A stretch of DNA of 60,019 nucleotides, counting the filler. It is 7 parts of 7 records of this genome, joined end to end, with 100 filler letters (N's around TTAATTAATTAA, not from the genome) between each part and the next. Parts side by side here need not be neighbours in the genome. Positions count along the whole stretch, not along the records: positions 54,796 to 60,019 come from SRR31156797_10209; 6 more parts are not named here. One strand, 5' to 3'. The position numbers were made by a program, and so were the translations under genes. The notes under the pieces were generated by a model, which did not search any database, had not been told where the DNA came from, and saw nothing but the letters and a program-made list of their open reading frames with translations. This document shows positions 1-60,019 of this stretch, piece by piece. Positions within the stretch are counted from its first letter, which is position 1. Each line of letters starts with the position of its first letter.

Positions 1-12
1 AAAACATCTTCT

Positions 13-438
13 CTATTTTGATAGATTAACCTCACCCATAATCTCAAACCAATTTCTAGTGAAGTGTTTTTTTATATATCTCTCTTTGTGAGGAACAATG
101 CACCCCGAACAATTTTGATGAATATAATCTTCACCTTTGTATTGGCTTCCATCTTTTGAGTCAATACTACAATAAGAAAATAGTGTTTTATCTTCTTGTT
201 TTTTAATCCCTGCATCATCAAACCTGAAGTTGGGACAGGCACATAGATAACAGTTTAGTTCTTCATATTCATGGCACTTTTTATTGTCTTTGTATAAAGG
301 GCAAAAATCATTTTCTTTCTCTACCATATTATCAAATCTAAAATACGCTATAACCTCATCATCTGATAAATTTTTTAACTTTTCTAAAATTTTTGCATGT
401 TTTTTTCCGTGTTCGTTAAACCACTCGTTGTATGTCAT
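13..438 (-). CDS. Cysteine-rich small domain (zf-like) protein
   Basis: Motifs FCPLY, CH-x6-CYLCACP and CSGCIVPH resemble the cysteine-rich small domain family. Confidence 0.6.
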   Translation of the reverse strand: MTYNEWFNEHGKKHAKILEKLKNLSDDEVIAYFRFDNMVEKENDFCPLYKDNKKCHEYEELNCYLCACPNFRFDDAGIKKQEDKTLFSYCSIDSKDGSQYKGEDYIHQNCSGCIVPHKERYIKKHFTRNWFEIMGEVNLSK

Positions 439-456
439 CTTTTATATTTCCTAATC

Positions 457-1143
457 TTATGTATATATCATTTTTTTTGTCATTCCACCATCTACAACAA
501 AATCACTTCCAGTTATAAAACCTTTGTTTTTCAATAAAAATTTAACTGTATCAGCTATATCTTCTGATGTGCCAACTCTTCCACTTGGATGTTGGTAGTT
601 ATCTTGTGATGATGGGATAAAGTTTGGGTCTGTATTTATCCAGCCAGGACTTATTGAGTTTACTTTTACATAAGGAGCAAGTGAGATTGATAAAGCATGA
701 GTAAGAGAACTTAATCCACCTTTTGAAGCACTATAACTCTCTGTTCCTGCTTCACTCATAATTGCTCTTGTTGAAGAGATATTTATGATATGCCCTTTTG
801 ATTTTTTTAAAAGCAATGAAAACTCTTTTGAAAGAATATATGGCGCTCTTAAATTTGTATTTATAACAGCATCCCACTCATCAATTGTTTGTTTCTCTAA
901 AGAGTTAAAAAGTGAAAACCCTGCATTGTTTATAAGAGCATAAACACTTTCGTAATCTTTTTTTATCTTTTCTATAGTTTCTAAAAGTTGCTCTTTATTT
1001 GATAAATCACATCTGTAAAAATCTATTCCTTTTAAACTATTGTCTGCAATATCTATATTTATAATTTGATACTTCTTTTTTAAAGCTTTGGCTATAGCTT
1101 TTCCAATACCATTTGAAGCACCAGTTATGATGATATTTTTCAT
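457..1143 (-). CDS. SDR family oxidoreductase
   Basis: TGASNGIG, NNAG, YSASK, SPGWI motifs. Confidence 0.92.
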   Translation of the reverse strand: MKNIIITGASNGIGKAIAKALKKKYQIINIDIADNSLKGIDFYRCDLSNKEQLLETIEKIKKDYESVYALINNAGFSLFNSLEKQTIDEWDAVINTNLRAPYILSKEFSLLLKKSKGHIINISSTRAIMSEAGTESYSASKGGLSSLTHALSISLAPYVKVNSISPGWINTDPNFIPSSQDNYQHPSGRVGTSEDIADTVKFLLKNKGFITGSDFVVDGGMTKKMIYT

Positions 1144-1592
1144 TAGTTTAATTCCTTTGAATCAATTATAAAAGTTACTGGACCATCATTTTGAATACTC
1201 ACATCCATAATCGCTCCAAAAACTCCTGTTTGAACTTTAACATCCTCTTTTATCACACCGTTTATAAACTCTTCATAAAGTTCTTTTGCTATTTCTGGCT
1301 TTTCACTAGAATCAAAGCTAGGTCGTCTACCTTTTTTCACATTTCCAGCAAGAGTAAACTGTGAGATAATCAATACTTCCCCTTTAATATCAAGTAAAGA
1401 TAGGTTCATCTTGTCGTTTTCATCTTGAAAAATTCTTAGGTTTATTATCTTAGTTATAAGCTTTTTTACATCTTCAAGAGTATCACCTTTTTTTACTCCA
1501 AGAAGGATATTTAAACCCTTGTCTATCTTACCAACAATTTCACCTTCTACTTTTACACTAGAACTGCTTACTCTTTGTATTACTGCTATCAT
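1143..1592 (-). CDS. dtd: D-aminoacyl-tRNA deacylase
   Basis: VIQRV start, SQFTL, GRRPSF, NDGPVT motifs. Confidence 0.97.
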   Translation of the reverse strand: MIAVIQRVSSSSVKVEGEIVGKIDKGLNILLGVKKGDTLEDVKKLITKIINLRIFQDENDKMNLSLLDIKGEVLIISQFTLAGNVKKGRRPSFDSSEKPEIAKELYEEFINGVIKEDVKVQTGVFGAIMDVSIQNDGPVTFIIDSKELN

Positions 1593-1595
1593 ATT

Positions 1596-2828
1596 TTAAT
1601 TACTTTCCTTAATTAAAATTCCTGTTTCTATGAAGTTATTTATTTTGTTAAATATATCAAGTTTTATTCCTTCAGAAATATTCCATTTATTAATAAAAAA
1701 TTCACTTTTAAACATAGTGATATTTTCTTCAATAAATTCTTGATATTTTTTTCTAAATTCAGGTTGAGATTTCTCACGATTTACTAGTTTCCCAATTACA
1801 TGGTTAATATATTCATCAAAACTATTAAACTCTTTATATCCAGCCATTCCTACCAACCTATTAGAATTATAATCAAATCCTAGATTATAAAATCCTTTTA
1901 CAATATAGTATCTATCTTTTTTTTCTGCTATTGTGTGATAAATTATAAAATTAATATTTACTAAAATCAAACATTGTAATACTTCAACTTCTGTTTCATC
2001 ATCGTCAACTTTTTCTATCCATTCGAGAAGATTATCTAAAACCTGAATATAAATTCTTGCATTTAGTTCTTCTGTTTCTTCGATTGTTCTTAATATTATA
2101 TCTCTATAGTTATCTAACTTTCTGTACTTTTCATCATTGAAAAAAATAGAATCAAATAACTGTTCAAATGTTGGATTATAATATAAGTATTTAGATATGG
2201 TTTTTTCTTTCACATTTGAGAAAATATTTTTTTCTTTTCCTTCAAAAACATCATCATTTAAAATAATTACAATCTTACATTTAAAGTTTAAAGAGAGTTG
2301 AGTTATAAACCCAAATAAATCATTTAAATCTATCTCTTTTGATTTTCTTTCAAAATCATCAAAACATATAATTGCACCACTATTTAAATACTCCGCTGTT
2401 TTCTTTAGTTTTTTACTTTGTAGTATCTCCTCAATCTTGTCAAATGGCTTATCTGACACTTTTGTCAAGTCTACATTTACACCAAATACAGTAATTGTCT
2501 TTGATACAGAAGAAACCAACTTAGTTGTATTCTTTAGAAATTTATTTGTTTTTTCTTTTAACTCAAAAGAATCTACACTTTCAAATACTTTTAAGAATAC
2601 TTCATTCTTTATTTCATCAATTGATGTTTTACCATATAAACTTATATAGTGATTTGGAATTTTATTATCTTCTTCATTTAGTCTGGGAATAATCTCTTCT
2701 TGCCAAAAATGAGTTTTCCCACTTCCCCATTTTCCAGATAACATAATCACTTTACTATTATTATCACTATTTTTTAAATAACCTGATTTCCCAACTAAAT
2801 AATCTTTTAACTCTTTTTGACTTGCCAT
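1596..2828 (-). CDS. KAP-family-like P-loop NTPase
   Basis: Walker A GKWGSGKT, YISLYG, Walker B ICFDDFER, KEK motif. Confidence 0.8.
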   Translation of the reverse strand: MASQKELKDYLVGKSGYLKNSDNNSKVIMLSGKWGSGKTHFWQEEIIPRLNEEDNKIPNHYISLYGKTSIDEIKNEVFLKVFESVDSFELKEKTNKFLKNTTKLVSSVSKTITVFGVNVDLTKVSDKPFDKIEEILQSKKLKKTAEYLNSGAIICFDDFERKSKEIDLNDLFGFITQLSLNFKCKIVIILNDDVFEGKEKNIFSNVKEKTISKYLYYNPTFEQLFDSIFFNDEKYRKLDNYRDIILRTIEETEELNARIYIQVLDNLLEWIEKVDDDETEVEVLQCLILVNINFIIYHTIAEKKDRYYIVKGFYNLGFDYNSNRLVGMAGYKEFNSFDEYINHVIGKLVNREKSQPEFRKKYQEFIEENITMFKSEFFINKWNISEGIKLDIFNKINNFIETGILIKESN

Positions 2829-2870
2829 CTTTTCTTCTTTTTGTTTCTTATATAATATTTTACTATATTA

Positions 2871-2999
2871 AAATAAAAGAACTAGTTGTATGTAGATTCA
2901 AGGCGCTGATTGTTTTTCTTGATTGAGCTTACTAAAGTAAGTGATTGAAAGAAAAATAATTAGCAACGAAGAAGATGCGTGCAAATAGTTCTTTTATTT
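2871..2999. mobile_element. ERIC/IRU-like palindromic miniature element (MITE-like)
   Basis: Perfect 14-bp terminal inverted repeat (2871-2884/2986-2999), whole element folds back on itself, core GAGCTTAC-N4-GTAAGTGA plus AAGGCG and CAACG bulge motifs as in ERIC; TA-to-TA span 2874-2996 is 123 bp. Confidence 0.7.
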
Positions 3000-3596
3000 A
3001 TACTCCAAGTTTTCTACTACTAACTTCTTATTTTTAAAGGGGTCAATAAACGCTTTTATTTCATCAAACTTATATTTTAGAGGAAATCCTATTTTAGAGT
3101 TTGTTGCTGTACTCTCTAGGATATAAAAGGGTTTGCCATTTATATATAAAGCTTTTTTATTTGCTAGGGTTTGGTTTAGGTTCACTACTACAAATATATG
3201 TTTTGGAACCAATACAAAATATGCTTCATAACCTTTTACTTTTAGAAGTGAGATTAGAAGATTGCTTTTATCATCACAATCTCCAAAGTTTTGTTCTATA
3301 ACTTTTTTTGAACTTCTTGCAACAGATTTATTTACTTTATAAGGAATTCTTGTAACCAAGTCAAGCATATTTTGAACTTCACAAACCTCTGTATTACATT
3401 GCTTTGTCAAACTGAAAGCTAGATTTTTTGTATACTCATCTGTTCTTACTTGATTTACATAAGTTAAACCATCTATATCTATAAATTGGTTTTTTACTAT
3501 GAAAAATGATTTATAAATCATCACAACTATAAATATAACTACTACAAGTGAAAGGATCAAAGACAAATAGTTTATAAACTTATTTTCAAATAGCAT
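2994..3596 (-). CDS. Membrane-anchored transglutaminase-like cysteine protease domain protein
   Basis: N-terminal TM helix; GDCDDK, HIFV and LEST give a Cys-His-acid triad. Confidence 0.75.
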   Translation of the reverse strand: MLFENKFINYLSLILSLVVVIFIVVMIYKSFFIVKNQFIDIDGLTYVNQVRTDEYTKNLAFSLTKQCNTEVCEVQNMLDLVTRIPYKVNKSVARSSKKVIEQNFGDCDDKSNLLISLLKVKGYEAYFVLVPKHIFVVVNLNQTLANKKALYINGKPFYILESTATNSKIGFPLKYKFDEIKAFIDPFKNKKLVVENLEYK

Positions 3597-4518
3597 ATAT
3601 AGCCTCTTTTAGCCGATCTATACTATCTTTTGAGTTCACATAGATATTTATATAATTTTCATCAATAAAATCGTATTTCAAGCAATTATAGATTTTGATA
3701 TCCTTTTTTTCTAACTCTTCTCTAAACTCTTTTGCTGTTATGTTTTTTAGTTTTATAAGTAAAGAGTTAGAACTACTATGAAACAAAAAATCAATATATC
3801 TGCAAGAGTGAAAAATCTTTTCAAGTTCAATTCTATTTTTTATATTTACACTATTTGAGATTAGTTTAAACTCTTTGTCTTTTAAAGACTCTTCTAGATA
3901 CTTCATTGAGAAAATTGAAAGCTTATCTTCTGGTTCATATTTTCTCAAATTTATTATATTTGGTTCATTTGAGAATATTGTTGAGATACTTAGATTTTGG
4001 TTTGAATAGTATTTTGTAAAATCTTTAATAATATAAAGTTTTTCATACTCATCCAGATATTTTACAGCCGCTTCTTCACCACAAAAGTCCAATAGAGTTT
4101 CATCTATAATAATTGTGGCATCTTTTGATATCCAATAATTAAAAAGATTTTCCAAATCATAATATGTCCCATCTAGATAAGAAGGATTTGCAAAAACTAC
4201 AACACTCTCATCTTTTATTGGCAAAAAAAGGTTTTCAAATCTATTGATTAGTCTAACTTCATAGTTTAGGTTTGTAGCTGCTTTTTTATATTCTAAATTA
4301 CAAGGTGAATATATAAAACAAAACTTCTTATTTAAAAATTTTAAAATAGAATATATAGCTGAACTGTATCCGTTGAAAAGTTCTATTTGTGAAGGTTTTA
4401 CTAAATATCTATTTTGAATAAGTTTTAATATATAGCTATATTTTATATTTTGAAGATTGTTGTAATCTACATTTGTATTTGGTTTTAAAAAATTTAAATC
4501 ACAACTAAAATCTATCAT
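3586..4518 (-). CDS. Divergent PLP-dependent class I/II aminotransferase (CobD/HisC-like)
   Basis: NG, ANPS..DG, IIDET..DF and DFTKYY (PLP lysine) motifs. Confidence 0.7.
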   Translation of the reverse strand: MIDFSCDLNFLKPNTNVDYNNLQNIKYSYILKLIQNRYLVKPSQIELFNGYSSAIYSILKFLNKKFCFIYSPCNLEYKKAATNLNYEVRLINRFENLFLPIKDESVVVFANPSYLDGTYYDLENLFNYWISKDATIIIDETLLDFCGEEAAVKYLDEYEKLYIIKDFTKYYSNQNLSISTIFSNEPNIINLRKYEPEDKLSIFSMKYLEESLKDKEFKLISNSVNIKNRIELEKIFHSCRYIDFLFHSSSNSLLIKLKNITAKEFREELEKKDIKIYNCLKYDFIDENYINIYVNSKDSIDRLKEAIYAI

Positions 4519-4520
4519 AA

Positions 4521-5123
4521 CTATGCCAAATTTAGAAAGTTTTTAATACCTGTAAATATAGTTTGAGCAGACAAGGCAGCCAAAAAAAGTCCAGTTATTT
4601 TTGAGATTATCAAAAGCCCTTGTTTTCCAATAACTTTTTGAATAATATGTGAAAAATACAACATAAGTCCAACAAGAACAACTGCACAAACCAATGCTCC
4701 ACTTCCTAAAAATAAAGAAGATGCCGACTCAAAACTTGCACCCATTACAAGTAAAATACCAATAGTTCCAGGGCCAATTGTAATAGGAATAGCTAAAGGT
4801 ACAACTGCCAAATCGTGAAGATTTGCACCATCAACTTTTTGACCATCTTTACTACCTCTGATTAAATCAACTGCTGATAAAAATAATAAAGCACCTGCTC
4901 CAATTCTAAAAGCATCCAAAGTTATTCCAAAAACACTGAAAATATGTGTTCCAAAGAAAAGAAGAATAAGACTTAAAACAATAACAGAAACAGTAACTTT
5001 TACAGCTAATGTTTTTTTCTCTTTTGCTGTTGCATCATTTGTCACTGTTAGAAATACAGATAAAACAAAAAAGGGTGTCATAATAAAAAACATTTTTAAA
5101 AATGTCGCGATAAAAAGTTCCAT
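4521..5123 (-). CDS. MarC family membrane protein
   Basis: Six TM helices, FRIGAG, VVPLAIPITIGPG. Confidence 0.92.
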   Translation of the reverse strand: MELFIATFLKMFFIMTPFFVLSVFLTVTNDATAKEKKTLAVKVTVSVIVLSLILLFFGTHIFSVFGITLDAFRIGAGALLFLSAVDLIRGSKDGQKVDGANLHDLAVVPLAIPITIGPGTIGILLVMGASFESASSLFLGSGALVCAVVLVGLMLYFSHIIQKVIGKQGLLIISKITGLFLAALSAQTIFTGIKNFLNLA

Positions 5124-5128
5124 AGAAA

Positions 5129-5157
5129 ACTTCCTAAAAATTATATTTTTAGGAAGT
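5129..5157 (-). terminator. Hairpin after dsbD overlapping the RBS of the MarC-family gene
   Basis: 12-bp inverted repeat ACTTCCTAAAAA / TTTTTAGGAAGT followed by TTT on the minus strand. Confidence 0.5.
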
Positions 5158-5179
5158 ATATCAAAATTATGATAAGTAA

Positions 5180-6931
5180 TTAAAAGTATGTATTTACTAT
5201 TTGTAAAAACTCTTCAGGATTTTTGTATCCCACTATTTGTGAAGCTTTTACTTCATTATTATCTTTATCCCAAAAGATAAGTCCAGGAGGTCCAACCACA
5301 CCAAATCTTTTTTGCATATCTTTATCATCTTGATTATTTTTAGTTACATCGGCTTTTATCAAAGTGAACCCTTTAAGTTTTTCAACAACTGCTGGGTCTT
5401 TAAATGTAATCTCTTCTAACTCTTTACAAGACACACACCAATCAGCATAAAAGTCTAACATAACAGGTTTAGTTGATGCTTTAACTGCTGCATCAATTTG
5501 TTCATTGTTTTTAACATAAGCCCATTTTAGTTCATCAACATTTGAAGCCATTGTTGTTGAAGTAAATTTTGATAAAGGCTTCAAAGGATTTGTTGCACCA
5601 CTTACAGCACCAACAAAAACTAAAACCCCATAAACTAAAACTATAGTTGCAATAGTTTTCACTAAGATGTGTTCAAATGCTTTTAGATATAAAGCAGTAC
5701 CGATTAATAAAACTGCCCACATATACATAATAATACTTGCATCTAAAACTCTATCTAACATCCAAACTGCAACTGCGAGCATAACTATACCAAAGATTTT
5801 TGTGATAGATTCCATCCATCCACCTGGTTTTGGCATATATTTCCCTGCTCCAAGTCCAATAAGAAGAAGTGGTGCACCCATTCCTATACTCATTACAAAT
5901 AATGCAGCACCACCTAAAATAGCATCACCAGTTTGCCCTATATAAACCAACGCTCCAGCAAGTGGTGGAGCAACACAAGGTCCAACTATAAGTGCAGATA
6001 AAAATCCCATAATTGCAATTCCAACAACACCTTGTTTCTCTTTCCCATCTGTAGTTTTATTTATTTTATTTTGTAAACTTTGAGGTAACTCAAGTTTGAA
6101 ATAACCAAACATAGATAAAGCAAGTAATACAAAAATTGCAGAAAAGGCTACTAATACATAAGGGTTTTGAAGTGCTACTTGTAAGTTTGCACCAAACATA
6201 CCTGCTAAAACTCCTGCTATAGTATAAGCTATTGCCATAGAAAGCACATATATCAAAGATAAGAAGAATCCTCTTGAAGCAGTTAAAGTACCACTATCTC
6301 CAGCTTTTACTATGATAGAAGATAAAATTGGAATCATAGGAAAAATACAAGGAGTTAAAGACAATAAAAGTCCAAATCCAAAAAATGTTGCAAGTGTTAA
6401 AAGTATATTTCCATCTTCTAATGTTTGAGCAATAATATCTGTTTCACTTTTTGCTTCATTTGTAGTTGTAGGTGTTGAAGAAGCTACACTTTCTTTCACA
6501 TCTGCTTTTACATTATTTGAGTTAAAATCTAAAGTTATTGTTTCGCTCATAGGTGCATAACATAAACCTTTTTTTGAACACCCTTGAAAATCAACTTTTA
6601 TCTCAACAGGAGAAGTGCTTACTTTTGACTTGATTAAAGAATATGGAATTTTTACATTTAAATCTTCTGTAATAATTTGCCAAATCTCATAAGGGTGAGC
6701 TTTTGGAACTTCTAAATCACTTCTTATATCAATCTTTTCAGGCTTAGTAATAAAAAATTTTAATTTATCATCATACAAATAGATATCTTTCCCTAGTTTT
6801 AAAGAGAAAACTACCTCATCTTGATTTTTTTTAAACCCTACTTTAAATGCATCTTCTGGGTCTAAAAAATCTTGTTGTACTGCAAAAAGATAAATAGAAC
6901 TTAATACTATTAACAATAACTTCTTAAACAT
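5180..6931 (-). CDS. dsbD: Thiol:disulfide interchange protein DsbD
   Basis: Signal peptide; QGC..GLCYAP; TM domain with TPC and GPC; thioredoxin domain ADWCVSCK. Confidence 0.96.
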   Translation of the reverse strand: MFKKLLLIVLSSIYLFAVQQDFLDPEDAFKVGFKKNQDEVVFSLKLGKDIYLYDDKLKFFITKPEKIDIRSDLEVPKAHPYEIWQIITEDLNVKIPYSLIKSKVSTSPVEIKVDFQGCSKKGLCYAPMSETITLDFNSNNVKADVKESVASSTPTTTNEAKSETDIIAQTLEDGNILLTLATFFGFGLLLSLTPCIFPMIPILSSIIVKAGDSGTLTASRGFFLSLIYVLSMAIAYTIAGVLAGMFGANLQVALQNPYVLVAFSAIFVLLALSMFGYFKLELPQSLQNKINKTTDGKEKQGVVGIAIMGFLSALIVGPCVAPPLAGALVYIGQTGDAILGGAALFVMSIGMGAPLLLIGLGAGKYMPKPGGWMESITKIFGIVMLAVAVWMLDRVLDASIIMYMWAVLLIGTALYLKAFEHILVKTIATIVLVYGVLVFVGAVSGATNPLKPLSKFTSTTMASNVDELKWAYVKNNEQIDAAVKASTKPVMLDFYADWCVSCKELEEITFKDPAVVEKLKGFTLIKADVTKNNQDDKDMQKRFGVVGPPGLIFWDKDNNEVKASQIVGYKNPEEFLQIVNTYF

Positions 6932-6944
6932 AATAATCTATTCC

Positions 6945-7307
6945 TTACTCAAAATATTCTTTTGCACTTTGTTTTAATTCTTCTATACTTTTTATTCCAA
7001 TATCACTACCAACATTTATTCCATCATCAAAATAAACCAGTGTAGGTAGAACTTTTACGCCATTGCTTTTAGCAAGTTCCATGTGTTGGTCAATATCAAC
7101 TTTGTATATTATAACATCATCAGGTTTCACTTTATCAAAATCTTCTAAAACCCCTGCCATCACCTTACAAGGTGGACACCAAGTTGCATAAAAGTCAACC
7201 ATAACCTTTTTGCCTTTGGTTTTTTCTTCAAAATTATCAGTTGTTATATGTTCAAATGCAAATAGTGTTACAAAACTTAAAAATAATAAAATAAATATCT
7301 TTTTCAT
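6945..7307 (-). CDS. Exported thioredoxin family protein
   Basis: Signal peptide; DFYATWCPPC; directly upstream of dsbD. Confidence 0.88.
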   Translation of the reverse strand: MKKIFILLFLSFVTLFAFEHITTDNFEEKTKGKKVMVDFYATWCPPCKVMAGVLEDFDKVKPDDVIIYKVDIDQHMELAKSNGVKVLPTLVYFDDGINVGSDIGIKSIEELKQSAKEYFE

Positions 7308-7452
7308 ACTCTTTCCTTTAATTTTATAATTATATATTAAAAATGTAAAGAGTTTGTTAACTTATAAGAAAACTTAGAAAAAGAATTATAATAAAAAATT
7401 ATAAGTTCATTAAAAGTTTTTTGTTAAAATATTACAAAGCAGAAAGGTTAAC

Positions 7453-7809
7453 ATGAATGAATTAATAGACCTTTATCCAAATGAAGTGGAAGATTTAATT
7501 TCAAAAGATATTATAATGATTGATGTTAGAAGACCTGATGAATGGTCTATGACAGGAGTAATAAAAAATTCTTATAAACTAACATTTTTTGATATGTTTG
7601 GAAATCATGATATTCAAAGTTGGATGTATGAGTTTGATAAACTTGTTACTTCAAAAGAACAACCCTTTGTATTAATCTGTGCCCATGCAAATAGAACTAG
7701 AACCATAGGTAATTTTCTTATACAAAATTTTGGCTATGAAAAAGTTTCTCACCTATATGGAGGAATTGCACTTTGGCAAGAAGAGGGAAGAAAACTACTC
7801 TTTGATTAA
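7453..7809 (+). CDS. Rhodanese-like domain protein
   Basis: IDVRRPDEW, ICAHANR active loop, LYGGIALW. Confidence 0.88.
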   Translation: MNELIDLYPNEVEDLISKDIIMIDVRRPDEWSMTGVIKNSYKLTFFDMFGNHDIQSWMYEFDKLVTSKEQPFVLICAHANRTRTIGNFLIQNFGYEKVSHLYGGIALWQEEGRKLLFD

Positions 7810-7822
7810 AAAGAAAAAGAGA

Positions 7823-8050
7823 TTACTCTTCTTCTTTCTTTTTAGCGCTAGCTTCTTGTAATATAGCAATTACATCATCTAAATTCTCATATGGAATATG
7901 AGATTTCCATTGAACATCTTTTCCATTTAATGAAATACCTATGCTAACTACATCTGCTGTATCTTTTCCATAAGGTTCAGATACATTTGAAATAGAGATT
8001 ACACCTTTTTTAGTTCCAGCTAACGATAGTGTTCCTAATTCTGTTGTCAT
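7823..8050 (-). CDS. Small hypothetical protein
   Basis: 75-aa ORF with AAGGA RBS and natural composition. Confidence 0.7.
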   Translation of the reverse strand: MTTELGTLSLAGTKKGVISISNVSEPYGKDTADVVSIGISLNGKDVQWKSHIPYENLDDVIAILQEASAKKKEEE

Positions 8051-8115
8051 ATTGTGTCCTTTTTATAAATTAGATTATTACTATTTTACAATAAGAAACT
8101 TTTTTTATCTTAAAT

Positions 8116-10626
8116 TTATTGCTCTAATGGTTCAGGCTCACCTAAAAAGTAACCTTGAAACTCATCTACATCCAACTCTTTAACAATCTCATAAACCTCT
8201 TTTGAGTGAATAAACTCTGCTATTACTTTAATCCCTAAAGATTTACAGAAAGTTACGATAGTTTTCACTATTTCATAAGAGTTTTCATCAATATTTATAT
8301 CTTTGATTAAAGAGCCATCTATTTTTATATAATCTGGTTTGATTTTTAATATATAAGAGAAATTAGAAAAACCTGTACCAAAATCATCTATTGCTATTCT
8401 TATCCCTTTATTTCTATACTCTTCAATAAATTCACTAAGAATCTTATAATCAGTAATATCTTCACTTTCTAATATCTCAAATACAATTCTTTTTCTTTGT
8501 TCTTTTGATAATTTATCAACCTCTTCTTTTAAAATCTGCATATAATTTATATTCATAATATCATTAAAACTTAAATTTATAGAGATATCTTTTTTTATCT
8601 TTTCAAGATTTCCAAAAGCCTTTTGCATAATCACTTTGTTTAATGCAAAATATTGTTTTGTTTTTATTGCTATAAAGAGGAAGTTTCCAGGAGTAATAAA
8701 TGATATTTTTCCATCGATTTCATCTTCCATTCTCATCAATACTTCATATTTGATAAGCTCATTTTTGTTGTTATAAATAGGTTGAAAAAATGGAACAACT
8801 TTATCTGCTTTTAGAGACTCTTTTATTTTATTTTTCCAATAGACTGTTCTTTGAATATTTTTTTTAGTATCAATTGATTTGTTATAAATGGCAAATTTTT
8901 CATCTTTTTTCATTGCACTTTTTAGAGCAATTGTTGCACAAGATAATTGCTTGGTTTGAGAGATAGAAACACCTATAGTGACATCAAAGATTATTCCTAT
9001 TTGTAAAGACTCTATTTTAATAGGTTGTTTAAAAGCATCTTGTATTTTTTTCACTACTAAATCATAAGATAAAAAATTTTGGATTTTAGTATCAAGTAAA
9101 GCAAAAGTACCTGATAAAACTCTATATATTCCAAAGCCCTCATCTTTTGCAAACTTACTTAAGTATTTTGAAATCTGTAACAAAACTTCATCTCCAACTT
9201 CGAATCCATACAATTCATTTATATCATCAAAGTTATCTATTTTGATTAAATTTAAAGCAGAAAATTCGATATCTTTTAAATCATCAAGTAATGAATCTCT
9301 ATTTCTCAAACCAGTTAGAGAATCATGGAAAAGCTTATATTTTATCTCTTTTGTTCTATCTTCTACTTTTTTTTCTAAATCTTTAGTATTTGCTTCTATA
9401 AAATCTAACATGGTGTTAAACTGTTCTGATAATAAACCTAATTCATCATTTGTTTTAATATCATTTCTAACTTGAAAATCGCCATTTTTTACAGCTTTTG
9501 CATGTGCAGATAATATTGAAATTGGTTTTAAATATTTTTCAACAAAAAATATAGCAATGAAAGATATCACAAATAATAAGAGAAAAGAAACACCTAAAAT
9601 AAGTTGATTTATCTCTTTTGCTTTTAATTCAATATCATCTTTGTATACAGTTGAACCAAGGTACCAATCAAAAAAAGAATTGTGTTTTACCCACGCAAGT
9701 TTTTCATAAATGAAGTTTTCTGGGTCACTTTTTCTATTCCATTTATACTCAATAGGTTTATTTGAAGTTAACACTTTATTTATGTTTTCAAGAAAACTTG
9801 TTTGTTTTGACATTTGCATTATTTGATTTATATTTTTATTTAAAACTTTCTTGTTAGGATGAATAATCATCTTTCCATCGCCATCTACAACAAAAACATA
9901 AGCTGCTTCCTCTTTAGTAATAGATTCAATCAAAAGTTGAAGGTCAAAAATAATTTTGTTTTTTTCTGCTTCTACTTCATCATCAACCTCTTGTGTTGAA
10001 ACTGAAGAAACAATAACTAAATCTAAAGGTTTAAAATATAAACCATGGGCAATCTTTTCAAAATGCCCAACTCTGTCAAGGTTTGACCAACTATATCTAA
10101 TAAAACTTTCATTACTTTGTTTTACTTCTTGAATCAACTCTTTGATAAACTTTCTTCCTCGTCTATCTTCTATTTCATATATGTTTTTTGCTAAATACTC
10201 ATGATAAGGATGATAAAAAATTGTTCCATCGCTTTTTAAAATATAGTTATAATCACTTGAATAACCATAGTTGATATTTGCTATACTTTGAAAGCTTTTT
10301 TCTATTGCTTGAGATTTTGAAAGAATGCCCTCTTGATACATTTTATAGTTGCTATTAAATATTTCATAAACTATGTTTGAGATATCTCTTATTTTATCTT
10401 CAAACTCAATCTCTTTTGCGATTTTGTAATCTTTGATATATTTTTCTTTTGAGTCAATTATGGCTTCAACTCTTTGAAGTTGTGTTTCTGCTTGTTTTTT
10501 TTCTACATTGGTTAGGTAACTTGTAACTTTGGGAGAGACAGTAAAAACTATCACAGATGTGTAAACAATAACAACCGAAATGATTGTTAGACCTATCTTA
10601 TAAAATAGTTTATTTTTTACTGCCAT
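8116..10626 (-). CDS. Cache-HAMP-(degenerate GGDEF)-EAL c-di-GMP phosphodiesterase
   Basis: Two TM helices flanking tandem Cache domains; HAMP (DELGLL); DSLTGL with SGTFA in place of GGDEF; EVL and DDFGTGFS intact. Confidence 0.88.
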   Translation of the reverse strand: MAVKNKLFYKIGLTIISVVIVYTSVIVFTVSPKVTSYLTNVEKKQAETQLQRVEAIIDSKEKYIKDYKIAKEIEFEDKIRDISNIVYEIFNSNYKMYQEGILSKSQAIEKSFQSIANINYGYSSDYNYILKSDGTIFYHPYHEYLAKNIYEIEDRRGRKFIKELIQEVKQSNESFIRYSWSNLDRVGHFEKIAHGLYFKPLDLVIVSSVSTQEVDDEVEAEKNKIIFDLQLLIESITKEEAAYVFVVDGDGKMIIHPNKKVLNKNINQIMQMSKQTSFLENINKVLTSNKPIEYKWNRKSDPENFIYEKLAWVKHNSFFDWYLGSTVYKDDIELKAKEINQLILGVSFLLLFVISFIAIFFVEKYLKPISILSAHAKAVKNGDFQVRNDIKTNDELGLLSEQFNTMLDFIEANTKDLEKKVEDRTKEIKYKLFHDSLTGLRNRDSLLDDLKDIEFSALNLIKIDNFDDINELYGFEVGDEVLLQISKYLSKFAKDEGFGIYRVLSGTFALLDTKIQNFLSYDLVVKKIQDAFKQPIKIESLQIGIIFDVTIGVSISQTKQLSCATIALKSAMKKDEKFAIYNKSIDTKKNIQRTVYWKNKIKESLKADKVVPFFQPIYNNKNELIKYEVLMRMEDEIDGKISFITPGNFLFIAIKTKQYFALNKVIMQKAFGNLEKIKKDISINLSFNDIMNINYMQILKEEVDKLSKEQRKRIVFEILESEDITDYKILSEFIEEYRNKGIRIAIDDFGTGFSNFSYILKIKPDYIKIDGSLIKDINIDENSYEIVKTIVTFCKSLGIKVIAEFIHSKEVYEIVKELDVDEFQGYFLGEPEPLEQ

Positions 10627-10643
10627 ATTAAAATCCTAGCCTT

Positions 10644-11450
10644 TTAATTTATATTTGCAATAATATCTCCATATTTTACATTTTGGTTCAATAAATCTTC
10701 TAATTTTATAAAATCTTTTTCCCATAACATTACGACAGTTGAACCCATTTTAAAATACCCTAAGCAATCTGCTTTTGATATCTTTAAAGACTCATATTCG
10801 TAAATTTTTACTTCTTTGCAATCTGTGTTTGTTTCAACTCTTGGTTCAAAATCAAAAACCATTTGTCCAACATTTAAAGCTCCAACAAAAACCATATAAA
10901 AAAGTTTGTCGTTGAAGAAACACTCTAATATAACTCTTTCATTTTCAACAAATAAATCAATTTGTTTATTTAAATATTTAATATTTACAGGATAAAGTTT
11001 TCCTGGTACATGAATAAGTCTTTTAACTTCAAAATCAATTGGAGAATGATATCTATGATAATCTTTTGGTGAAAGATAAAAATTCATATAATCACCATCA
11101 TGCATTTTATCAAAATTGTGAGCACAATTGTAAGTTAAAAGCTCTTCAATTGAGTACTCCATACCCTTTATTTGCAATGATAAATCACTTTGTAATTTAC
11201 CACATTGTGTAATAAAACTATCAGTTGGTGAGATAAATATATTATCACCCTTCTCAATCTCTCTTGGAATAGCCAATTCTCTTGTAAATAGATCATTTAG
11301 TGATTTATAAAACTTTGGGTTTCTAAACTCACTCATATTTAATCCCAAAAACTTTACATAAGCCCCATTGATTACCTTTTGTATAAAAAAAGGAAATTCA
11401 AACTTCGCAAACTTTCCAAAATATTGAGATATGATGTTTGTTATATGCAT
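10644..11450 (-). CDS. psd: Phosphatidylserine decarboxylase
   Basis: YLSPKDYHRYHSP, NERV, FKMGST self-cleavage motif. Confidence 0.96.
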   Translation of the reverse strand: MHITNIISQYFGKFAKFEFPFFIQKVINGAYVKFLGLNMSEFRNPKFYKSLNDLFTRELAIPREIEKGDNIFISPTDSFITQCGKLQSDLSLQIKGMEYSIEELLTYNCAHNFDKMHDGDYMNFYLSPKDYHRYHSPIDFEVKRLIHVPGKLYPVNIKYLNKQIDLFVENERVILECFFNDKLFYMVFVGALNVGQMVFDFEPRVETNTDCKEVKIYEYESLKISKADCLGYFKMGSTVVMLWEKDFIKLEDLLNQNVKYGDIIANIN

Positions 11451-11618
11451 AACTATCCTTACAAAATTTCTTATATATTTATCATTTTAGCCAAACTTCT
11501 CTTCAATTTTAAAATATCTAAATAAAAATTATCTCTAAGATGTTTTAAAATATATTTTGATAATCTTTCAAAACTATCATATGGTAGAGAAAACTAACAA
11601 TTTTTAAAGGACAAATAA

Positions 11619-11858
11619 ATGCATAAAATCATTGTTGAAAATCAATGTGGATGCTTTAGAAGAAGTGACTTAGAGAGTGATATTGAAATAGGTTCAAAAG
11701 ATGAAGCGCTAAGTAAAGCTATTCAAATGAAAAACCAAATGAATGCTGAATTTTGTGGGAAACACGAATTTCAACTAATAGAAGATTCAGAAAATTTTGT
11801 AATCTCATTTAGAGCTCCTCAACCATCGTCATGTTGTGGAACAGGATGCTGTAGCTAG
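11619..11858 (+). CDS. Small cysteine-rich hypothetical protein
   Basis: AAGGA RBS; CGC, FCGKH and C-terminal CCGTGCC. Confidence 0.75.
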   Translation: MHKIIVENQCGCFRRSDLESDIEIGSKDEALSKAIQMKNQMNAEFCGKHEFQLIEDSENFVISFRAPQPSSCCGTGCCS

Positions 11859-11882
11859 GGATATAGGGTTTACCTATATTCC
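11859..11882. terminator. Hairpin between convergent genes
   Basis: ATATAGG-GTTTA-CCTATAT inverted repeat. Confidence 0.45.
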
Positions 11883-12610
11883 TACCTCAATTCTTTTTTT
11901 CTTTTTAGGTACTTATCTATAGCTTTTTTTACTAATTCAAAGTTTTGACCATCTCCTTGGATTCTTTGAAAACATTTTTCATAATCTGCTTCAGGGTCAA
12001 TCTTTTCAATCTCAAATAAAATATCTAAAAATGCGTGGAAAGGAACATGGTCTCCACTTCTTGTAAAGTGAATTGCTCTTTGTAATGAAACAAAAGGGTT
12101 AAGATTTATTCTTGTTATATCGTTATATCTTTTTTCCATATATTCAACAAAAACCTCTCTAATATCCCACTCAATAACTTCAACTTTTTTTGTTTTTGTA
12201 TTTAGTCTACATTTAAACCCAATTTTTGTTGAATAAAAATCAAAGATATCAATCACAAACTTTAAATCTTTTTCTAAAAATCTTTCCCTAAAAACACATT
12301 GAAAAATATCATCTTCAAAAATAAATGTATGTGAATTGTTTTTATATAAAAAGTATTTTTGATCGATTGATGAAATCATCTTTTTTAACTGTTCTTCTGT
12401 TAAGAAAAACATATCAATATCTCTAAAAGTATCTCTTTTTAAACATGAGCCTGCAAGGTAAAAATCAACATATTCACTATCTAAAGGTGAAGAGATAACA
12501 TTTCTAAAAAAATTTTCCATTCTATCAACTACATTTTTTAATCTTTTATCAAGACTAATTGCTAAATCTTTATTGATATAATCGTATTCTTTCCAAAACT
12601 TATAATTCAA
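11882..12610 (-). CDS. Orphan nucleotidyltransferase-superfamily protein (class II CCA/poly(A) polymerase-like head)
   Basis: YLAGS-x8-RDID, FDF and LQRAIHF motifs; TTG start. Confidence 0.55.
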   Translation of the reverse strand: MNYKFWKEYDYINKDLAISLDKRLKNVVDRMENFFRNVISSPLDSEYVDFYLAGSCLKRDTFRDIDMFFLTEEQLKKMISSIDQKYFLYKNNSHTFIFEDDIFQCVFRERFLEKDLKFVIDIFDFYSTKIGFKCRLNTKTKKVEVIEWDIREVFVEYMEKRYNDITRINLNPFVSLQRAIHFTRSGDHVPFHAFLDILFEIEKIDPEADYEKCFQRIQGDGQNFELVKKAIDKYLKRKKELR

Positions 12611-12656
12611 GAAAAACCCTTTTTTAAAATTCTAACGATATTTTATAATATAAATC

Positions 12657-12848
12657 CTAATTATTAGGTACTAAAATTGTAAGTTTTCCTGGTTCTTTCA
12701 TCCCACCTGCATGAAGTTCAGCATGTTTTCCATATCCAAAATAAAAATCTGCTCTGATTTCACCTTTTATTGCGCCACCTGTATCAGCGGCAACTGTTAG
12801 TTTTTCTATCTTTTCATGAGTTACTGAATTTTTTGTATTTATAAATAC
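12657..12848 (-). CDS. mltA: Lytic murein transglycosylase A, 3' fragment (contig edge)
   Basis: Manual translation: AADTGGAIKGEIRADFYFGYG...AGGMKEPG (3D domain). Confidence 0.88.
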   Translation of the reverse strand, partial: VFINTKNSVTHEKIEKLTVAADTGGAIKGEIRADFYFGYGKHAELHAGGMKEPGKLTILVPNN

Positions 12849-12849
12849 T

Positions 12850-12949
12850 NNNNNNNNNNNNNNNNNNNNNNNNNNNNNNNNNNNNNNNNNNNNTTAATTA
12901 ATTAANNNNNNNNNNNNNNNNNNNNNNNNNNNNNNNNNNNNNNNNNNNN
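12850..12949. other. Artificial contig linker
   Basis: N44-TTAATTAATTAA-N44 with stops in all frames; composition shifts across it. Confidence 0.98.
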
Positions 12950-12985
12950 GATAAATCCGGCGCCGCCGGTAACCAGTATTTTCAT
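12950..12985 (-). CDS. NAD-dependent epimerase/dehydratase, 5' fragment (contig edge)
   Basis: Manual translation MKILVTGGAGFI preceded by AGGAG RBS. Confidence 0.8.
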
Positions 12986-13125
12986 TTTAGAGTCTCCTGC
13001 GTCTCAACTGGGGCCGCATATTCCCGTTTGTGGTTGATGAATCACAAAGAAGAAGAGCAGACTAGCAAGGCATAAAGCGAGGGTCAAGAAATAATCAACA
13101 GCCCGGATACCGGGCCCATGGTCAT

Positions 13126-15480
13126 ATGGCGAGAAAAGGCGAAACAGACATGACTTACAACAATATTCTCAGTAAAATCGGCAATACCCCGCTGGTACCC
13201 ATTACCCGCCTTTCGTCCCACAATGATGTGGAGATACTGGCCAAATTGGAGGGATTTAACCCCGGTGGATCCATCAAGGACCGACCGGCCTTGAAAATGA
13301 TCGAAGAGGCCGAAAAAACGGGCGCATTGAAAAAAGGGAAGATCATTCTGGAAGCGACCAGTGGCAACACGGGGATCGGTCTGGCCATGGTGGCCGCCGT
13401 CAAGGGATATGATATCTTATTAACCATGTCCGAAGCGGTCAGTGAAGAACGGGTTAAGATCCTTGCGGCCCTGGGAGCTAAAATAGAATTTACCCCGGCA
13501 CACCTGGGAACCGATGGCGCCATTGAACATGTCTATAACCTGGCCCGGGAAAATCCTGAAAAATTCTGGCTGGCCGATCAGTTTAACAATGTCGCCAACT
13601 GGATGGCCCATTATGAAAGCACCGCCATGGAAATATGGGAGCAAACGGAAGGGCATCTAGACGCCATTGTGGCCACCATGGGAACCACCGGCACCCTGAT
13701 GGGAATTTCCAGGCGGTTCAAGGAGTTGGATCCATCCGTTCAAATCATCGGCGTGGAACCGTATCTGGGGCACAAGATCCAGGGGCTCAAAAACATGAAA
13801 GAGTCCTACCAGCCGGGCATTTTTGAAAAGGAGAGAGCAGACCGGATTATCAAAATTGAAGACGAAGACGCCTTTGAAACCGCCCGAATGCTGGCCCGGA
13901 AAGAAGGGATTTTTGTGGGGATGAGTTCCGGGGCCGCCATGGCGGTGGCCCTTAAGGTGGCCCGAAAGATGGATCGGGGCCGCATTGTGGTTATTCTGGC
14001 CGACGGCGGCGAGAGATATCTCAGTACGCCTCTGTTCATGGCCAGAAAGAAATCAGGACTCCGCGTATACAATACCATGACCCGCAAAAAAGAGGATTTT
14101 GTCCCCGTAAAAGAGAACCATGTCACCCTCTATTCCTGTGGTCCCACCCTTTGCCAGGTCATTGATATCGTACAATGCCGGCGCCTGCTTTTCTCCGACC
14201 TGATCAGCCGCTATTTGACCTTCAAAAGGTATGAAGTGACCCACATCATGAATGTGACGGACCTGGACGACCGCACCATTGAGGGGGCTCAAAAGGCCGG
14301 TGTTTCCCTTAAAGAGTTTACGGATATGTTTTACAATTCTTTCATGACGGATCTGGACAGCCTAAACATCGTAAAGGCCTCCCAATACCCACGGCCCAGC
14401 GAACATGTGGACGACATGATAGCGCTGACCCAGACCCTTCTGGAAAAGGGATATGCCTATGAAAAGCTACGTTCCATATACTTTGATATCTCCAGGTTCA
14501 AAGACTACGGAAAACTCTCCAACGTTGACCTCAATAAAATCAGAATCGGCAAAACCGTCGATCTGGACCAATATGAAAAAGAAAACCCCAAAGATTTTAC
14601 CCTGTTGAAAAGATCCACCCTCAGCGAACTGAAAACCGGCATTTTCTTTAAGACGAAATGGGGAAATGTACGGCCGGGATGGCACCTAGAGTGTGCCACC
14701 ATTGCCCTCAAAACCCTCGGGCCCACTCACGACATACACACCAGCGGTGTGGCCCTGGCATTCCCCCACCACGAAAACGCCATCGCCATCAGCCAGGCCG
14801 CCACCGACAGACCCCTGGCCAATTACTGGCTTCACAATGAGCCGGTCATGTTCAATGGCCCCAATGCATTTGATAACGGTCACCTGACATTCAGGGATCT
14901 TCTGGCAAAAGGGTACACGGGAAGGGAGGTTCGATACTGGTTGCTCAGTCGACACTATCGGAAACCGATCTTCTTTTCCCAGACTAAGCTTTCCGCTGTC
15001 AGAAACACCATTGCCCATCTTGATAAATTTGTTCAGAAACTCTATTTTGCAAGACCGGTCTCGGTGAACCCCGATCTTGACCAAGTCATTTATGCTTTGA
15101 AACAAGGCTTTGTAACCGCCATGGACGATGATTTCAATGTGGCCGCAGCCCTGGCAGCCCTTTTTCGTTTTACCCGCGACATCAACCTGATGATGGATCA
15201 AAGGGGCCTGGCCGCTTCGGATCTGGGGAAAATACTGGCGGCTCTCGGGCGGATTAATTCGGTCCTGGGGATTATGGACCTGAAACCGGCTGATGCCGAC
15301 CCGGAAGTGGAGGCACTCATTGAAAAAAGGGAATTGGCCAGGAGTCGAAAAGACTGGTCCACGGCTGACCATCTCAGAGACGAAATGGAGAACATGGGGA
15401 TTGAGGTGATCGATACCCAGCACGGACCGCGATGGAGAAGAATTGAGCCACAAGGAGACATCGAAACGCCACTCGAATAG
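13126..15480 (+). CDS. Cysteine synthase (CysM/CysK) fused to a degenerate cysteinyl-tRNA synthetase-like domain; alternative start 13150
   Basis: N-half: KLEGFNPGGSIKDR, ATSGNTG, GTTGT. C-half: YNTMTRKKE, CGPT, NVTDLDD, RPGWHLEC, FPHHEN, MDDDFN and anticodon-binding tail; HIGH and KMSKS absent. Confidence 0.92.
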   Translation: MARKGETDMTYNNILSKIGNTPLVPITRLSSHNDVEILAKLEGFNPGGSIKDRPALKMIEEAEKTGALKKGKIILEATSGNTGIGLAMVAAVKGYDILLTMSEAVSEERVKILAALGAKIEFTPAHLGTDGAIEHVYNLARENPEKFWLADQFNNVANWMAHYESTAMEIWEQTEGHLDAIVATMGTTGTLMGISRRFKELDPSVQIIGVEPYLGHKIQGLKNMKESYQPGIFEKERADRIIKIEDEDAFETARMLARKEGIFVGMSSGAAMAVALKVARKMDRGRIVVILADGGERYLSTPLFMARKKSGLRVYNTMTRKKEDFVPVKENHVTLYSCGPTLCQVIDIVQCRRLLFSDLISRYLTFKRYEVTHIMNVTDLDDRTIEGAQKAGVSLKEFTDMFYNSFMTDLDSLNIVKASQYPRPSEHVDDMIALTQTLLEKGYAYEKLRSIYFDISRFKDYGKLSNVDLNKIRIGKTVDLDQYEKENPKDFTLLKRSTLSELKTGIFFKTKWGNVRPGWHLECATIALKTLGPTHDIHTSGVALAFPHHENAIAISQAATDRPLANYWLHNEPVMFNGPNAFDNGHLTFRDLLAKGYTGREVRYWLLSRHYRKPIFFSQTKLSAVRNTIAHLDKFVQKLYFARPVSVNPDLDQVIYALKQGFVTAMDDDFNVAAALAALFRFTRDINLMMDQRGLAASDLGKILAALGRINSVLGIMDLKPADADPEVEALIEKRELARSRKDWSTADHLRDEMENMGIEVIDTQHGPRWRRIEPQGDIETPLE

Positions 15481-15500
15481 CAGATATATCAAGGACAACC

Positions 15501-15884
15501 ATGCCCATATATGAATACGAACCCGTGGATTTAAATAAAACCTGCAATAAATGCAAGTATGGATTTGAATTCATTCAAAAAATTAACGATACACCCCTTG
15601 AAAATTGTCCGGATTGCGGACATGCTGTCAGGAAAATCATCTCCTGGTGCCGAGGGGCCGTCATGGAAACTTCCGAAGAACATTCACACATCAACCGGAA
15701 GATCGCTTCCTATGAAAAGGAAGGCATGTGGAGCCATGCGGCTGAACTGGCGGATACCCATGCGGAAAAGATCAAAGACAACCGACTGAAAATGAGGGCC
15801 ATCGATAACTACGAAAAAGCCGGATACAATGCGGGAACATTGGAGAAACATGCCAAAACGGATAATGCCGCAGTTGAAAAATAA
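15501..15884 (+). CDS. FmdB-family zinc ribbon protein with C-terminal extension
   Basis: MPIYEYE, CxxC..FE, CPDCG. Confidence 0.82.
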   Translation: MPIYEYEPVDLNKTCNKCKYGFEFIQKINDTPLENCPDCGHAVRKIISWCRGAVMETSEEHSHINRKIASYEKEGMWSHAAELADTHAEKIKDNRLKMRAIDNYEKAGYNAGTLEKHAKTDNAAVEK

Positions 15885-15927
15885 TGCGGATTCAGACGCT
15901 TTTTATCCATAAAAGGGAGGTTTTCTT

Positions 15928-16134
15928 ATGAAAATTGAAGAATTGATCGCCGGAAAAAAGGATGGTCAGAAAGTTCAGGTTGGGGGCGTTTCCCTACCGA
16001 TTTCCGCCTTGAAACAATTCATGGACGAAGGATATACTCACCTGAAACCTTATCAGACGGAAAAAACCTTCTCATTCTGGGGCAAAGCCTGTACAGGCTG
16101 TTTTTCTGAACAGGAGATCGTCAACAGGCCGTAA
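15928..16134 (+). CDS. Small hypothetical protein with CxxC
   Basis: GGGAGG RBS; WGKACTGC. Confidence 0.7.
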   Translation: MKIEELIAGKKDGQKVQVGGVSLPISALKQFMDEGYTHLKPYQTEKTFSFWGKACTGCFSEQEIVNRP

Positions 16135-17848
16135 TCAGGATGTATTTGCTGTATTTCGCATCCAAAGCATCGGTTGGTACAATTTCCATCTCATGGCTGA
16201 AATCCCGCCAGGTCCGGGCCAAGGCGTCTTTCAGGTTTTTTGAACAGCTGTATGACGAGTCCGGATCCGGCATCTCAAATGTCTTCAGGAACCGCTCCTC
16301 AAAACCGAACATGCGGTACGGAGGCTCGGTATCCCCTGCCCTGAGAAGGCTTAAAAAGCCTCTCGCCTGCTTGAGGGAGACCGCGTTGAAACCGGGCTCC
16401 AGATCCAGCAGTTGCCGAGCCCACAAGGTGAACAACAGCTGGTAATAAATTAAATCAATGGCCTCGGAATCCGAAGGATCCAGGGGGTATGTCTTTGTCA
16501 GCTCGGCCATGAGGCTGTCCAGTCCCTCCAGGAGGTCCAGGATCTCAGTTGTGGCGGACAAATCGGACATGGACTGAAAATGCCTGAAGCCGCTTATTGA
16601 TTCACCTCCGCAATAATAAAGGGGTCTTTTTTTCAAAATGCCCGTGAGAGCCCCCCCCCATTGTTGTCCCCAGAAGGACGGTTCCAGCCCTGCTTCTTGA
16701 AACCAGCAGTTCTTCAACCACCGCTCCGTTTTCCATTTCAGACTTAAAGCCAACCCGAAACCCGCACGAAACAGGGATTCGAGGCTGTTCATCCTGAGTA
16801 GGTTTTCAGCGGTGTTTAGATCTTCATGGCCCCACTCATTATGACACCGCTCTTTCAAAATCATGTTCAGGTACCCGGCCGCCTGCACCTGAATTTCCTG
16901 AAGATTGTCCATATCCCAGTTTGAAAGACCTTCAGCCGATAGAATCTGGTTGCAAAGGCCGGCAAATTCCAGACGGATGCGATCCAGAAGTTTTTCATCT
17001 GACAGATTCGAGATGGTTTTCGTTAAAAGGTCCCGGCCCTGGAGGGTCTGAAGCGGCCACCGGGGAACAAGGCCCGCATCTTCCAGGCTGGCGGTGGCCC
17101 AGGCGTTTGCGTCTTGTTTTTTCGTTTTCAAACGCTCCGGGTTCAGCGGAGCGTAAACCGCCATGGCCTCCTCCCGGGGAAGAAAGCCATGCTCCGCCAG
17201 TCGAACGTTTCTCATGCGGTACATGTCCTCTTCAAGTTCCGCAGGCAGTATGCCCGCCAATCCCGTCAGAAGTGACTGGTATTTAAGGGTGTCCTCCCGG
17301 GCAATGGTTCGCAGTAATGCTTCAATGGTTTCCCGCTGATCTTCGCGTACGGGCCGAATGTAGAAAAATCCGTCAATGGTGAAAAAACCGGGTCCCGCCT
17401 CAAACGTTTCCTCATCTTCATTCTTCACTTCCACAATAATGCTTCGATAGAGGAAATAGTAAGTCAGTCCCTCCTGATCGGAAATGAGCCATTGTATAAA
17501 TCGCTCCGGATCGGCTGTCAACAGCCGCTGCATCCATCGGCTCGTACGGTTCAGTTCCAGGCGATCCTTCTGCCAGGAGTCCACATCAAAAAGATATTGC
17601 CATTGATCACGTGAGGCCAATTTCAGCAATTCCAGGGATCCGTCCGCACCCACCTTGTTGGTCAGCCAGAAAAAATCCTCGCTGGACATGGTCCGGATCA
17701 AACGGGGGCAATCAGGGTGCTTTAAAACCTTGTTCAGTGCCTTATCACCTGAAAGGCTGTGCAGACCGTCAAAAAATGCACCATCCAGGGGTAAAACCCC
17801 ATGACCGTTTCCAATATCCTGTCCGTTTCCCTGCGGCCGATTTTCCAA
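16121..17848 (-). CDS. DUF6178-like conserved protein
   Basis: 575-aa ORF with DVDSWQKDR and ELEEDMYRMRNVRLAEHGF segments recalled from this deltaproteobacterial family; GAGGAG upstream of TTG start. Confidence 0.65.
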   Translation of the reverse strand: MENRPQGNGQDIGNGHGVLPLDGAFFDGLHSLSGDKALNKVLKHPDCPRLIRTMSSEDFFWLTNKVGADGSLELLKLASRDQWQYLFDVDSWQKDRLELNRTSRWMQRLLTADPERFIQWLISDQEGLTYYFLYRSIIVEVKNEDEETFEAGPGFFTIDGFFYIRPVREDQRETIEALLRTIAREDTLKYQSLLTGLAGILPAELEEDMYRMRNVRLAEHGFLPREEAMAVYAPLNPERLKTKKQDANAWATASLEDAGLVPRWPLQTLQGRDLLTKTISNLSDEKLLDRIRLEFAGLCNQILSAEGLSNWDMDNLQEIQVQAAGYLNMILKERCHNEWGHEDLNTAENLLRMNSLESLFRAGFGLALSLKWKTERWLKNCWFQEAGLEPSFWGQQWGGALTGILKKRPLYYCGGESISGFRHFQSMSDLSATTEILDLLEGLDSLMAELTKTYPLDPSDSEAIDLIYYQLLFTLWARQLLDLEPGFNAVSLKQARGFLSLLRAGDTEPPYRMFGFEERFLKTFEMPDPDSSYSCSKNLKDALARTWRDFSHEMEIVPTDALDAKYSKYILITAC

Positions 17849-18254
17849 TTTTCCACTCCTCGTTCATAATTTTTCCGATCATATCCCGGAACCGTTTATG
17901 GGGTCGACTCATTTTCCCCTGAACCGTGATGCTCCATCGCTGAACCGTAAACGGTTACGCTTGACAAATAAGGGGAATGGACGCAAAAATCGACACAACC
18001 CCTACGGTCCGTGTAATTTTATGTCATTTTGACGAGAAAGGCCATGGCAATCTCACCGAATCCCGGGGTGATCCATTGTGCCATGATACCTTCAAGGAGA
18101 TGTTTTCGCGGATATGGCAGCATCCATGCAACACACGGCAATAAAAATAAGGATACTGAACAAGGATCTGCGCATCATCAGCCGCATGAGCGACCGAAAA
18201 CATGAGCCCAAACAGGTATGCTGAGAATTTTGTAAACCGTGCATTCCCCCTTTC

Positions 18255-20669
18255 TCACCCATCATTGCTTTTGCCAACGTTCGAATGCCGCCGCAAAACA
18301 TCGGCCAGATTCTGGAAGCGGATCGGTTTGGGAAGATAATCGTCCATCCCCGCCTCCAGGCACCGTTCTCGATCGCCCTGCATGGCATTGGCCGTCATGG
18401 CGATAATCGGTACATGCCGACCGGTTTCCTTTTCAGCCTTCCGAATCCCGGCTGTAGCCGCCAGCCCATCCATTACAGGCATTTGAACATCCATTAAAAC
18501 CACATGGTAAGACTCTTTTGCAAGCCTCTCAACCGCCTCTCTGCCGTTGGGCACAACGGTCACCCGGTGACCCATTTTTTCCAGAACACGCATGGCGAGC
18601 TTTTGATTCACCGGGTTGTCTTCCGCCAGGAGTACATTGATGGAGACGGCTTTTTGACTGAACATGGAAGGATCCTCATCCCCTTTGCGTGGAACTTCCA
18701 AGTCAAGACCGTGTACACGCAAAACAGCATCCATCAAATCCGACGGTGTAATGGGTTTGGCCAGGCAAAAGGAGACCCCCGCATCACGACAGGCATCAAA
18801 ATGACGGGTTTTTGCACCGGGGGGAAGAATGAAGATCATGGGCAGATTGAGCTCAGGGTCCCACAGGATTTCCTCGAGGGCCCCCCGGCTCTTTTCATTA
18901 AAAAGCGTCGCATCCAGTATAAAAAAGTCAAAGGGGTGTCCCTTTGCCACAGCGCCCCTCACCAACGACAGTGCGGAAGAGATATCCTCGCAAACAGTGG
19001 GTGACATTCGCCAGTGACGAAACAGTTCCTCATAGACACGGCTCGATTTGGGGTTTCCTTCCGCCACCAGAACCGATGACCTTTCAAGCTTTCGCATGAA
19101 GGCGGGTATCGCTTTCGGCGCGCCCGCTTCTTCAACCTCAAACGGTATGGTGAAAAAGAAAGTCGCCCCGTACCCCTCCCGGCTTTCAAGCCATATCTTG
19201 CCGCCCATAATTTCCACCAGGTGCTTGGTAATGGCCAGCCCCAACCCGGTACCGCCGAATATTCTCGTGGTAAAACTGTCGGCCTGGGCGAATGCTTCAA
19301 AAATCATGGCCTGTTTTTCAGGCGCAATTCCGATACCGGTATCCTCAACGGAAAATTTCAGGTTCACGTGATCTTTTGCCGCTTCTGCACCGGAAAATAT
19401 TACCCCGTCTTCCATTACCGTACCGATTTCCACCTTAATTTCGCCCTTTTCGGTAAATTTGACGGCATTGCCCACAAGATTTACAATGATCTGGTTGAGT
19501 CGCTCAGGATCCCCCATGAGTTTTTCCGGTATGCCCGGATGTTCATGGTATACCAGTTCCAACCCCTTTTTCTGAGCCCGAAGGGAAAGCATCTTCAAGG
19601 TGTTCCGAAGACGGTCACCCATATTGAAGGTAATCTTTTCAAGCCCCAGTTTGCCCGCTTCTATTTTTGAAAAATCCAGAATATCATTGATGATGTTTAA
19701 AAGGGAAAAGGCAGAGGATTTGACGGTTTTGAGATAATCCAACTGCTCTTCATTCAGTTCCGTATCCAGCACCAGTTCCGTCATGCCCACGATAGCGTTC
19801 ATGGGGGTTCTGATTTCATGACTCATATTGGCGAGGAACTCGCTTTTGGCCCGGTTGGCGGCCTCAGCGGCCTCAATGGCTTTTTCCAGCGCTTCCGCCG
19901 ATTTTTTCTGTTCCGTAATATCCTGTTTGATGGCAATAAAATGGGTGATTTCCTTTTTTGAGTTTAAAACAGGGGTAATGGTCTGCATTTCCAGATAGGT
20001 GTTTCCATCTTTTTTTCGGTTGATAATTTCTCCCTCCCACACATGTCCCGAAAGAATCGTCTGCCAGAGGTTCTGATAATATGCATCGTCATGTTCGCCC
20101 GATTGAAGAATTTCAATTGGATTCCCGAGGATTTCCGATGAATCATATCCGGTCAGACGGGTAAAGGCGTTATTTATCCAGATGACCCGTCCCCTTCGAT
20201 CCGTTATCACGATGGCATTGGCGGCGGCCTGTAGCGCAATGCTCTGTACCCTGACCTGTTCCAGCTCCCTGGTTTCACTCATATCCCGAAGAACAATAAC
20301 CGCGGAATGTTCACCGCCGGAAAATTCCACATATTCACCTTCAAACTCGATAAAAAGGGAGCCGCGAGGTTTATGAATCTCATAATAGCCCTTCACATCC
20401 GTCCGGTTTTTCAGCACCTTTTGGACCGGATGTGCCGCCCGGTGAAGCTGAAGTCCATGTTCCCTTAAGGGCATGACTTCGGTGAGCGGTTTGCCCAGAA
20501 TCGTGATATGGATAACCCCCAGCAGCCGGTCAAAAGACTTGTTGCACCATTGAATCAACCCTTTTTCGTCTGTCCAGACAATGGCATCGTTAATGGCCCC
20601 CAGGGCGATTTCCATCTTTCCCAAGGTGCTTCGAAGGGCATTGAGCTGCTCGGAAACATTTGAATCCAT
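18255..20669 (-). CDS. Cytoplasmic hybrid histidine kinase (PAS-PAS-HisKA-HATPase-REC-REC)
   Basis: SHEIRTP H-box, NAVKF, DTGIG, GTGLGL, MDVQMP; start placed at ATG 20669 after GGAGG RBS. Confidence 0.93.
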   Translation of the reverse strand: MDSNVSEQLNALRSTLGKMEIALGAINDAIVWTDEKGLIQWCNKSFDRLLGVIHITILGKPLTEVMPLREHGLQLHRAAHPVQKVLKNRTDVKGYYEIHKPRGSLFIEFEGEYVEFSGGEHSAVIVLRDMSETRELEQVRVQSIALQAAANAIVITDRRGRVIWINNAFTRLTGYDSSEILGNPIEILQSGEHDDAYYQNLWQTILSGHVWEGEIINRKKDGNTYLEMQTITPVLNSKKEITHFIAIKQDITEQKKSAEALEKAIEAAEAANRAKSEFLANMSHEIRTPMNAIVGMTELVLDTELNEEQLDYLKTVKSSAFSLLNIINDILDFSKIEAGKLGLEKITFNMGDRLRNTLKMLSLRAQKKGLELVYHEHPGIPEKLMGDPERLNQIIVNLVGNAVKFTEKGEIKVEIGTVMEDGVIFSGAEAAKDHVNLKFSVEDTGIGIAPEKQAMIFEAFAQADSFTTRIFGGTGLGLAITKHLVEIMGGKIWLESREGYGATFFFTIPFEVEEAGAPKAIPAFMRKLERSSVLVAEGNPKSSRVYEELFRHWRMSPTVCEDISSALSLVRGAVAKGHPFDFFILDATLFNEKSRGALEEILWDPELNLPMIFILPPGAKTRHFDACRDAGVSFCLAKPITPSDLMDAVLRVHGLDLEVPRKGDEDPSMFSQKAVSINVLLAEDNPVNQKLAMRVLEKMGHRVTVVPNGREAVERLAKESYHVVLMDVQMPVMDGLAATAGIRKAEKETGRHVPIIAMTANAMQGDRERCLEAGMDDYLPKPIRFQNLADVLRRHSNVGKSNDG

Positions 20670-20700
20670 TACAATCCTCCCGCGAAAGGGGTGACGCTGT

Positions 20701-21051
20701 TCAAGCAATATTCTGAATGGACGCGGCAAAAACCCATCTGCCCTTTTCCTTAAATGCGGTGATGAAGTGTCTTGCGGGCTTTTCCCCGCCGTCACCGGAT
20801 ACAATATGAAGGTCCAGGGATTGTTCAAGGATTGTTGCTTTCTCAGTTGTCAAAAATCGGGAAAAGCCCATATGGTGAGCATTTCGAAGCCCTTCGGGGA
20901 TAATTTCCGTCAACATTTTACCCTTGAGCTTTTCTCTGGTCCATCCGTAAGCATCTTCAAATGCGGCATTAATATCCTGAATAATGCCGTCTTGATCAAC
21001 TACCACCACCGGATCGATTTTGTTGGCCAGAATTTCATGAAATTTCGTCAT
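20701..21051 (-). CDS. Stand-alone PAS domain protein
   Basis: DPVVVVDQDG..INAAFE..GW...L.GK; immediately upstream of the kinase. Confidence 0.85.
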   Translation of the reverse strand: MTKFHEILANKIDPVVVVDQDGIIQDINAAFEDAYGWTREKLKGKMLTEIIPEGLRNAHHMGFSRFLTTEKATILEQSLDLHIVSGDGGEKPARHFITAFKEKGRWVFAASIQNIA

Positions 21052-21400
21052 TTCCGTATCCTTTCAAATGGAGGTCGCTTCTGTTGGGGCCTCCCATGTT
21101 CATACTACACAACATCTTCGGAAAATTCAAAAATGAATTTGCGCATTCCCCGTTTCACATTCATGGCTTCCCCCAAAACTGCGGTGGCAGGAGCCCCCCA
21201 GAACCAAAAAAAATCCCTATTTCATTAAAGAATTTACTTGACATTTTTTCGATTTTAAATACCATCCTGAATAATAGCTATTTTTTCCATACAAACCTTG
21301 AACAATCCGCCAGAGGTTTTCATATGGAGCATCCCATCAAACTCTGCTTGTTCCGCTCCCCGTAAGACCCGTCTTTCCCGTGGGGAGCGAGAACCTTTAA

Positions 21401-21500
21401 NNNNNNNNNNNNNNNNNNNNNNNNNNNNNNNNNNNNNNNNNNNNTTAATTAATTAANNNNNNNNNNNNNNNNNNNNNNNNNNNNNNNNNNNNNNNNNNNN
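21401..21500. other. Artificial contig linker
   Basis: N44-TTAATTAATTAA-N44. Confidence 0.98.
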
Positions 21501-21611
21501 AGACAAAAGAGGAGTGTCCAACTCCTCAAAATAAAAACTATTCATCTTAGTACACTTCTTGCATATAAAAAAATGCTATCATAAAAACAAAAAAAGAAAG
21601 TATCTTAATCC

Positions 21612-22130
21612 ATGGAAGAAGAAAGCTATTTATACGAAACTTTTATTATCTATAACAGTGAATTAAATCTAAAAGATTTTGTAACTATTGGAGAAGTAGA
21701 CAAAGAAAACAAAATAGCATATTTAGATACACCTTATGAAGTGGTTGGACCTTTTAGTTTAGATGAGCTTTATTCAAAGGGTAAGATTTATTTTGAAGCT
21801 TGTATGGTTATGACACAAAACTTTTGGCATAAAAAGAGGATTGATCTTCAAAAAGAATCTTTCATAAAACAGCAACAAAGCCAAAATAGATTTTATGAAG
21901 AGATAAAAAACTACAATAAAAAAAGACAATCTTTACATATAAATATTGATATAAAGTACCGTAAGCTTTTATTTTTGCCTTTAGATGAAGAACTAAATGA
22001 AACCCAAATAAAAGAGGCTTTTAAAAAGTTAGCAAAAACCACACACCCTGATGTTGGTGGAACTCATGAAGAGTTTATTGAGATAACTAATGCAAGAGAT
22101 GAACTCATTGCAAATATTACTATAAAATAA
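21612..22130 (+). CDS. C-terminal J-domain (DnaJ-like) protein
   Basis: IKEAFKKLAKTTHPDVGG..F.EI..A. Confidence 0.85.
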   Translation: MEEESYLYETFIIYNSELNLKDFVTIGEVDKENKIAYLDTPYEVVGPFSLDELYSKGKIYFEACMVMTQNFWHKKRIDLQKESFIKQQQSQNRFYEEIKNYNKKRQSLHINIDIKYRKLLFLPLDEELNETQIKEAFKKLAKTTHPDVGGTHEEFIEITNARDELIANITIK

Positions 22131-22254
22131 TTTTAAAAAAATCAAAAAATCCATTTACATTTTTGCAATCATTATGATATACTTTTTCTTTCTAATTTAA
22201 TTTAAAGTTTTAAGTTTTTATTAAGACTTTTTCTAAGAAACAAAAGGAGTTTTC

Positions 22255-23595
22255 ATGTTGGTACTTATTCTTTTAGTAGCAATAGTATTTATCGTACTTG
22301 CAACAAGCAAGTTGAAGTTACACCCTTTTCTTGCATTACTTATTGCAGCATATGGGATAGCTATTAGTGTTGGTATGGGTTATACTGAAATAGCAACTAC
22401 ATTAACAAAAGGCTTTGGTGGCATTCTAGCTTATATTGGTATTGTAATTGTACTTGGTACTATCATTGGTGTAATACTTGAAAAAAGTGGTGCAGCAATA
22501 AAGATGGCAAATGTTATTCTTAAAATTGTAGGTAAGAAAAGACCAGTTTTAGCAATGTCAGTTATCGGATATATTGTATCTATTCCTGTATTTTGCGATA
22601 GCGGTTTTGTTATCTTAAATGCATTAAAAAGATCAATGGTAAAACAACTAAAAGTTTCAGGTGTAGCAATGAGTGTTGCTTTAGCAACAGGACTTTTTGC
22701 AACACATACTTTAGTTCCACCAACACCAGGACCGATTGCAGCTGCTGGAAACTTGATGGTTGATAACTTAGGGCTTGTTATCATCTTTGGTTTCTTTATC
22801 TCAATCATTACAATGTTGGCAGGTTATTTTTGGGCATTAAGATCTGGTAAGATTTATAAAAGTGGTGAAGACTCTTTAGTTGACTTAGAAAAAGATAGCG
22901 AAGTTATTGAGAAGTATGGTGAGCTTCCAAGTGCATTCAAATCTTTTGCTCCTATTTTTATTCCTATTTTATTAATGGCTTTAGCAAGTATTGTAAAACT
23001 TGTATTTGCAGATGCAAATGAGAGTTTTCTTTATAAACTATTTATCTTCTTAGGAAATCCTACAAATGCTTTATTTATAGGTTTATTATTTGCTTCTATG
23101 CTTTTACCAAAATTTGATGAAGAAAGATTATCAGGTTGGATTGGAGAAGGTATCAAAAATGCTGGTGAGATTTTAATTATTACTGGTGCAGGTGGTGCTT
23201 TAGGTGCTGTATTAAAAGCAAGTGGAATTGGTACATATCTTGGTGAGACTCTACAAACATTAAGTTTAGGTATTCTGGTTCCATTTATTATTGCAGCTGC
23301 ACTAAAATCAGCACAAGGTTCATCTACAACTGCACTTGTTGTAACTTCAACTATTGTTTATCCACTTCTTGCAAGTTTAGGATTAGATAGTGAGATTGGT
23401 AAAATCTTAACAGTAATGGCTATTGGAGCTGGAGCTATGACTGTAAGTCATGCAAACGACAGTTTCTTCTGGGTTGTTTCAAGATTTAGTCAAATGGATG
23501 TTGCTACAGCATACAAAGCTTATACAACAGCAACTTTATTACAAGGTGTTGTAACTATTGCTATTGTTTATGTATTAGCAGGAATCTTACTTTAA
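22255..23595 (+). CDS. GntP family permease (gluconate/glycerate-type)
   Basis: KLHPFLAL, SIPVFCDSGF, LVPPTPGP, KSAQGSST, SHANDSFFW. Confidence 0.93.
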   Translation: MLVLILLVAIVFIVLATSKLKLHPFLALLIAAYGIAISVGMGYTEIATTLTKGFGGILAYIGIVIVLGTIIGVILEKSGAAIKMANVILKIVGKKRPVLAMSVIGYIVSIPVFCDSGFVILNALKRSMVKQLKVSGVAMSVALATGLFATHTLVPPTPGPIAAAGNLMVDNLGLVIIFGFFISIITMLAGYFWALRSGKIYKSGEDSLVDLEKDSEVIEKYGELPSAFKSFAPIFIPILLMALASIVKLVFADANESFLYKLFIFLGNPTNALFIGLLFASMLLPKFDEERLSGWIGEGIKNAGEILIITGAGGALGAVLKASGIGTYLGETLQTLSLGILVPFIIAAALKSAQGSSTTALVVTSTIVYPLLASLGLDSEIGKILTVMAIGAGAMTVSHANDSFFWVVSRFSQMDVATAYKAYTTATLLQGVVTIAIVYVLAGILL

Positions 23596-23606
23596 TATTA
23601 TTTAAT

Positions 23607-23642
23607 AAAAAGGTACTAATATTTTTATTAGTGCCTTTTTTT
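23607..23642 (+). terminator. Rho-independent terminator
   Basis: AAAAAGGTACTAATA-loop-TATTAGTGCCTTTTTTT. Confidence 0.8.
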
Positions 23643-23803
23643 CTTACTTTTCTTAAAGCCTTTAAATTCCATCATTACAGCCTTAGCATAAAAAATAAAG
23701 TTATTTAATTTAATTACATTATTATAAATAATTATTTACTTTCACTAAAATAAAAACTATTATAATGGTCATATGTCAACAATTATTATTTGAAGGATTT
23801 ATT

Positions 23804-25528
23804 ATGAATGACAATATTGCAACTTATTTTGCAAAACTTTTAGCGAAAATGGGTATAAAAAGAATCTGGGGAATTACCGGAGATTCTTTAAATGGACTTA
23901 GTGATAGTTTAGAAAAACTAGATGAGATTAAGTGGATTGGTACAAGACACGAAGAAACTGCTGCCTTTGCAGCTGGTGCAGATGCAAAAGTTAGTGGTGA
24001 GATATCAGTTTGTGCAGGTTCTTGTGGTCCTGGAAATATGCACTTGATAAATGGTTTATATGATTGCCAAAGAAAAGGTGTGCCAGTATTAGCAATTGCT
24101 TCACATATCCCTTCTAGTGAGATAGGAAGTGGATATTTTCAAGAAACACATCCTCAAGATTTATTTAAAGAGTGTAGCGTCTTTTGTGAGTTAGTTTCAA
24201 ACCCTGAACAGATGCCATATATTTTAGAAACTGCAATAAGACAAGCTATATTAAAAAATGGTGTTAGTATTATTGTTATTCCTGGTGATATTATGTTAAA
24301 ACCTATGCCTGAAGGTTCAAAACTTTTATGGAATAAACCTAACTTTCCAAAAGTTATCCCAACCAATGAAGATATAAAAGAGTTAGCAAAACTACTAAAT
24401 GAAAATGAAAAAATCACTTTCTTATGTGGAGCAGGGTGCAAAGATTCACACGATGAAGTTGTAGAGTTATCCAAACTGTTAAATGCGCCAGTTGTTCATG
24501 CTTTGGGTGGAAAAGAGTATATTGAGTGGGAAAATCCAAATAGTGTAGGGATGACTGGACTTATTGGTTACGAATCAGGATACTTTGCAATGGAAAACTC
24601 TGATTTATTATTGGTTTTAGGTTCATCTTTTCCTTATAAAGCTTTTTATCCTAAAGATGCAAAAATCATACAAATAGATTTAAAACCAGAGTCTATAGGA
24701 AGACATATGCAAGTTGACCGAGGACTTATTGGAGATATTAAATCTAGTATTAAAGCCTTGTTGCCAAAAATAAAACAAAAAGAGAATAGAAAGTTTTTAG
24801 ATAGTGCATTAAGTCATTATAAAAATACTGTAGAAAAGTTTGATAAACTAGCAAGTGGAAATAGTAAAACTGGATTAATCCACCCTCAATATTTAACAAA
24901 AGTTATAGATAAATATGCAAGTGAAGATGCTATATTTACTTGTGATGTAGGTACTCCAACTGTATGGGCTGCAAGATATTTAAATATGAATGGAAAAAGA
25001 AAACTTATTGGTTCTTTTAATCACGGTTCTATGGCAAATGCACTTCCACAAGCTATTGGTGCAAAAGTAAACTCACCTCAAAAAGAGGTTATTGCATTAT
25101 GTGGAGATGGTGGTTTTTCTATGTTAATGGGAGATTTGTTAACATTGATACAACATAAAGTAAAAGCAAAAATTGTAATATATGATAACAACTCCTTGGG
25201 GTTTGTTGCAATTGAGATGAAAGCTGGTGGTTTTTTGTATGAGAATACAGAACTAACAAATCCTGATTTTTCATCAATTGCAAAAGCAGTTGGTATAAAA
25301 GGTTTTAGAGTTGAAGAACCTGACAATCTAGAAGATACAGTTAAAGAGTTTTTAGAGTATGATGGTGCAGCACTACTTGATGTTACAACTGCAAAACAAG
25401 AATTAACAATGCCTCCAAAAATCACTTTTGATGCTGCAAAAGGGTTTGGTATTTACATGCTAAGAGCTATAATAAATGGTAAAGGTGACGAGCTAGTCGA
25501 GGTTGCAAAAGAAAATTTGATAAGATAG
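23804..25528 (+). CDS. poxB: Pyruvate:quinone oxidoreductase (pyruvate oxidase)
   Basis: GDSLNG, RHEE, GSCGPGN, SEIGSGYFQETHP, GSFNHGSMANALPQ, GDGG ThDP motif; start chosen after GAAGGA. Confidence 0.93.
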   Translation: MNDNIATYFAKLLAKMGIKRIWGITGDSLNGLSDSLEKLDEIKWIGTRHEETAAFAAGADAKVSGEISVCAGSCGPGNMHLINGLYDCQRKGVPVLAIASHIPSSEIGSGYFQETHPQDLFKECSVFCELVSNPEQMPYILETAIRQAILKNGVSIIVIPGDIMLKPMPEGSKLLWNKPNFPKVIPTNEDIKELAKLLNENEKITFLCGAGCKDSHDEVVELSKLLNAPVVHALGGKEYIEWENPNSVGMTGLIGYESGYFAMENSDLLLVLGSSFPYKAFYPKDAKIIQIDLKPESIGRHMQVDRGLIGDIKSSIKALLPKIKQKENRKFLDSALSHYKNTVEKFDKLASGNSKTGLIHPQYLTKVIDKYASEDAIFTCDVGTPTVWAARYLNMNGKRKLIGSFNHGSMANALPQAIGAKVNSPQKEVIALCGDGGFSMLMGDLLTLIQHKVKAKIVIYDNNSLGFVAIEMKAGGFLYENTELTNPDFSSIAKAVGIKGFRVEEPDNLEDTVKEFLEYDGAALLDVTTAKQELTMPPKITFDAAKGFGIYMLRAIINGKGDELVEVAKENLIR

Positions 25529-25586
25529 TTTATTTATAAAGTTATATATAAATATATAGAAAAAAGTATCTAAAAGGTTTAAAAAT

Positions 25587-26507
25587 ATGGGAATGATGAT
25601 AGTTACAAAAGAAAAAGGAATCGAGACTTGGATTGAAAATCTAAAAAAACTAAATAGCAATATAGATATAGAAGTATATCCTGAGATAAAAGATAAAGAT
25701 AAGATTACCTTTGCTTTGGTTTGGTCAAAATTAGATATCGATTTTAATGACTTCAAAAATCTAAAATGTATATCTTCAATGGGTGCAGGAGTTGATCATA
25801 TTTTAGAAAATAAAACAATAAACCAAAATGTAGCTATCTCTAAAATAGTAGATGAAAAACTTGTTTCATCTATGTGGGAATATCTTCTTTGTGTTGCGCT
25901 AAATGTAGTAACAAATCATTATAAATATATACAACATCAAAAACAAAAAAATTGGGAGCAATTAGAACAAAACTCAATAGATGATTTTACAATTGGAGTT
26001 TTAGGTTTAGGGCAACTAGGAAGTGAAGTTGCAAAAAACTTTTCTAACTTTGGATTTAAAGTAAAAGGTTATGCCTCATCAAAAAAAGATTTTAAAGATA
26101 TAGAAACACATACAAACCTAGACGAGTTTTCAAAAGGTGTAGATATTTTAATAAACTTATTACCACTTACAAAAGAAACAAAAGCAATACTAAATAAAGA
26201 GTTGTTTTATAATTTAAATCAAAATGCTTATATAGTAAATGTAGGAAGAGGAGCACATCTAGTTGAAGAGGATTTACTTGAGGTTTTAGATGAAGGTTAT
26301 TTACAAGGAGCAACTTTAGATGTGTTTGAGAAAGAACCACTTCCAAAAGAAAATCTACTATGGAATCATCCAAAAGTAACAATTACACCTCATAGTGCAT
26401 CTTTGACAGAACCAAACTCTGTTGCAAAACAGATTGTTATAAATTATGAAAGAGTATGTGAAAACCTAGAGCCTTTAAATAAAATAGATAGAAACAAAGA
26501 TTATTAA
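25587..26507 (+). CDS. ghrA: Glyoxylate/hydroxypyruvate reductase A-like 2-hydroxyacid dehydrogenase
   Basis: GAGVDH, GLGQLG, NLLPLT, NVGRG, LDVF..EPL, TPH. Confidence 0.8.
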   Translation: MGMMIVTKEKGIETWIENLKKLNSNIDIEVYPEIKDKDKITFALVWSKLDIDFNDFKNLKCISSMGAGVDHILENKTINQNVAISKIVDEKLVSSMWEYLLCVALNVVTNHYKYIQHQKQKNWEQLEQNSIDDFTIGVLGLGQLGSEVAKNFSNFGFKVKGYASSKKDFKDIETHTNLDEFSKGVDILINLLPLTKETKAILNKELFYNLNQNAYIVNVGRGAHLVEEDLLEVLDEGYLQGATLDVFEKEPLPKENLLWNHPKVTITPHSASLTEPNSVAKQIVINYERVCENLEPLNKIDRNKDY

Positions 26508-26585
26508 ACCTTAAAAAAGGTGTTTGTAATTAAGTTAATAACTTTTATGTGATATGCTAAAGTTAATAAAATAAAAAGGTTAAAA

Positions 26586-27002
26586 ATGAATATTGCATTA
26601 GTTGCACATGATAATTTAAAACAAGACATAATAGAATGGGCTTTATTTAACAAAGGTACATTACATAAACATGTGATATATGCTACAGGAACTACAGGAA
26701 AACTATTACAAGAAAAGGGATTTGGGGTTCACTGTCTAAAATCAGGACCTTTAGGTGGAGACCAACAAATTGGAGCTATGATTGCTGAAGCAAAATTAGA
26801 TATTTTGTTCTTCTTTGTTGATCCAATGGCACAACAACCTCACGAGCCAGATATTACTGCTCTTAGAAGAATCTGTGACACTTATAGAATACCAATCGCA
26901 ACAAACAGACAAACAGCAGATTTTATTATCTCATCTCCACTATTTGAAGGGTATGTTCATGAAATGCCAGATTGGTCTAAATACCAAAATAGAAAAATCT
27001 AG
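26586..27002 (+). CDS. mgsA: Methylglyoxal synthase
   Basis: IALVAHD, ATGTTG, SGPLGGDQQIGA, PHEPD, ATN. Confidence 0.96.
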   Translation: MNIALVAHDNLKQDIIEWALFNKGTLHKHVIYATGTTGKLLQEKGFGVHCLKSGPLGGDQQIGAMIAEAKLDILFFFVDPMAQQPHEPDITALRRICDTYRIPIATNRQTADFIISSPLFEGYVHEMPDWSKYQNRKI

Positions 27003-27217
27003 TCTTCTAGGTTTAAAATAGATTTGATATTTGTTACTAAACCTTTACTTCTGAATTGTGGTAAAAGATTTACTAAAAACTCTTTTCCATGTTCAGAGAT
27101 ATGTTCTAAAATCAATTCTCTTTTTAAATCAGAGTCCAAAATCAACTCTTCTGCTTTACTTACATTGTTTTCTTTTACTGCAACAAGAAGTTGTGCAGAA
27201 ACAGGAATAAAAGACAT
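26999..27217 (-). CDS. Small hypothetical protein
   Basis: 72-aa ORF with GGAG RBS, convergent with mgsA. Confidence 0.65.
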   Translation of the reverse strand: MSFIPVSAQLLVAVKENNVSKAEELILDSDLKRELILEHISEHGKEFLVNLLPQFRSKGLVTNIKSILNLED

Positions 27218-27253
27218 AATTACTCTCCAAAATAAAAATTTATGGAATAATGA

Positions 27254-27353
27254 NNNNNNNNNNNNNNNNNNNNNNNNNNNNNNNNNNNNNNNNNNNNTTA
27301 ATTAATTAANNNNNNNNNNNNNNNNNNNNNNNNNNNNNNNNNNNNNNNNNNNN
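27254..27353. other. Artificial contig linker
   Basis: N44-TTAATTAATTAA-N44. Confidence 0.98.
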
Positions 27354-29801
27354 ATGAAGATATCATATTCCTGGTTAAAAGATTACATTAAACTGGAACA
27401 ATCACCCGAGGAAATTTGCGACATACTTACGCAAACCGGACTAGAAGTAGGAGGTTTAGAAGAAGTTGAAACAGTTAAGGGAGGTTTACAAGGATTGGTA
27501 ATCGGAGAAGTGGTTACCTGCGAAAAACATCCTAATTCTGATCATCTGAGTAAAACAACAGTAAATGTTGGCACAGATGAAGCCCTGCCGATTGTTTGTG
27601 GAGCACCGAATGTGGCTGCCGGCCAAAAAGTGGTTGTAGCAACTGTAGGGACCACTTTGTACAATGGTGACCAGGAATTTAAAATCAAAAAATCAAAAAT
27701 TCGCGGCGAAGTTTCGATGGGAATGATTTGTGCGGAAGACGAAATTGGCTTAGGTACCGATCACGACGGAATTATGGTACTCGATGAAAATGCCAAAGTG
27801 GGTACTCTTGCAAAAGACTATTTCAATATTGAATCAGACTGGGTAATTGAAATTGACCTCACTCCCAACCGAATCGATGGGGCTTCACATATTGGAGCTG
27901 CCCGTGATTTAGCTGCCTTTCTGAAAAAAACACAAGACATTGAATACACCAAACCTTCGGTTGAGAATTTTAAAGTTGATAACAACGACTTAATTATTCC
28001 TATTGAGGTTGAAAATACGGAGGCATGTCCACGATACTCAGGAGTGACAATCTCCGGAGTGGAAGTAAAAGAATCACCGGAGTGGCTGCAAAACCGGCTA
28101 AAAATGATCGGACTTACTCCAATTAATAATATCGTCGACATTACCAATTATGTTCTTTTTGAAACAGCACAACCTCTTCATGCGTTTGATGCCGACGAAA
28201 TTACAGGCGGAAAAGTGATTGTTAAAACCATGCCTGCCAAAACAAAATTTACAACCCTTGATGAAGTAGAACGAGAGTTGGACGAAAAAGACCTGATGAT
28301 TTGTAATACCAAAGAAGGTATGTGCATTGGTGGTGTTTTTGGCGGAATTAAGTCGGGAGTTAAAGAATCAACCAAAAACATATTTCTCGAAAGTGCCTGT
28401 TTCGATCCGGTATTTATTCGTAAAACCGCTCGCCGCCATGGCTTAAATACCGATGCTTCATTCCGTTTTGAAAGAGGTGTTGATCCAAACAATACAATAT
28501 ATGTTTTAAAACGTGCTGCCATGCTGATAAAAGAGCTTGCCGGTGGTGCAATTTCTTCCAACATCGTCGACATCTATCCTAATCCGATTGAAGATTTTAA
28601 GGTTAGCATCTCTTATGCAAATGTTACGCGTTTAATTGGTAAAGACTTAGAAAAAGAAACAGTAAAAAGCATTCTTGAGTCTTTAGAAATTAAAATTGAA
28701 AAAGAAACTGAAAGCGGTTTGGAGTTAATGGTTCCTGCTTACCGTGTTGATGTGCAGCGTGAAGCGGATGTAATTGAGGAAATACTTAGGATCTACGGTT
28801 ATAATAATATTGAAATACCAACACAGGTAAAATCATCGTTGCAAACGGCCAATAAACCAGACATGGATGCAGTTAAAAACCTGGTTGCAGAAATGCTAAC
28901 TGCTCAGGGATTTAACGAAATATGGTCGAACTCGCTAACAAAAGCCAGCTACTACGAAGGACTAAAAGATTTTAAGGAAGAGCAAACTGTTAAAATGCTG
29001 AATCCACTAAGTGCCGATTTAAATGGTATGCGCCAAACTTTATTGTTTGGAGGATTGGAATGCATTGCCTACAACGCCAATCGCCAAAGTAAAAACCTGA
29101 GAGTTTTTGAATTCGGGAATACCTATTATTATAAAGGAACCCAACTAAAAGACCAACCGGCTAATAACTATTGGGAAGAAAGTCACCTGGGACTTTTTGT
29201 AACGGGGAATAAAGAGGCAGAGAGCTGGACAACAAAAGAAGAGGTTGCGTCATTCTATGGATTAAAAACCTACGCCGAAAATATTCTGAAACGTCTTGGA
29301 TTATCTCAAAATCAACAGGTTTCTGAAACCAACAATGAACTTTGTAGCGAAGGCTTATCTTATAGCTATAATAACAAAACAGTTCTTGAATTGGGAGTTG
29401 TTAGTGGTAAATGGTTAAAAAAGTTCGATATAGAAAATCCGGTTTATTATGCCGATTTTAACTGGGATAATGTTTTTCAGGCGCATAAAAAACACAAAGT
29501 ATTGTTTGAAGAGTTACCAAAATTCCCAGCAGTACGTCGTGATTTGGCTTTATTGATCGATAAATCTGTTAAATTCAGTCAAATAAAAGAACTGGCGTTT
29601 AAACAAGAGCGTCAGTTATTACGCGAAGTTGACCTGTTTGATGTTTACGAGGGCAAAGGAGTTCCGGCAGGTAAAAAATCCTATGCGGTTAGTTTTATCC
29701 TTCGCGACGACAACAAAACATTAAAAGACAAACAAATTGATAAAACAATGCAAAGGTTTATTGCTGCGTTTGGTCGAGAGTTTGGTGCTGAATTACGCTA
29801 A
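27354..29801 (+). CDS. pheT: Phenylalanine--tRNA ligase beta subunit
   Basis: MKISYSWL, CGAPNV, TPNR, RFERG, RRDLAL FDX-ACB domain. Confidence 0.98.
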   Translation: MKISYSWLKDYIKLEQSPEEICDILTQTGLEVGGLEEVETVKGGLQGLVIGEVVTCEKHPNSDHLSKTTVNVGTDEALPIVCGAPNVAAGQKVVVATVGTTLYNGDQEFKIKKSKIRGEVSMGMICAEDEIGLGTDHDGIMVLDENAKVGTLAKDYFNIESDWVIEIDLTPNRIDGASHIGAARDLAAFLKKTQDIEYTKPSVENFKVDNNDLIIPIEVENTEACPRYSGVTISGVEVKESPEWLQNRLKMIGLTPINNIVDITNYVLFETAQPLHAFDADEITGGKVIVKTMPAKTKFTTLDEVERELDEKDLMICNTKEGMCIGGVFGGIKSGVKESTKNIFLESACFDPVFIRKTARRHGLNTDASFRFERGVDPNNTIYVLKRAAMLIKELAGGAISSNIVDIYPNPIEDFKVSISYANVTRLIGKDLEKETVKSILESLEIKIEKETESGLELMVPAYRVDVQREADVIEEILRIYGYNNIEIPTQVKSSLQTANKPDMDAVKNLVAEMLTAQGFNEIWSNSLTKASYYEGLKDFKEEQTVKMLNPLSADLNGMRQTLLFGGLECIAYNANRQSKNLRVFEFGNTYYYKGTQLKDQPANNYWEESHLGLFVTGNKEAESWTTKEEVASFYGLKTYAENILKRLGLSQNQQVSETNNELCSEGLSYSYNNKTVLELGVVSGKWLKKFDIENPVYYADFNWDNVFQAHKKHKVLFEELPKFPAVRRDLALLIDKSVKFSQIKELAFKQERQLLREVDLFDVYEGKGVPAGKKSYAVSFILRDDNKTLKDKQIDKTMQRFIAAFGREFGAELR

Positions 29802-29825
29802 TTGAAACAAACATATAAACGAATC

Positions 29826-29856
29826 AGCATCCCGGATAAAATCCGGGATGCTTGTT
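29826..29856 (+). terminator. Terminator-like hairpin after pheT
   Basis: AGCATCCCGGAT-AAA-ATCCGGGATGCT perfect 12-bp stem then TGTT. Confidence 0.7.
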
Positions 29857-29870
29857 TAAAACATAAGGTA

Positions 29871-30770
29871 ATGCAAAACCACGCCAAAGGAGTAATTTAT
29901 GCTGCAGTCACCGCTTTTTTTTGGGGATTTCTTGCCATTGCCTTAAAAATAGCAGCACAAGTAATTGATCCGGTTACTGTGGTTTGGTTTCGATTTTCAA
30001 TTGCATTTATTATGCTTGCTGTTTGGCAATTGGTAACAGATCGGTCAGCATTTAAAATAATGATAAAACCTCCGCTTTTACTTATTCTTGCTGCTTTTGC
30101 TCTGTCGTGGAATTACATGGGGTATATGCTTGGTATTCACCACACAACACCCAGTAACGCCCAGCTTTTTATCCAAACCGGCCCACTTATTCTGGCAACA
30201 GCTGGTTTTGTTCTTTTTAAAGAAAAAATTCAGCGTCGGCAATTATTGGGTTTTACGATTGCCATTATAGGTTTTTCGTTTTTCTACAGCGATCAGTTAA
30301 ATGCTTTTTTTGATCATGCAGGAACTTATAAAAAAGGAATACTACTTACCATTTCCGGAGCTGTTTCCTGGTCAGTATATGCTATTTTTCAGAAGAAACT
30401 AGTTGTGCATCACCCTACCAACCATCTAAATCTATTTTTATTTGGATTACCTATTTTACTTTTTGCTCCTTTCATCGATTTAAAACCGATTTTACAATTA
30501 AGCTGGATTTGGTGGTTAGTGCTTGTTTTTTTGGGCGCCAATACTTTTATAGCCTATACCTGCATAGCCAATGCTTTAAAATATACCGAAGCAAACAAAG
30601 TCAGTATCATTATTATCCTCAATCCAATGATTACCTTTATAACCATGGGCATACTCACCAAACTAAACGTAACATGGGTTGAGCACGAACGATTTTCATT
30701 AATAACACTTGCAGGAGCAATTTTGGTATTTGCAGGAGCAATTTTAGTAGCCCGAAAAACAAAGAAATAA
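29871..30770 (+). CDS. DMT/EamA family transporter
   Basis: Ten hydrophobic segments, FWG, WFRF, KEK; start moved to ATG 29871 downstream of the hairpin. Confidence 0.9.
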   Translation: MQNHAKGVIYAAVTAFFWGFLAIALKIAAQVIDPVTVVWFRFSIAFIMLAVWQLVTDRSAFKIMIKPPLLLILAAFALSWNYMGYMLGIHHTTPSNAQLFIQTGPLILATAGFVLFKEKIQRRQLLGFTIAIIGFSFFYSDQLNAFFDHAGTYKKGILLTISGAVSWSVYAIFQKKLVVHHPTNHLNLFLFGLPILLFAPFIDLKPILQLSWIWWLVLVFLGANTFIAYTCIANALKYTEANKVSIIIILNPMITFITMGILTKLNVTWVEHERFSLITLAGAILVFAGAILVARKTKK

Positions 30771-30839
30771 ATCCAAATACATTATCAAGGAGGCAGAAAG
30801 ATTCTTGTTATTCTTTCACAATCTTCACATCTTTCTATT

Positions 30840-31271
30840 GTGGGAAAAGAAACAACATATGCGTGTTATCCTTCAAAATGGGTAGAACTATTCTCCGACG
30901 AATTCTTTAGGTTTGCTTCTTACAGGGTAAAAAATAATGAAGTGGCCGAAGACCTTGTACAAGACACCTTTCTTTCGGCCTTAAAATCAATGGATAAATC
31001 CAGGGGCGATTGTCCTGAAAAATCATGGCTTTATAATATCCTACGAAAAAATTATCGATCATTATCAAAAAAAACAAACCAGGAATTAAAACACAACACT
31101 TCGGTTTTTGAAATCGATGAAGACAGCTTCTTGAGTCGTTTTTTTAATTCGGAAGGAAAATACACCAACCATTGGACTGATGATTCAAGTCCAGGAGATT
31201 GGGATATTTCGGCAGACACCATTATAGAAAAGGAGGAAATAATGCAGTTTATTATGCTCTGCCATTTTTAA
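30840..31271 (+). pseudogene. Truncated ECF sigma factor (TIGR02943-like) lacking region 4
   Basis: AEDLVQDTFL, SWL, FF..EG...HW...P.DW; conserved KIIDHY lies in the +1 frame at 31048-31065; ORF stops before the sigma-4 HTH. Confidence 0.75.
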
Positions 31272-31701
31272 ATGATTTGCTACATTTTGAATGGTTGGAA
31301 GCTGAAATATATATGATGGAAGATGTAGAATACCCGGATTTTAAACAAACAAAAAACTGGTTGCCTTTTAAAATAGCTTTAAATCCGGAACATCAGATCA
31401 TTAAACTTTCATATCCCATTCACTTACACACACCTGATAAGCAAGAATGATGAAAGGTGATTATTTTGTGTTACTATATTGCGAAAAAGAAACCGGTCGC
31501 ATTCAGTTTATTCACCTATCTCTTCTGTTTGCCTTTCTGCTAGAAAATATCACGTTGGAACAAAAAACGCTGGAACAGATCTTCACCGACATACGATACA
31601 TCTTTGGGATCAACAACCTCGATATGCTTCAAAAAGAAGCACTGACATTCCTGAAAGATCTACATCAACGAGGTTTTGTTTTGGGAGTTTTGTTGGATTA
31701 A
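31259..31701 (+). pseudogene. C-terminal fragment of a DUF2063/HvfC-like protein, frameshifted
   Basis: PFLNDLLHFEWLE, LNP..YPIH, G.YFVLLY..G.IQF, L..RGFVLG; split at 31447-31450; no N-terminus. Confidence 0.6.
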
Positions 31702-31812
31702 TCAACAATTCTCCCAAAATTTACATATTGATTTATAGTTCAGAAAAATTCTGTATCAGTTATTTCTTAACAAAAAAGAATTAGTTTTTGTATTTTCGAG
31801 AAAAAACTAATT

Positions 31813-32820
31813 ATGCCCAACTTAAGATTTTTGCTTCCTGCGATTCTAATATTTCTTTTATCATGTCAAACAAAAGAATCAAAAATAATAACAGTTACAG
31901 GAGCAATTCCTGCAAGCGAGATTGGTAAAACCCTGCATCACGAGCATATCTTGGTTGATTTTATTGGTGCAGACAGTACCGGTTACCATCGTTGGAATAA
32001 GGAAGAAGTTATTGACAAGGTTCTTCCCTACTTGTTGGAAATAAAAAAGCTTGGCTACAAAACATTGGTCGAATGTACTCCTGAATATCTTGGACGCGAT
32101 CCACAGTTGTTAAAAATGCTTTCTGAAAAATCAGGGATTCAGATTCTTACAAATGTTGGTTATTATAGTCCCTTTGGCGGAAAATATTTGCCCAGACACT
32201 ATTTTGATGAATCGCCACAACAACTAGCCAACCGTTGGATTGATCAAACCATGAATGGAATTGAAGGAACAGATATTTACCCGGGATTTATAAAAATAGC
32301 TGTAGACCGGGCTCCTTTAAAACCAATAAACCGTAAAGTTGTTGAAGCAGCCTGTATTACACACAAGGCAACCGGATTAACCATTATGTCGCACACAGGC
32401 CTGGCTGTACCAGCTTTTCAACAACTGAAGATTTTAAAGGAATATGGTGTACATCCGTCTGCTTTTATTTGGACTCACGCTAACAATGAAAAAGACAATA
32501 TTAAACATCTGGAAGCAGCAAAAATGGGTGCATGGATCGCTTTCGATAAGTTTACGCCAAAAAATCAGCAGGAATTTGTCGAATTTGCATTATTGATGAA
32601 AAAAGAAGGACTTCTGCACAAACTCCTGTTTTCGCATGATGCAGGCTGGTACAAACCCGAACAACCAAATGGTGGCAAGTTCAAATCTTTTACCGATATT
32701 GAAAACTACCTCATTCCTGCACTACTTGAAAACGGCTTAACCCAACCTGATATTAACCGGCTTTTTGTACGAAATCCGGCAGAGGCTTTTAAAGTAAATA
32801 TTAGGTTGACTAAAGGTTGA
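31813..32820 (+). CDS. Phosphotriesterase/lactonase family lipoprotein
   Basis: Lipobox LLSC; HEH, IKI, SHT, THA, SHD metal ligands; NPA. Confidence 0.88.
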   Translation: MPNLRFLLPAILIFLLSCQTKESKIITVTGAIPASEIGKTLHHEHILVDFIGADSTGYHRWNKEEVIDKVLPYLLEIKKLGYKTLVECTPEYLGRDPQLLKMLSEKSGIQILTNVGYYSPFGGKYLPRHYFDESPQQLANRWIDQTMNGIEGTDIYPGFIKIAVDRAPLKPINRKVVEAACITHKATGLTIMSHTGLAVPAFQQLKILKEYGVHPSAFIWTHANNEKDNIKHLEAAKMGAWIAFDKFTPKNQQEFVEFALLMKKEGLLHKLLFSHDAGWYKPEQPNGGKFKSFTDIENYLIPALLENGLTQPDINRLFVRNPAEAFKVNIRLTKG

Positions 32821-32992
32821 TCTTTTTAAAAAAATTCGTTTCATCTCCCCTTCCACTTTAACATCTTACTAAAATATGTTTTAAATCATTATTGTGTAAC
32901 AAATTCCCGCATTTTCGTATATTCATAAATAAGAGGCAGATAGTACTACCTCATTCTTTTTTATTGGGATTTAACTTATAAAAAGTATAGCT

Positions 32993-33865
32993 ATGAAATA
33001 CCGGTCAAATAGTATTCTGGCACACATCCCTCAAAACCGCGATGGAGAGCATATTTTAAAACAAACCTTGTTCTTTTGTAACACATTGGGGATGCGTGCT
33101 TTCCTGTTAGATGTGATAAAAACAAAGTCACTTCTTCTACACAATCCAAAGTCAAAACGTAACCAGATTCGTCATCAGGGTGCATTGAATAAATTTACAA
33201 ATTTTGTAAAAAAAGCACTTGAGGGTGATATTCCAAATAACATAATATTGCGAATTGGATGGGGTAAAATTATAAATACCTTAATCAATGAATCGGAACG
33301 TGGCGGATATGAATTTGTTCTTCTGGATAAAAGTGAAAAAAGGAATGCAGAAGGCTTGTCGAAAGAAGATATCGATAAATATGTAAGTAAATCTTTTTGC
33401 CCGGTTTTAACCATTAACAAAGATTATCCGGTTGAAAGAATTGATAAAATTGTAATTCCAATTGATATTTCGCAACGAACAAAAAAAAGGTTGTACTGGG
33501 CAACTTTTTTTGCACAGAAGTTTAATGCAAAAATCCATATCGTATCTGCACTGAATATTGACATTGATGAAACCAAAAGTCTGGCTTATAAAAATGCTGA
33601 AAAACTTAAGCACATGTTGCAGGACCGTGGTGTTGATTGCGATGTAAAAATATTAAAAGTACACAGGCAGGAAAAACATAAAGCTATTGTTGATTATATA
33701 CAACAAATAGAACCAGAACTGGTAATCATCCGAACCCACCAGGAAATTAGGTTTTCAGGAAGAAAAATTGGCAAATTTGTATCAGAGATCGTTCATGGTT
33801 GCCAGATTCCTGTCTTTACTGTTGGTGGTGTTACCCAAAGTTTCGATTTAAAATCCACATCTTAA
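32993..33865 (+). CDS. Universal stress protein (tandem USP domains)
   Basis: S.CPVLTI, IVIPIDIS, G...EIVH...IPVFTV. Confidence 0.82.
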   Translation: MKYRSNSILAHIPQNRDGEHILKQTLFFCNTLGMRAFLLDVIKTKSLLLHNPKSKRNQIRHQGALNKFTNFVKKALEGDIPNNIILRIGWGKIINTLINESERGGYEFVLLDKSEKRNAEGLSKEDIDKYVSKSFCPVLTINKDYPVERIDKIVIPIDISQRTKKRLYWATFFAQKFNAKIHIVSALNIDIDETKSLAYKNAEKLKHMLQDRGVDCDVKILKVHRQEKHKAIVDYIQQIEPELVIIRTHQEIRFSGRKIGKFVSEIVHGCQIPVFTVGGVTQSFDLKSTS

Positions 33866-33884
33866 TCCAAAATAGTCGAATACG

Positions 33885-34511
33885 ATGACGGACAGAATTG
33901 AAGAAATAACGAAAAAGATATATAACGAAGGAGTTATAAAAGCCAAAAACGAAGCAAAGCAAATAATTGCAGAAGCAAAGGTAAAGGCTGACGAAATAAT
34001 CTCTTCTGCCAAAAATGTTCATGACCAGATTCTTCAGGATTCCAAAAAGAAAGCAGAAGAAGAAAAAAGAAAAGCCGAGGTCGAAATAAAACTTGCAGCT
34101 CGCCAGTTTACCAGCAATTTAAAACAAAGAATTACTAAGATTATTACTACAAAACAAATTCAACCAGTAATAAAGGAAGCTTTTAGCGATAAAGAATTCA
34201 TTCATGATATTATTCTGATTGTTCTTAAAAACTGGAAACAGGAAGAAGCTGATAAAATTGACCTTAAAGTGCTACTACCCCAGGATAAAGAGGAAGAGTT
34301 AACTGCATTCTTCAATTCAAAGGCCACCAGGATTTTAAATAAGGGGATAGAATTGAATTTTGATTCAAAACTGGAATCAGGTTTTCAAATCGGTCCCCGG
34401 GATGGTAGCTACCTCATAAGTTTTACAGATCGGGATTTCGAAAATTATTTTACGCAATACTTTAAAGAAAAAACAAAGAAGTTACTTTTTGATGCCACTG
34501 GTAATGATTAA
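33885..34511 (+). CDS. V-type ATP synthase subunit E
   Basis: KIYNEGV.KA coiled coil, GFQIGP.DG.Y.ISF; position in operon. Confidence 0.88.
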   Translation: MTDRIEEITKKIYNEGVIKAKNEAKQIIAEAKVKADEIISSAKNVHDQILQDSKKKAEEEKRKAEVEIKLAARQFTSNLKQRITKIITTKQIQPVIKEAFSDKEFIHDIILIVLKNWKQEEADKIDLKVLLPQDKEEELTAFFNSKATRILNKGIELNFDSKLESGFQIGPRDGSYLISFTDRDFENYFTQYFKEKTKKLLFDATGND

Positions 34512-34611
34512 CGGCACTTTAAGTATCCCGATTGAATTGAGAGGGAACTATTACGGGCGCCTTAGTTATACCGGGCTTTAAATGTTTTTTAAAACCATTT
34601 AAAATTCGGTT

Positions 34612-35466
34612 ATGCTAAAAAAAGAGTACTACTGTTTGGTTTCCGGGCTCCCCGATTTGTTCTTTAACGAAGACAAAGTGGCTTATAGCAGTCATGATTT
34701 TCGGAACGAGCTGCAACACCAACTTAGTCTTTCGGACTACAAGCTGGTTGAGTATCTTTTTTTGCCATTTGATAACCAAAATCTACTAAATTTTATTTTT
34801 GAACGCCCCACGCTAAATTCCTGCCCCGGAGTTTTTACTTCCAAAGAACTGGAAGCTCAACTATCACCTGAAAATGAAATCATTCAGCTTCCTTCATACA
34901 TGTTGGAGTTTCTAAAATGGGTGAAAAAACAGGAAATGAAAAAATATAGTATCGAGGCCGAAAATATTCTTTACAGTCTTTATTTTGAATACGCTATAAA
35001 ATGCAAAAATAACTTTCTTATTAACTGGTTAAAATTTGAACTAAATACTAAAAATATCCTAACAGCCTTTAGCTGCAAAAAACACAATTACCCTGCAGCA
35101 AAACAACTGGTTGCCACCAAGCAAGAAACACAGATTTATTCACTTCTGATAAATGATAAGTTAAAACCTGAACTTTTCGAAGATGATGTGCCATTTCATA
35201 ATCAACTTTTTAAATTGGCAAACGCTCAAATGTCGATGATCGATCGCGAAAAGGCCTTAGATAAGATAAAATGGGATTATTTGGATGAACACACCTACTT
35301 CCATTATTTCACCATTGAGAAAATACTGAGTTATGTAATTAAGTTGCAAACAATTGAACGTTGGATGAAACTGGACACTAAAACAGGTCAACAGTTTTTG
35401 AATAATATGATTGATGAATTAAAAACAAGCTACAAATTCCCTCCGGAATTTAGTTTGAACAAATAA
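34612..35466 (+). CDS. DUF2764 / V-type ATPase subunit C-like
   Basis: YYCLVSGLPDL, REK.LD..KW, ERW..LD...G; lies between subunits E and A. Confidence 0.85.
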   Translation: MLKKEYYCLVSGLPDLFFNEDKVAYSSHDFRNELQHQLSLSDYKLVEYLFLPFDNQNLLNFIFERPTLNSCPGVFTSKELEAQLSPENEIIQLPSYMLEFLKWVKKQEMKKYSIEAENILYSLYFEYAIKCKNNFLINWLKFELNTKNILTAFSCKKHNYPAAKQLVATKQETQIYSLLINDKLKPELFEDDVPFHNQLFKLANAQMSMIDREKALDKIKWDYLDEHTYFHYFTIEKILSYVIKLQTIERWMKLDTKTGQQFLNNMIDELKTSYKFPPEFSLNK

Positions 35467-35472
35467 TAAAGT

Positions 35473-35658
35473 ATGGCTACAACAGGAAAAGTTGCTGGGA
35501 TTATTGCCAACCTGGTTATTATTGAGGTTGATGGCCCTGTTTCGCAAAACGAAATCTGCTACATAAATCATGTAGGAACAAAACTAATGGCCGAAGTTAT
35601 TCGCATTGGTTCGAAAAACGCATATATACAGGTTTTTGAAAGTACCCGCGGATTAAAA
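35473..35658 (+). CDS. V-type ATP synthase subunit A, 5' fragment
   Basis: MATTGKV..II.NLV, QNEIC, LMAEVIRI, QVFESTRGL. Confidence 0.92.
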
Positions 35659-35758
35659 NNNNNNNNNNNNNNNNNNNNNNNNNNNNNNNNNNNNNNNNNN
35701 NNTTAATTAATTAANNNNNNNNNNNNNNNNNNNNNNNNNNNNNNNNNNNNNNNNNNNN
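35659..35758. other. Artificial contig linker
   Basis: N44-TTAATTAATTAA-N44. Confidence 0.98.
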
Positions 35759-35760
35759 TT

Positions 35761-35880
35761 GAAAATCGTGAGCAGATTGAAATCTCTAGATATTACGAAA
35801 GATTACCTAAGCCTTCGGCTATTGCAACTCAGGAATTTGTTGAGAATAAGGTGTATCATCGTAATGCAGATAAGGAATAG
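35761..35880 (+). CDS. rpoZ: RNA polymerase omega subunit (Bacteroidota type), 3' fragment
   Basis: Manual translation ENREQIEISRYYERLPKPSAIATQEF; usual position upstream of coaBC. Confidence 0.85.
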   Translation, partial: ENREQIEISRYYERLPKPSAIATQEFVENKVYHRNADKE

Positions 35881-35921
35881 TTAAAACTACTGGTTCATGG
35901 AACCGCATTATAGGAATTTGT

Positions 35922-35964
35922 AAAAAAGGTAAAGGAAGTGATTAGTATTTCTTTTATCTTTTTT
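35922..35964 (+). terminator. Putative terminator after rpoZ
   Basis: AAAAAAGGTAAAGGAAGT...ATTTCTTTTATCTTTTTT imperfect stem with T tract. Confidence 0.45.
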
Positions 35965-36104
35965 CGTTTATAATAAGTTGTTTCGGGTGTTGAGGTGAAC
36001 TTTCTTAAATAGTTTTAATGAATTATTTTGGATTGTTTTGATTTAATACCGATGATCAAATATCAATAAAATATACTTTTAAAGTATAAAATTCATTTCT
36101 TGAT

Positions 36105-37316
36105 ATGATTCTTAAGGACAAAAAAATAATACTAGGAATTACTGGAAGTATTGCTGCATATAAAGCTGCGTACTTGTTACGTTTTCTTGTAAAAGAAGGA
36201 GCCAATGTTCAGGTAATAATGACTCCTGCAGCAAAAGAGTTTATAACGCCTGTTACCATGTCGGCCTTGTCGGGAAAACCTGTTTTAGGTAGCTTCTTCG
36301 AAAATAAAGACGGAACCTGGCATAGTCATGTAGATTTAGGTATATGGGCCGATTTAATGCTAATTGCTCCTGCATCTGCTAATACTATGGGTAAGATGGC
36401 AACTGGAATTTGCGACAATTTGTTACTGACTACTTATTTATCGGCAAAATGTCCTGTTTTTATAGCTCCGGCTATGGATTTAGATATGTATCGTCATCCT
36501 GCTAATTTAAAAAATATTGAAACTCTTATTCAATATGGAGCGCATGTTATTGAACCTGGAGTAGGCGAGCTAGCAAGTGGTCTTCATGGAAAGGGTAGAA
36601 TGGAAGAGCCTGAAAATATCGTAAAAAAAATAAAAGCTTTTTTTCAGGGTGAGATGGTGCAGGGCAAAGGAGAATTAACGGGAAGAAAGTTTTTAGTGAA
36701 TGCAGGTCCTACTTACGAGAAAATTGATCCGGTTAGATTTATTGGTAATTTTTCTTCCGGAAAGATGGGCTATCATGTAGCAGAGGTATTGGCCGAGAAA
36801 GGAGCAGAGGTGACTTTAGTTTCCGGGCCTGTAAATATAAAAACAGAGCACCCTCGGGTTCATGTGATTCCAGTTACTTCAGCACAAGAAATGAGTGATG
36901 CTTGTGTAAAATATTATCCGGATTGTGATGGAGCTGTGCTTTCAGCAGCTGTGGCGGATTATTCTCCAGAGATGGTAGCTGATCAAAAAATTAAGAGTAC
37001 CAATGATGACTTAAATCTATCATTAAAGGCTACTCCGGATATTGCTCAGCAATTGGGTAATATTAAAAGAAAAGGGCAGTTGTTGGTTGGGTTTGCACTG
37101 GAAACTCAGAATGCAGTAGAAAATGCCATTAAAAAGCTCGAAAAGAAAAATATGGATTTTATCGTATTGAATTCTTTGGAGAATAAAGGTGCAGGATTTG
37201 GAGTGGATACGAATAAAATTACCATCATAGATAATGAAAATAATATGGAGGAATTTTCGTTAAAAAATAAACGGGATGTAGCCATTGATATTGTAAATAA
37301 GATTTTATCAATGTAA
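36105..37316 (+). CDS. coaBC: Phosphopantothenoylcysteine decarboxylase / phosphopantothenate--cysteine ligase
   Basis: GITGSIAAYK, PAMD, GKGRM.EP, IDPVRFIGNFSSGKMG, VGFALET. Confidence 0.97.
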   Translation: MILKDKKIILGITGSIAAYKAAYLLRFLVKEGANVQVIMTPAAKEFITPVTMSALSGKPVLGSFFENKDGTWHSHVDLGIWADLMLIAPASANTMGKMATGICDNLLLTTYLSAKCPVFIAPAMDLDMYRHPANLKNIETLIQYGAHVIEPGVGELASGLHGKGRMEEPENIVKKIKAFFQGEMVQGKGELTGRKFLVNAGPTYEKIDPVRFIGNFSSGKMGYHVAEVLAEKGAEVTLVSGPVNIKTEHPRVHVIPVTSAQEMSDACVKYYPDCDGAVLSAAVADYSPEMVADQKIKSTNDDLNLSLKATPDIAQQLGNIKRKGQLLVGFALETQNAVENAIKKLEKKNMDFIVLNSLENKGAGFGVDTNKITIIDNENNMEEFSLKNKRDVAIDIVNKILSM

Positions 37317-37339
37317 TTATTTATTTAAACCAATATACT

Positions 37340-38239
37340 GTGAAGTATTCTCTTTTATTTATTTGGATTTTTTCATGCTCAATTCTAACCTATGGACAGG
37401 AGTTGCAGTGTTCTGTATCTGTAGTTTCGCCAAGTGTTCAAGGGACAAATAAACAAGTTTTTGAAACCATGCAAACTGCCATTCGAGAGTTTATGAATGG
37501 TCAAAAATGGACAGATAATGTTTTTAGTCCTGAAGAAAGAATAGAATGCAGTATCATGATCAATATAAAAGAGATTCAATCGGTTGATGAGTTTTCTGGT
37601 TCTATTCAAATTCAAGCTCGTCGTCCTGTTTATAATTCAGCTTACAGTTCTGTTATTTTGAATTATCTCGATAATGATTTTTCATTTAAATATGTGGAGT
37701 TTGAGCCATTAATTTATAATACCTCTTCATTTGAGTCTAATTTGGTGGGTGTTTTAGCCTATTATTCCTACGTTATTTTAGGATTTGACTATGATAGCTT
37801 CTCAAAAATGGGTGGGACTAAATATATGGAGAAAGCAGAACAAATCGTTAATCAGGCACAAAATTCATCGAGCAAAGGCTGGCGTTCTTTTGAAAGTACC
37901 CGAAATAGATATTGGTTGGTAGAAAATTATTTGAATGAACATCATCGTCCATTACGAGAATGTGTTTATGAGTATTATAGATTAGGTTTGGATCAGATGA
38001 GTGAAAAACCTGAGGCTGGAAGAAAAGAGGTTTTAAGCGCCTTGGAAAAACTTCAAAAGGTGCACAGAAGGAAGCCGGGTTCATTTGCCATGCAGGTGTT
38101 CTTTGATGCAAAATCAGATGAAATCATAAATATATTCTCAGAATCTTTTTCCATGGAAAAAAGCAGGGCAATTGAAGTATTATCTGAGGTTGATCCTGCG
38201 AATGCTACAAAATATAAAAAATCGATATCCGAAAAATAG
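37340..38239 (+). CDS. DUF4835 family exported protein (PorD-like, T9SS-associated)
   Basis: Signal peptide, QEL.C, F.N..WT, EERIEC, RPVY, RYWLVEN, FFDAKSDE; sits between coaBC and recN. Confidence 0.85.
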   Translation: MKYSLLFIWIFSCSILTYGQELQCSVSVVSPSVQGTNKQVFETMQTAIREFMNGQKWTDNVFSPEERIECSIMINIKEIQSVDEFSGSIQIQARRPVYNSAYSSVILNYLDNDFSFKYVEFEPLIYNTSSFESNLVGVLAYYSYVILGFDYDSFSKMGGTKYMEKAEQIVNQAQNSSSKGWRSFESTRNRYWLVENYLNEHHRPLRECVYEYYRLGLDQMSEKPEAGRKEVLSALEKLQKVHRRKPGSFAMQVFFDAKSDEIINIFSESFSMEKSRAIEVLSEVDPANATKYKKSISEK

Positions 38240-38253
38240 AATAATGTAAATCT

Positions 38254-39918
38254 ATGCTTAAGTCATTATTTGTTTCAAATTACGCATTAATAGATCAGGT
38301 TGAAATTGATTTTGAAAGTGGTTTTTCTGTAATAACAGGTGAAACAGGAGCTGGTAAATCAATTATTTTAGGTGCTCTAGGTTTGGTTCTTGGGCAACGA
38401 AGTGATGTGTCCGTTTTAAAAAATAAGGATAAAAAAAGTGTGGTTGAAGCTGTATTCAACATTTCAGGGTACGGATTCGAAAGGGAATTTAAGGAAGAGG
38501 ATGTAGATTTTGAAGAGGAAACAACCATTAGAAGAGAGATTTTGAGTTCGGGCAAGTCGAGAGCTTTTGTTAATGATACACCTGTAAATCTTAACTTTTT
38601 AAAGAGTCTTTCTTTAAGATTAATTGATGTGCATTCTCAGCATCAAAATTTATTATTGGGAGATAATACATTTCAGCTTAATGTGGTGGATGTTGTTGCT
38701 GATAATGCAAAGCTAAAATCGGCTTATGTTAAAGTTTATGATTCGTTTAAGGCTTTAGTAAATAAAAAGAAAAAGCTTGAACAAGAAAATGAAAAGTTAA
38801 AACAGGAAGCTGATTTTGTTCAGTTTCAATATAATGAGTTGGCTCAGCTAAATTTGAAAGAAAACGAACAAGTTGAGTTAGAGTCGGAACAGCAGATGCT
38901 TTCTCATGCCGAAGAAATAAAGGGTAACCTATTTGCATGCGTGGAATCTTTGAATGGAGAGGAAGTTTCGATTTTATCATCACTTAAAGAGGTAAATAAG
39001 CATCTTGAAAAAATTAAAGATTTTCTCCCTAATGGAGAAGAATGGTGTAGCAGGGCAGATTCTGCTTATTTGGAATTGGAGGATCTGACAAAGGAGTTAA
39101 GCCTAAAAATGGATGGGATAGAGCATGATCCATCCAGATTAGAATTTGTGAATACACGTTTGGATGAGATTTACAAGTTGCAGCAAAAGCATAGGGTAGA
39201 GTCTGTGGAGGAATTAATTCAAATTAGGGATGATTTCAAATTACAATTAGATAAAGTATCTTCTTTTGATGAGGATTTAAAGGATTTAGAAAAAGAAATT
39301 AAAGTAGCTAAAAGTGAATTGCAAATTTCAGCCGATAAATTAAGTACTTCGCGTAAAAAGAAAATACCAGTTATAGAAAAACAATTGGTTGGACAATTGA
39401 AAGAACTGGGTATGCCTAATGCTCAGTTGATAGTGCAGTGCGATAAAAAAGAGGACTTTACAGAAAATGGTTTGGATGATATTAACTTTCTGTTCTCTGC
39501 CAATAAAAAAGGTGAACTTTCAGCTATTCCTAAAGTGGCTTCCGGAGGTGAAATGTCCAGGGTGATGCTGTGTATTAAAGCACTTCTTTCTGTTTCTAAA
39601 GGTCTGCCAACAATAATTTTTGATGAGATTGATACTGGTGTTTCTGGTGAAGTGGCTGATAAAATGGGTAGTATCATGCAGGAAATATCAGAAAATATTC
39701 AGGTTATCAGTATTACGCATTTACCTCAGATTGCAGTTAAAGGAAAGCATCATTACAAAGTTTACAAAACGGACAATGATGATGGAACGCAATCCAGCAT
39801 TGACAAATTAAACTACGATTTAAGAATAACAGAGATAGCAAAAATGCTTAGTGGAAGTAACTTAACTGATGCAGCATTAACCAATGCTAAAGAACTTTTG
39901 GGTGAACCAATTGAGTAG
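38254..39918 (+). CDS. recN: DNA repair protein RecN
   Basis: TGETGAGKS, HSQH, ASGGE.SR, FDEIDTG, ITHLPQ. Confidence 0.98.
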   Translation: MLKSLFVSNYALIDQVEIDFESGFSVITGETGAGKSIILGALGLVLGQRSDVSVLKNKDKKSVVEAVFNISGYGFEREFKEEDVDFEEETTIRREILSSGKSRAFVNDTPVNLNFLKSLSLRLIDVHSQHQNLLLGDNTFQLNVVDVVADNAKLKSAYVKVYDSFKALVNKKKKLEQENEKLKQEADFVQFQYNELAQLNLKENEQVELESEQQMLSHAEEIKGNLFACVESLNGEEVSILSSLKEVNKHLEKIKDFLPNGEEWCSRADSAYLELEDLTKELSLKMDGIEHDPSRLEFVNTRLDEIYKLQQKHRVESVEELIQIRDDFKLQLDKVSSFDEDLKDLEKEIKVAKSELQISADKLSTSRKKKIPVIEKQLVGQLKELGMPNAQLIVQCDKKEDFTENGLDDINFLFSANKKGELSAIPKVASGGEMSRVMLCIKALLSVSKGLPTIIFDEIDTGVSGEVADKMGSIMQEISENIQVISITHLPQIAVKGKHHYKVYKTDNDDGTQSSIDKLNYDLRITEIAKMLSGSNLTDAALTNAKELLGEPIE

Positions 39919-40022
39919 TTATGTGTTTCATTTTCAGATTTGTAAGTGCCTAGATCAGGGTGGCTTCATTTATAATTGATAAATAATTAAACTTTAGAGT
40001 ATCGACAAATAAGTTATTCGTA

Positions 40023-40030
40023 TATATTTG
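40023..40030 (+). promoter_or_regulatory. Bacteroidota -7 promoter element for fabI
   Basis: TATATTTG matches TAnnTTTG, 23 bp before ATG. Confidence 0.55.
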
Positions 40031-40053
40031 TACGCTCAAAATTGAAGATTAAA

Positions 40054-40899
40054 ATGGGATATAATTTATTAAAAGGAAAAAGAGGGATTATTTTCGGGGC
40101 ATTAAATGATATGTCTATCGCTTGGAAAGTTGCAGAGTTAGCGCATGCAGAAGGAGCAACTTTTACATTGACAAATACTCCGGTTGCTTGTCGTATGGGA
40201 ACTTTAACTGAGTTGTCAGAAAAATGTAATGCAGAAGTAATCCCTGCAGACGCAACAAGTGTTGAAGATTTAGAAAATGTTTTTGCTAAATCGATGGAAG
40301 TACTTGGAGGCAAAATCGATTTCGTTTTGCACTCAATTGGTATGTCACTAAACGTGCGTAAAAAAAGACCTTATCACGATTTAAATTATAACTATCTAAA
40401 TAAAACTTTAGATATTTCTGCTATTTCATTTCATAAAATGTTGCAGGTAGGTTTTAAAATGGATGCCATTAGCGAATGGGGTTCGGTTTTAGGTCTTTCT
40501 TATGTTGCAGCTCAACGTTCATTCTATGGATATAACGATATGGCTGATGCAAAATCATTGTTAGAATCAATTGCTCGTAGCTTTGGATATATCTACGGTC
40601 GTGAGAAAAAAGTTCGTGTAAATACTATTTCTCAATCGCCAACGGTAACTACTGCAGGTAGTGGAGTTAAAGGGTTTGACGGATTAATGGACTTCTCAGA
40701 AAGAATGTCTCCACTTGGAAATGCTACTGCGGAAGAGTGTGCAGGATACTGTGTGACGATGTTCTCAGATTTAACCAAGAAAGTTACTATGCAAAACCTT
40801 TTCCATGATGGAGGATTCTCTAATGTGGGTATGAGTTTAAGAGCCATGACTCAGTACAACAAAAGTTTTGATGTAGACGATATTAGCAAGTTAGACTAA
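40054..40899 (+). CDS. fabI: Enoyl-ACP reductase (NADH)
   Basis: GKRGIIFGALND.SIAW, HSIGMS, Y.DMADAK, RVNTISQSPT. Confidence 0.93.
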   Translation: MGYNLLKGKRGIIFGALNDMSIAWKVAELAHAEGATFTLTNTPVACRMGTLTELSEKCNAEVIPADATSVEDLENVFAKSMEVLGGKIDFVLHSIGMSLNVRKKRPYHDLNYNYLNKTLDISAISFHKMLQVGFKMDAISEWGSVLGLSYVAAQRSFYGYNDMADAKSLLESIARSFGYIYGREKKVRVNTISQSPTVTTAGSGVKGFDGLMDFSERMSPLGNATAEECAGYCVTMFSDLTKKVTMQNLFHDGGFSNVGMSLRAMTQYNKSFDVDDISKLD

Positions 40900-40910
40900 T
40901 GAAATATAAT

Positions 40911-40937
40911 AAGGCATCGAAAGATGCCTTTTGTTTT
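40911..40937 (+). terminator. Rho-independent terminator after fabI
   Basis: AAGGCATC-GAAA-GATGCCTT followed by TTGTTTT. Confidence 0.85.
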
Positions 40938-40954
40938 CCTACTAATTAGTAGGA
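40937..40954. promoter_or_regulatory. Perfect 18-bp palindrome upstream of cysD, candidate operator
   Basis: TCCTACTAATTAGTAGGA is its own reverse complement. Confidence 0.55.
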
Positions 40955-41006
40955 TTTTTTGTTTTTAGCCAAAAGCATATAAATTTTATAGTATCGCTAA
41001 AAACAT

Positions 41007-41014
41007 TAACTTTG
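41007..41014 (+). promoter_or_regulatory. Bacteroidota -7 promoter element for cysDN
   Basis: TAACTTTG matches TAnnTTTG. Confidence 0.55.
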
Positions 41015-41058
41015 GCTGCGTTTTTATAACCTGCATGGTAAAACAACATTAAATAATT

Positions 41059-41964
41059 ATGGATAAATACCAGATTAATCACCTTAGAGAACTAGAAGCT
41101 GAATCAATTTTTGTGATTCGTGAGGTGGCAGCTCAGTTCGAAAACCCGGTGATGCTTTTTTCCGGAGGGAAAGATTCAATTGTAATGTTTCACTTGGCTC
41201 GTAAGGCTTTTTACCCGGCAAAAGTACCTTTTGCATTGTTGCACATTGATACCGGACATAATTTTCAGGAAACATTGGATTACAGAGATAATTTAATGGA
41301 GAAAACTGGAACAAAGTGCATTGTGCGTTATGTTCAGGATTCAATTGATCAAGGAAAAGCTGTTGAAGAGAAAGGTGTAAATGCCTCTCGAAATAAACTA
41401 CAAACTGTAACACTTTTAGATGCATTGGAAGAGTTAAAAACTGATGCAGCTATGGGGGGGGGGAGACGTGATGAAGAAAAAGCAAGAGCTAAAGAAAGAT
41501 TCTTTTCACATAGAGATGAATTTGGTCAGTGGGATCCTAAAAATCAACGTCCGGAGCTTTGGAATATCTTTAATGGTCGCAAACATATGGGAGAACACTT
41601 TAGAGTTTTTCCAATTAGTAACTGGACCGAGATGGATGTATGGCAATACATCTATATGGAGCAAATAGAATTACCAAGTCTGTATTTTACTCATAAGCGT
41701 AAGGTATTTAATCGTGATGGAGTTTGGATGTTTAAAGCTCCATTTATGCAGTTAAAACCAGGAGAAGAATTGATTGAGAAAGATGTTAGATGTAGAACGA
41801 TTGGAGATATAACCTGTACAGGATTAACATTGTCGAAGGCTAATGATCTGGAAGATATTATTCAGGAAGTAGCAGCTACCAGAACTACAGAGCGTGGAGG
41901 TAGAGCAGATGATAAACGTTCTGAATCAGCAATGGAAGATCGAAAAAAAGAAGGATACTTTTAA
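41059..41964 (+). CDS. cysD: Sulfate adenylyltransferase subunit 2
   Basis: FSGGKDS, RRDEEKARAKER, WDPKNQRPELW, MEDRKKEGYF. Confidence 0.98.
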   Translation: MDKYQINHLRELEAESIFVIREVAAQFENPVMLFSGGKDSIVMFHLARKAFYPAKVPFALLHIDTGHNFQETLDYRDNLMEKTGTKCIVRYVQDSIDQGKAVEEKGVNASRNKLQTVTLLDALEELKTDAAMGGGRRDEEKARAKERFFSHRDEFGQWDPKNQRPELWNIFNGRKHMGEHFRVFPISNWTEMDVWQYIYMEQIELPSLYFTHKRKVFNRDGVWMFKAPFMQLKPGEELIEKDVRCRTIGDITCTGLTLSKANDLEDIIQEVAATRTTERGGRADDKRSESAMEDRKKEGYF

Positions 41965-41990
41965 TCAATATTACATAGCATCAAATTATT

Positions 41991-42125
41991 ATGAGCGAAA
42001 AGAATTCAGGATATTTAGATATGGAGCTTTTACGTTTCACCACTGCTGGTAGTGTTGATGACGGAAAAAGTACTTTAATCGGAAGATTATTATACGATAG
42101 TAAAGCCATTTTCGAAGATCAAATG
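41991..42125 (+). CDS. cysN: Sulfate adenylyltransferase subunit 1, 5' fragment
   Basis: [26 protein letters not shown]. Confidence 0.95.
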
Positions 42126-42225
42126 NNNNNNNNNNNNNNNNNNNNNNNNNNNNNNNNNNNNNNNNNNNNTTAATTAATTAANNNNNNNNNNNNNNNNNNN
42201 NNNNNNNNNNNNNNNNNNNNNNNNN
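42126..42225. other. Artificial contig linker
   Basis: N44-TTAATTAATTAA-N44. Confidence 0.98.
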
Positions 42226-44886
42226 AAGTGATGAATAACCGGTACCAAAATCATCTATAGATATTTTAACACCAAAATTTCTTATTTTTTCAAGCATAAC
42301 AGTTATTTCATCCATGTTACTCTTGAATATAGATTCTGTAATTTCAATTTCCAGTTGCTCAGGTTTTATATTATGATATTCAACTGCATCTGTTATTGTA
42401 CTTACAAAATTGATATCATCAAATTGCTTTGCTGATACATTTATTGCTAAATTAAGTTCTATTCCACAAGTATTTAATTTCTTAATCATTTTACATGCTT
42501 CATTAATAACCCAATATCCAAGAGGAACAATTAAGCCTCTTTCCTCAGCAATTTTTATAAATTGAGCAGGACTAATTAGTTTATTCGACTCATCGTGTAA
42601 TCGAATTAATGCTTCTCCTCCAAAAATCGATTTAACACCATTTGTTACTCTTATTTTAGGTTGGATATGGAGCTCAAATTGATTATTGCTTAATCCTTTT
42701 TTAATTTTAGATTCCATTTTAAGGTTTTCAAGATTTTTATCCTGAATCTCTTTTGAGTAATAACAATAAGTATTTTTACCTAACTCTTTAGCTCTATACA
42801 TAGCGGAGTCAGCTTTCATAAGAAGTTCCTCAATATCTAAAGAATCAAGAGGTGCTTCTACAATACCGATACTTACACCTAAGAAAACTTCCATTTGATC
42901 TAAGAAAAAAGGTTCTGCAATTTCATGAATGATTTTCTCAGCTACTATTTCAGGAGTGTAATGCTCATCAGTATCCTGAAGTATTATCACAAACTCATCT
43001 CCACCAAGTCTAGCTACAGTATCACTGTTTTTAACAACAGTTTTTAGTCGTTTAGCAGTTTCGATTAATATCAGATCACCTTTGGAATGTCCAAAGTTAT
43101 CATTAACTCCTTTGAAAGCGTCTAAATCAAGGAACATAATACTTAAATGCCCATTTTCTACTTCAATTTGCTCTAAACCTTTCTTCATAATTTCATGACA
43201 ATGAAATCTGTTAGGAAGGCCCGTTAATGAGTCATAATATGCAAGTTCCTTAACTCTTTCTTCACTTTTCTTTAATTTACTTATATCAGAAAAGATACCA
43301 ATATAGTTGGTTGCATCTCCTTCGTCATTTTTAAGAATATTAATTGAAAGCCAAGAAGGAACAGCATTTCCTAATTTATTTTTATACCAAAATTCTCCAG
43401 TCCATATACTATTACGATTAAAAAGAAGCCAAAGCTTTTTGTAAAACATTTTATTATGTACTCCTGAACGAATTATAGATATATGTTTTCCTATTAATTC
43501 CTCTCTGCTGAAGTGAGTACTTCGACAAAATGAATCATTAACTCTAATTATTCTTGCATTAAGATCAGTTATACATACACCATCTGCAGTTTGGTTAATA
43601 ATTTTTTCCGATAAGCTTAACTCCTTATTTGCTGTTTCTAACTCAGTTTTTCTTTTAATAAATACATCACGTACATATGAGTGTAAGAAAAAAGCTGTAC
43701 AATAAAATGCAAGTCTGGCAATATGACCTACCATATTGACTTCTATATTAACAATAGGATATCTATAAGCAAGTACTGTCTCAAAAATTACTCCGGTCAA
43801 AAAAATAATGACTGATAGACGTTTTGATTCGAAAACTGTAGTTATAATAAGATAGATTATAGGTAAAATCCAAAGAAAATCAAGTCTTGGTTTAACATCA
43901 CCTCTAAATAACATCTGTAAAATAGATGCTGACATAATTAAGACTAAGATTGAGTCCTGAGTATTTTTATTTTTTATCATTCTGGGAGTGAAATGAATTA
44001 ATGTCCCAATAACTATAAAAATTACACTAGTTATCATGACTGTATGAATATTATCAGGTTCCTCCATTAATGTAAAAAATATAAATCCGGAAACTAAGTA
44101 AAAGATGATTCCTATACTTCTGTAAAAGCCATATCTAAGTTTGGGAGTCAGGATTAACTCTTGATTATTATCATGATCATCAGTAAATGAGATTGGTTTA
44201 TGTTTGGCTATAAAAGCACGGATTGAAACTAAACCTATTAAAAGATAAAACGGTTCAATTGAAGGAATTAATACTCCATAGTTTTTCTTCAATACCAGAT
44301 CATAGAAATTGGTTATTAATACTAAGATTATAATTAAAAATATATTTAAAATTAATAATTTTTTTAAGTTTTCTTTTCTACTTCTTTTAAAAATAAAGAA
44401 CATTATTACTAGTGATAGAGCAATGTTGACAGAGTAATATATCCTGAAGTAAAGATCAAAACCTGAGAATGTTTCAAGATTTACCCAGCCTAGTTCTGTT
44501 AGGATTAGAGCATATTCGCCATTAGTAAAAGGTGTATAAAATGCAAAAATAAACCAGTTTAGTATAACTGGAATATAAATTAAATATACAGATTTCTTTT
44601 TGAAGAGGCGGTGATATCCACTATATACTAGGAAAAAATGAAGTACAAAAGTAAATGAACTTCCCCATCCAATAGCAGCTACTCTCCTCCAAAATATCGC
44701 TAACTTATAATTAATCGTTGCATTACACAGTCCGATAGCTTCTGTCCAGATAGCAAATGATATGCATAGTAGAAAGTAGATTACATTATTTTTATTTTTT
44801 GGATTTCTAACTAAAATGCTTATTCCTGAAAAGAAGAAAAAGACAAATAGTAAATGATACGAAATTGTAAAAGTGTTTTTTAACAT
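42226..44886 (-). CDS. Multi-TM sensor PAS-GGDEF-EAL protein, 3'-truncated at contig edge
   Basis: 7TM-like N-terminus plus further TMs, PAS, YDSLTGLPNR, ARLGGDEF, EALIR, DDFGTGYSSL. Confidence 0.92.
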
Positions 44887-45297
44887 GATTCCACCCTAAT
44901 AATTTTTTCAATTTAATTAAACTTATTCAATATTATACTATAAAAACGCGTTTTTTTTAAGTAAAAAACACTATATTTACATTAACAATTTATAATTGCT
45001 TGATTTTAAAGTATAATTTAACCGTAATTTTAAGTTACTATAGCTTAAATCGATTATGAATTATCTAATATTTATTAGCGGTGAAAAACTTTACAAAAGT
45101 AACAATAAGTAATTTACCATTTAATATAGTAGCAAATTAAGTTTAGGAAGAATGATTAATAAACATCAATAAAATAGATACTAATTCCAAAACTATGTGT
45201 CATTTAATGTCTTTTTTTAGTTTGATTTATAAGTTATAATGTATTATTGTGTGAAGCTGATGGGAATTGAAAATCATAAAAGGGGATGAGATTATAG

Positions 45298-46179
45298 ATG
45301 AAAATGGTATTTACTATTATATTAAGTTTACTTATACTGGGATGTTCTGACTCTAGTGATACTAGCGCAACTAATACAGATACAAATATTTACACGTTAA
45401 CAGTAGGGAGTATGGATACTTCTCAAGGAAGTGTTGAAAGAAGTAGTTCTCAAAATCAATACTCTACCACTGATCAAGTTATGCTAACAGCAGTTCCTGT
45501 AAGTGGTTATCAGTTTAAAACTTGGGTTGGAGATAGCGAGTATGAATCTAGCACAAGTAATCCACTAACAGTTATTACAGATCATAATATAACTTTGTAC
45601 GCAAAATTTGAAGAAGATAACTCGTTTAAATTGGAAAGTGTAAAAAGTAGTATTGATGATTATATTTCTGAAGGTGAGATTAATTATGAAGAACTTAATA
45701 AAATACATGATTTCTATGTAGAATTGATTGGAAGTTATACTCATGAAAATGTAATGCTAAAATATTTAGAGTTGAAGAATCTATATTTACAATCGACTAA
45801 CTCAGAATTAGTTACTTATGCTACTTCAGAGAAATTTGAAAATAATTTATTAATTATGAGTTTTAAAATTGCAGTTGAAAATAATAGATTTATATTTACT
45901 GATACCTTCATCGAAGATAATAGTTTCATCAACAAGTCATCAGTTATATTAAAGAGTATTGATAAATGCGAATTAACTTTAAAAATAAAAGTAGGGGATG
46001 ACTACGTTGAAAAAGATTTTAGTTATTTTAATGAGGCAAACTATACTGAGATGGGCTATATAAGCATTGGAAACTTTTATGTCAATGTTAAAGATGGATA
46101 TGGAGAATACATTGGAGATAAACTAGCCTTTGCAACTGTTATTTCAGATGATGTTTATGCTTTGTGGCTGGTTTTCTAA
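45298..46179 (+). CDS. Lipoprotein with one InlB-B/Flg_new-like repeat domain
   Basis: Lipobox ILGC; YTLTV..G.V...V.LTA.P..GY.F..W.GD...N.TLYAKF. Confidence 0.7.
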   Translation: MKMVFTIILSLLILGCSDSSDTSATNTDTNIYTLTVGSMDTSQGSVERSSSQNQYSTTDQVMLTAVPVSGYQFKTWVGDSEYESSTSNPLTVITDHNITLYAKFEEDNSFKLESVKSSIDDYISEGEINYEELNKIHDFYVELIGSYTHENVMLKYLELKNLYLQSTNSELVTYATSEKFENNLLIMSFKIAVENNRFIFTDTFIEDNSFINKSSVILKSIDKCELTLKIKVGDDYVEKDFSYFNEANYTEMGYISIGNFYVNVKDGYGEYIGDKLAFATVISDDVYALWLVF

Positions 46180-46340
46180 ATATTAAATTGTATCATTTGG
46201 ATGAATGATCATATTACTTTATACCAAATCTACTCTTGTAATTCCCAATCATCTCAAATAATAATATTCCTATATTATAACTATCTATAATCTATTTGTA
46301 AAAATGAAACAAGATACCTGATAACTTTGTTTTGGAAATT

Positions 46341-46379
46341 AAAAAGAAGCATAGAAATTTAGTTCAATTTCTATACTTC
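46341..46379 (-). terminator. Rho-independent terminator after exonuclease gene
   Basis: 14-bp stem with one G-U pair then T5 on the minus strand. Confidence 0.7.
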
Positions 46380-46397
46380 AATAATTAAGTTTTATTT

Positions 46398-46991
46398 TTA
46401 TCTTCTGGCACTACTGCACGGAGTGTATCCACCTGGAAACAATTTACCGATTTTAATATTTAGTTTATTAGCTAATTCCACTGGTGAATCAACATCTTCA
46501 TATTTGCATGCATTAATTAATGCATTTGCGCAAGCTAATGAGTCATCTAATGCATCATGGTGTGTAAATTTAAAATCTAAAAAATGAGATATTCCATCAA
46601 GTTTATGATTAGCTAATTCCGGCCATGTTCTCTTCGCAATCTTAACAGTACATAGATAATCAAGAGTAGGATATTCCATTCCGTATAGATCAAGTGACTT
46701 TCTAAGAACACTCATATCAAATGCAGCGTTATGAGCAACTACTAACTGACCTTCTAATTTCTCTCTAAAAATCTTTTTGTATAATTCACCAAACTCCGGT
46801 TTATTTCTGACATGCTCCGGTCTGATTTTATGAATACGAATATTCCAATAATCAAATTTCATATCAATAGGTCTGATTAACCAAGAATCTTTTTCAACAA
46901 CTACACCATTTTCAACCTTAACAATTCCTAATGCACATGCACTAGCCGCATTCCTATTCGCTGTTTCGAAATCTATAACAGTAAAATTCAT
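46398..46991 (-). CDS. DEDDh 3'-5' exonuclease (DnaQ-like)
   Basis: IDFETA, AHNAAFD, HHDALDD. Confidence 0.92.
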   Translation of the reverse strand: MNFTVIDFETANRNAASACALGIVKVENGVVVEKDSWLIRPIDMKFDYWNIRIHKIRPEHVRNKPEFGELYKKIFREKLEGQLVVAHNAAFDMSVLRKSLDLYGMEYPTLDYLCTVKIAKRTWPELANHKLDGISHFLDFKFTHHDALDDSLACANALINACKYEDVDSPVELANKLNIKIGKLFPGGYTPCSSARR

Positions 46992-47087
46992 CTAACTCCC
47001 CGTTCTTAATAATTAAAAATTATAATATACTAAGAATAATCATAACTTATTTTACGTGTTTTGTCAATATTTGAAGAAAAGAAGAGT

Positions 47088-47717
47088 TTATAAATGGCCA
47101 TTAAGAGCAAACTTTATTAATCCAAAAGAGATACTCAGCATGGTTAAACCGATCATTATATCTAAAATTCTCCATGTAATCTCTTTTTTAAATACCGGTA
47201 TGAGAATCCTTGCGCCGTAAGCTAAACCAAAAAACCATATAAAGGAAGCAGTGTATGTTCCAATTAGAAAATCCATTCTCTGAGAAACCGGATATTTTGA
47301 TCCAATACTTCCGATTAAAATAACTGTATCTAAGTACACATGCGGATTTAATAAACTCAGAGCTAAAAGAGTAATTATTGTTTTTTTGAGAGATAAGCTA
47401 TCATCCTCATTACTAATTGTAAAATTATCACTTTTTTTTATTGCCCTAATAATAGATGAAATTCCATAGTATGAAAGAAATAAGACTCCAAAGACTGTAG
47501 AAAGAAGCAGGAAAAATTTATTCTCTCCAATAAGACTTCCTAATCCTAAAGTTCCTAATGTAATTAGAGTGACATCAATTAAGAAGCAAGTTAATGCAAC
47601 TGCAAACACATTATTTTTCAAAATTCCTTTTTTTAATACAAAGCTATTTTGTGCTCCTATTGCGACTATTAAACTTAAACCTAAACCAAATCCTTGACTT
47701 GTAACTGTAACATCCAT
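47088..47717 (-). CDS. LysE/ArgO family amino acid exporter
   Basis: LIVAIGAQNSFVL, LNPHVYLDT, WFFGL, WRILD. Confidence 0.93.
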   Translation of the reverse strand: MDVTVTSQGFGLGLSLIVAIGAQNSFVLKKGILKNNVFAVALTCFLIDVTLITLGTLGLGSLIGENKFFLLLSTVFGVLFLSYYGISSIIRAIKKSDNFTISNEDDSLSLKKTIITLLALSLLNPHVYLDTVILIGSIGSKYPVSQRMDFLIGTYTASFIWFFGLAYGARILIPVFKKEITWRILDIMIGLTMLSISFGLIKFALNGHL

Positions 47718-47770
47718 ATCTTCACCTCGTTTGTTTTTTTATGAACTACTATTGCTATTTGACTTAAAAC

Positions 47771-47802
47771 ATTATAAACTATAACGTATGCGATATAGTC
47801 AA
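47771..47802 (-). promoter_or_regulatory. MerR-type promoter/operator for the LysE/ArgO gene
   Basis: Minus strand TTGACT-N20-TATAAT with dyad ACTATAACGTATGCGATATAGT (47778-47799) spanning the spacer. Confidence 0.8.
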
Positions 47803-47818
47803 GGAGTTGATTGAAAAA

Positions 47819-48628
47819 ATGCGAGAAAATTATAAAATTAGTGAAATAGCTAAAATCTTTAACATATCAAGAAGAACACTTCTTTATTATGATGAGATAG
47901 ATTTACTTAAGCCATATTATATTGATGAGGAGACAGGTTATAGATATTATTCTGAAGATCAAGTATATACATTACGTTTTATATTAACACTAAAGAATTC
48001 TGGATTTTCTCTTAATGAAATAAAAAAATATTCAACTTGCGAAAATCTTGATGATATTCAGATATTCTTGGATGATAAAGTTAAAAAAATTGAGAGAAAA
48101 ATAAATCAACTGGAGGGGTCACTTGATATTCTCAAGAAGAGAAATAACGATCTTGATAAATTTAAAAATTCAGAAGTTTTTAAACCCAAAGTAGTTACAG
48201 ATCTTGAGTTTAGATTAATAGTAATTGATGTAGAGGAGCCATATAGATATGTTCAAATTGAAAAAGCTCTTGATGAACTATCTGATTTGGGGGACAGATT
48301 AAAATTAGAAGATAGAACACAGGTTTCAATTGTTTCTGAGAAGAATGTCAAATCTATGGATATATATCCAATAAATTCAGTTGCATATATGCTAACAGAC
48401 GAGATAGAACATGATAGTATAATTGAAATAAAGAGCTCTAAATATGTTACGCTTACATATAAAGAATCAATAGGAAGCTTAGAAGAAAGTTATAAAAAAT
48501 TACTGGAATTTATTACTCATAACTCATATAAAATAGCAGGTGATGCTATTGAAATAATAGATGCGAGACTCCTATATGTGGAGACTAATCTAGACAAAAT
48601 AGTAGAGATATTTATTCCCGTAAAATAA
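47819..48628 (+). CDS. MerR family regulator with GyrI-like effector domain (BmrR-like); alternative start 47807
   Basis: YKISEIAK..ISRRTL.YYD.I.LLKP, TGYRYY, GFSL.EIK; C-terminal EIFIPV. Confidence 0.92.
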   Translation: MRENYKISEIAKIFNISRRTLLYYDEIDLLKPYYIDEETGYRYYSEDQVYTLRFILTLKNSGFSLNEIKKYSTCENLDDIQIFLDDKVKKIERKINQLEGSLDILKKRNNDLDKFKNSEVFKPKVVTDLEFRLIVIDVEEPYRYVQIEKALDELSDLGDRLKLEDRTQVSIVSEKNVKSMDIYPINSVAYMLTDEIEHDSIIEIKSSKYVTLTYKESIGSLEESYKKLLEFITHNSYKIAGDAIEIIDARLLYVETNLDKIVEIFIPVK

Positions 48629-48670
48629 ATATCCAGATTAAAGTAATTTTTAGTACTTTAATCTGGATGT
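48629..48670. terminator. Bidirectional terminator hairpin
   Basis: ATCCAGATTAAAGTA / TACTTTAATCTGGAT 15-bp perfect stem between convergent genes. Confidence 0.75.
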
Positions 48671-48678
48671 GCATAAAT

Positions 48679-49551
48679 TTATGAATTTAAACTTCTGAAT
48701 TTACTAGGAGTAAGTCCTGTATATTTTTTGAAAAATAGAGTCATGTTAGATGCTTTGCTAAAACCTAAATCATACGATATTTCATCTACTGTTTTATTTT
48801 CAAAACAAAGATTGAGTTTCATTCGATATATTATCTGCTGAATAATATATTGCTTAGCGGACATATCAACTGCTTTACGTGTCATCAAATTAACAGTTTT
48901 TTTAGACACATGCATCATCTCTGCATATTTATCTACTGTTTTAATACTATTGAGCTTCTCACTAACAAGTTTCGTAAACTCTAAGAAAATTTCATTGTTT
49001 TCATGCTTGGAACCCGTATTTGGCAAACATATTTTTTTTAACAATAATGTTAAAGTTTTTAATATAGAATATATAAGGCCACGTTCTAACTCCCAACTAT
49101 CGTCATAAAGAATTGTTTCTATTAATTTTAATTGATTTAGTATAATTGGATTATCTACTGTAATAAATGATTTTACTGGAGACATTGATAATTGGTTAAA
49201 TAATTCTATCGCTTCAACAGCATCTGTCCTCAATGATTTATAGATAAATTCTTCGCCCATTGTTATTACATAACCTTTCATTGAGTTTGTTTTAACAAAC
49301 TTGTGAACACTTCCTTTTGTAAGGAAGACTGCATCTCCTGCTTTTGTTTTATATTCTTTGAAATTAATTTCATGCACTCCGCTTCCTTCTGTAATAAAAA
49401 ATATAGCATAATAGCTAGTTTGAAACGGTTTCGATGTTAATTCATAGTATAGTGGAGAAAAAGCTTTTTCTAGAGGAGTTAATGCAAATTCTCTTTTAAA
49501 TCCAACTTCCTCTTTACAATCATTAAATGTACTTAGTAAAATATCTTCCAT
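48679..49551 (-). CDS. AraC family transcriptional regulator
   Basis: Cupin-like N-terminus; C-terminal I.Y.LGF....FFKKYTG.TP.KFR. Confidence 0.92.
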   Translation of the reverse strand: MEDILLSTFNDCKEEVGFKREFALTPLEKAFSPLYYELTSKPFQTSYYAIFFITEGSGVHEINFKEYKTKAGDAVFLTKGSVHKFVKTNSMKGYVITMGEEFIYKSLRTDAVEAIELFNQLSMSPVKSFITVDNPIILNQLKLIETILYDDSWELERGLIYSILKTLTLLLKKICLPNTGSKHENNEIFLEFTKLVSEKLNSIKTVDKYAEMMHVSKKTVNLMTRKAVDMSAKQYIIQQIIYRMKLNLCFENKTVDEISYDLGFSKASNMTLFFKKYTGLTPSKFRSLNS

Positions 49552-49581
49552 TTTTTCACCTCCAACATTTTCATAAAAACT

Positions 49582-49625
49582 ATATAAACTAACTCTATAT
49601 GAGTTTACATAGAGTTAGTTTATAT
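49582..49625 (-). terminator. Hairpin after the hydrolase gene
   Basis: ATATAAACTAACTCTAT / ATAGAGTTAGTTTATAT 17-bp inverted repeat. Confidence 0.65.
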
Positions 49626-49633
49626 TGAGTTCT

Positions 49634-50680
49634 TTATTTATTCTCTTGAATCACTTTCAACAACCTTCGAATTGAAACAAAATAACTTTCTGGAGTGTCT
49701 TCTTGAGTAAAATGGTTTGAATGAGCAACTTCTTGAACATTAGCATCTGGAAAATAAGACATCCATTTATTCTTAACTTTCTCCGTCCCAACAAAATCAT
49801 CCTTTAATCCAAATATAAATTCAACAGGTTTATCTGCTAATATTTTCAGCTTATCTTCCAACTCTCCTTCCCATTTTCTTTGTTTAAAAATTTGAGTGAC
49901 AATTAGAGTAGCTTCTCTATCTTTTGGTGTCGGGAAAGGCATCAAATATGCATTCATAATTGCCTTATTTTTTCTATCCTCTTCACTTAACATTGAATTC
50001 ATAAGTGTTTTTGCAAAGAAATTTCTATTTAATATTAACCGTCTTGCTATAGCTGAATCAGCTAATTTGGATATTAAATTTACTTTGAATCCAAAATTGA
50101 AAGCCCAAGTATTACTAATTACTATTCCTTTTACTTTTTCAGGATACTTAGTTGCAATAGTTAAACCTATAGGTCCTCCCCAATCTTGAACAACTAATAT
50201 GAATTTTTCTAGTTTTAAATGCTCAAAAAGTAGTGCTTCTACCCATTTTGCATGTTCTTGTGGTGTAAAGTTATATCCTTCTGGAACATCTGAGAAACCA
50301 TATCCAGGTAAATCATATGCAATCAACCTTGCTTCATCTGATAATTCTTTTATAATATTTCTGTACGAAAATGACCATTCAGGATTTCCGTGGCAAAGTA
50401 CTATTGGAATTCCTTCCCCTTCATCAACATAATGCATTGATACTCCATCTTTATTAAACCAATTACTTTTAAATGGATATTCCTGCTTATCAACAATAAA
50501 TGGTCTCAGTTTGCTATTGCTTGTATCCTTATTATATACTAACGGATCTGGCTTTACATCATCAATAATTTCTTTTGTTAACATCAAAAAAGCTGATGTA
50601 CATAAAATGATAAAAACTAATATACTAATTCCTATACTCTTTTTATTTAATTTTCCTTGTAAATTAAACCTTTTTTCCAT
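49634..50680 (-). CDS. Alpha/beta hydrolase of haloalkane dehalogenase/OleB type with N-terminal membrane anchor
   Basis: HGNPEWS, VQDWGGPIG (Asp nucleophile), G.KD, HFTQED. Confidence 0.85.
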   Translation of the reverse strand: MEKRFNLQGKLNKKSIGISILVFIILCTSAFLMLTKEIIDDVKPDPLVYNKDTSNSKLRPFIVDKQEYPFKSNWFNKDGVSMHYVDEGEGIPIVLCHGNPEWSFSYRNIIKELSDEARLIAYDLPGYGFSDVPEGYNFTPQEHAKWVEALLFEHLKLEKFILVVQDWGGPIGLTIATKYPEKVKGIVISNTWAFNFGFKVNLISKLADSAIARRLILNRNFFAKTLMNSMLSEEDRKNKAIMNAYLMPFPTPKDREATLIVTQIFKQRKWEGELEDKLKILADKPVEFIFGLKDDFVGTEKVKNKWMSYFPDANVQEVAHSNHFTQEDTPESYFVSIRRLLKVIQENK

Positions 50681-50796
50681 TTATTACTCCTCTTTGTTTT
50701 AAATTAATTTTAAAGTACTTTACCTTATAATAATTTTATCAATTAAACATTATTCTTACAATCTCAAAGCGGAGTAAAAAACTATCAAAACGAAAC

Positions 50797-51261
50797 CTAG
50801 ACTCCTTTTTCTATTTTATGAACCAGTTCGTCTGTTAAATCATCAACTTCCTTAATTTCTGAAGCTGCTGCCATTCCATCTACAATTTCTTTTTCAAGTT
50901 CTCTTGGAAAGGTTCCATACCCTTCATAAGTAATAAATAGTATATATTTGTCAGTATTTTTTGTTTTTCTAATTGTCTTTTTCGTTTTAGAAGTGAGCCC
51001 AGCATGATGTAACCAATCGATTATTAAAATTCTATCATATCTCTTTTCCAACTTAGTTTTATATTTTCTTAGTTTAATTACTTCAACTACATATTCTTTT
51101 TTCTCCAATTTTTCTTTAACTTTTTCAACAATTTTACTTCTAAAAGTACTTTCCTCCCCATAGGCAATCAATACTTTTTTATTTGTATTGGTAGTTGCAT
51201 ATATTTCTTTTCCAAAACTCATTGTTAATATAAGCGCGAATATGAATACTAATTTCTTCAT
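50797..51261 (-). CDS. Exported hypothetical protein, possible flavodoxin-like fold
   Basis: Signal peptide, GGAGG RBS, KKVLI; paralog of 51370-51879. Confidence 0.75.
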   Translation of the reverse strand: MKKLVFIFALILTMSFGKEIYATTNTNKKVLIAYGEESTFRSKIVEKVKEKLEKKEYVVEVIKLRKYKTKLEKRYDRILIIDWLHHAGLTSKTKKTIRKTKNTDKYILFITYEGYGTFPRELEKEIVDGMAAASEIKEVDDLTDELVHKIEKGV

Positions 51262-51369
51262 TCAGTTTCCTCCCAATTTTGATGATAATTCTTAATGAGA
51301 TAAGATGAACGGAAAGTATTAATAGAGCATAATTTATTTAAGTAAAAATAAATTTTTAGTTTACGCTCT

Positions 51370-51879
51370 TTACTCTAAACTTCTATTTTTTTCTATTTTA
51401 TATACCAATTCGTCTGTTAAACTATCAATTTTTTTTATTTTCGAAGCTGATGCAATACCATCAACTGTTCCTCTTCTTAGCTCTTTTGGTAATTGTCCAG
51501 TGGTGTTACTTACAAACATAATATATTTATTTGTATTCGATGTTTCTTTTATTGATTTCCTTGCCGTTTTAGAAACTTGCATATTAAGAAGCCACTCAAC
51601 CATAAGTACAACATCGTAATCATTTTCCATACTCATCTCATAATCAGTATTCATTATTTTCTTCACAGAGTGCTTTCTTTCACTTAACTCCGACTCTAAC
51701 TGATTAACCAATTTCTCCTTAAATGGAGTTTTTTTCGATTCTACAATTAAAACTTTCTTGCTCACATTATTGTCTTTATTATCCATCATTTTCTTAGAAA
51801 CTATAGCATCGCTATTCTGTTTATTTTGTCCACAAGCAACAATTGTTACAAGTGTTAACAATAATAATAGTTTTTTCAT
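51370..51879 (-). CDS. Hypothetical lipoprotein, possible flavodoxin-like fold
   Basis: Lipobox IVAC, GGAGG RBS; paralog of 50797-51261. Confidence 0.75.
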   Translation of the reverse strand: MKKLLLLLTLVTIVACGQNKQNSDAIVSKKMMDNKDNNVSKKVLIVESKKTPFKEKLVNQLESELSERKHSVKKIMNTDYEMSMENDYDVVLMVEWLLNMQVSKTARKSIKETSNTNKYIMFVSNTTGQLPKELRRGTVDGIASASKIKKIDSLTDELVYKIEKNRSLE

Positions 51880-52041
51880 TTCAATTTCCTCCTTTGGGTT
51901 TTGATAGCCTTATTATTTTTCATAAACTCTTTCTTAATTCGTAAAACAAAATCATTAGTACAAAGATTGCTTAGTAAAAACGTAAGCGTATAGAAAGCAA
52001 AACATGCGAATTATTACATCTAAGTTAATAAAATAAATAGT

Positions 52042-52797
52042 TTAAGAATTTGCGTCTATTATCTCTTTCAGAGAAACTTTTGGATTTCTAAATCTTTCTT
52101 TACTTTTTTCACCTTTATGTCTTATTGCATTTTGAGGACAGTTATGGGTGCATGAGAAACAACTTAGACATTTATCATAAAACTCAGGTTTATTATTTAC
52201 TTTTATATTATTGACAGGACAAACTTTTGCACATGTCTCACATGAATTACAGTGTGATTCTACTATAAACTTTTTAGCTTCTTTTTTTGCTGCCTCTGGT
52301 CCGTGTACTACTTGCATAAAATTTGTCAATGCTTTTACAAAAATCGAATTATTTGCTTTATAAATTAGCTTGTTATTAATATCAAGCTTAATTCTATTTA
52401 ATTGTTCCTCAATATTTTTTTTAGGAACCTTTTTTTGCTGATCTTTCATTTCAAAAAAATTAATTGCACCATTTACCATTAAAATATTATTTATGTATGA
52501 TAAGTTTACTCCATTTTTTTTAGCTATTTTTTGAAATTGACTTGAAACACCGAAGGTATAAAAACCATAAGATGAAATCGCAAATATATAAGGTGATTCA
52601 AGTGTTACTTTCTCCAAAAACTCTTTTACTATTTCAGGAACTCCGCCTCCGTAACATGGACAAATTATTCCTATTTTTTCATCCTTAAACTTAAATTCAT
52701 TTCCTTTCATCACTTTTACAATTGAATATAGCTCACCACCTAACTCTTTTGCTACGCTCAAACTATTTCCTGTTGCAGTGTAATAAAATATTTTCAT
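52042..52797 (-). CDS. EFR1-family flavodoxin/ferredoxin fusion
   Basis: YYTATGNS; CNSCETCAKVCP and CLSCFSCTHNCP. Confidence 0.9.
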   Translation of the reverse strand: MKIFYYTATGNSLSVAKELGGELYSIVKVMKGNEFKFKDEKIGIICPCYGGGVPEIVKEFLEKVTLESPYIFAISSYGFYTFGVSSQFQKIAKKNGVNLSYINNILMVNGAINFFEMKDQQKKVPKKNIEEQLNRIKLDINNKLIYKANNSIFVKALTNFMQVVHGPEAAKKEAKKFIVESHCNSCETCAKVCPVNNIKVNNKPEFYDKCLSCFSCTHNCPQNAIRHKGEKSKERFRNPKVSLKEIIDANS

Positions 52798-52867
52798 CGC
52801 TTTCTCCTTTTATTCTTTTTAGGTAGTTTTTTAATCTTTTATAATCTTATTAATAATTATTCAAAGA

Positions 52868-54016
52868 TTAATACATTTTTTTTAGTAAATCTAATACCGC
52901 TTCTTTATCTATTTCTCTTGGATTTGTCATAAGTGCCATTTTCTCATTAAGAATTGCTTCAGCTAAAATCTCTAATTGCTCTGTCTTAATTCCAAAATCT
53001 TTTAAGCTTGGAATATTTAATTTTTCAACTAGTTTTTTTAGCTCCTCAACAACTATTTTTGACGCTTTAACTGCTTCTAACTCTTCAAGTTCCAATCCCA
53101 TTGCGATACCACATTCTTTAACTTTTTCAGGTACACTTTCAGCATTATATTCAATAGCGTGTGCTAAGGCAATTGCATTTGCTGCTCCATGTGGAATATG
53201 ATGGAGAGCACTAAGAGGATGTGCTATTGCGTGTACAAGACCTAAACTAGCATTTGTTAATGCCGTTCCAGCCATCATACTTCCTAGCATTAAATTTTCC
53301 CTTGCTTTTTCATTTTCTCCATTTTCATAGGCCAGCTGTAAATTATTAAAGATTAATTGAACAGATTTTAACGCAAATTGATCTGTTAAGATATTTCTTC
53401 CCAAAGATAAATATGCTTCTATTGCATGAGTTAATGCATCCATTCCTGTATCTGCAGTAATTGATGCTGGAAGAGTATAAGTTAACTCTGGATCTACTAG
53501 AGCAATACTTGGGAATACTTCTAGTCCCCCAACAACAAATTTTCTTTTTTCTTTAACATTTGTAATAACAGAAACTCCTGTTACTTCACTACCTGTTCCA
53601 GAGGTTGTAGGTATGCAAATTAAAGGTTTTGTTGGATTTTTAGAAATTGAAAAATCTTCGTATCTATTTATTGGTGACGGGTTTGTCAGTAGTATGTTTA
53701 TTGCTTTGGCAGCATCCATAGAGCTCCCTCCTCCAATTGCAACTACTACGTCAACTTCTGCATGTCTACCAATTTCTCCAGCTTTTTCTATAATTGTGTC
53801 TGCTGGATTTGCTTCCACTCCTCCAAATTCTGTAATTACCAATTCAGCTTCTTTCAATGAATCCAAAATTTTATCAACAATTCCAACCGACTTAATTCCT
53901 TGATCATAAATTGCAAGAACTTTTTTTGCCTTTAACCCCTTAACGATTTCTCCTATTTTTTGACTTTCTCCTTGTCCAAAAATAATTTGAGGCCCCATTC
54001 CAAATGTAAAATTCAT
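52868..54016 (-). CDS. Iron-containing alcohol dehydrogenase
   Basis: GGGSSMD, IPTTSGTGSE, DALTHAIE, LVHAIAH, PHG. Confidence 0.95.
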   Translation of the reverse strand: MNFTFGMGPQIIFGQGESQKIGEIVKGLKAKKVLAIYDQGIKSVGIVDKILDSLKEAELVITEFGGVEANPADTIIEKAGEIGRHAEVDVVVAIGGGSSMDAAKAINILLTNPSPINRYEDFSISKNPTKPLICIPTTSGTGSEVTGVSVITNVKEKRKFVVGGLEVFPSIALVDPELTYTLPASITADTGMDALTHAIEAYLSLGRNILTDQFALKSVQLIFNNLQLAYENGENEKARENLMLGSMMAGTALTNASLGLVHAIAHPLSALHHIPHGAANAIALAHAIEYNAESVPEKVKECGIAMGLELEELEAVKASKIVVEELKKLVEKLNIPSLKDFGIKTEQLEILAEAILNEKMALMTNPREIDKEAVLDLLKKMY

Positions 54017-54060
54017 TTAACATCTCCTTTTTTCTAATTTAGTTATCATAAAAAACTATA

Positions 54061-54089
54061 TTGACTTCTAATTAAAAGTAGTATACACT
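54061..54089 (+). promoter_or_regulatory. Putative sigma70 promoter for the HxlR-family gene
   Basis: TTGACT-N17-TACACT. Confidence 0.5.
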
Positions 54090-54169
54090 AACAATATAAA
54101 AATAAGAAGTACTGTCTTTTTTTACACATAGTGTCTAAAAGTATACTATTGAGAGAGGAGAATTGATAA

Positions 54170-54565
54170 ATGCAGAATGATTTATTGAAAGAATGCGGCG
54201 AATGCCAATGTGAAGAAACTGTTAAGGAGTCTCTGTGCCCTGTCTGTCTTAGCCAAAGAGTCCTGAAAGGAAAGTGGAAAATTGTAATTATTTTTTTACT
54301 AAAGGAAAATTGCTTAAGATTTTCTCAAATAAAAAAATCCATTCCAAAAGTTACTCAATCGTATTTAAGTAAACAATTAAAAGAATTAGAAAATGCAAAC
54401 CTTATTAATCGACGCTCATTTAACGAAGTTCCACCTAGAGTTGAGTATTCACTTACAGAACAAGGAAAGGCATTAAGTTCAGTCATAGGTGGTATCGGTA
54501 CTTGGGGAAGAAACTATGGTGAAATGATATTGCAAAATCAAAGTGAAAAAATTTTAAAGATTTAA
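54170..54565 (+). CDS. HxlR/HypR family winged-helix regulator
   Basis: CPV..GKWK, RF, L..QLKELE, EVPPRVEYSLT. Confidence 0.92.
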   Translation: MQNDLLKECGECQCEETVKESLCPVCLSQRVLKGKWKIVIIFLLKENCLRFSQIKKSIPKVTQSYLSKQLKELENANLINRRSFNEVPPRVEYSLTEQGKALSSVIGGIGTWGRNYGEMILQNQSEKILKI

Positions 54566-54695
54566 ATTTCGAATAAAAAATCATAAAATTGTGTAAAGTT
54601 GAGAAGAAGTGTTGTTGATGTATAATAGGAATTGAAGTATACTACATTATATAGAAAAAGCGTGGAGAATTCAGAAAAGCTTTTGATAATTTTGA

Positions 54696-54795
54696 NNNNN
54701 NNNNNNNNNNNNNNNNNNNNNNNNNNNNNNNNNNNNNNNTTAATTAATTAANNNNNNNNNNNNNNNNNNNNNNNNNNNNNNNNNNNNNNNNNNNN
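54696..54795. other. Artificial contig linker
   Basis: N44-TTAATTAATTAA-N44. Confidence 0.98.
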
Positions 54796-54797
54796 AG

Positions 54798-55799
54798 GCA
54801 CAACTGGGATTAAGCGAAAGTCTGGCAAGCAATGCAGATCCCTGGCTCTGCTATTACTGTGGAGACTGTTCTGAAACCTGTCCACGCGATGCCAATCCGG
54901 GAGAAATAATGATGACCTTGCGCCGTTACCTCACTTCGGTTTACGACTGGACCGGATTTTCAGGCTGGTTGTACAAATCGGCAAAGGCCCACATCATTAC
55001 TATGATAATTCTTTTTGCTACAGTTATTGGAGCTTTCTTTATTTTCGGAGGGCCAATGGTTACCGAGTTAACACCAGAAGGTGGCGTCCAAATTAATGTA
55101 TTTGCTCCAGCTGAGACTATTGCCGCTATCGATCATATAATTTTGTTGATTCTTTCAATCTTTCTTGTAACAAATATCGTAAACATGTTTTACAAGGTTG
55201 TTCTGAAAGATAAATCAGTACATATTCCGTGGTATCTTTATATCACTGAAATAGGTGAAGCCTTTGTTCATTTCGGTACCCAGCTCAGGTTTTCGAAATG
55301 CAATAAAAGCTTCATGTATTGGTTTGGTCATTGGTTTTTAATGATCGGGTATGTAACCATGTTCGTTCTTATCATCTTCTTTTTAAGTTGGTTTCAAACC
55401 GAAAACATTCATGCCTGGTACCATCCGCAGCGTATAATTGGGTATATTATTACTACCGGTTTTCTATTCGGAACAACCTTTTTTATCATTGGAAGACTTC
55501 GTAAAAAAAGAGAGATTTTTAAATACTCACACCACAGCGACTGGATTTTTGTAATTCTGTTGTTCCTTGTGGCATTCACCGGAATCCTGATTCATATTTT
55601 CAGGATTAACGGAATGCCCTACGCCACTTATTTTGCTTACATAGCCCATCTGGCATTTGAGATGCCAATGGTAATAACTTTTGTAGCCTTCTCAAAATGG
55701 TCGCACCTGGCCTATCGTCCGCTGGCCATTTATTTTAATAACATGAAAAAGAAGGCAAGGGTAATGCAGTTGAAATCAAAACTTTCGATGTTCTACTAA
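54798..55799 (+). CDS. QmoC-like subunit (HdrC-type 4Fe-4S domain plus b-type cytochrome-like membrane domain), 5'-truncated
   Basis: Frame is open upstream of ATG 54909: PWLCYYCGDCSETCPR..PGE; several TM helices with His residues; FSKWSHLAYR. Confidence 0.8.
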   Translation, partial: AQLGLSESLASNADPWLCYYCGDCSETCPRDANPGEIMMTLRRYLTSVYDWTGFSGWLYKSAKAHIITMIILFATVIGAFFIFGGPMVTELTPEGGVQINVFAPAETIAAIDHIILLILSIFLVTNIVNMFYKVVLKDKSVHIPWYLYITEIGEAFVHFGTQLRFSKCNKSFMYWFGHWFLMIGYVTMFVLIIFFLSWFQTENIHAWYHPQRIIGYIITTGFLFGTTFFIIGRLRKKREIFKYSHHSDWIFVILLFLVAFTGILIHIFRINGMPYATYFAYIAHLAFEMPMVITFVAFSKWSHLAYRPLAIYFNNMKKKARVMQLKSKLSMFY

Positions 55800-55810
55800 A
55801 ACTGAATAAG

Positions 55811-57550
55811 ATGGATGAAATAAAAATAGGAGTTTATGTTTGCTGGTGCGGCACCAACATTGCAAAAATGGTTGATGTAGACGAGGTTGTTGAACAGGTT
55901 CAGGATCTGCCGGATATTGCTTTGGCGCGTAACTATAAATACATGTGTTCCGATCCGGGACAGGAAATGATTATTCGCGATATTAAACAGCACAAACTAA
56001 ACCGGGTGGTTGTTGCTGCTTGTTCTCCACGTATCCATGAACTCACTTTCCGTAAAGCACTGGCAAAAGCAGGATTAAATCCTATGATGTTTCAGATGGC
56101 TAATATCCGCGAACAGGTAGCCTGGGTGCATACCAACCGCGAAAAAGCCACTGAAAAAGCTGTGTCGTTGATAAATGCTGCCATCAACCGGGTAAAATGG
56201 CACGAATCTTTGGATAAACGTACCGTTGAGGTGAATCCGACTACCCTTGTAATTGGAGGCGGTGTAGCCGGAATGTCGGCAGCATTGGAGATTGCTGAAG
56301 CCGGGAAACCTGTTTTTCTGGTAGAAAAATCAAAAAAATTAGGCGGCCATGCTGCTGAGATCGACCTCACCTTTCCATACTTTTTCAGTGCACAACAACT
56401 TATAAAACCGATGATTCAACAAGTGGAAAACCACGATAATATCAAGGTTTTAAAACCAGCCGAAATAGAAGATATTTTTGGATACGTAGGAAATTTCGAA
56501 GCTACCCTTACAAATAAAGGCAATCAGGAAGAGAAGCTGAAGTTTGGAAATATTGTGGTTGCTACGGGTCTCCAAACCTTTGATCCATCATCCATTTCAA
56601 ACTACAATTATGGGGCATTACCCGATGTGGTTACTTCTCTTGAATTCGAAAAAATGCTTCGAAATGGAAGAATTGAAACCCAAAACGCTATCGAACCAAA
56701 AAACATCGCCATTATTCATTGTGTGGGAAGCAGAAATGCTGATTACCATGAATATTGTTCGCGAACCTGTTGTATGACGGCTTTAAAATTTGCCAACCAA
56801 ATTCGATCGGCATTACCAAAAACCCACGTATTTGATTTGTATGCCGACATGCGTGCCTTTGGAAAAGGCTGCGAAGAGTTGTATACACTTACCTCGCGTA
56901 AAGATGTTATGTTCCTGCGTTACGACCAGAACAATGGTCTCCCGGCAATTCGCAAAACCGATGGTAGCAGCGATTCTTCAATGCTGATAGAATTTAAAGA
57001 GCAGTTATCGAAAGAGGAAATTGAAGTTCCTGCCGACCTGGTAATTCTGATGGTTGCCATGGAAGCCCGTCCTGATGCAAAAAAAACGGCACATGCTGCA
57101 GGAATAAGCATGTGTGGCAACGACTTTTTTATTGAAAAACACCCAAAATTAGATCCTGTAGCGACGACTTCCGACGGGGTTTACATTGTAGGCTCCTGCC
57201 AGGCTCCAAAAGATATACCCGATTGTGTTTCGCAAGCACGTGCAGCAGCAGCACGGGTGCTGGCAACAATTCATGTGGGTACTGTTGAAGTGGATGTAAT
57301 AACTGCTGCTGTAAATGAAGATATCTGCTGCGGATGCCAGACATGTGTGAGTGTTTGCCCATACAAAGCCATTTCATTTAACGAAGAAAAAAGTGTGTCG
57401 GAAGTGAATGAAATTCTCTGCAAAGGCTGTGGAACCTGTGGATCCACCTGCCCTACCGGAGCCATACGCTCACGGCATTTTACCGATCAGCAAATCCTGT
57501 CGCAAATCAGGGGTTTGTTGTCTGAGCCAAATGAACTCGAAAAAATGTAA
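55811..57550 (+). CDS. hdrA: Heterodisulfide reductase subunit A-like flavoprotein (short form)
   Basis: GVYVCWCGTNI, YMCSDPGQ, AACSP, NIREQ, IGGGVAG, CVGSR, CSRTCCM, HPKLDP, C-terminal 2x CxxCxxCxxxCP. Confidence 0.93.
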   Translation: MDEIKIGVYVCWCGTNIAKMVDVDEVVEQVQDLPDIALARNYKYMCSDPGQEMIIRDIKQHKLNRVVVAACSPRIHELTFRKALAKAGLNPMMFQMANIREQVAWVHTNREKATEKAVSLINAAINRVKWHESLDKRTVEVNPTTLVIGGGVAGMSAALEIAEAGKPVFLVEKSKKLGGHAAEIDLTFPYFFSAQQLIKPMIQQVENHDNIKVLKPAEIEDIFGYVGNFEATLTNKGNQEEKLKFGNIVVATGLQTFDPSSISNYNYGALPDVVTSLEFEKMLRNGRIETQNAIEPKNIAIIHCVGSRNADYHEYCSRTCCMTALKFANQIRSALPKTHVFDLYADMRAFGKGCEELYTLTSRKDVMFLRYDQNNGLPAIRKTDGSSDSSMLIEFKEQLSKEEIEVPADLVILMVAMEARPDAKKTAHAAGISMCGNDFFIEKHPKLDPVATTSDGVYIVGSCQAPKDIPDCVSQARAAAARVLATIHVGTVEVDVITAAVNEDICCGCQTCVSVCPYKAISFNEEKSVSEVNEILCKGCGTCGSTCPTGAIRSRHFTDQQILSQIRGLLSEPNELEKM

Positions 57551-57553
57551 GTT

Positions 57554-57979
57554 ATGGAATTTGAACCAACAATCGTATCGTTTCTCTGTAACTGGTGCTC
57601 CTACACCGGAGCCGACCTTGCAGGAACTTCGAGAATGAAATATTCACCCAACGTAAGAATTATCAGGGTGATGTGTTCGGGCAGAATTGATCCAACTTTT
57701 GTTCTGGAAGCTTTTAAAGATGGTGCCGATGGTGTTTTATTGTGTGGCTGCCATCCTGGCGACTGCCATTATCAATCCGGCAATTACAAATGCCTGCGAC
57801 GTTACGACATGTTGCAGAAATATTTCAAGCAACTCGGAATCAATCCAAAAAGAATAAAACTCGATTGGATCAGCGCCAGCGAAGGAAAACAATTTGCCGA
57901 ACTAGCCGACTCGTTTACTGAAACTATCAGGGAACTTGGACCATGCAAGATTAAAGAAATAATCAATAACTATTCGTAG
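57554..57979 (+). CDS. mvhD: Hydrogenase iron-sulfur subunit D ([2Fe-2S])
   Basis: CNWCSYTGADLAG, RVMCSGR, GCHPGDCHY, WISASEG. Confidence 0.95.
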   Translation: MEFEPTIVSFLCNWCSYTGADLAGTSRMKYSPNVRIIRVMCSGRIDPTFVLEAFKDGADGVLLCGCHPGDCHYQSGNYKCLRRYDMLQKYFKQLGINPKRIKLDWISASEGKQFAELADSFTETIRELGPCKIKEIINNYS

Positions 57980-57990
57980 GAGGATAAATT

Positions 57991-59022
57991 ATGGCTGAAC
58001 AAGAAAGACCAAAAATAAAGCTGGCAATATACTGGGGTGCTGCCTGTGGCGGGTGCTGTGTTTCGGTTCTGGATGTACATGAAAAACTGTATGATGTGGT
58101 GGCATCAGCCGATCTTGTTTTCTGGCCCATCGCCCTCGACATTAAATACGCCGACGTGGAAGCCATGCCTGATCAACACATTGATGTGACACTTTTTAAC
58201 GGTGCTATCCGAAACAGCGAAAACGAACACATGGCCCGCTTATTAAGAAAAAAAACAAAAATTCTGGTTGCCTATGGATCTTGTTCTCACCTGGGTGGTA
58301 TCCCGGGATTGGCCAACCTCAGTACAAAACAAGAAATTTTTGAACGTGTTTACAATCAATCGGAATCAACAGTAAATAATGAAAAAACTATACCTCAGGA
58401 GAAAACAGAGGTAAAAGAAGGTATGCTAACACTGCCTGAGTTTTATAATGATGTTAAAACGTTGGGACAAACCGTTTATGTAGATTATTTCTTACCAGGC
58501 TGTCCACCACAAACCGAGCGCTTGTTGGAAGTTTTTATGGCTATCGTTAATGGCAATGAGTTGCCACCAAAAGGTTCTGTAATTGGTGCAACAGATAAAT
58601 CTCAATGCGATGAATGTAACCGCAAAAAAACAGACAACAAAATAATAAAAGAATTCCATCGCCCCTGGGAAATTGATGATGATGGCGAAACCTGCTTTTT
58701 AGAACAAGGAGTACTTTGTATGGGGCCAGCAACCCGCACTGGCTGTGGGCACCGCTGCATCGAATGTAATGCTCCCTGCCGCGGGTGTTATGGCCCTGCA
58801 CCCGATGTAATAGATCCGGGAGCTAAAATGATGTCGTCGGTAGCAACCATGATTGACGGTGATACACCCGAAGAAATTGAAAAGATACTGGAAAATTTAA
58901 TTGATCCGGCCGGATATTTCTATCGCTTTAGTATGCCCGCTGCCATACTTCGACGAAAGATTTATCAAAAAAAACAGTCGGAATTGCTATCAAAGGGTTC
59001 AGCAGATAAAGAGAAAATATGA
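57991..59022 (+). CDS. mvhG: Group 3c [NiFe] hydrogenase small subunit
   Basis: ACGGC, GAIRN, GSCS..GGIPGL, PGCPP, CDEC, CFLEQG..CMGPATR.GC, CRGCYGP. Confidence 0.9.
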   Translation: MAEQERPKIKLAIYWGAACGGCCVSVLDVHEKLYDVVASADLVFWPIALDIKYADVEAMPDQHIDVTLFNGAIRNSENEHMARLLRKKTKILVAYGSCSHLGGIPGLANLSTKQEIFERVYNQSESTVNNEKTIPQEKTEVKEGMLTLPEFYNDVKTLGQTVYVDYFLPGCPPQTERLLEVFMAIVNGNELPPKGSVIGATDKSQCDECNRKKTDNKIIKEFHRPWEIDDDGETCFLEQGVLCMGPATRTGCGHRCIECNAPCRGCYGPAPDVIDPGAKMMSSVATMIDGDTPEEIEKILENLIDPAGYFYRFSMPAAILRRKIYQKKQSELLSKGSADKEKI

Positions 59023-59069
59023 ATTAAATGATATAAATACTGGAATTGGAAAAAACCTGATGGCATAAA

Positions 59070-59090
59070 CGGACTTCGCACTTCGGACTT
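59070..59090. repeat. Three tandem heptamers
   Basis: CGGACTT-CGCACTT-CGGACTT in the mvhG-mvhA spacer. Confidence 0.6.
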
Positions 59091-59115
59091 CCAGGTTCCT
59101 GCAAAAATTTTAATT

Positions 59116-60019
59116 ATGAGACAGATTACAATAGATCCGATTACCCGTCTTGAAGGACATGGCAAAATTGAAATTTTCCTTGATGATGAAGGTGAAGTGG
59201 ACAATGTATATTTCCAGGTTCCCGAACTTAGGGGATTTGAAAAATTCTGTGAAGGCAGACCGGTGGAAGAGCTTTCACAAATTGTTACAAAGATTTGTGG
59301 GGTATGCCCGGGTTGTCATCATATGGCTTCGGGCAAAGCAATAGATGCAGTGTTTGGAGTTGAACCGCCTCCTACCGCAAAAAAATTACGCGAACTGTTT
59401 TATATGGCACACTTTGTACACAGCCACATTGCTCATTTCTATGCCTTGGCAGCACCCGATTTTGTGGTTGGACCAACAGCTGCCAAAGCCGAACGCAACA
59501 TCCTGGGTGTAATTAACAAAGTGGGAACCAAAACCGGTACCGAGGTAATCCATCAGCGTAGACTGGCGCAGGAAATACAAGCCATGTTGGGAGGTCACCA
59601 AACCCATGTGGTTATGAACATGCCTGGTGGTGTACGTAAAAGGTTAAACGAAGAACAACGTGAAGACATTGAAAAACGTGCATTGGGATTTATCGAGTTC
59701 GCAAAGTTCTCATTGGAACTGTTCCAAAACGTGGTACTCGAGAACAAGGAATATGTCGACATCATTCAGAATGGCCCCTATAATCTGAACCTGCACTCCA
59801 TGGGGCTTGTGGATGAAAACAATTTCGTGAACTTTTACGATGGAAAAGTAAGGGTAGTCGACACCGAAGGAAAAGAACACTGTAAATATGCTCCCGAAGA
59901 TTATAGGGATTTTGTGGAAGAACGGGTTGAACAGTGGAGTTACCTGAAATTTCCTTACCTGAAAAAAATAGGATGGAAAGGTTTTGTTGAAGGACAAGAT
60001 TCCGGCGTGTACCAGGCAA
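59116..60019 (+). CDS. mvhA: Group 3c [NiFe] hydrogenase large subunit, 3'-truncated at window end (not in ORF track)
   Basis: Manual translation open to the end: IDPITRLEGHG, ELRGFE, KICGVCPGCH, HFY..APDF, YLKFPYLK. Confidence 0.92.
   Translation, partial: MRQITIDPITRLEGHGKIEIFLDDEGEVDNVYFQVPELRGFEKFCEGRPVEELSQIVTKICGVCPGCHHMASGKAIDAVFGVEPPPTAKKLRELFYMAHFVHSHIAHFYALAAPDFVVGPTAAKAERNILGVINKVGTKTGTEVIHQRRLAQEIQAMLGGHQTHVVMNMPGGVRKRLNEEQREDIEKRALGFIEFAKFSLELFQNVVLENKEYVDIIQNGPYNLNLHSMGLVDENNFVNFYDGKVRVVDTEGKEHCKYAPEDYRDFVEERVEQWSYLKFPYLKKIGWKGFVEGQDSGVYQA

Follow-up and report, generated by a model that had tools for sequence, protein, structure and literature searches.

The stretch of DNA analysed here (the window, 60,019 nucleotides) consists of contigs joined end to end, one of which carries the gene under study (Table 1). 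The linkers on either side of this contig lie at 12894 and 21445, in joins that span 12850-12949 and 21401-21501, and G+C is about 0.50 within the contig against 0.23-0.33 in the adjoining pieces. Since the window is a concatenation, the sequence flanking the contig is uninformative on the gene. A single open reading frame joins a cysteine synthase to a body derived from cysteinyl-tRNA synthetase (CysRS); its true start is likely M9 (13150), which fits the N-termini of homologues better than M1 does. The gene of a small Zn_ribbon_8 protein follows after 20 nt and may be co-transcribed with the fusion; its cluster (c4) comes after the fusion at 7 of 17 loci, and that of the DUF6178 gene (c1) is found at 11 of the 17, as a neighbour conserved among close relatives only. 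The epimerase-type gene cut off by the contig end is represented in relatives by a syntenic PF01370 gene. None of the genes neighbouring the fusion loci is conserved in a way that hints at regulation, and no tRNA-Cys or selC-type tRNA gene was found in the 16 fusion neighbourhoods scanned.

Table 1. Features of the fusion-bearing contig, in window coordinates.
Feature	Position	Strand	Remarks
Fusion-bearing contig	12950..21400	.	8.45 kb, ~50% G+C; N-runs with TTAATTAATTAA linker on both sides
NAD-dependent epimerase-type gene, divergent, first 12 codons	12950..12985	-	Reverse strand reads MKILVTGGAGFI; truncated by contig end
Fusion ORF	13126..15480	+	784 aa, stop codon within span, uninterrupted translation
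CysM-type PLP cysteine synthase domain	13171..14004	+	PALP, residues 16-293, Pfam E 1.6e-74
Inter-domain linker	14032..14058	+	Residues ~303-311, from alignment; short
CysRS-derived catalytic body	14098..15003	+	tRNA-synt_1e, residues 325-626, E 2.8e-80; ATP-site motifs degenerate
Cys338 (E. coli Cys28, zinc ligand)	14137..14139	+	1li5 alignment; C in 40/45
HIGH position, reads DIVQ	14164..14175	+	Residues 347-350, alignment to 1li5
Cys523 (E. coli Cys209, zinc ligand)	14692..14694	+	1li5 alignment; C in 40/45
His548...Ala552 (HHENA)	14767..14781	+	1li5 alignment; His548 = E. coli His234
KMSKS-loop remnant PNAFD	14860..14874	+	Residues 579-583; shortened, hypervariable in family
DALR_2 (662-716) and CysS_C anticodon-binding domain (723-771)	15109..15438	+	Pfam
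Zn_ribbon_8 (FmdB-type) small protein	15501..15884	+	PF09723, E 1.6e-12; 20 nt downstream of fusion
DUF6178 protein	16121..17848	-	PF19676, E 6e-147

The Pfam E-values of the PALP and tRNA-synt_1e matches are so strong that chance can be discounted for either half. Over its whole length, the N-terminal half can be aligned with CysM (O-acetylserine sulfhydrylase B), its best PDB matches being 2jc3 from Salmonella and 2bhs from E. coli (E 2e-76). All PLP motifs are kept, namely SIKDR with the PLP lysine K51 (13276-13278), TSGNT at residues 78-82 and GTTGT at 186-190, and the basic residue K222 (13789-13791) is aligned with R210 of E. coli CysM. In a family alignment of 45 sequences, K51, N81 of the Asn loop and K222 are each present in 45/45, and the TSGNT loop is invariant. 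The score exceeds the cut-off of the CysK/CysM subfamily TIGR01136 (373.3 against 344.15 bits) but stays below that of the cysM equivalog TIGR01138 (374.3 against 394.2 bits), which makes the domain CysM-like below the curated membership threshold; unlike CysM, it is also joined to a 470-residue dead synthetase. Translation, Pfam and motifs thus bear out the sequence-only reading, which had described an intact PLP cysteine synthase in one uninterrupted frame with a CysRS body. The linker between the two is of nearly constant length across the aligned family. Its residues 303-308 have a pLDDT <50 in the AlphaFold2 model, and any fixed contact between the halves would be putative.

The CysRS-like half matches E. 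coli CysRS (1li5) over its full length (E 3.7e-83), and shares with canonical CysRS (TIGR00435; 1li5/1u0b) the fold, the order of tRNA-synt_1e, DALR_2 and CysS_C, three zinc positions and the anticodon invariants. Residue alignment to 1li5 and two other solved CysRS confirmed what had been read from the letters, that HIGH has become DIVQ and KMSKS has become PNAFD: the whole KMSKS loop is replaced by GPNAFDN, 2 residues shorter than the canonical one, and residues 579-584 of this remnant have a pLDDT <50 in the AlphaFold2 model. Further substitutions turn DIHGGG into DIHTSG, LWK into LLK, HHENE into HHENA and DDKIIK into DDRTIE, so that in contrast to canonical CysRS the fusion is devoid of HIGH, KMSKS, HGGG, the Trp of LWK and the KIIK lysines. 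Across the family, KMSKS and the Trp of LWK are each found in 0/45 members and HxG[HN] in 4/45, and K[MIL]S[RK] occurs in 8/45, KMSRS-like loops being kept by deep-branching members; which elements are lost varies by lineage, zinc ligands in some, HIGH in others and KMSKS in others. When 23 canonical CysRS were compared with 34 degenerate fusions, canonical-invariant columns were kept at 11/20 in the Rossmann-N part with HIGH and at 13/32 in the Rossmann-C part with KMSKS, whose second Lys is retained in 3% of these fusions. The homologue alignment proposed earlier thus shows the ATP-site columns to be largely lost, and the fusion is almost certainly unable to charge tRNA. The strongest conservation in the CysRS-like half lies in the CP insertion, from Y445 to G513 and including DFTLLKR.

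The anticodon-binding domain, by contrast, keeps 6/6 canonical-invariant columns in the same comparison, in line with the earlier remark that this tail is retained; R735, D748, R751 and D763 are each present in 45/45 family members, and the CysS_C domain (PF23493) scores 30.5 bits against a cut-off of 23. The CysRS body would thus be unable to use ATP, yet looks able to hold tRNA. Retention of the zinc site, also claimed from the letters, stood for Cys338, Cys523 and His548 and fell for the fourth position, where Ala552 is aligned with Glu238, which like His234 we take to be a zinc ligand of E. coli CysRS. His is present at position 548 in 44/45 members, position 552 is E in 16, A in 13 and another residue in 16, and C/C/H is complete in 39/45 but accompanied by Glu in only 14/45. 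The zinc role of Cys28 and Cys209 in the E. coli enzyme is given in the part of PMC10655014 used here. As the zinc ligands are missing in 6/45, the Desulfovibrio ferrophilus protein among them, sensing of cysteine cannot be universal in the family.

The earlier reading associated such fusions with Desulfobacterota, and we indeed found full-length collinear fusions in 158/401 sampled genomes of this phylum. Neutral decay was looked for and purifying selection was found instead, with a dN/dS of 0.04-0.09 for the CysM half and of 0.04-0.075, the same, for the CysRS-like core; the C-terminal part evolves faster (0.09-0.17). In the tree, the fusion domains are split from all canonical CysRS, including the housekeeping CysRS of the same genomes, at 99% SH-aLRT. 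A canonical cysS (560-577 bits) stands alongside the fusion (351-385 bits) in 5/5 large relatives' genomes, and in the phylum sample it was detected in 147/158 fusion genomes against 219/243 fusion-less ones, with separate cysS genes or cysS fragments in 5/5 re-examined apparent exceptions. The search for a second canonical cysS, made in relatives' genomes, was thus positive, and with this separate, higher-scoring gene the fusion does not appear to be the cell's tRNA-Cys charging enzyme. Altogether, the lost motifs, the low dN/dS of the core and the separate cysS support the earlier view of the CysRS-like body as a conserved pseudo-synthetase, and not one decaying copy.

The other partner genes bear on the pathway. 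Canonical cysE was detected in 3/158 fusion genomes and in 83/243 others (Fisher p ~1.5e-17, uncorrected for phylogeny), an anticorrelation for which phylogeny and the incompleteness of MAGs may be largely responsible. Large relatives have, besides the fusion, both a cysE-like gene and a second cysK. In 9/10 small genomes without a cysE match it is the only TIGR01136 match (E<=1e-30), and since neither another CysK/M-type enzyme nor a serine acetyltransferase was found there, it may be the housekeeping cysteine route in several of these genomes. Neither SepRS nor SepCysS was found over cut-off in the five large relatives' genomes (0/5 each); the sole SepRS over cut-off among the 401 genomes is in G077, which has no fusion, hence SepRS accompanies the fusion in 0/158 genomes.

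With this in mind, we tentatively propose, at somewhat less than even confidence, that the fusion is a cysteine synthase that carries its own non-catalytic sensor of tRNA-Cys and/or cysteine, in the manner of HisZ or GCN2, and that has a housekeeping role in some lineages. Its CysRS-derived C-terminal two-thirds would be a dead synthetase retained as a ligand-binding module that senses cysteine demand, its ligands being uncharged tRNA-Cys at the anticodon domain, cysteine at the zinc site, or both, and that then tunes the PLP domain to which the short linker of near-constant length tethers it. The sensor would in this way take over the feedback role that falls to serine acetyltransferase (CysE) in classical cysteine synthesis. 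As acceptor substrate, the fusion could perhaps use O-phosphoserine instead of O-acetylserine, a possibility to which the many host genomes lacking cysE no more than point. The CysM of M. tuberculosis is O-phosphoserine-dependent. The sensing role is argued from conservation, and tRNA, cysteine and zinc binding are all putative. The proposal is weakened by the missing zinc ligands of some members, by the low pLDDT of the linker, by the faster evolution of the C-terminal region, by the conservation of the CP insertion, which it does not explain, by the want of a conserved neighbour gene suggestive of regulation, and by the cysE pattern, which may stem from phylogeny and MAG incompleteness and has its counterexamples in the large relatives.

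Known systems offer partial parallels. In eukaryotic GCN2, a dead HisRS-like domain is fused to an effector protein kinase, binds many tRNAs and senses starvation through uncharged tRNA. In the fusion, the part of the effector would fall to the biosynthetic enzyme, the dead domain derives from the cognate synthetase, and tRNA binding is putative. HisZ is a HisRS paralogue without the anticodon-binding domain that serves as regulatory subunit of the ATP phosphoribosyltransferase HisG. According to the parts of PMC9437257 and PMC9734150 that treat it, HisZ has no capacity to adenylate and conveys the inhibition of HisG by histidine, which makes it, like the domain proposed here, a synthetase derivative with control over the enzyme that makes its cognate amino acid. 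The fusion shares with HisZ the loss of adenylation and a physical association with the biosynthetic enzyme, in its case through a covalent link to cysteine synthase. HisZ, however, derives from a class II synthetase and forms a subunit of its own, whereas the dead domain of the fusion is of class I, covalently attached and still equipped with its anticodon domain. Closer in taxonomy is CysRS* of some Desulfobacterales (Mukai et al., NAR 2017, PMC5389517, in the part covered here), an extra CysRS paralogue of the same phylum that lies beside a housekeeping enzyme, downstream of selB* and next to a selC* tRNA-Cys that it is proposed to charge. CysRS* is devoid of the anticodon-binding domain (PMC5389517, same part), whereas the fusion keeps this domain, has lost the catalytic motifs and is joined to CysM; with the domain present and none of the tRNA genes named above in its 16 neighbourhoods, we rejected an assignment to CysRS*. 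The main text of PMC5389517 makes no mention of cysteine synthase, CysK or a fusion. Membership of the mycothiol ligases (MshC, TIGR03447) is not indicated either, at 159.5 bits against an equivalog cut-off of 485.1.

A different account, which we judge unlikely while taking it seriously, sees in the CysRS-like body a structural fossil: a bifunctional CysM-CysRS ancestor would have lost charging once a second cysS made it redundant, and the body would be kept for folding, stability or oligomerisation of CysM, with no ligand of consequence. The short linker and the lineage-dependent losses fit such a history, as does the existence of P0124, a 768-aa CysM-CysRS fusion from a Nanoarchaeota MAG with all motifs intact, and of adjacent cysK-cysS pairs with canonical motifs in CPR, DPANN, Bdellovibrionota and Bathyarchaeia MAGs. 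These share the domain or gene order of our fusion; unlike it, they retain HIGN, LWK, HTGG/HGGG and KMSKS, group with canonical CysRS and look like true charging enzymes. In the tree, P0124 does not stand beside the degenerate clade. Furthermore, the whole core is under the same constraint as the enzyme half, all six anticodon-domain invariants persist in even the most degenerate members, beyond what packing needs, and a stand-alone dead CysRS domain of 468 aa forms a cluster of 58 members, so that the domain can live without a covalently attached CysM.

In a sulfur relay, which we consider improbable, the zinc-thiolate pocket together with C343 and C351, new cysteines beside the former HIGH of this protein, would hold sulfide, persulfide or thiol and pass it to or from the CysM site, for example to form cysteine persulfide where the habitat is sulfidic. 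The prevalence of C/C/H and a family-specific Cys after the HIGH position in 27/45 members are compatible with this, and so are the invariant K222 at the place of R210 and, as stated in the part of PMC9855970 used, the larger anionic sulfur donors that CysM-type enzymes take compared with CysK. Canonical CARS is reported, in the relevant part of PMC10655014, to make cysteine persulfide with PLP; the PLP-holding lysines that it names for the E. coli enzyme (73-KIIK-76 and 266-KMSK-269) are in the fusion replaced, K73 by R383 and K76 by E386, or deleted with the KMSK loop, for which reason a CARS-type cysteine persulfide synthase was rejected. The relay also leaves the retained anticodon domain unexplained, and the new cysteines are absent from many members.

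Only a slim chance is likewise given to tRNA-dependent chemistry, in which the dead synthetase would hold Sep-, Ser- or Cys-tRNA-Cys for the PLP domain, be it for a SepCysS-like reaction or for persulfidation of Cys-tRNA. The anticodon-binding domain and the short linker would suit it, and SelA is a PLP enzyme that acts on aminoacyl-tRNA. In the TSGNT loop, however, which clamps the free alpha-carboxylate in solved O-acetylserine sulfhydrylases, the fusion family is invariant, and its PLP domain is a PALP domain of fold type II, not of fold type I. SepCysS is another PLP enzyme working on aminoacyl-tRNA (PMC10655014), and unusual tRNA-Cys species occur in Desulfobacterota (PMC5389517), both in the parts of these papers used here; against this stand the neighbourhoods free of tRNA-Cys genes and the partner counts, SepRS at 0/5 and 0/158 and SepCysS at 0/5. 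Membership of the SepRS/SepCysS pathway was rejected on these grounds, and the SepCysS-like route that had been offered as one option from the letters is not supported.

That the body is still a synthetase, charging tRNA-Cys or a special tRNA via non-standard residues, we regard as very improbable. Its score of 376.8 bits, above the TIGR00435 equivalog cut-off of 340, and the minority of members with K[MIL]S[RK] or HxG[HN] motifs speak for it; HIGH, KMSKS and HGGG are nevertheless all gone in this protein and its clade, with a shortened KMSKS loop and KMSKS itself in none of the 45, a canonical cysS accompanies the fusion, and the fusion domain scores ~200 bits below the housekeeping copy of the same genomes. 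Virtually no credence is left for an artefact of assembly or reading, in which a chimeric contig or a sequencing error would have put two genes together: although the window is made of contigs of very different G+C, the joins fall outside the ORF, G+C is even along it, and the recurrence of the collinear fusion (158/401 genomes, with both domains in 120/120 among the database matches listed) refutes it.

Because its TIGR00435 score is over the cut-off, pipelines name the fusion cysteine--tRNA ligase, a label that is probably wrong for the family. If so, a protein carried by some four in ten of the genomes sampled from this major sulfate-reducer phylum is mislabelled, and genome-scale models would be wrong where they count the fusion as a second cysS or miss it as a cysteine synthase. 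No prior description of a fusion of CysM with a dead CysRS was found in the literature searched, with subscription journals and supplements outside the search; within that scope the design is unstudied, yet it is common in the phylum.

In summary, the joining of a dead synthetase, with its tRNA-reading domain kept, to the enzyme that makes its own amino acid offers a clean case for asking whether amino-acid synthesis in bacteria is directly coupled to tRNA charging. In a bolder form of the sensor proposal, which we hold to be doubtful but worth stating, the fusion would be a tRNA-gated enzyme, in which uncharged tRNA-Cys docks via its GCA anticodon and switches on a cysE-independent, probably O-phosphoserine-using synthase. 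If this is true, the charging state of tRNA-Cys would directly set the cysteine supply, as a bacterial counterpart of GCN2 logic that acts on the biosynthetic enzyme itself, and a large share of the sulfate-reducing Desulfobacterota would control their cysteine synthesis mainly in this way.

Score and motifs place the fusion in the CysK/M subfamily: against NCBIfam models its protein reaches 373.3 for cysK/M and 376.8 for the cysS equivalog, both above the curated cut-offs (344.15 and 340), and 374.3 for the cysM equivalog, under that model's cut-off of 394.2. Over its whole length, the N-terminal half can be aligned with the CysM of Salmonella and of E. coli (E 2e-76), and it carries GTTGT, the TSGNT loop and the PLP lysine, in agreement with the sequence-only reading, which had described an intact PLP cysteine synthase. 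The fusion protein has an intact CysM-type active site, and its K222 aligns with R210 of E. coli CysM. The C-terminal half was compared residue by residue with three CysRS of known structure, among them E. coli 1li5. Besides the replaced HIGH and KMSKS elements, DIHGGG reads DIHTSG, LWK reads LLK, HHENE reads HHENA and DDKIIK reads DDRTIE, so that every alteration proposed earlier at HIGH, KMSKS, DIHGGG, LWK, HHENE and DDKII is found in this alignment. The protein is without the elements by which class I synthetases bind ATP. The feature coordinates are collected in the table.

Features of the fusion gene, its product and its contig
Feature	Position	Strand	Remarks
Fusion reading frame	13126..15480	+	uninterrupted, 784 residues
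PALP	residues 16-293		Pfam, E 1.6e-74
tRNA-synt_1e	residues 325-626		Pfam, E 2.8e-80
HIGH position, reads DIVQ	residues 347-350, nt 14164-14175	+	alignment to solved CysRS
CP insertion	residues 445-513, nt about 14458-14664		most conserved part of dead domain
KMSKS loop, reads GPNAFDN	PNAFD at nt 14860-14874	+	two residues shorter; alignment to solved CysRS
DALR_2	residues 662-716		Pfam
CysS_C	residues 723-771		Pfam
Zn_ribbon_8 (FmdB-type) gene	15501-15884	same as fusion	20 nt downstream
DUF6178 gene	16121-17848	opposite to fusion	
Linkers between pieces	12850-12949, 21401-21501, and at 27298, 35703, 42170, 54740		

The nearest proteins come from Desulfobacterota MAGs (at most 92% identity) and from strain NaphS2 (86%). 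PF00291 and PF01406 are found together in all of the best 120 database proteins, which are 712-791 aa long (68-92% identity), and the named ones among them are labelled cysteine--tRNA ligase or cysteinyl-tRNA synthetase. Genomes were sampled evenly across the phylum to which the relative G001 belongs; of these 401, 158 match the fusion collinearly and over its full length (E<=1e-150; 45-87% identity). In about twenty of the matches listed there is a single in-frame stop (TGA, TAG or TAA), and in that of genome G087 there are two TGA; sequencing errors, damaged copies or matches that extend beyond the gene could account for these.

Motif columns were read in 121 close sequences, in 20 fused loci with 11 unfused controls, and in 20 distant fusions together with 50%-cluster representatives. 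A family alignment of 45 sequences (the query, 28 locus ORFs and 16 proteins selected to cover the range of identities) was used for counting. Here the PLP lysine, the asparagine of the Asn loop and K222 are each present in 45/45, as are R735, D748, R751 and D763 of the anticodon-binding domain; the tryptophan of LWK occurs in none (Leu in 31, Phe in 14). The sequence-only reading had proposed to score homologous fusions at HIGH and KMSKS versus the zinc site and the anticodon domain. KMSKS proved to be lost in all 45 and HIGH in all but four, the zinc residues C/C/H stand together in 39/45, and the anticodon-binding domain keeps 6/6 of the columns invariant in canonical enzymes. In this column comparison (23 canonical sequences versus 34 degenerate fusions; "kept" meaning retained in at least 80% of fusions), the CP insertion keeps 14/21, the Rossmann-N part with HIGH 11/20 and the Rossmann-C part with KMSKS 13/32, the second lysine of KMSKS being kept in 3% of fusions. 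Over the C-terminal 230 residues, fusions and true CysRS align with the same signature, even in the most degenerate members; the fusion retains the tRNA-Cys-reading domain. Within the CP insertion, Y445, Y452, F453, Y461, G462, Y483, K485, D490, F491, L493, R496, K503, G505 and G513 are invariant in the 45 sequences, and the family-specific R496, L502, K503 and G505 lie in a stretch missing from most canonical CysRS.

Selection was estimated by the Nei-Gojobori method on codon alignments of the query with nine relatives and of four other pairs, two of these four being saturated at synonymous sites. The dN/dS ratio is 0.04-0.09 for the CysM half, 0.04-0.075 for the CysRS-like core and, in unsaturated pairs, 0.09-0.17 for the C-terminal part, except for one pair of related loci, L003-L009 (0.038). 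The level of conservation in the fusion matches that of an enzyme. Such low ratios in the CysRS-like half mean that the dead domain is not decaying, and the neutral decay considered in the sequence-only reading is not what we observe. AlphaFold2, run on the full protein with the 45-sequence alignment, predicts both halves as confidently folded (mean pLDDT 86.1, pTM 0.73); confidence is low only at the two ends of the chain, in the linker (303-308), at residues 475-486 and where the KMSKS loop used to be (579-584). The linker between the halves is about five residues long, and its length is nearly constant across the family. In a complex prediction of the CysM half (9-304) with the dead CysRS half (309-776), the best score was 0.31 against a mark of 0.32. 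We consider it unlikely that the synthetase half is a structural fossil.

Tree building was restricted to 61 CysRS-type domains (quick maximum likelihood, LG+G4, SH-aLRT support only), leaving out the close or truncated relatives L001-L005, L007-L009, L013, L015 and L020, the protein P0130 and, by the ORF filter, the locus L121. A branch with 99% support puts 34/34 degenerate fusions and three stand-alone or fragment forms on one side; on the other lie 24 rows, comprising every canonical CysRS, the CysRS of the gene pairs described below and the proteins P0124 and P0143. The query pairs with NaphS2 (100% SH-aLRT), and in genomes with the fusion the housekeeping CysRS falls among Bacillota enzymes (100%). 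The tree shows that the dead domain did not arise as a recent copy of the cysS of its host; since it is unrooted, we claim no direction of change. P0124, whose source name points to a Nanoarchaeota MAG, is a 768-aa CysM-CysRS fusion with all motifs intact (HIGN, LWK, HTGG, KMSKS) and looks like a truly bifunctional enzyme. MAGs of Bdellovibrionales, Moranbacteria, Woesearchaeota and Bathyarchaeia contain cysK followed by cysS as separate, neighbouring genes with canonical motifs (HIGN, KMSKS; loci L022, L023, L026, L027, L033 and L036); five of these six CysRS share an insert of 14 residues ahead of the DDK motif. A cluster of 58 members, represented by P0140, is a stand-alone 468-aa dead domain that lacks any CysM part; it shows the signatures HIGL, DFTLMRR and KMSRS and is found on contigs of up to 12 kb.

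The claim that the zinc-site residues are kept stood in part. Besides Cys28 and Cys209, the zinc ligands of E. coli CysRS are presumably His234 and Glu238; the query retains C338, C523 and H548, but has Ala552 at the fourth position, and across the family C/C/H is accompanied by Glu in 14/45. The zinc role of Cys28 and Cys209 is described in PMC10655014. P0126, a 775-aa "cysteine synthase" of Desulfovibrio ferrophilus, is a hyper-degenerate fusion without the zinc cysteines. These are also lost in P0128, P0130, L019 and L105; like P0126, these sequences retain DFTLLKR, the RR pair and the anticodon-domain signature. A sulfur relay through the fusion seems improbable to us. CysM-type enzymes accept OAS or OPS and also larger sulfur donors, according to PMC9855970. 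Among known systems, a CARS-type persulfide synthase is ruled out by comparing the PLP lysines reported in PMC10655014 with the query alignment, and MshC by score (159.5 bits, under the equivalog cut-off of 485.1). Also ruled out is the CysRS* of Desulfobacterales, which is without an anticodon domain and lies beside selB*/selC* (PMC5389517). The fusion has no description in the full-text literature searched, nor any mention in the main texts of PMC5388404, PMC2922099 and PMC5389517; an earlier mention may exist in subscription journals or supplements, which lay outside the search.

Genome-level checks were made in relatives of the source genome, namely five large fusion genomes (including NaphS2 and Desulfocarbo indianensis) and the phylum sample. 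No SepRS and no SepCysS scored over the cut-off in any of the five (0/5 each). The sole SepRS match in the phylum sample (1/401) is in G077, a genome without the fusion, so the search for sepRS offers nothing for the SepCysS-like role suggested before. G077 is also without a canonical cysS match at E<=1e-130, a gene set that would be expected for a bacterium with a tRNA-dependent cysteine route. In solved O-acetylserine sulfhydrylases the TSGNT loop clamps the free carboxylate; because this loop is invariant in the family, the fusion would make cysteine from a free amino-acid acceptor. Chemistry on an aminoacyl-tRNA is as improbable, in our judgement, as the sulfur relay.

A second, canonical cysS, whose presence the sequence-only reading had left to be checked, does exist in the relatives. 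All five large fusion genomes have a separate cysS, at 560-577 bits versus 351-385 bits for the fusion domain. In the phylum sample a canonical cysS (E<=1e-130) is found in 366/401 genomes, that is, in 147/158 fusion genomes versus 219/243 others; of the 35 genomes without a match, 20 were listed, 14 were derived from gaps in the list and the 35th was deduced to be G404. Five of the 11 fusion genomes without a match were re-examined, and all five have a separate cysS or contig-end fragments. The fusion is never the sole CysRS where tested. Among the 45 aligned sequences KMSKS occurs in none, a K[MIL]S[RK] remnant in eight and HxG[HN] in four. Judged by the defining features examined, the fusion falls outside the working CysRS family, HIGH and KMSKS being replaced and a housekeeping role absent, and residual charging by the fusion is very improbable.

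The window consists of seven pieces separated by six linkers, each with the six-frame-stop sequence TTAATTAATTAA within N-runs. The piece carrying the fusion (12950-21400) is 8.45 kb long with about 50% G+C, while the pieces on either side have 23-33%; over all pieces the G+C runs from about 0.26 to 0.51, a spread that points to a mixed bin or to a draft with its contigs concatenated. Because separate contigs are joined, gene order across the linkers is meaningless and nothing outside 12950-21400 is usable as context. That the fusion is itself an artefact has a negligible probability. In 17 loci of close and mid-distance relatives, the common neighbours are epimerases, a GroEL-type chaperonin, Zn_ribbon_8 (7/17) and DUF6178 (11/17), the last two in closer relatives only, and this represents lineage-level synteny only. 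Eight loci of distant relatives have unrelated housekeeping neighbours (HhH-GPD, EamA, YkuD, MurJ, a tRNA U5-methyltransferase, a sigma-54 activator, thymidylate and adenylate kinases, Memo and an AIRS-type protein). None of these 17 closer and eight distant neighbourhoods suggests a partner gene. No Rfam family matches the fusion contig at E<=1, no tRNA gene lies in the window and no tRNA-Cys gene within 16 related neighbourhoods, and the promoter and terminator scan gave no reliable element.

Stand-alone cysK/M is present in at least one copy in all five large fusion genomes, each of which also has a cysE-like gene of about 160 bits, under the cut-off of 210.65, adjoining cysK in three. The phylum has two cysE-like kinds, a canonical one that is about 230-260 aa long and scores above the TIGR01172 cut-off (86/401 genomes) and a longer one of 300-350 aa with 160-180 bits. 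Among the genes compared, serine acetyltransferase is the one that tells most: any cysE-like gene (E<=1e-35) occurs in 76/158 fusion genomes versus 187/243 others, and the canonical type (the 86 matches above cut-off, at E<=1e-60) in 3/158 versus 83/243 (Fisher p ~1.5e-17, uncorrected for kinship and with many genomes being incomplete MAGs). A further set comprised ten fusion genomes without a cysE match, all small (1.5-2.5 Mb) and several of them including contigs 1.6-2.5 Mb long; five were tested directly, the sole match being one of 44 bits in G117, and five are absent from the phylum match list. In 9/10 of them the fusion is the only TIGR01136 match (E<=1e-30). An OPS-type CysM is reported from M. 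tuberculosis, and it is possible that the fusion uses O-phosphoserine, the two observations behind this being the missing cysE and the basic K222.

Altogether, the reading we favour, tentatively, is that of a cysteine synthase whose dead synthetase domain would bind tRNA-Cys and/or cysteine and thereby modulate the PLP domain. We favour it because it explains both conserved features and because its logic has precedent in HisZ and GCN2. The fusion would work like HisZ and the HisRS-like domain of GCN2, yet its dead domain is of class I, is covalently fused and keeps the anticodon domain. For HisZ, the precedent is set out in PMC9437257 and PMC9734150. A further reason for favouring such a sensor is that lineages without CysE are without the usual feedback point of cysteine synthesis.

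Follow-up and report, generated by a model that had tools for sequence, protein, structure and literature searches.

The contig at positions 54796-60019 of the window (the whole stretch of DNA analysed, 60,019 nucleotides) encodes a QmoC-like membrane subunit (QmoC'), an HdrA-like flavoprotein and the hydrogenase subunits MvhD, MvhG and MvhA, by means of which electrons from hydrogen would probably be delivered to the membrane quinone and perhaps to ferredoxin too. The chances seem about even that the contig represents the 3' two-thirds of a conserved operon from a Draconibacterium-like member of the Bacteroidota and, jointly, that this operon specifies the bifurcating complex proposed here. 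Taken by itself, the reading of the complete operon, hdrA1-qmoC'-hdrA2-mvhDGA, as encoding a complex by which H2 electrons are bifurcated to menaquinone and ferredoxin could as easily prove right as wrong. The further step, that of a new class of membrane-bound flavin-based bifurcating hydrogenases in which H2 electrons are split between menaquinone and ferredoxin, is put forward with somewhat less confidence.

The contig is a separate one, joined to the remaining window by one of the six linkers of the N-run/TTAATTAATTAA/N-run type that occur across the whole window. Since this linker precedes the contig start, the DNA to the left of 54796 is unlinked to the hydrogenase genes; the pieces on either side of it differ in GC content (0.290 vs 0.424), and the proteins of the left-hand piece had no close match in Draconibacterium genomes. 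The features are the following:

54696..54795, no strand: assembly linker (N-run, TTAATTAATTAA, N-run; 100 bases), separating the contig from an unrelated one
54798..55799, plus strand: QmoC-like subunit, 5'-truncated with an open 5' end, 333 aa, with a CxxCxxCxxxCP motif and a His-rich membrane part (NCBIfam qmoC profile)
55811..57550, plus strand: HdrA2, an HdrA-like FAD/FeS flavoprotein, 579 aa (HdrA2 and HdrA profiles, 583 and 439 bits)
57554..57979, plus strand: MvhD, free-standing [2Fe-2S] adaptor subunit, 141 aa (Pfam FlpD, E 2e-56)
57978..57983, plus strand: AGGAGG Shine-Dalgarno motif before mvhG, the sole one in the cluster
57991..59022, plus strand: MvhG, [NiFe] hydrogenase small subunit, 343 aa (Oxidored_q6; VhuG, 235 bits)
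59116..60018, plus strand: N-terminal 301 residues of MvhA, the large subunit of the [NiFe] hydrogenase, whose gene is interrupted by the end of the window (VhuA at 268 bits, the runner-up family at 139)

Open reading frames and family profiles agree with the initial annotation in placing these genes in one cluster with gaps of 3-11 bp up to mvhG, the intergenic distances being, in gene order, 11, 3, 11 and 93 bases, the last of them before mvhA. The absence of Shine-Dalgarno motifs that it reported for most genes holds for three of the four complete gene starts, mvhG being the exception, and its guess of a Bacteroidota host proved sound, all five proteins being closest to those of Draconibacterium/Prolixibacteraceae (83-95% identity; 83, 84, 95, 86 and 91% against the relative locus L001, where the value of 95% is that of MvhD). 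MvhD also matches the C-terminal part (647-775) of the HdrA2 model as well as VhuD. The N-terminus of MvhG is devoid of a twin-arginine signal, which marks this subunit as cytoplasmic, and MvhA displays the N-terminal CGVC nickel-site motif; the best solved match of a full-length MvhA relative is the MvhA chain 5odc_F (389 bits). With VhuA, VhuG and VhuD/FlpD as the best families, the hydrogenase is assigned to the [NiFe] group 3c type.

In Draconibacterium relatives the full operon reads (crp/fnr)-hdrA1-qmoC'-hdrA2-mvhD-mvhG-mvhA-protease, with hypD and hypF nearby. No HdrB had been seen on the contig, correctly, and, as relatives carry hdrA1 at the position of the contig break, the gene lost there is a second HdrA rather than HdrB; the presence in the source organism of hdrA1, and of the 50 initial codons of qmoC', both off the contig, is thus deduced from these relatives. 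The best 80 QmoC-like loci, kept from at least 597 species genomes with a QmoC-like gene, were surveyed. An HdrA2-type gene lies directly 3' of the QmoC-like gene in 35 of these 80, and 28 of the 35 additionally contain mvhD-mvhG-mvhA. Among the 28 complete loci, hdrA1 is found directly upstream in 27 (the 28th has no room for it), a maturation protease in 24 and a Crp/Fnr gene in 17. The operon is common in anaerobic Bacteroidota and, since Draconibacterium aestuarii Z1-6, an isolate in culture, carries it, the hypothesis is directly testable; the contig itself, a shortened copy, adds little.

The existence of a second, complementary HdrA paralogue was not foreseen by the initial annotation, although a search for further hdrA genes had been advised there. 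In HdrA2, which aligns to residues 9-245 and 323-657 of 8rvu_a, the inserted ferredoxin domain is missing, while the Cys motif at the N-terminus and the 2x[4Fe-4S] domain at the C-terminus are conserved. In the D. aestuarii HdrA1, of the two ferredoxin domains the inserted one is present and the C-terminal one absent, and the Cys pair at the N-terminus is gone. The CVGSR...YCSRxCC motif is common to both. In terms of profile coverage, HdrA2 plus MvhD occupy the positions of QmoB, and HdrA1 those of QmoA plus an N-terminal domain. As judged from their sequences, the two paralogues are shown here to be complementary in domains.

The QmoC-like fragment matches the NCBIfam qmoC profile over positions 47-360 of 360 (E 1.1e-44, 153 bits), a score that, like that of the full-length D. 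aestuarii homologue (195.5 bits), misses the curated cut-off of 300 bits for this equivalog family (NF038018), whereas the apr-linked QmoC of the related genome G004, taken as a control, reaches 384. About 50 codons have been lost, as full-length relatives measure 383 aa. The N-terminus is an HdrC-like [4Fe-4S] domain, with its second Cys motif kept in the fragment, that matches the HdrC of solved Mvh-Hdr complexes (7bkb/5odc; E 9e-15) and is fused to a predicted cytochrome b-like membrane domain of 7-8 helices, in which His178, 245, 266, 284 and 303 (fragment numbering) are invariant among 83 homologues. In comparison with two apr-linked QmoC sequences, three of these His fall in the four canonical QmoC His columns and the remaining column has Gln, therefore haem ligation may differ from that of canonical QmoC; two other His are invariant in the QmoC-like group only. 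Among 48,161 chains, the three best matches of the AF2 model (pLDDT 83) were NarI (1q16_C, Z 8.8), mycobacterial EtfD (9ojn_A, Z 8.8) and CybB (5oc0_A, Z 8.3), a Z of 8.8 being within the chance range for helical bundles, and Foldseek retrieved no PDB match to this model at E <= 0.001. These closest folds are di-haem b, quinone-reactive proteins, and EtfD, like the QmoC-like subunit, unites an FeS portion and a membrane domain of the cytochrome b kind; however, no sequence similarity to them was detected in the membrane part. The five invariant His and the moderate match of the model to NarI/EtfD/CybB are consistent with the haem/quinone site on which the original proposal depended, and we infer that the subunit binds haem and quinone.

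Assembly of the operon proteins into one membrane-anchored complex, as well as the direction of electron flow, is likewise inferred. The cytoplasmic group-3c-type [NiFe] hydrogenase MvhAG would oxidise H2 and pass the electrons via MvhD to a heterodimer of the two complementary HdrA flavoproteins. From there, a high-potential branch would lead to menaquinone by way of the QmoC-like subunit, first its HdrC-like FeS domain and then its haem-b membrane domain, and a low-potential branch to ferredoxin, the flavin-based bifurcation being 2 H2 + MK + 2 Fd(ox) -> MKH2 + 2 Fd(red) + 2 H+. The standard potentials are -414 mV for H2 and about -450 to -500 mV for ferredoxin. With the value of -75 mV reported for menaquinone (Ramos et al., 2012), the reaction is exergonic in the forward direction. 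Four of five related genomes carry a marker of menaquinone synthesis (MenA in G002 and G003, MqnA/D in G001 and G004). Bifurcation to menaquinone and ferredoxin, which is suggested by homology and thermodynamics, is plausible but unproven, and literature searches yielded neither biochemical nor genetic evidence on any operon of this family.

A plain, non-bifurcating H2:menaquinone oxidoreductase, in which the HdrA pair is a wire or a two-to-one-electron converter between MvhD and QmoC' and ferredoxin has no part, is unlikely. In its favour, the operon supplies everything needed for H2 -> MK, a reaction that is strongly exergonic by itself, and canonical Qmo, in the discussion of Ramos et al. 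(2012), is likewise not proven to bifurcate. Against this, two FAD-carrying HdrA paralogues in 27/28 complete loci would make a costly and unusual wire, and HdrA1 retains its inserted ferredoxin domain. Moreover, known H2:quinone hydrogenases employ a simple cytochrome b.

Less probable still, HdrA1/HdrA2-QmoC' may serve a third partner (another reductase, for instance, or a sulfur carrier) in the way that QmoA serves AprAB, with hydrogenase and quinone pool as two donors confurcating onto it. Hydrogenase-free sister loci, with the same QmoC-like protein and two HdrA-like genes, amount to 37 of the best 80, and at one locus, L013, no hydrogenase lies within 10 kb of the hdrA1-qmoC'-hdrA2 module, which thus has no strict need for Mvh; in addition, Qmo confurcation with hydrogenase as co-donor was proposed by Ramos et al. 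(2012), who list hydrogenase as a possible Qmo partner. Yet the Mvh-linked operon, bounded upstream by a regulator gene and downstream by one for a maturation protease, contains no conserved partner gene. Association with aprAB, which would point to a plain Qmo, was not observed either: aprA is absent from three of the five related genomes (G001-G003) and belongs to a separate canonical aprBA-qmoABC cluster in the other two (G004, G005), and in relatives the QmoC-like gene is flanked by hdrA1 and hdrA2-mvhDGA, not by aprBA.

The reverse mode, allowed for in the initial annotation, in which Fd(red) and menaquinol (or ferredoxin alone) drive proton reduction by H2-evolving confurcation during fermentation, appears improbable. 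The hosts of the operon are fermentative anaerobes, and one paper assigns a role in ferredoxin re-oxidation to group 3c enzymes of Ignavibacteriae, but menaquinol (-75 mV) makes a very poor electron source for producing H2 and, to judge from standard potentials, confurcation would be endergonic unless H2 is extremely low.

An adjacent hdrB was also sought: no hdrB/CCG gene is present in the 21-kb D. aestuarii locus, and in the complete chromosome of G001 the CCG hits (1.05 and 3.92 Mb) lie >1 Mb from the operon (5.2 Mb). A standard soluble MvhADG-HdrABC with hdrBC encoded elsewhere is therefore very improbable, in spite of the CCG-domain genes in 5/5 related genomes and of the routine annotation of group 3c enzymes of related phyla in this manner, since such genes also occur in 12/14 control genomes, E. 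coli included, the HdrC-like domain is here fused to a membrane domain and no methanogenic heterodisulfide is expected in Bacteroidota.

If the bifurcating complex exists, supposedly fermentative Bacteroidota, Ignavibacteriota and relatives would gain H2-driven respiration together with a low-potential reductant. No earlier HdrA-based bifurcating enzyme would reduce quinone, and the complex would provide the long-sought case of a Qmo-type module with a physically encoded "third partner", as well as a working model of how QmoABC operates in sulfate reduction.

Compared with MvhADG-HdrABC (Vhu-Hdr) of hydrogenotrophic methanogens (PDB 5odc, 8rvu, 9sw2), homology is clear for MvhA/G/D, HdrA and the HdrC-like domain, and the hydrogenase-MvhD-HdrA wiring is presumably the same. 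However, the operon described here has no HdrB, hence no heterodisulfide site, its HdrC forms one protein with a cytochrome-like membrane domain, two HdrA paralogues, each without one ferredoxin domain, replace a single HdrA homodimer, and the complex is predicted to be membrane-bound instead of soluble. With QmoABC of sulfate reducers and sulfur oxidisers, whose QmoC haems are reduced by quinols (Ramos et al., 2012), it shares a three-part make-up of a QmoA-like flavoprotein, a QmoB-like one with an MvhD module and an FeS/cytochrome b QmoC. It differs in that QmoC' shows only 26-27% identity to apr-linked QmoC of related MAGs and scores below the curated cut-off, the genes are arranged A-C-B, MvhD stands alone as a protein, HdrA1 carries an additional domain at its N-terminus and the linkage is to hydrogenase, not to aprBA. 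The hydrogenase-free hdrA-hdrA-qmoC' operons contain the same QmoC' family (44-54% identity), interleaved in the tree with the Mvh-linked type, but their order is qmoA-B-C-like and they have no mvhGA.

The idea of a bifurcating Mvh-Qmo-Hdr system is not new, as it is in print for the Archaeoglobi Ca. Methanoglobus nevadensis/Ca. M. hypatiae, in which such a cluster was proposed to transfer electrons from H2 to menaquinone and ferredoxin and is highly expressed (995-2431 RPKM; 10.1101/2022.12.01.518715; PMC10945360). Among 401 genomes sampled from the phylum of Ca. Methanoglobus, six have close QmoC' homologues, all in the hydrogenase-free arrangement, and the Mvh-Qmo-Hdr cluster was not recovered in this sample. 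The likeness of that archaeal cluster to the bacterial one, drawn from gene content as published, consists of MvhAGD, two HdrA and an HdrC-QmoC fusion without HdrB/AprAB, a combination present on our contig except for the HdrA missing owing to the contig break, and complete in loci L001-L003 and L006.

The last contig of the stretch (piece 7, 54796-60019) carries an operon fragment that is predicted to encode a truncated membrane-anchored Mvh-HdrA-QmoC hydrogenase, of a kind already hypothesised in print for archaea. Its genes are the following:

54798-55799, QmoC-like gene (qmoC'), 5' end open; CxxCxxCxxxCP motif and a His-rich hydrophobic part
55811-57550, HdrA-like gene (hdrA2); HdrA2 and HdrA profiles at 583 and 439 bits
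57554-57979, mvhD; FlpD/MvhD at E 2e-56
57991-59022, mvhG; VhuG at 235 bits
59116 to the window end, mvhA; VhuA at 268 bits, next family at 139

Reading frames and family scans bear out the QmoC-like/HdrA/MvhD/MvhG/MvhA set proposed in the initial annotation, as well as the 3-11 bp spacing described up to mvhG, the measured gaps being 11, 3 and 11 bases followed by 93 bases between mvhG and mvhA. The lack of Shine-Dalgarno motifs reported before most genes held for three of the four complete gene starts and failed for mvhG, which is preceded by AGGAGG. On the qmoC profile the window fragment scored 153 bits (E 1.1e-44, profile positions 47-360 of 360), below the equivalog cut-off of 300 bits; its relatives are 383 aa at full length, indicating that about 50 codons are absent from the window copy.

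The window is not a single molecule, as seven pieces, with GC contents in order of 0.275, 0.497, 0.303, 0.363, 0.348, 0.290, and 0.424, are split by six identical linkers (N-run, TTAATTAATTAA, N-run), and the DNA to the left of 54796, including an HxlR regulator and an alcohol dehydrogenase, is unlinked to the operon fragment. An Rfam scan of the window gave no matches and nine window proteins had no exact match in the protein collection searched. Of 6,022 candidates, 3,936 were homologous to the QmoC-like protein at E <= 0.001; the top ones are 86-76% identical and, where named, are assigned to Draconibacterium or Prolixibacteraceae. All five proteins of piece 7 are 83-95% identical to those of L001, a locus on an uncultured Draconibacterium chromosome, and a tree built from 84 QmoC-like rows places the window in a clade with Draconibacterium and Prolixibacteraceae (100% SH-aLRT support), in agreement with the Bacteroidota host suggested initially. 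The GC content of piece 7 matches the 0.415-0.432 of these Draconibacterium/Prolixibacteraceae loci. PheT, encoded on piece 4, shows 88% identity to Draconibacterium PheT, and DsbD of piece 1 and the piece 6 alcohol dehydrogenase find no counterpart above 30-36% identity in four Draconibacterium/Prolixibacteraceae genomes. Based on this likeness of piece 7 and PheT versus the low values of DsbD and the alcohol dehydrogenase, the assembly mixes DNA of at least two organisms, the operon fragment belonging to the Draconibacterium-like one; the low-GC pieces 1 and 6 look foreign. The possibility that piece 7 is a contaminant, given a GC content unlike that of its neighbours, was rejected, PheT on piece 4 being likewise Draconibacterium-like.

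Other features were noted on the unlinked pieces. The low-GC pieces encode GGDEF/EAL proteins, DsbD and a PoxB-type pyruvate dehydrogenase, and the remaining features are:

13126-15480 (+), on the piece of about 50% GC, one 784-aa ORF joining a CysM/CysK cysteine synthase (residues 14-304) to a complete cysteinyl-tRNA synthetase (312-772), an uncommon joining of the enzymes that make cysteine and load it onto its tRNA
52868-54016 (-), iron-type alcohol dehydrogenase, divergent from the HxlR-family regulator gene
54170-54565 (+), HxlR-family regulator whose N-terminus is extended by a Cys-rich stretch; like the alcohol dehydrogenase, it lies on the adjoining contig, which is unrelated to piece 7

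In the probable source run, the first 2,826 letters of an 18,026-letter contig correspond, on the minus strand, to 54796-57621; this contig hence runs about 15.2 kb upstream of the break at 54796, while a second contig of 15,466 letters matches 57592-60019 and runs about 13 kb downstream of the window end, both at a depth of 12.1. Since these contigs extend past 54796 and 60019 at equal depth, the break in the submitted assembly is not a real end, and it should be possible to recover the operon's absent hdrA1 portion from public sequencing data. Two marine-sediment runs contained only small shares of the sequence, mostly at less than 90% likeness, and among the sequencing runs listed as containing it none was of RNA.

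A scan of species genomes with the QmoC-like alignment confirmed at least 597 loci (of 600 candidate stretches), and the window proteins were mapped onto the best 80 of these. Loci were classed as hydrogenase-linked when an HdrA2-type gene, at least 50% identical, starts right 3' of the QmoC-like gene. This type accounts for 35 of the best 80 loci; 37 are hydrogenase-free, with two HdrA-like genes upstream in the order qmoA-B-C, and eight are cut before the type can be told. Among the 35, mvhD-mvhG-mvhA come next in 28; the sequence ends partway through the mvh genes in L004 and L054 and at or in hdrA2 in L015, L018 and L042, L022 has mvhDGA upstream instead, 5' of hdrA1, and in L013 the hdrA1-qmoC'-hdrA2 module stands alone, no hydrogenase gene lying within 10 kb. 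The hydrogenase-linked loci belong mostly to Bacteroidota, together with one Ignavibacteriales MAG, one Chlorobiota-labelled MAG and two unclassified MAGs. In the 28 complete loci, a maturation protease gene lies downstream in 24, a Crp/Fnr gene upstream in 17 and a 159-aa ORF is present in nine. L006, the locus of the cultured Draconibacterium aestuarii Z1-6, has the following organization:

5' flank: hypD and hypF, divergent; HEAT-repeat protein; unknown gene; PCMT
operon order: crp/fnr, hdrA1 (605 aa), qmoC' (383 aa), hdrA2 (579 aa), mvhD, mvhG, mvhA (487 aa), maturation protease; qmoC' overlaps hdrA1 by 4 bases
16316-16795 (+): Cys-rich 159-aa ORF that matches no Pfam or NCBIfam family and overlaps the maturation protease gene at its end

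This conserved gene order, together with the family scans, upholds the hybrid QmoC-like/HdrA/Mvh architecture. A second HdrA, rather than HdrB, is predicted to be the product of the gene cut off at the contig break, as hdrA1 stands directly 5' of qmoC' in 27 of the 28 complete loci of relatives, the exception, L053, having only 200 bases upstream. Two loci carry additional modules: L052 contains mvhDGA twice, the second set leading into a further hdrA1, and L045 has a second hdrA-qmoC'-hdrA set, inverted and divergent, without hydrogenase.

The full-length MvhA of L006 best matches MvhA of the solved Mvh-Hdr complexes (5odc_F, 389 bits; 9sw2_F), followed by the bifurcating NiFe-HydABCSL (7t2r_D) and an NAD-reducing enzyme (5xf9_D), and the window fragment contains the N-terminal CGVC motif; group 3c is the best assignment for the putative hydrogenase. 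No twin-arginine signal was found at the MvhG N-terminus, which places the hydrogenase in the cytoplasm.

The N-terminus of the QmoC-like protein matches HdrC of solved complexes (7bkb_C, E 9e-15). Its membrane part matched no solved protein by sequence, even when a profile of 83 homologues was searched against the PDB (FeS domain only). His178, 245, 266, 284, and 303 (numbering of the 333-aa window fragment) are invariant in these homologues, which makes them candidate haem ligands, and His205 and His209 are nearly so. Compared with two apr-linked QmoC sequences, His178, 284, and 303 are common to both sets, whereas a fourth canonical His column of QmoC is Gln in the family of the window protein, to which His245 and His266 are peculiar. 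An AlphaFold2 model of the fragment (pLDDT 83, pTM 0.80) has long helices at

62-83
105-136
145-167
172-194
210-235
246-270
274-298
300-332

with His245 and His266 at opposite ends of one helix. Foldseek returned no match to this model in the PDB at E <= 0.001. A structural search over 48,161 chains placed NarI (Z 8.8, 181 residues), mycobacterial EtfD (Z 8.8, 221 residues) and CybB (Z 8.3) at the top, with FdnI also among the matches (Z 6.1), although for helical bundles a Z of less than about 13 can be a chance result. NarI, EtfD, the superoxide oxidase CybB and FdnI are di-haem b, quinone-reactive membrane proteins, and the resemblance of the model to them, along with the invariant His residues, gives good but not decisive support to a di-haem b, quinone-reactive subunit. 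Menaquinone is predicted to be available in the relatives, with MenA above cut-off in G002 and G003 (the genomes of L006 and L002) and MqnA/MqnD of the futalosine route in G001 and G004 (those of L001 and L003). Close relatives thus differ in route, classical MenA versus MqnA/MqnD.

Aligned with HdrA of a methanogen (8rvu_a, residues 9-245 and 323-657), HdrA2 of the window differs in the absence of the inserted ferredoxin domain; its FAD fold and C-terminal 2x[4Fe-4S] domain are present, as are two sequence motifs, the Cys pair YVCWCG at the N-terminus and CVGSR...YCSRTCC. Conversely, in HdrA1 of L006, aligned with 5odc_A over residues 7-561, the inserted ferredoxin domain is present and the C-terminal one missing, with FLYHPG in place of the Cys pair. 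These complementary losses suggest that the two proteins together restore about the same cofactors as a single HdrA dimer.

The most likely reaction of the predicted complex is 2 H2 + MK + 2 Fd(ox) -> MKH2 + 2 Fd(red) + 2 H+. H2 would be oxidised by MvhAG and the electrons passed from MvhD to the FAD of the HdrA pair, from where the high-potential electron would travel through the HdrC-like clusters and the QmoC' haems to menaquinone and the low-potential one through a ferredoxin domain to ferredoxin. What the data show is gene content, synteny and domain composition, from which this path is inferred. The H2 couple has an E0' of about -414 mV and the ferredoxin couple one of -450 to -500 mV. 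Taken with the menaquinone potential of -75 mV quoted in Ramos et al. (2012), the sum would be exergonic by roughly 50 kJ per 2 H2.

Of the outcomes named in the initial annotation as refuting its reading, neither an adjacent hdrB nor a plain Qmo tied to aprAB was seen in the relatives, and the evidence on the membrane subunit leans towards haem b without being conclusive. Bifurcation by an Mvh-HdrA-QmoC complex is unproven, and a plain H2:MK oxidoreductase is the foremost alternative, though an unlikely one. Somewhat less probable is a module for a third partner, as QmoA serves AprAB. The operon itself does not appear to be a plain Qmo serving AprAB: aprA is above cut-off in two of five related genomes (G004 and G005) and missing from the three Draconibacterium genomes. 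G004 and G005 both carry a canonical aprB-aprA-qmoA(411 aa)-qmoB(705 aa)-qmoC(364 aa) cluster on a contig other than that of the operon:

L081, G004:C12:92000-106200, aprA 880 bits
L082, G005:C18:17000-36999, aprA 664 bits

The hydrogenase-linked QmoC-like protein is a paralogue distinct from apr-linked QmoC, given that the latter scores 384 bits on the qmoC model, lies on a separate contig and is only 26-27% identical to the window protein. The occurrence of L081 and L082 in operon-bearing Bacteroidota MAGs suggests either that Prolixibacteraceae-like bacteria have a dissimilatory sulfur metabolism or that the bins are contaminated. The reverse, H2-evolving direction is improbable, as H2 evolution with menaquinol as donor is thermodynamically poor. 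A standard HdrABC enzyme with hdrBC encoded elsewhere is very improbable: consistent with the absence of a visible HdrB in the initial annotation, no hdrB was found in the 21-kb L006 locus, and although each of the five related genomes searched has CCG-domain genes, so do 12 of the 14 controls, and the copies on the complete G001 chromosome lie at 1.05 and 3.92 Mb, versus about 5.2 Mb for the operon.

No description of the bacterial operon was found in the full texts searched, and reviews or supplements may mention it. In single papers, a group 3c enzyme of an Ignavibacteriae MAG is labelled MvhADG/HdrABC, and in Caldithrix Hdr genes lie upstream of a group 3c hydrogenase, with function described there as unknown. 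Among 401 sampled genomes of the archaeal phylum of L048, a QmoC-like match was present in 50 and a close one (40-49% identity) in six; G006 (L048/L083) and five further expanded loci all show the hydrogenase-free arrangement, the remaining loci had no mvhG or mvhA within about 1.5 kb, and the Ca. Methanoglobus cluster was not recovered.

In Ramos et al. (2012), QmoC is described as a fusion of the HdrC/HdrE type that carries two haems b, and a hydrogenase is listed among possible Qmo co-donors. HdrA2 plus MvhD span the HdrA2-profile positions that QmoB spans as one chain, and HdrA1 spans those of QmoA plus an extra N-terminal domain, which fits a putative QmoA/QmoB-like heterodimer with MvhD freed to dock the hydrogenase. 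According to two papers, Archaeoglobi methanogens have a cluster that encodes MvhAGD, two copies of HdrA and a fused HdrC-QmoC but neither HdrB nor AprAB; its expression in Ca. M. hypatiae is high (995-2431 RPKM), and electron flow among H2, ferredoxin and menaquinone was proposed for it (10.1101/2022.12.01.518715; PMC10945360).
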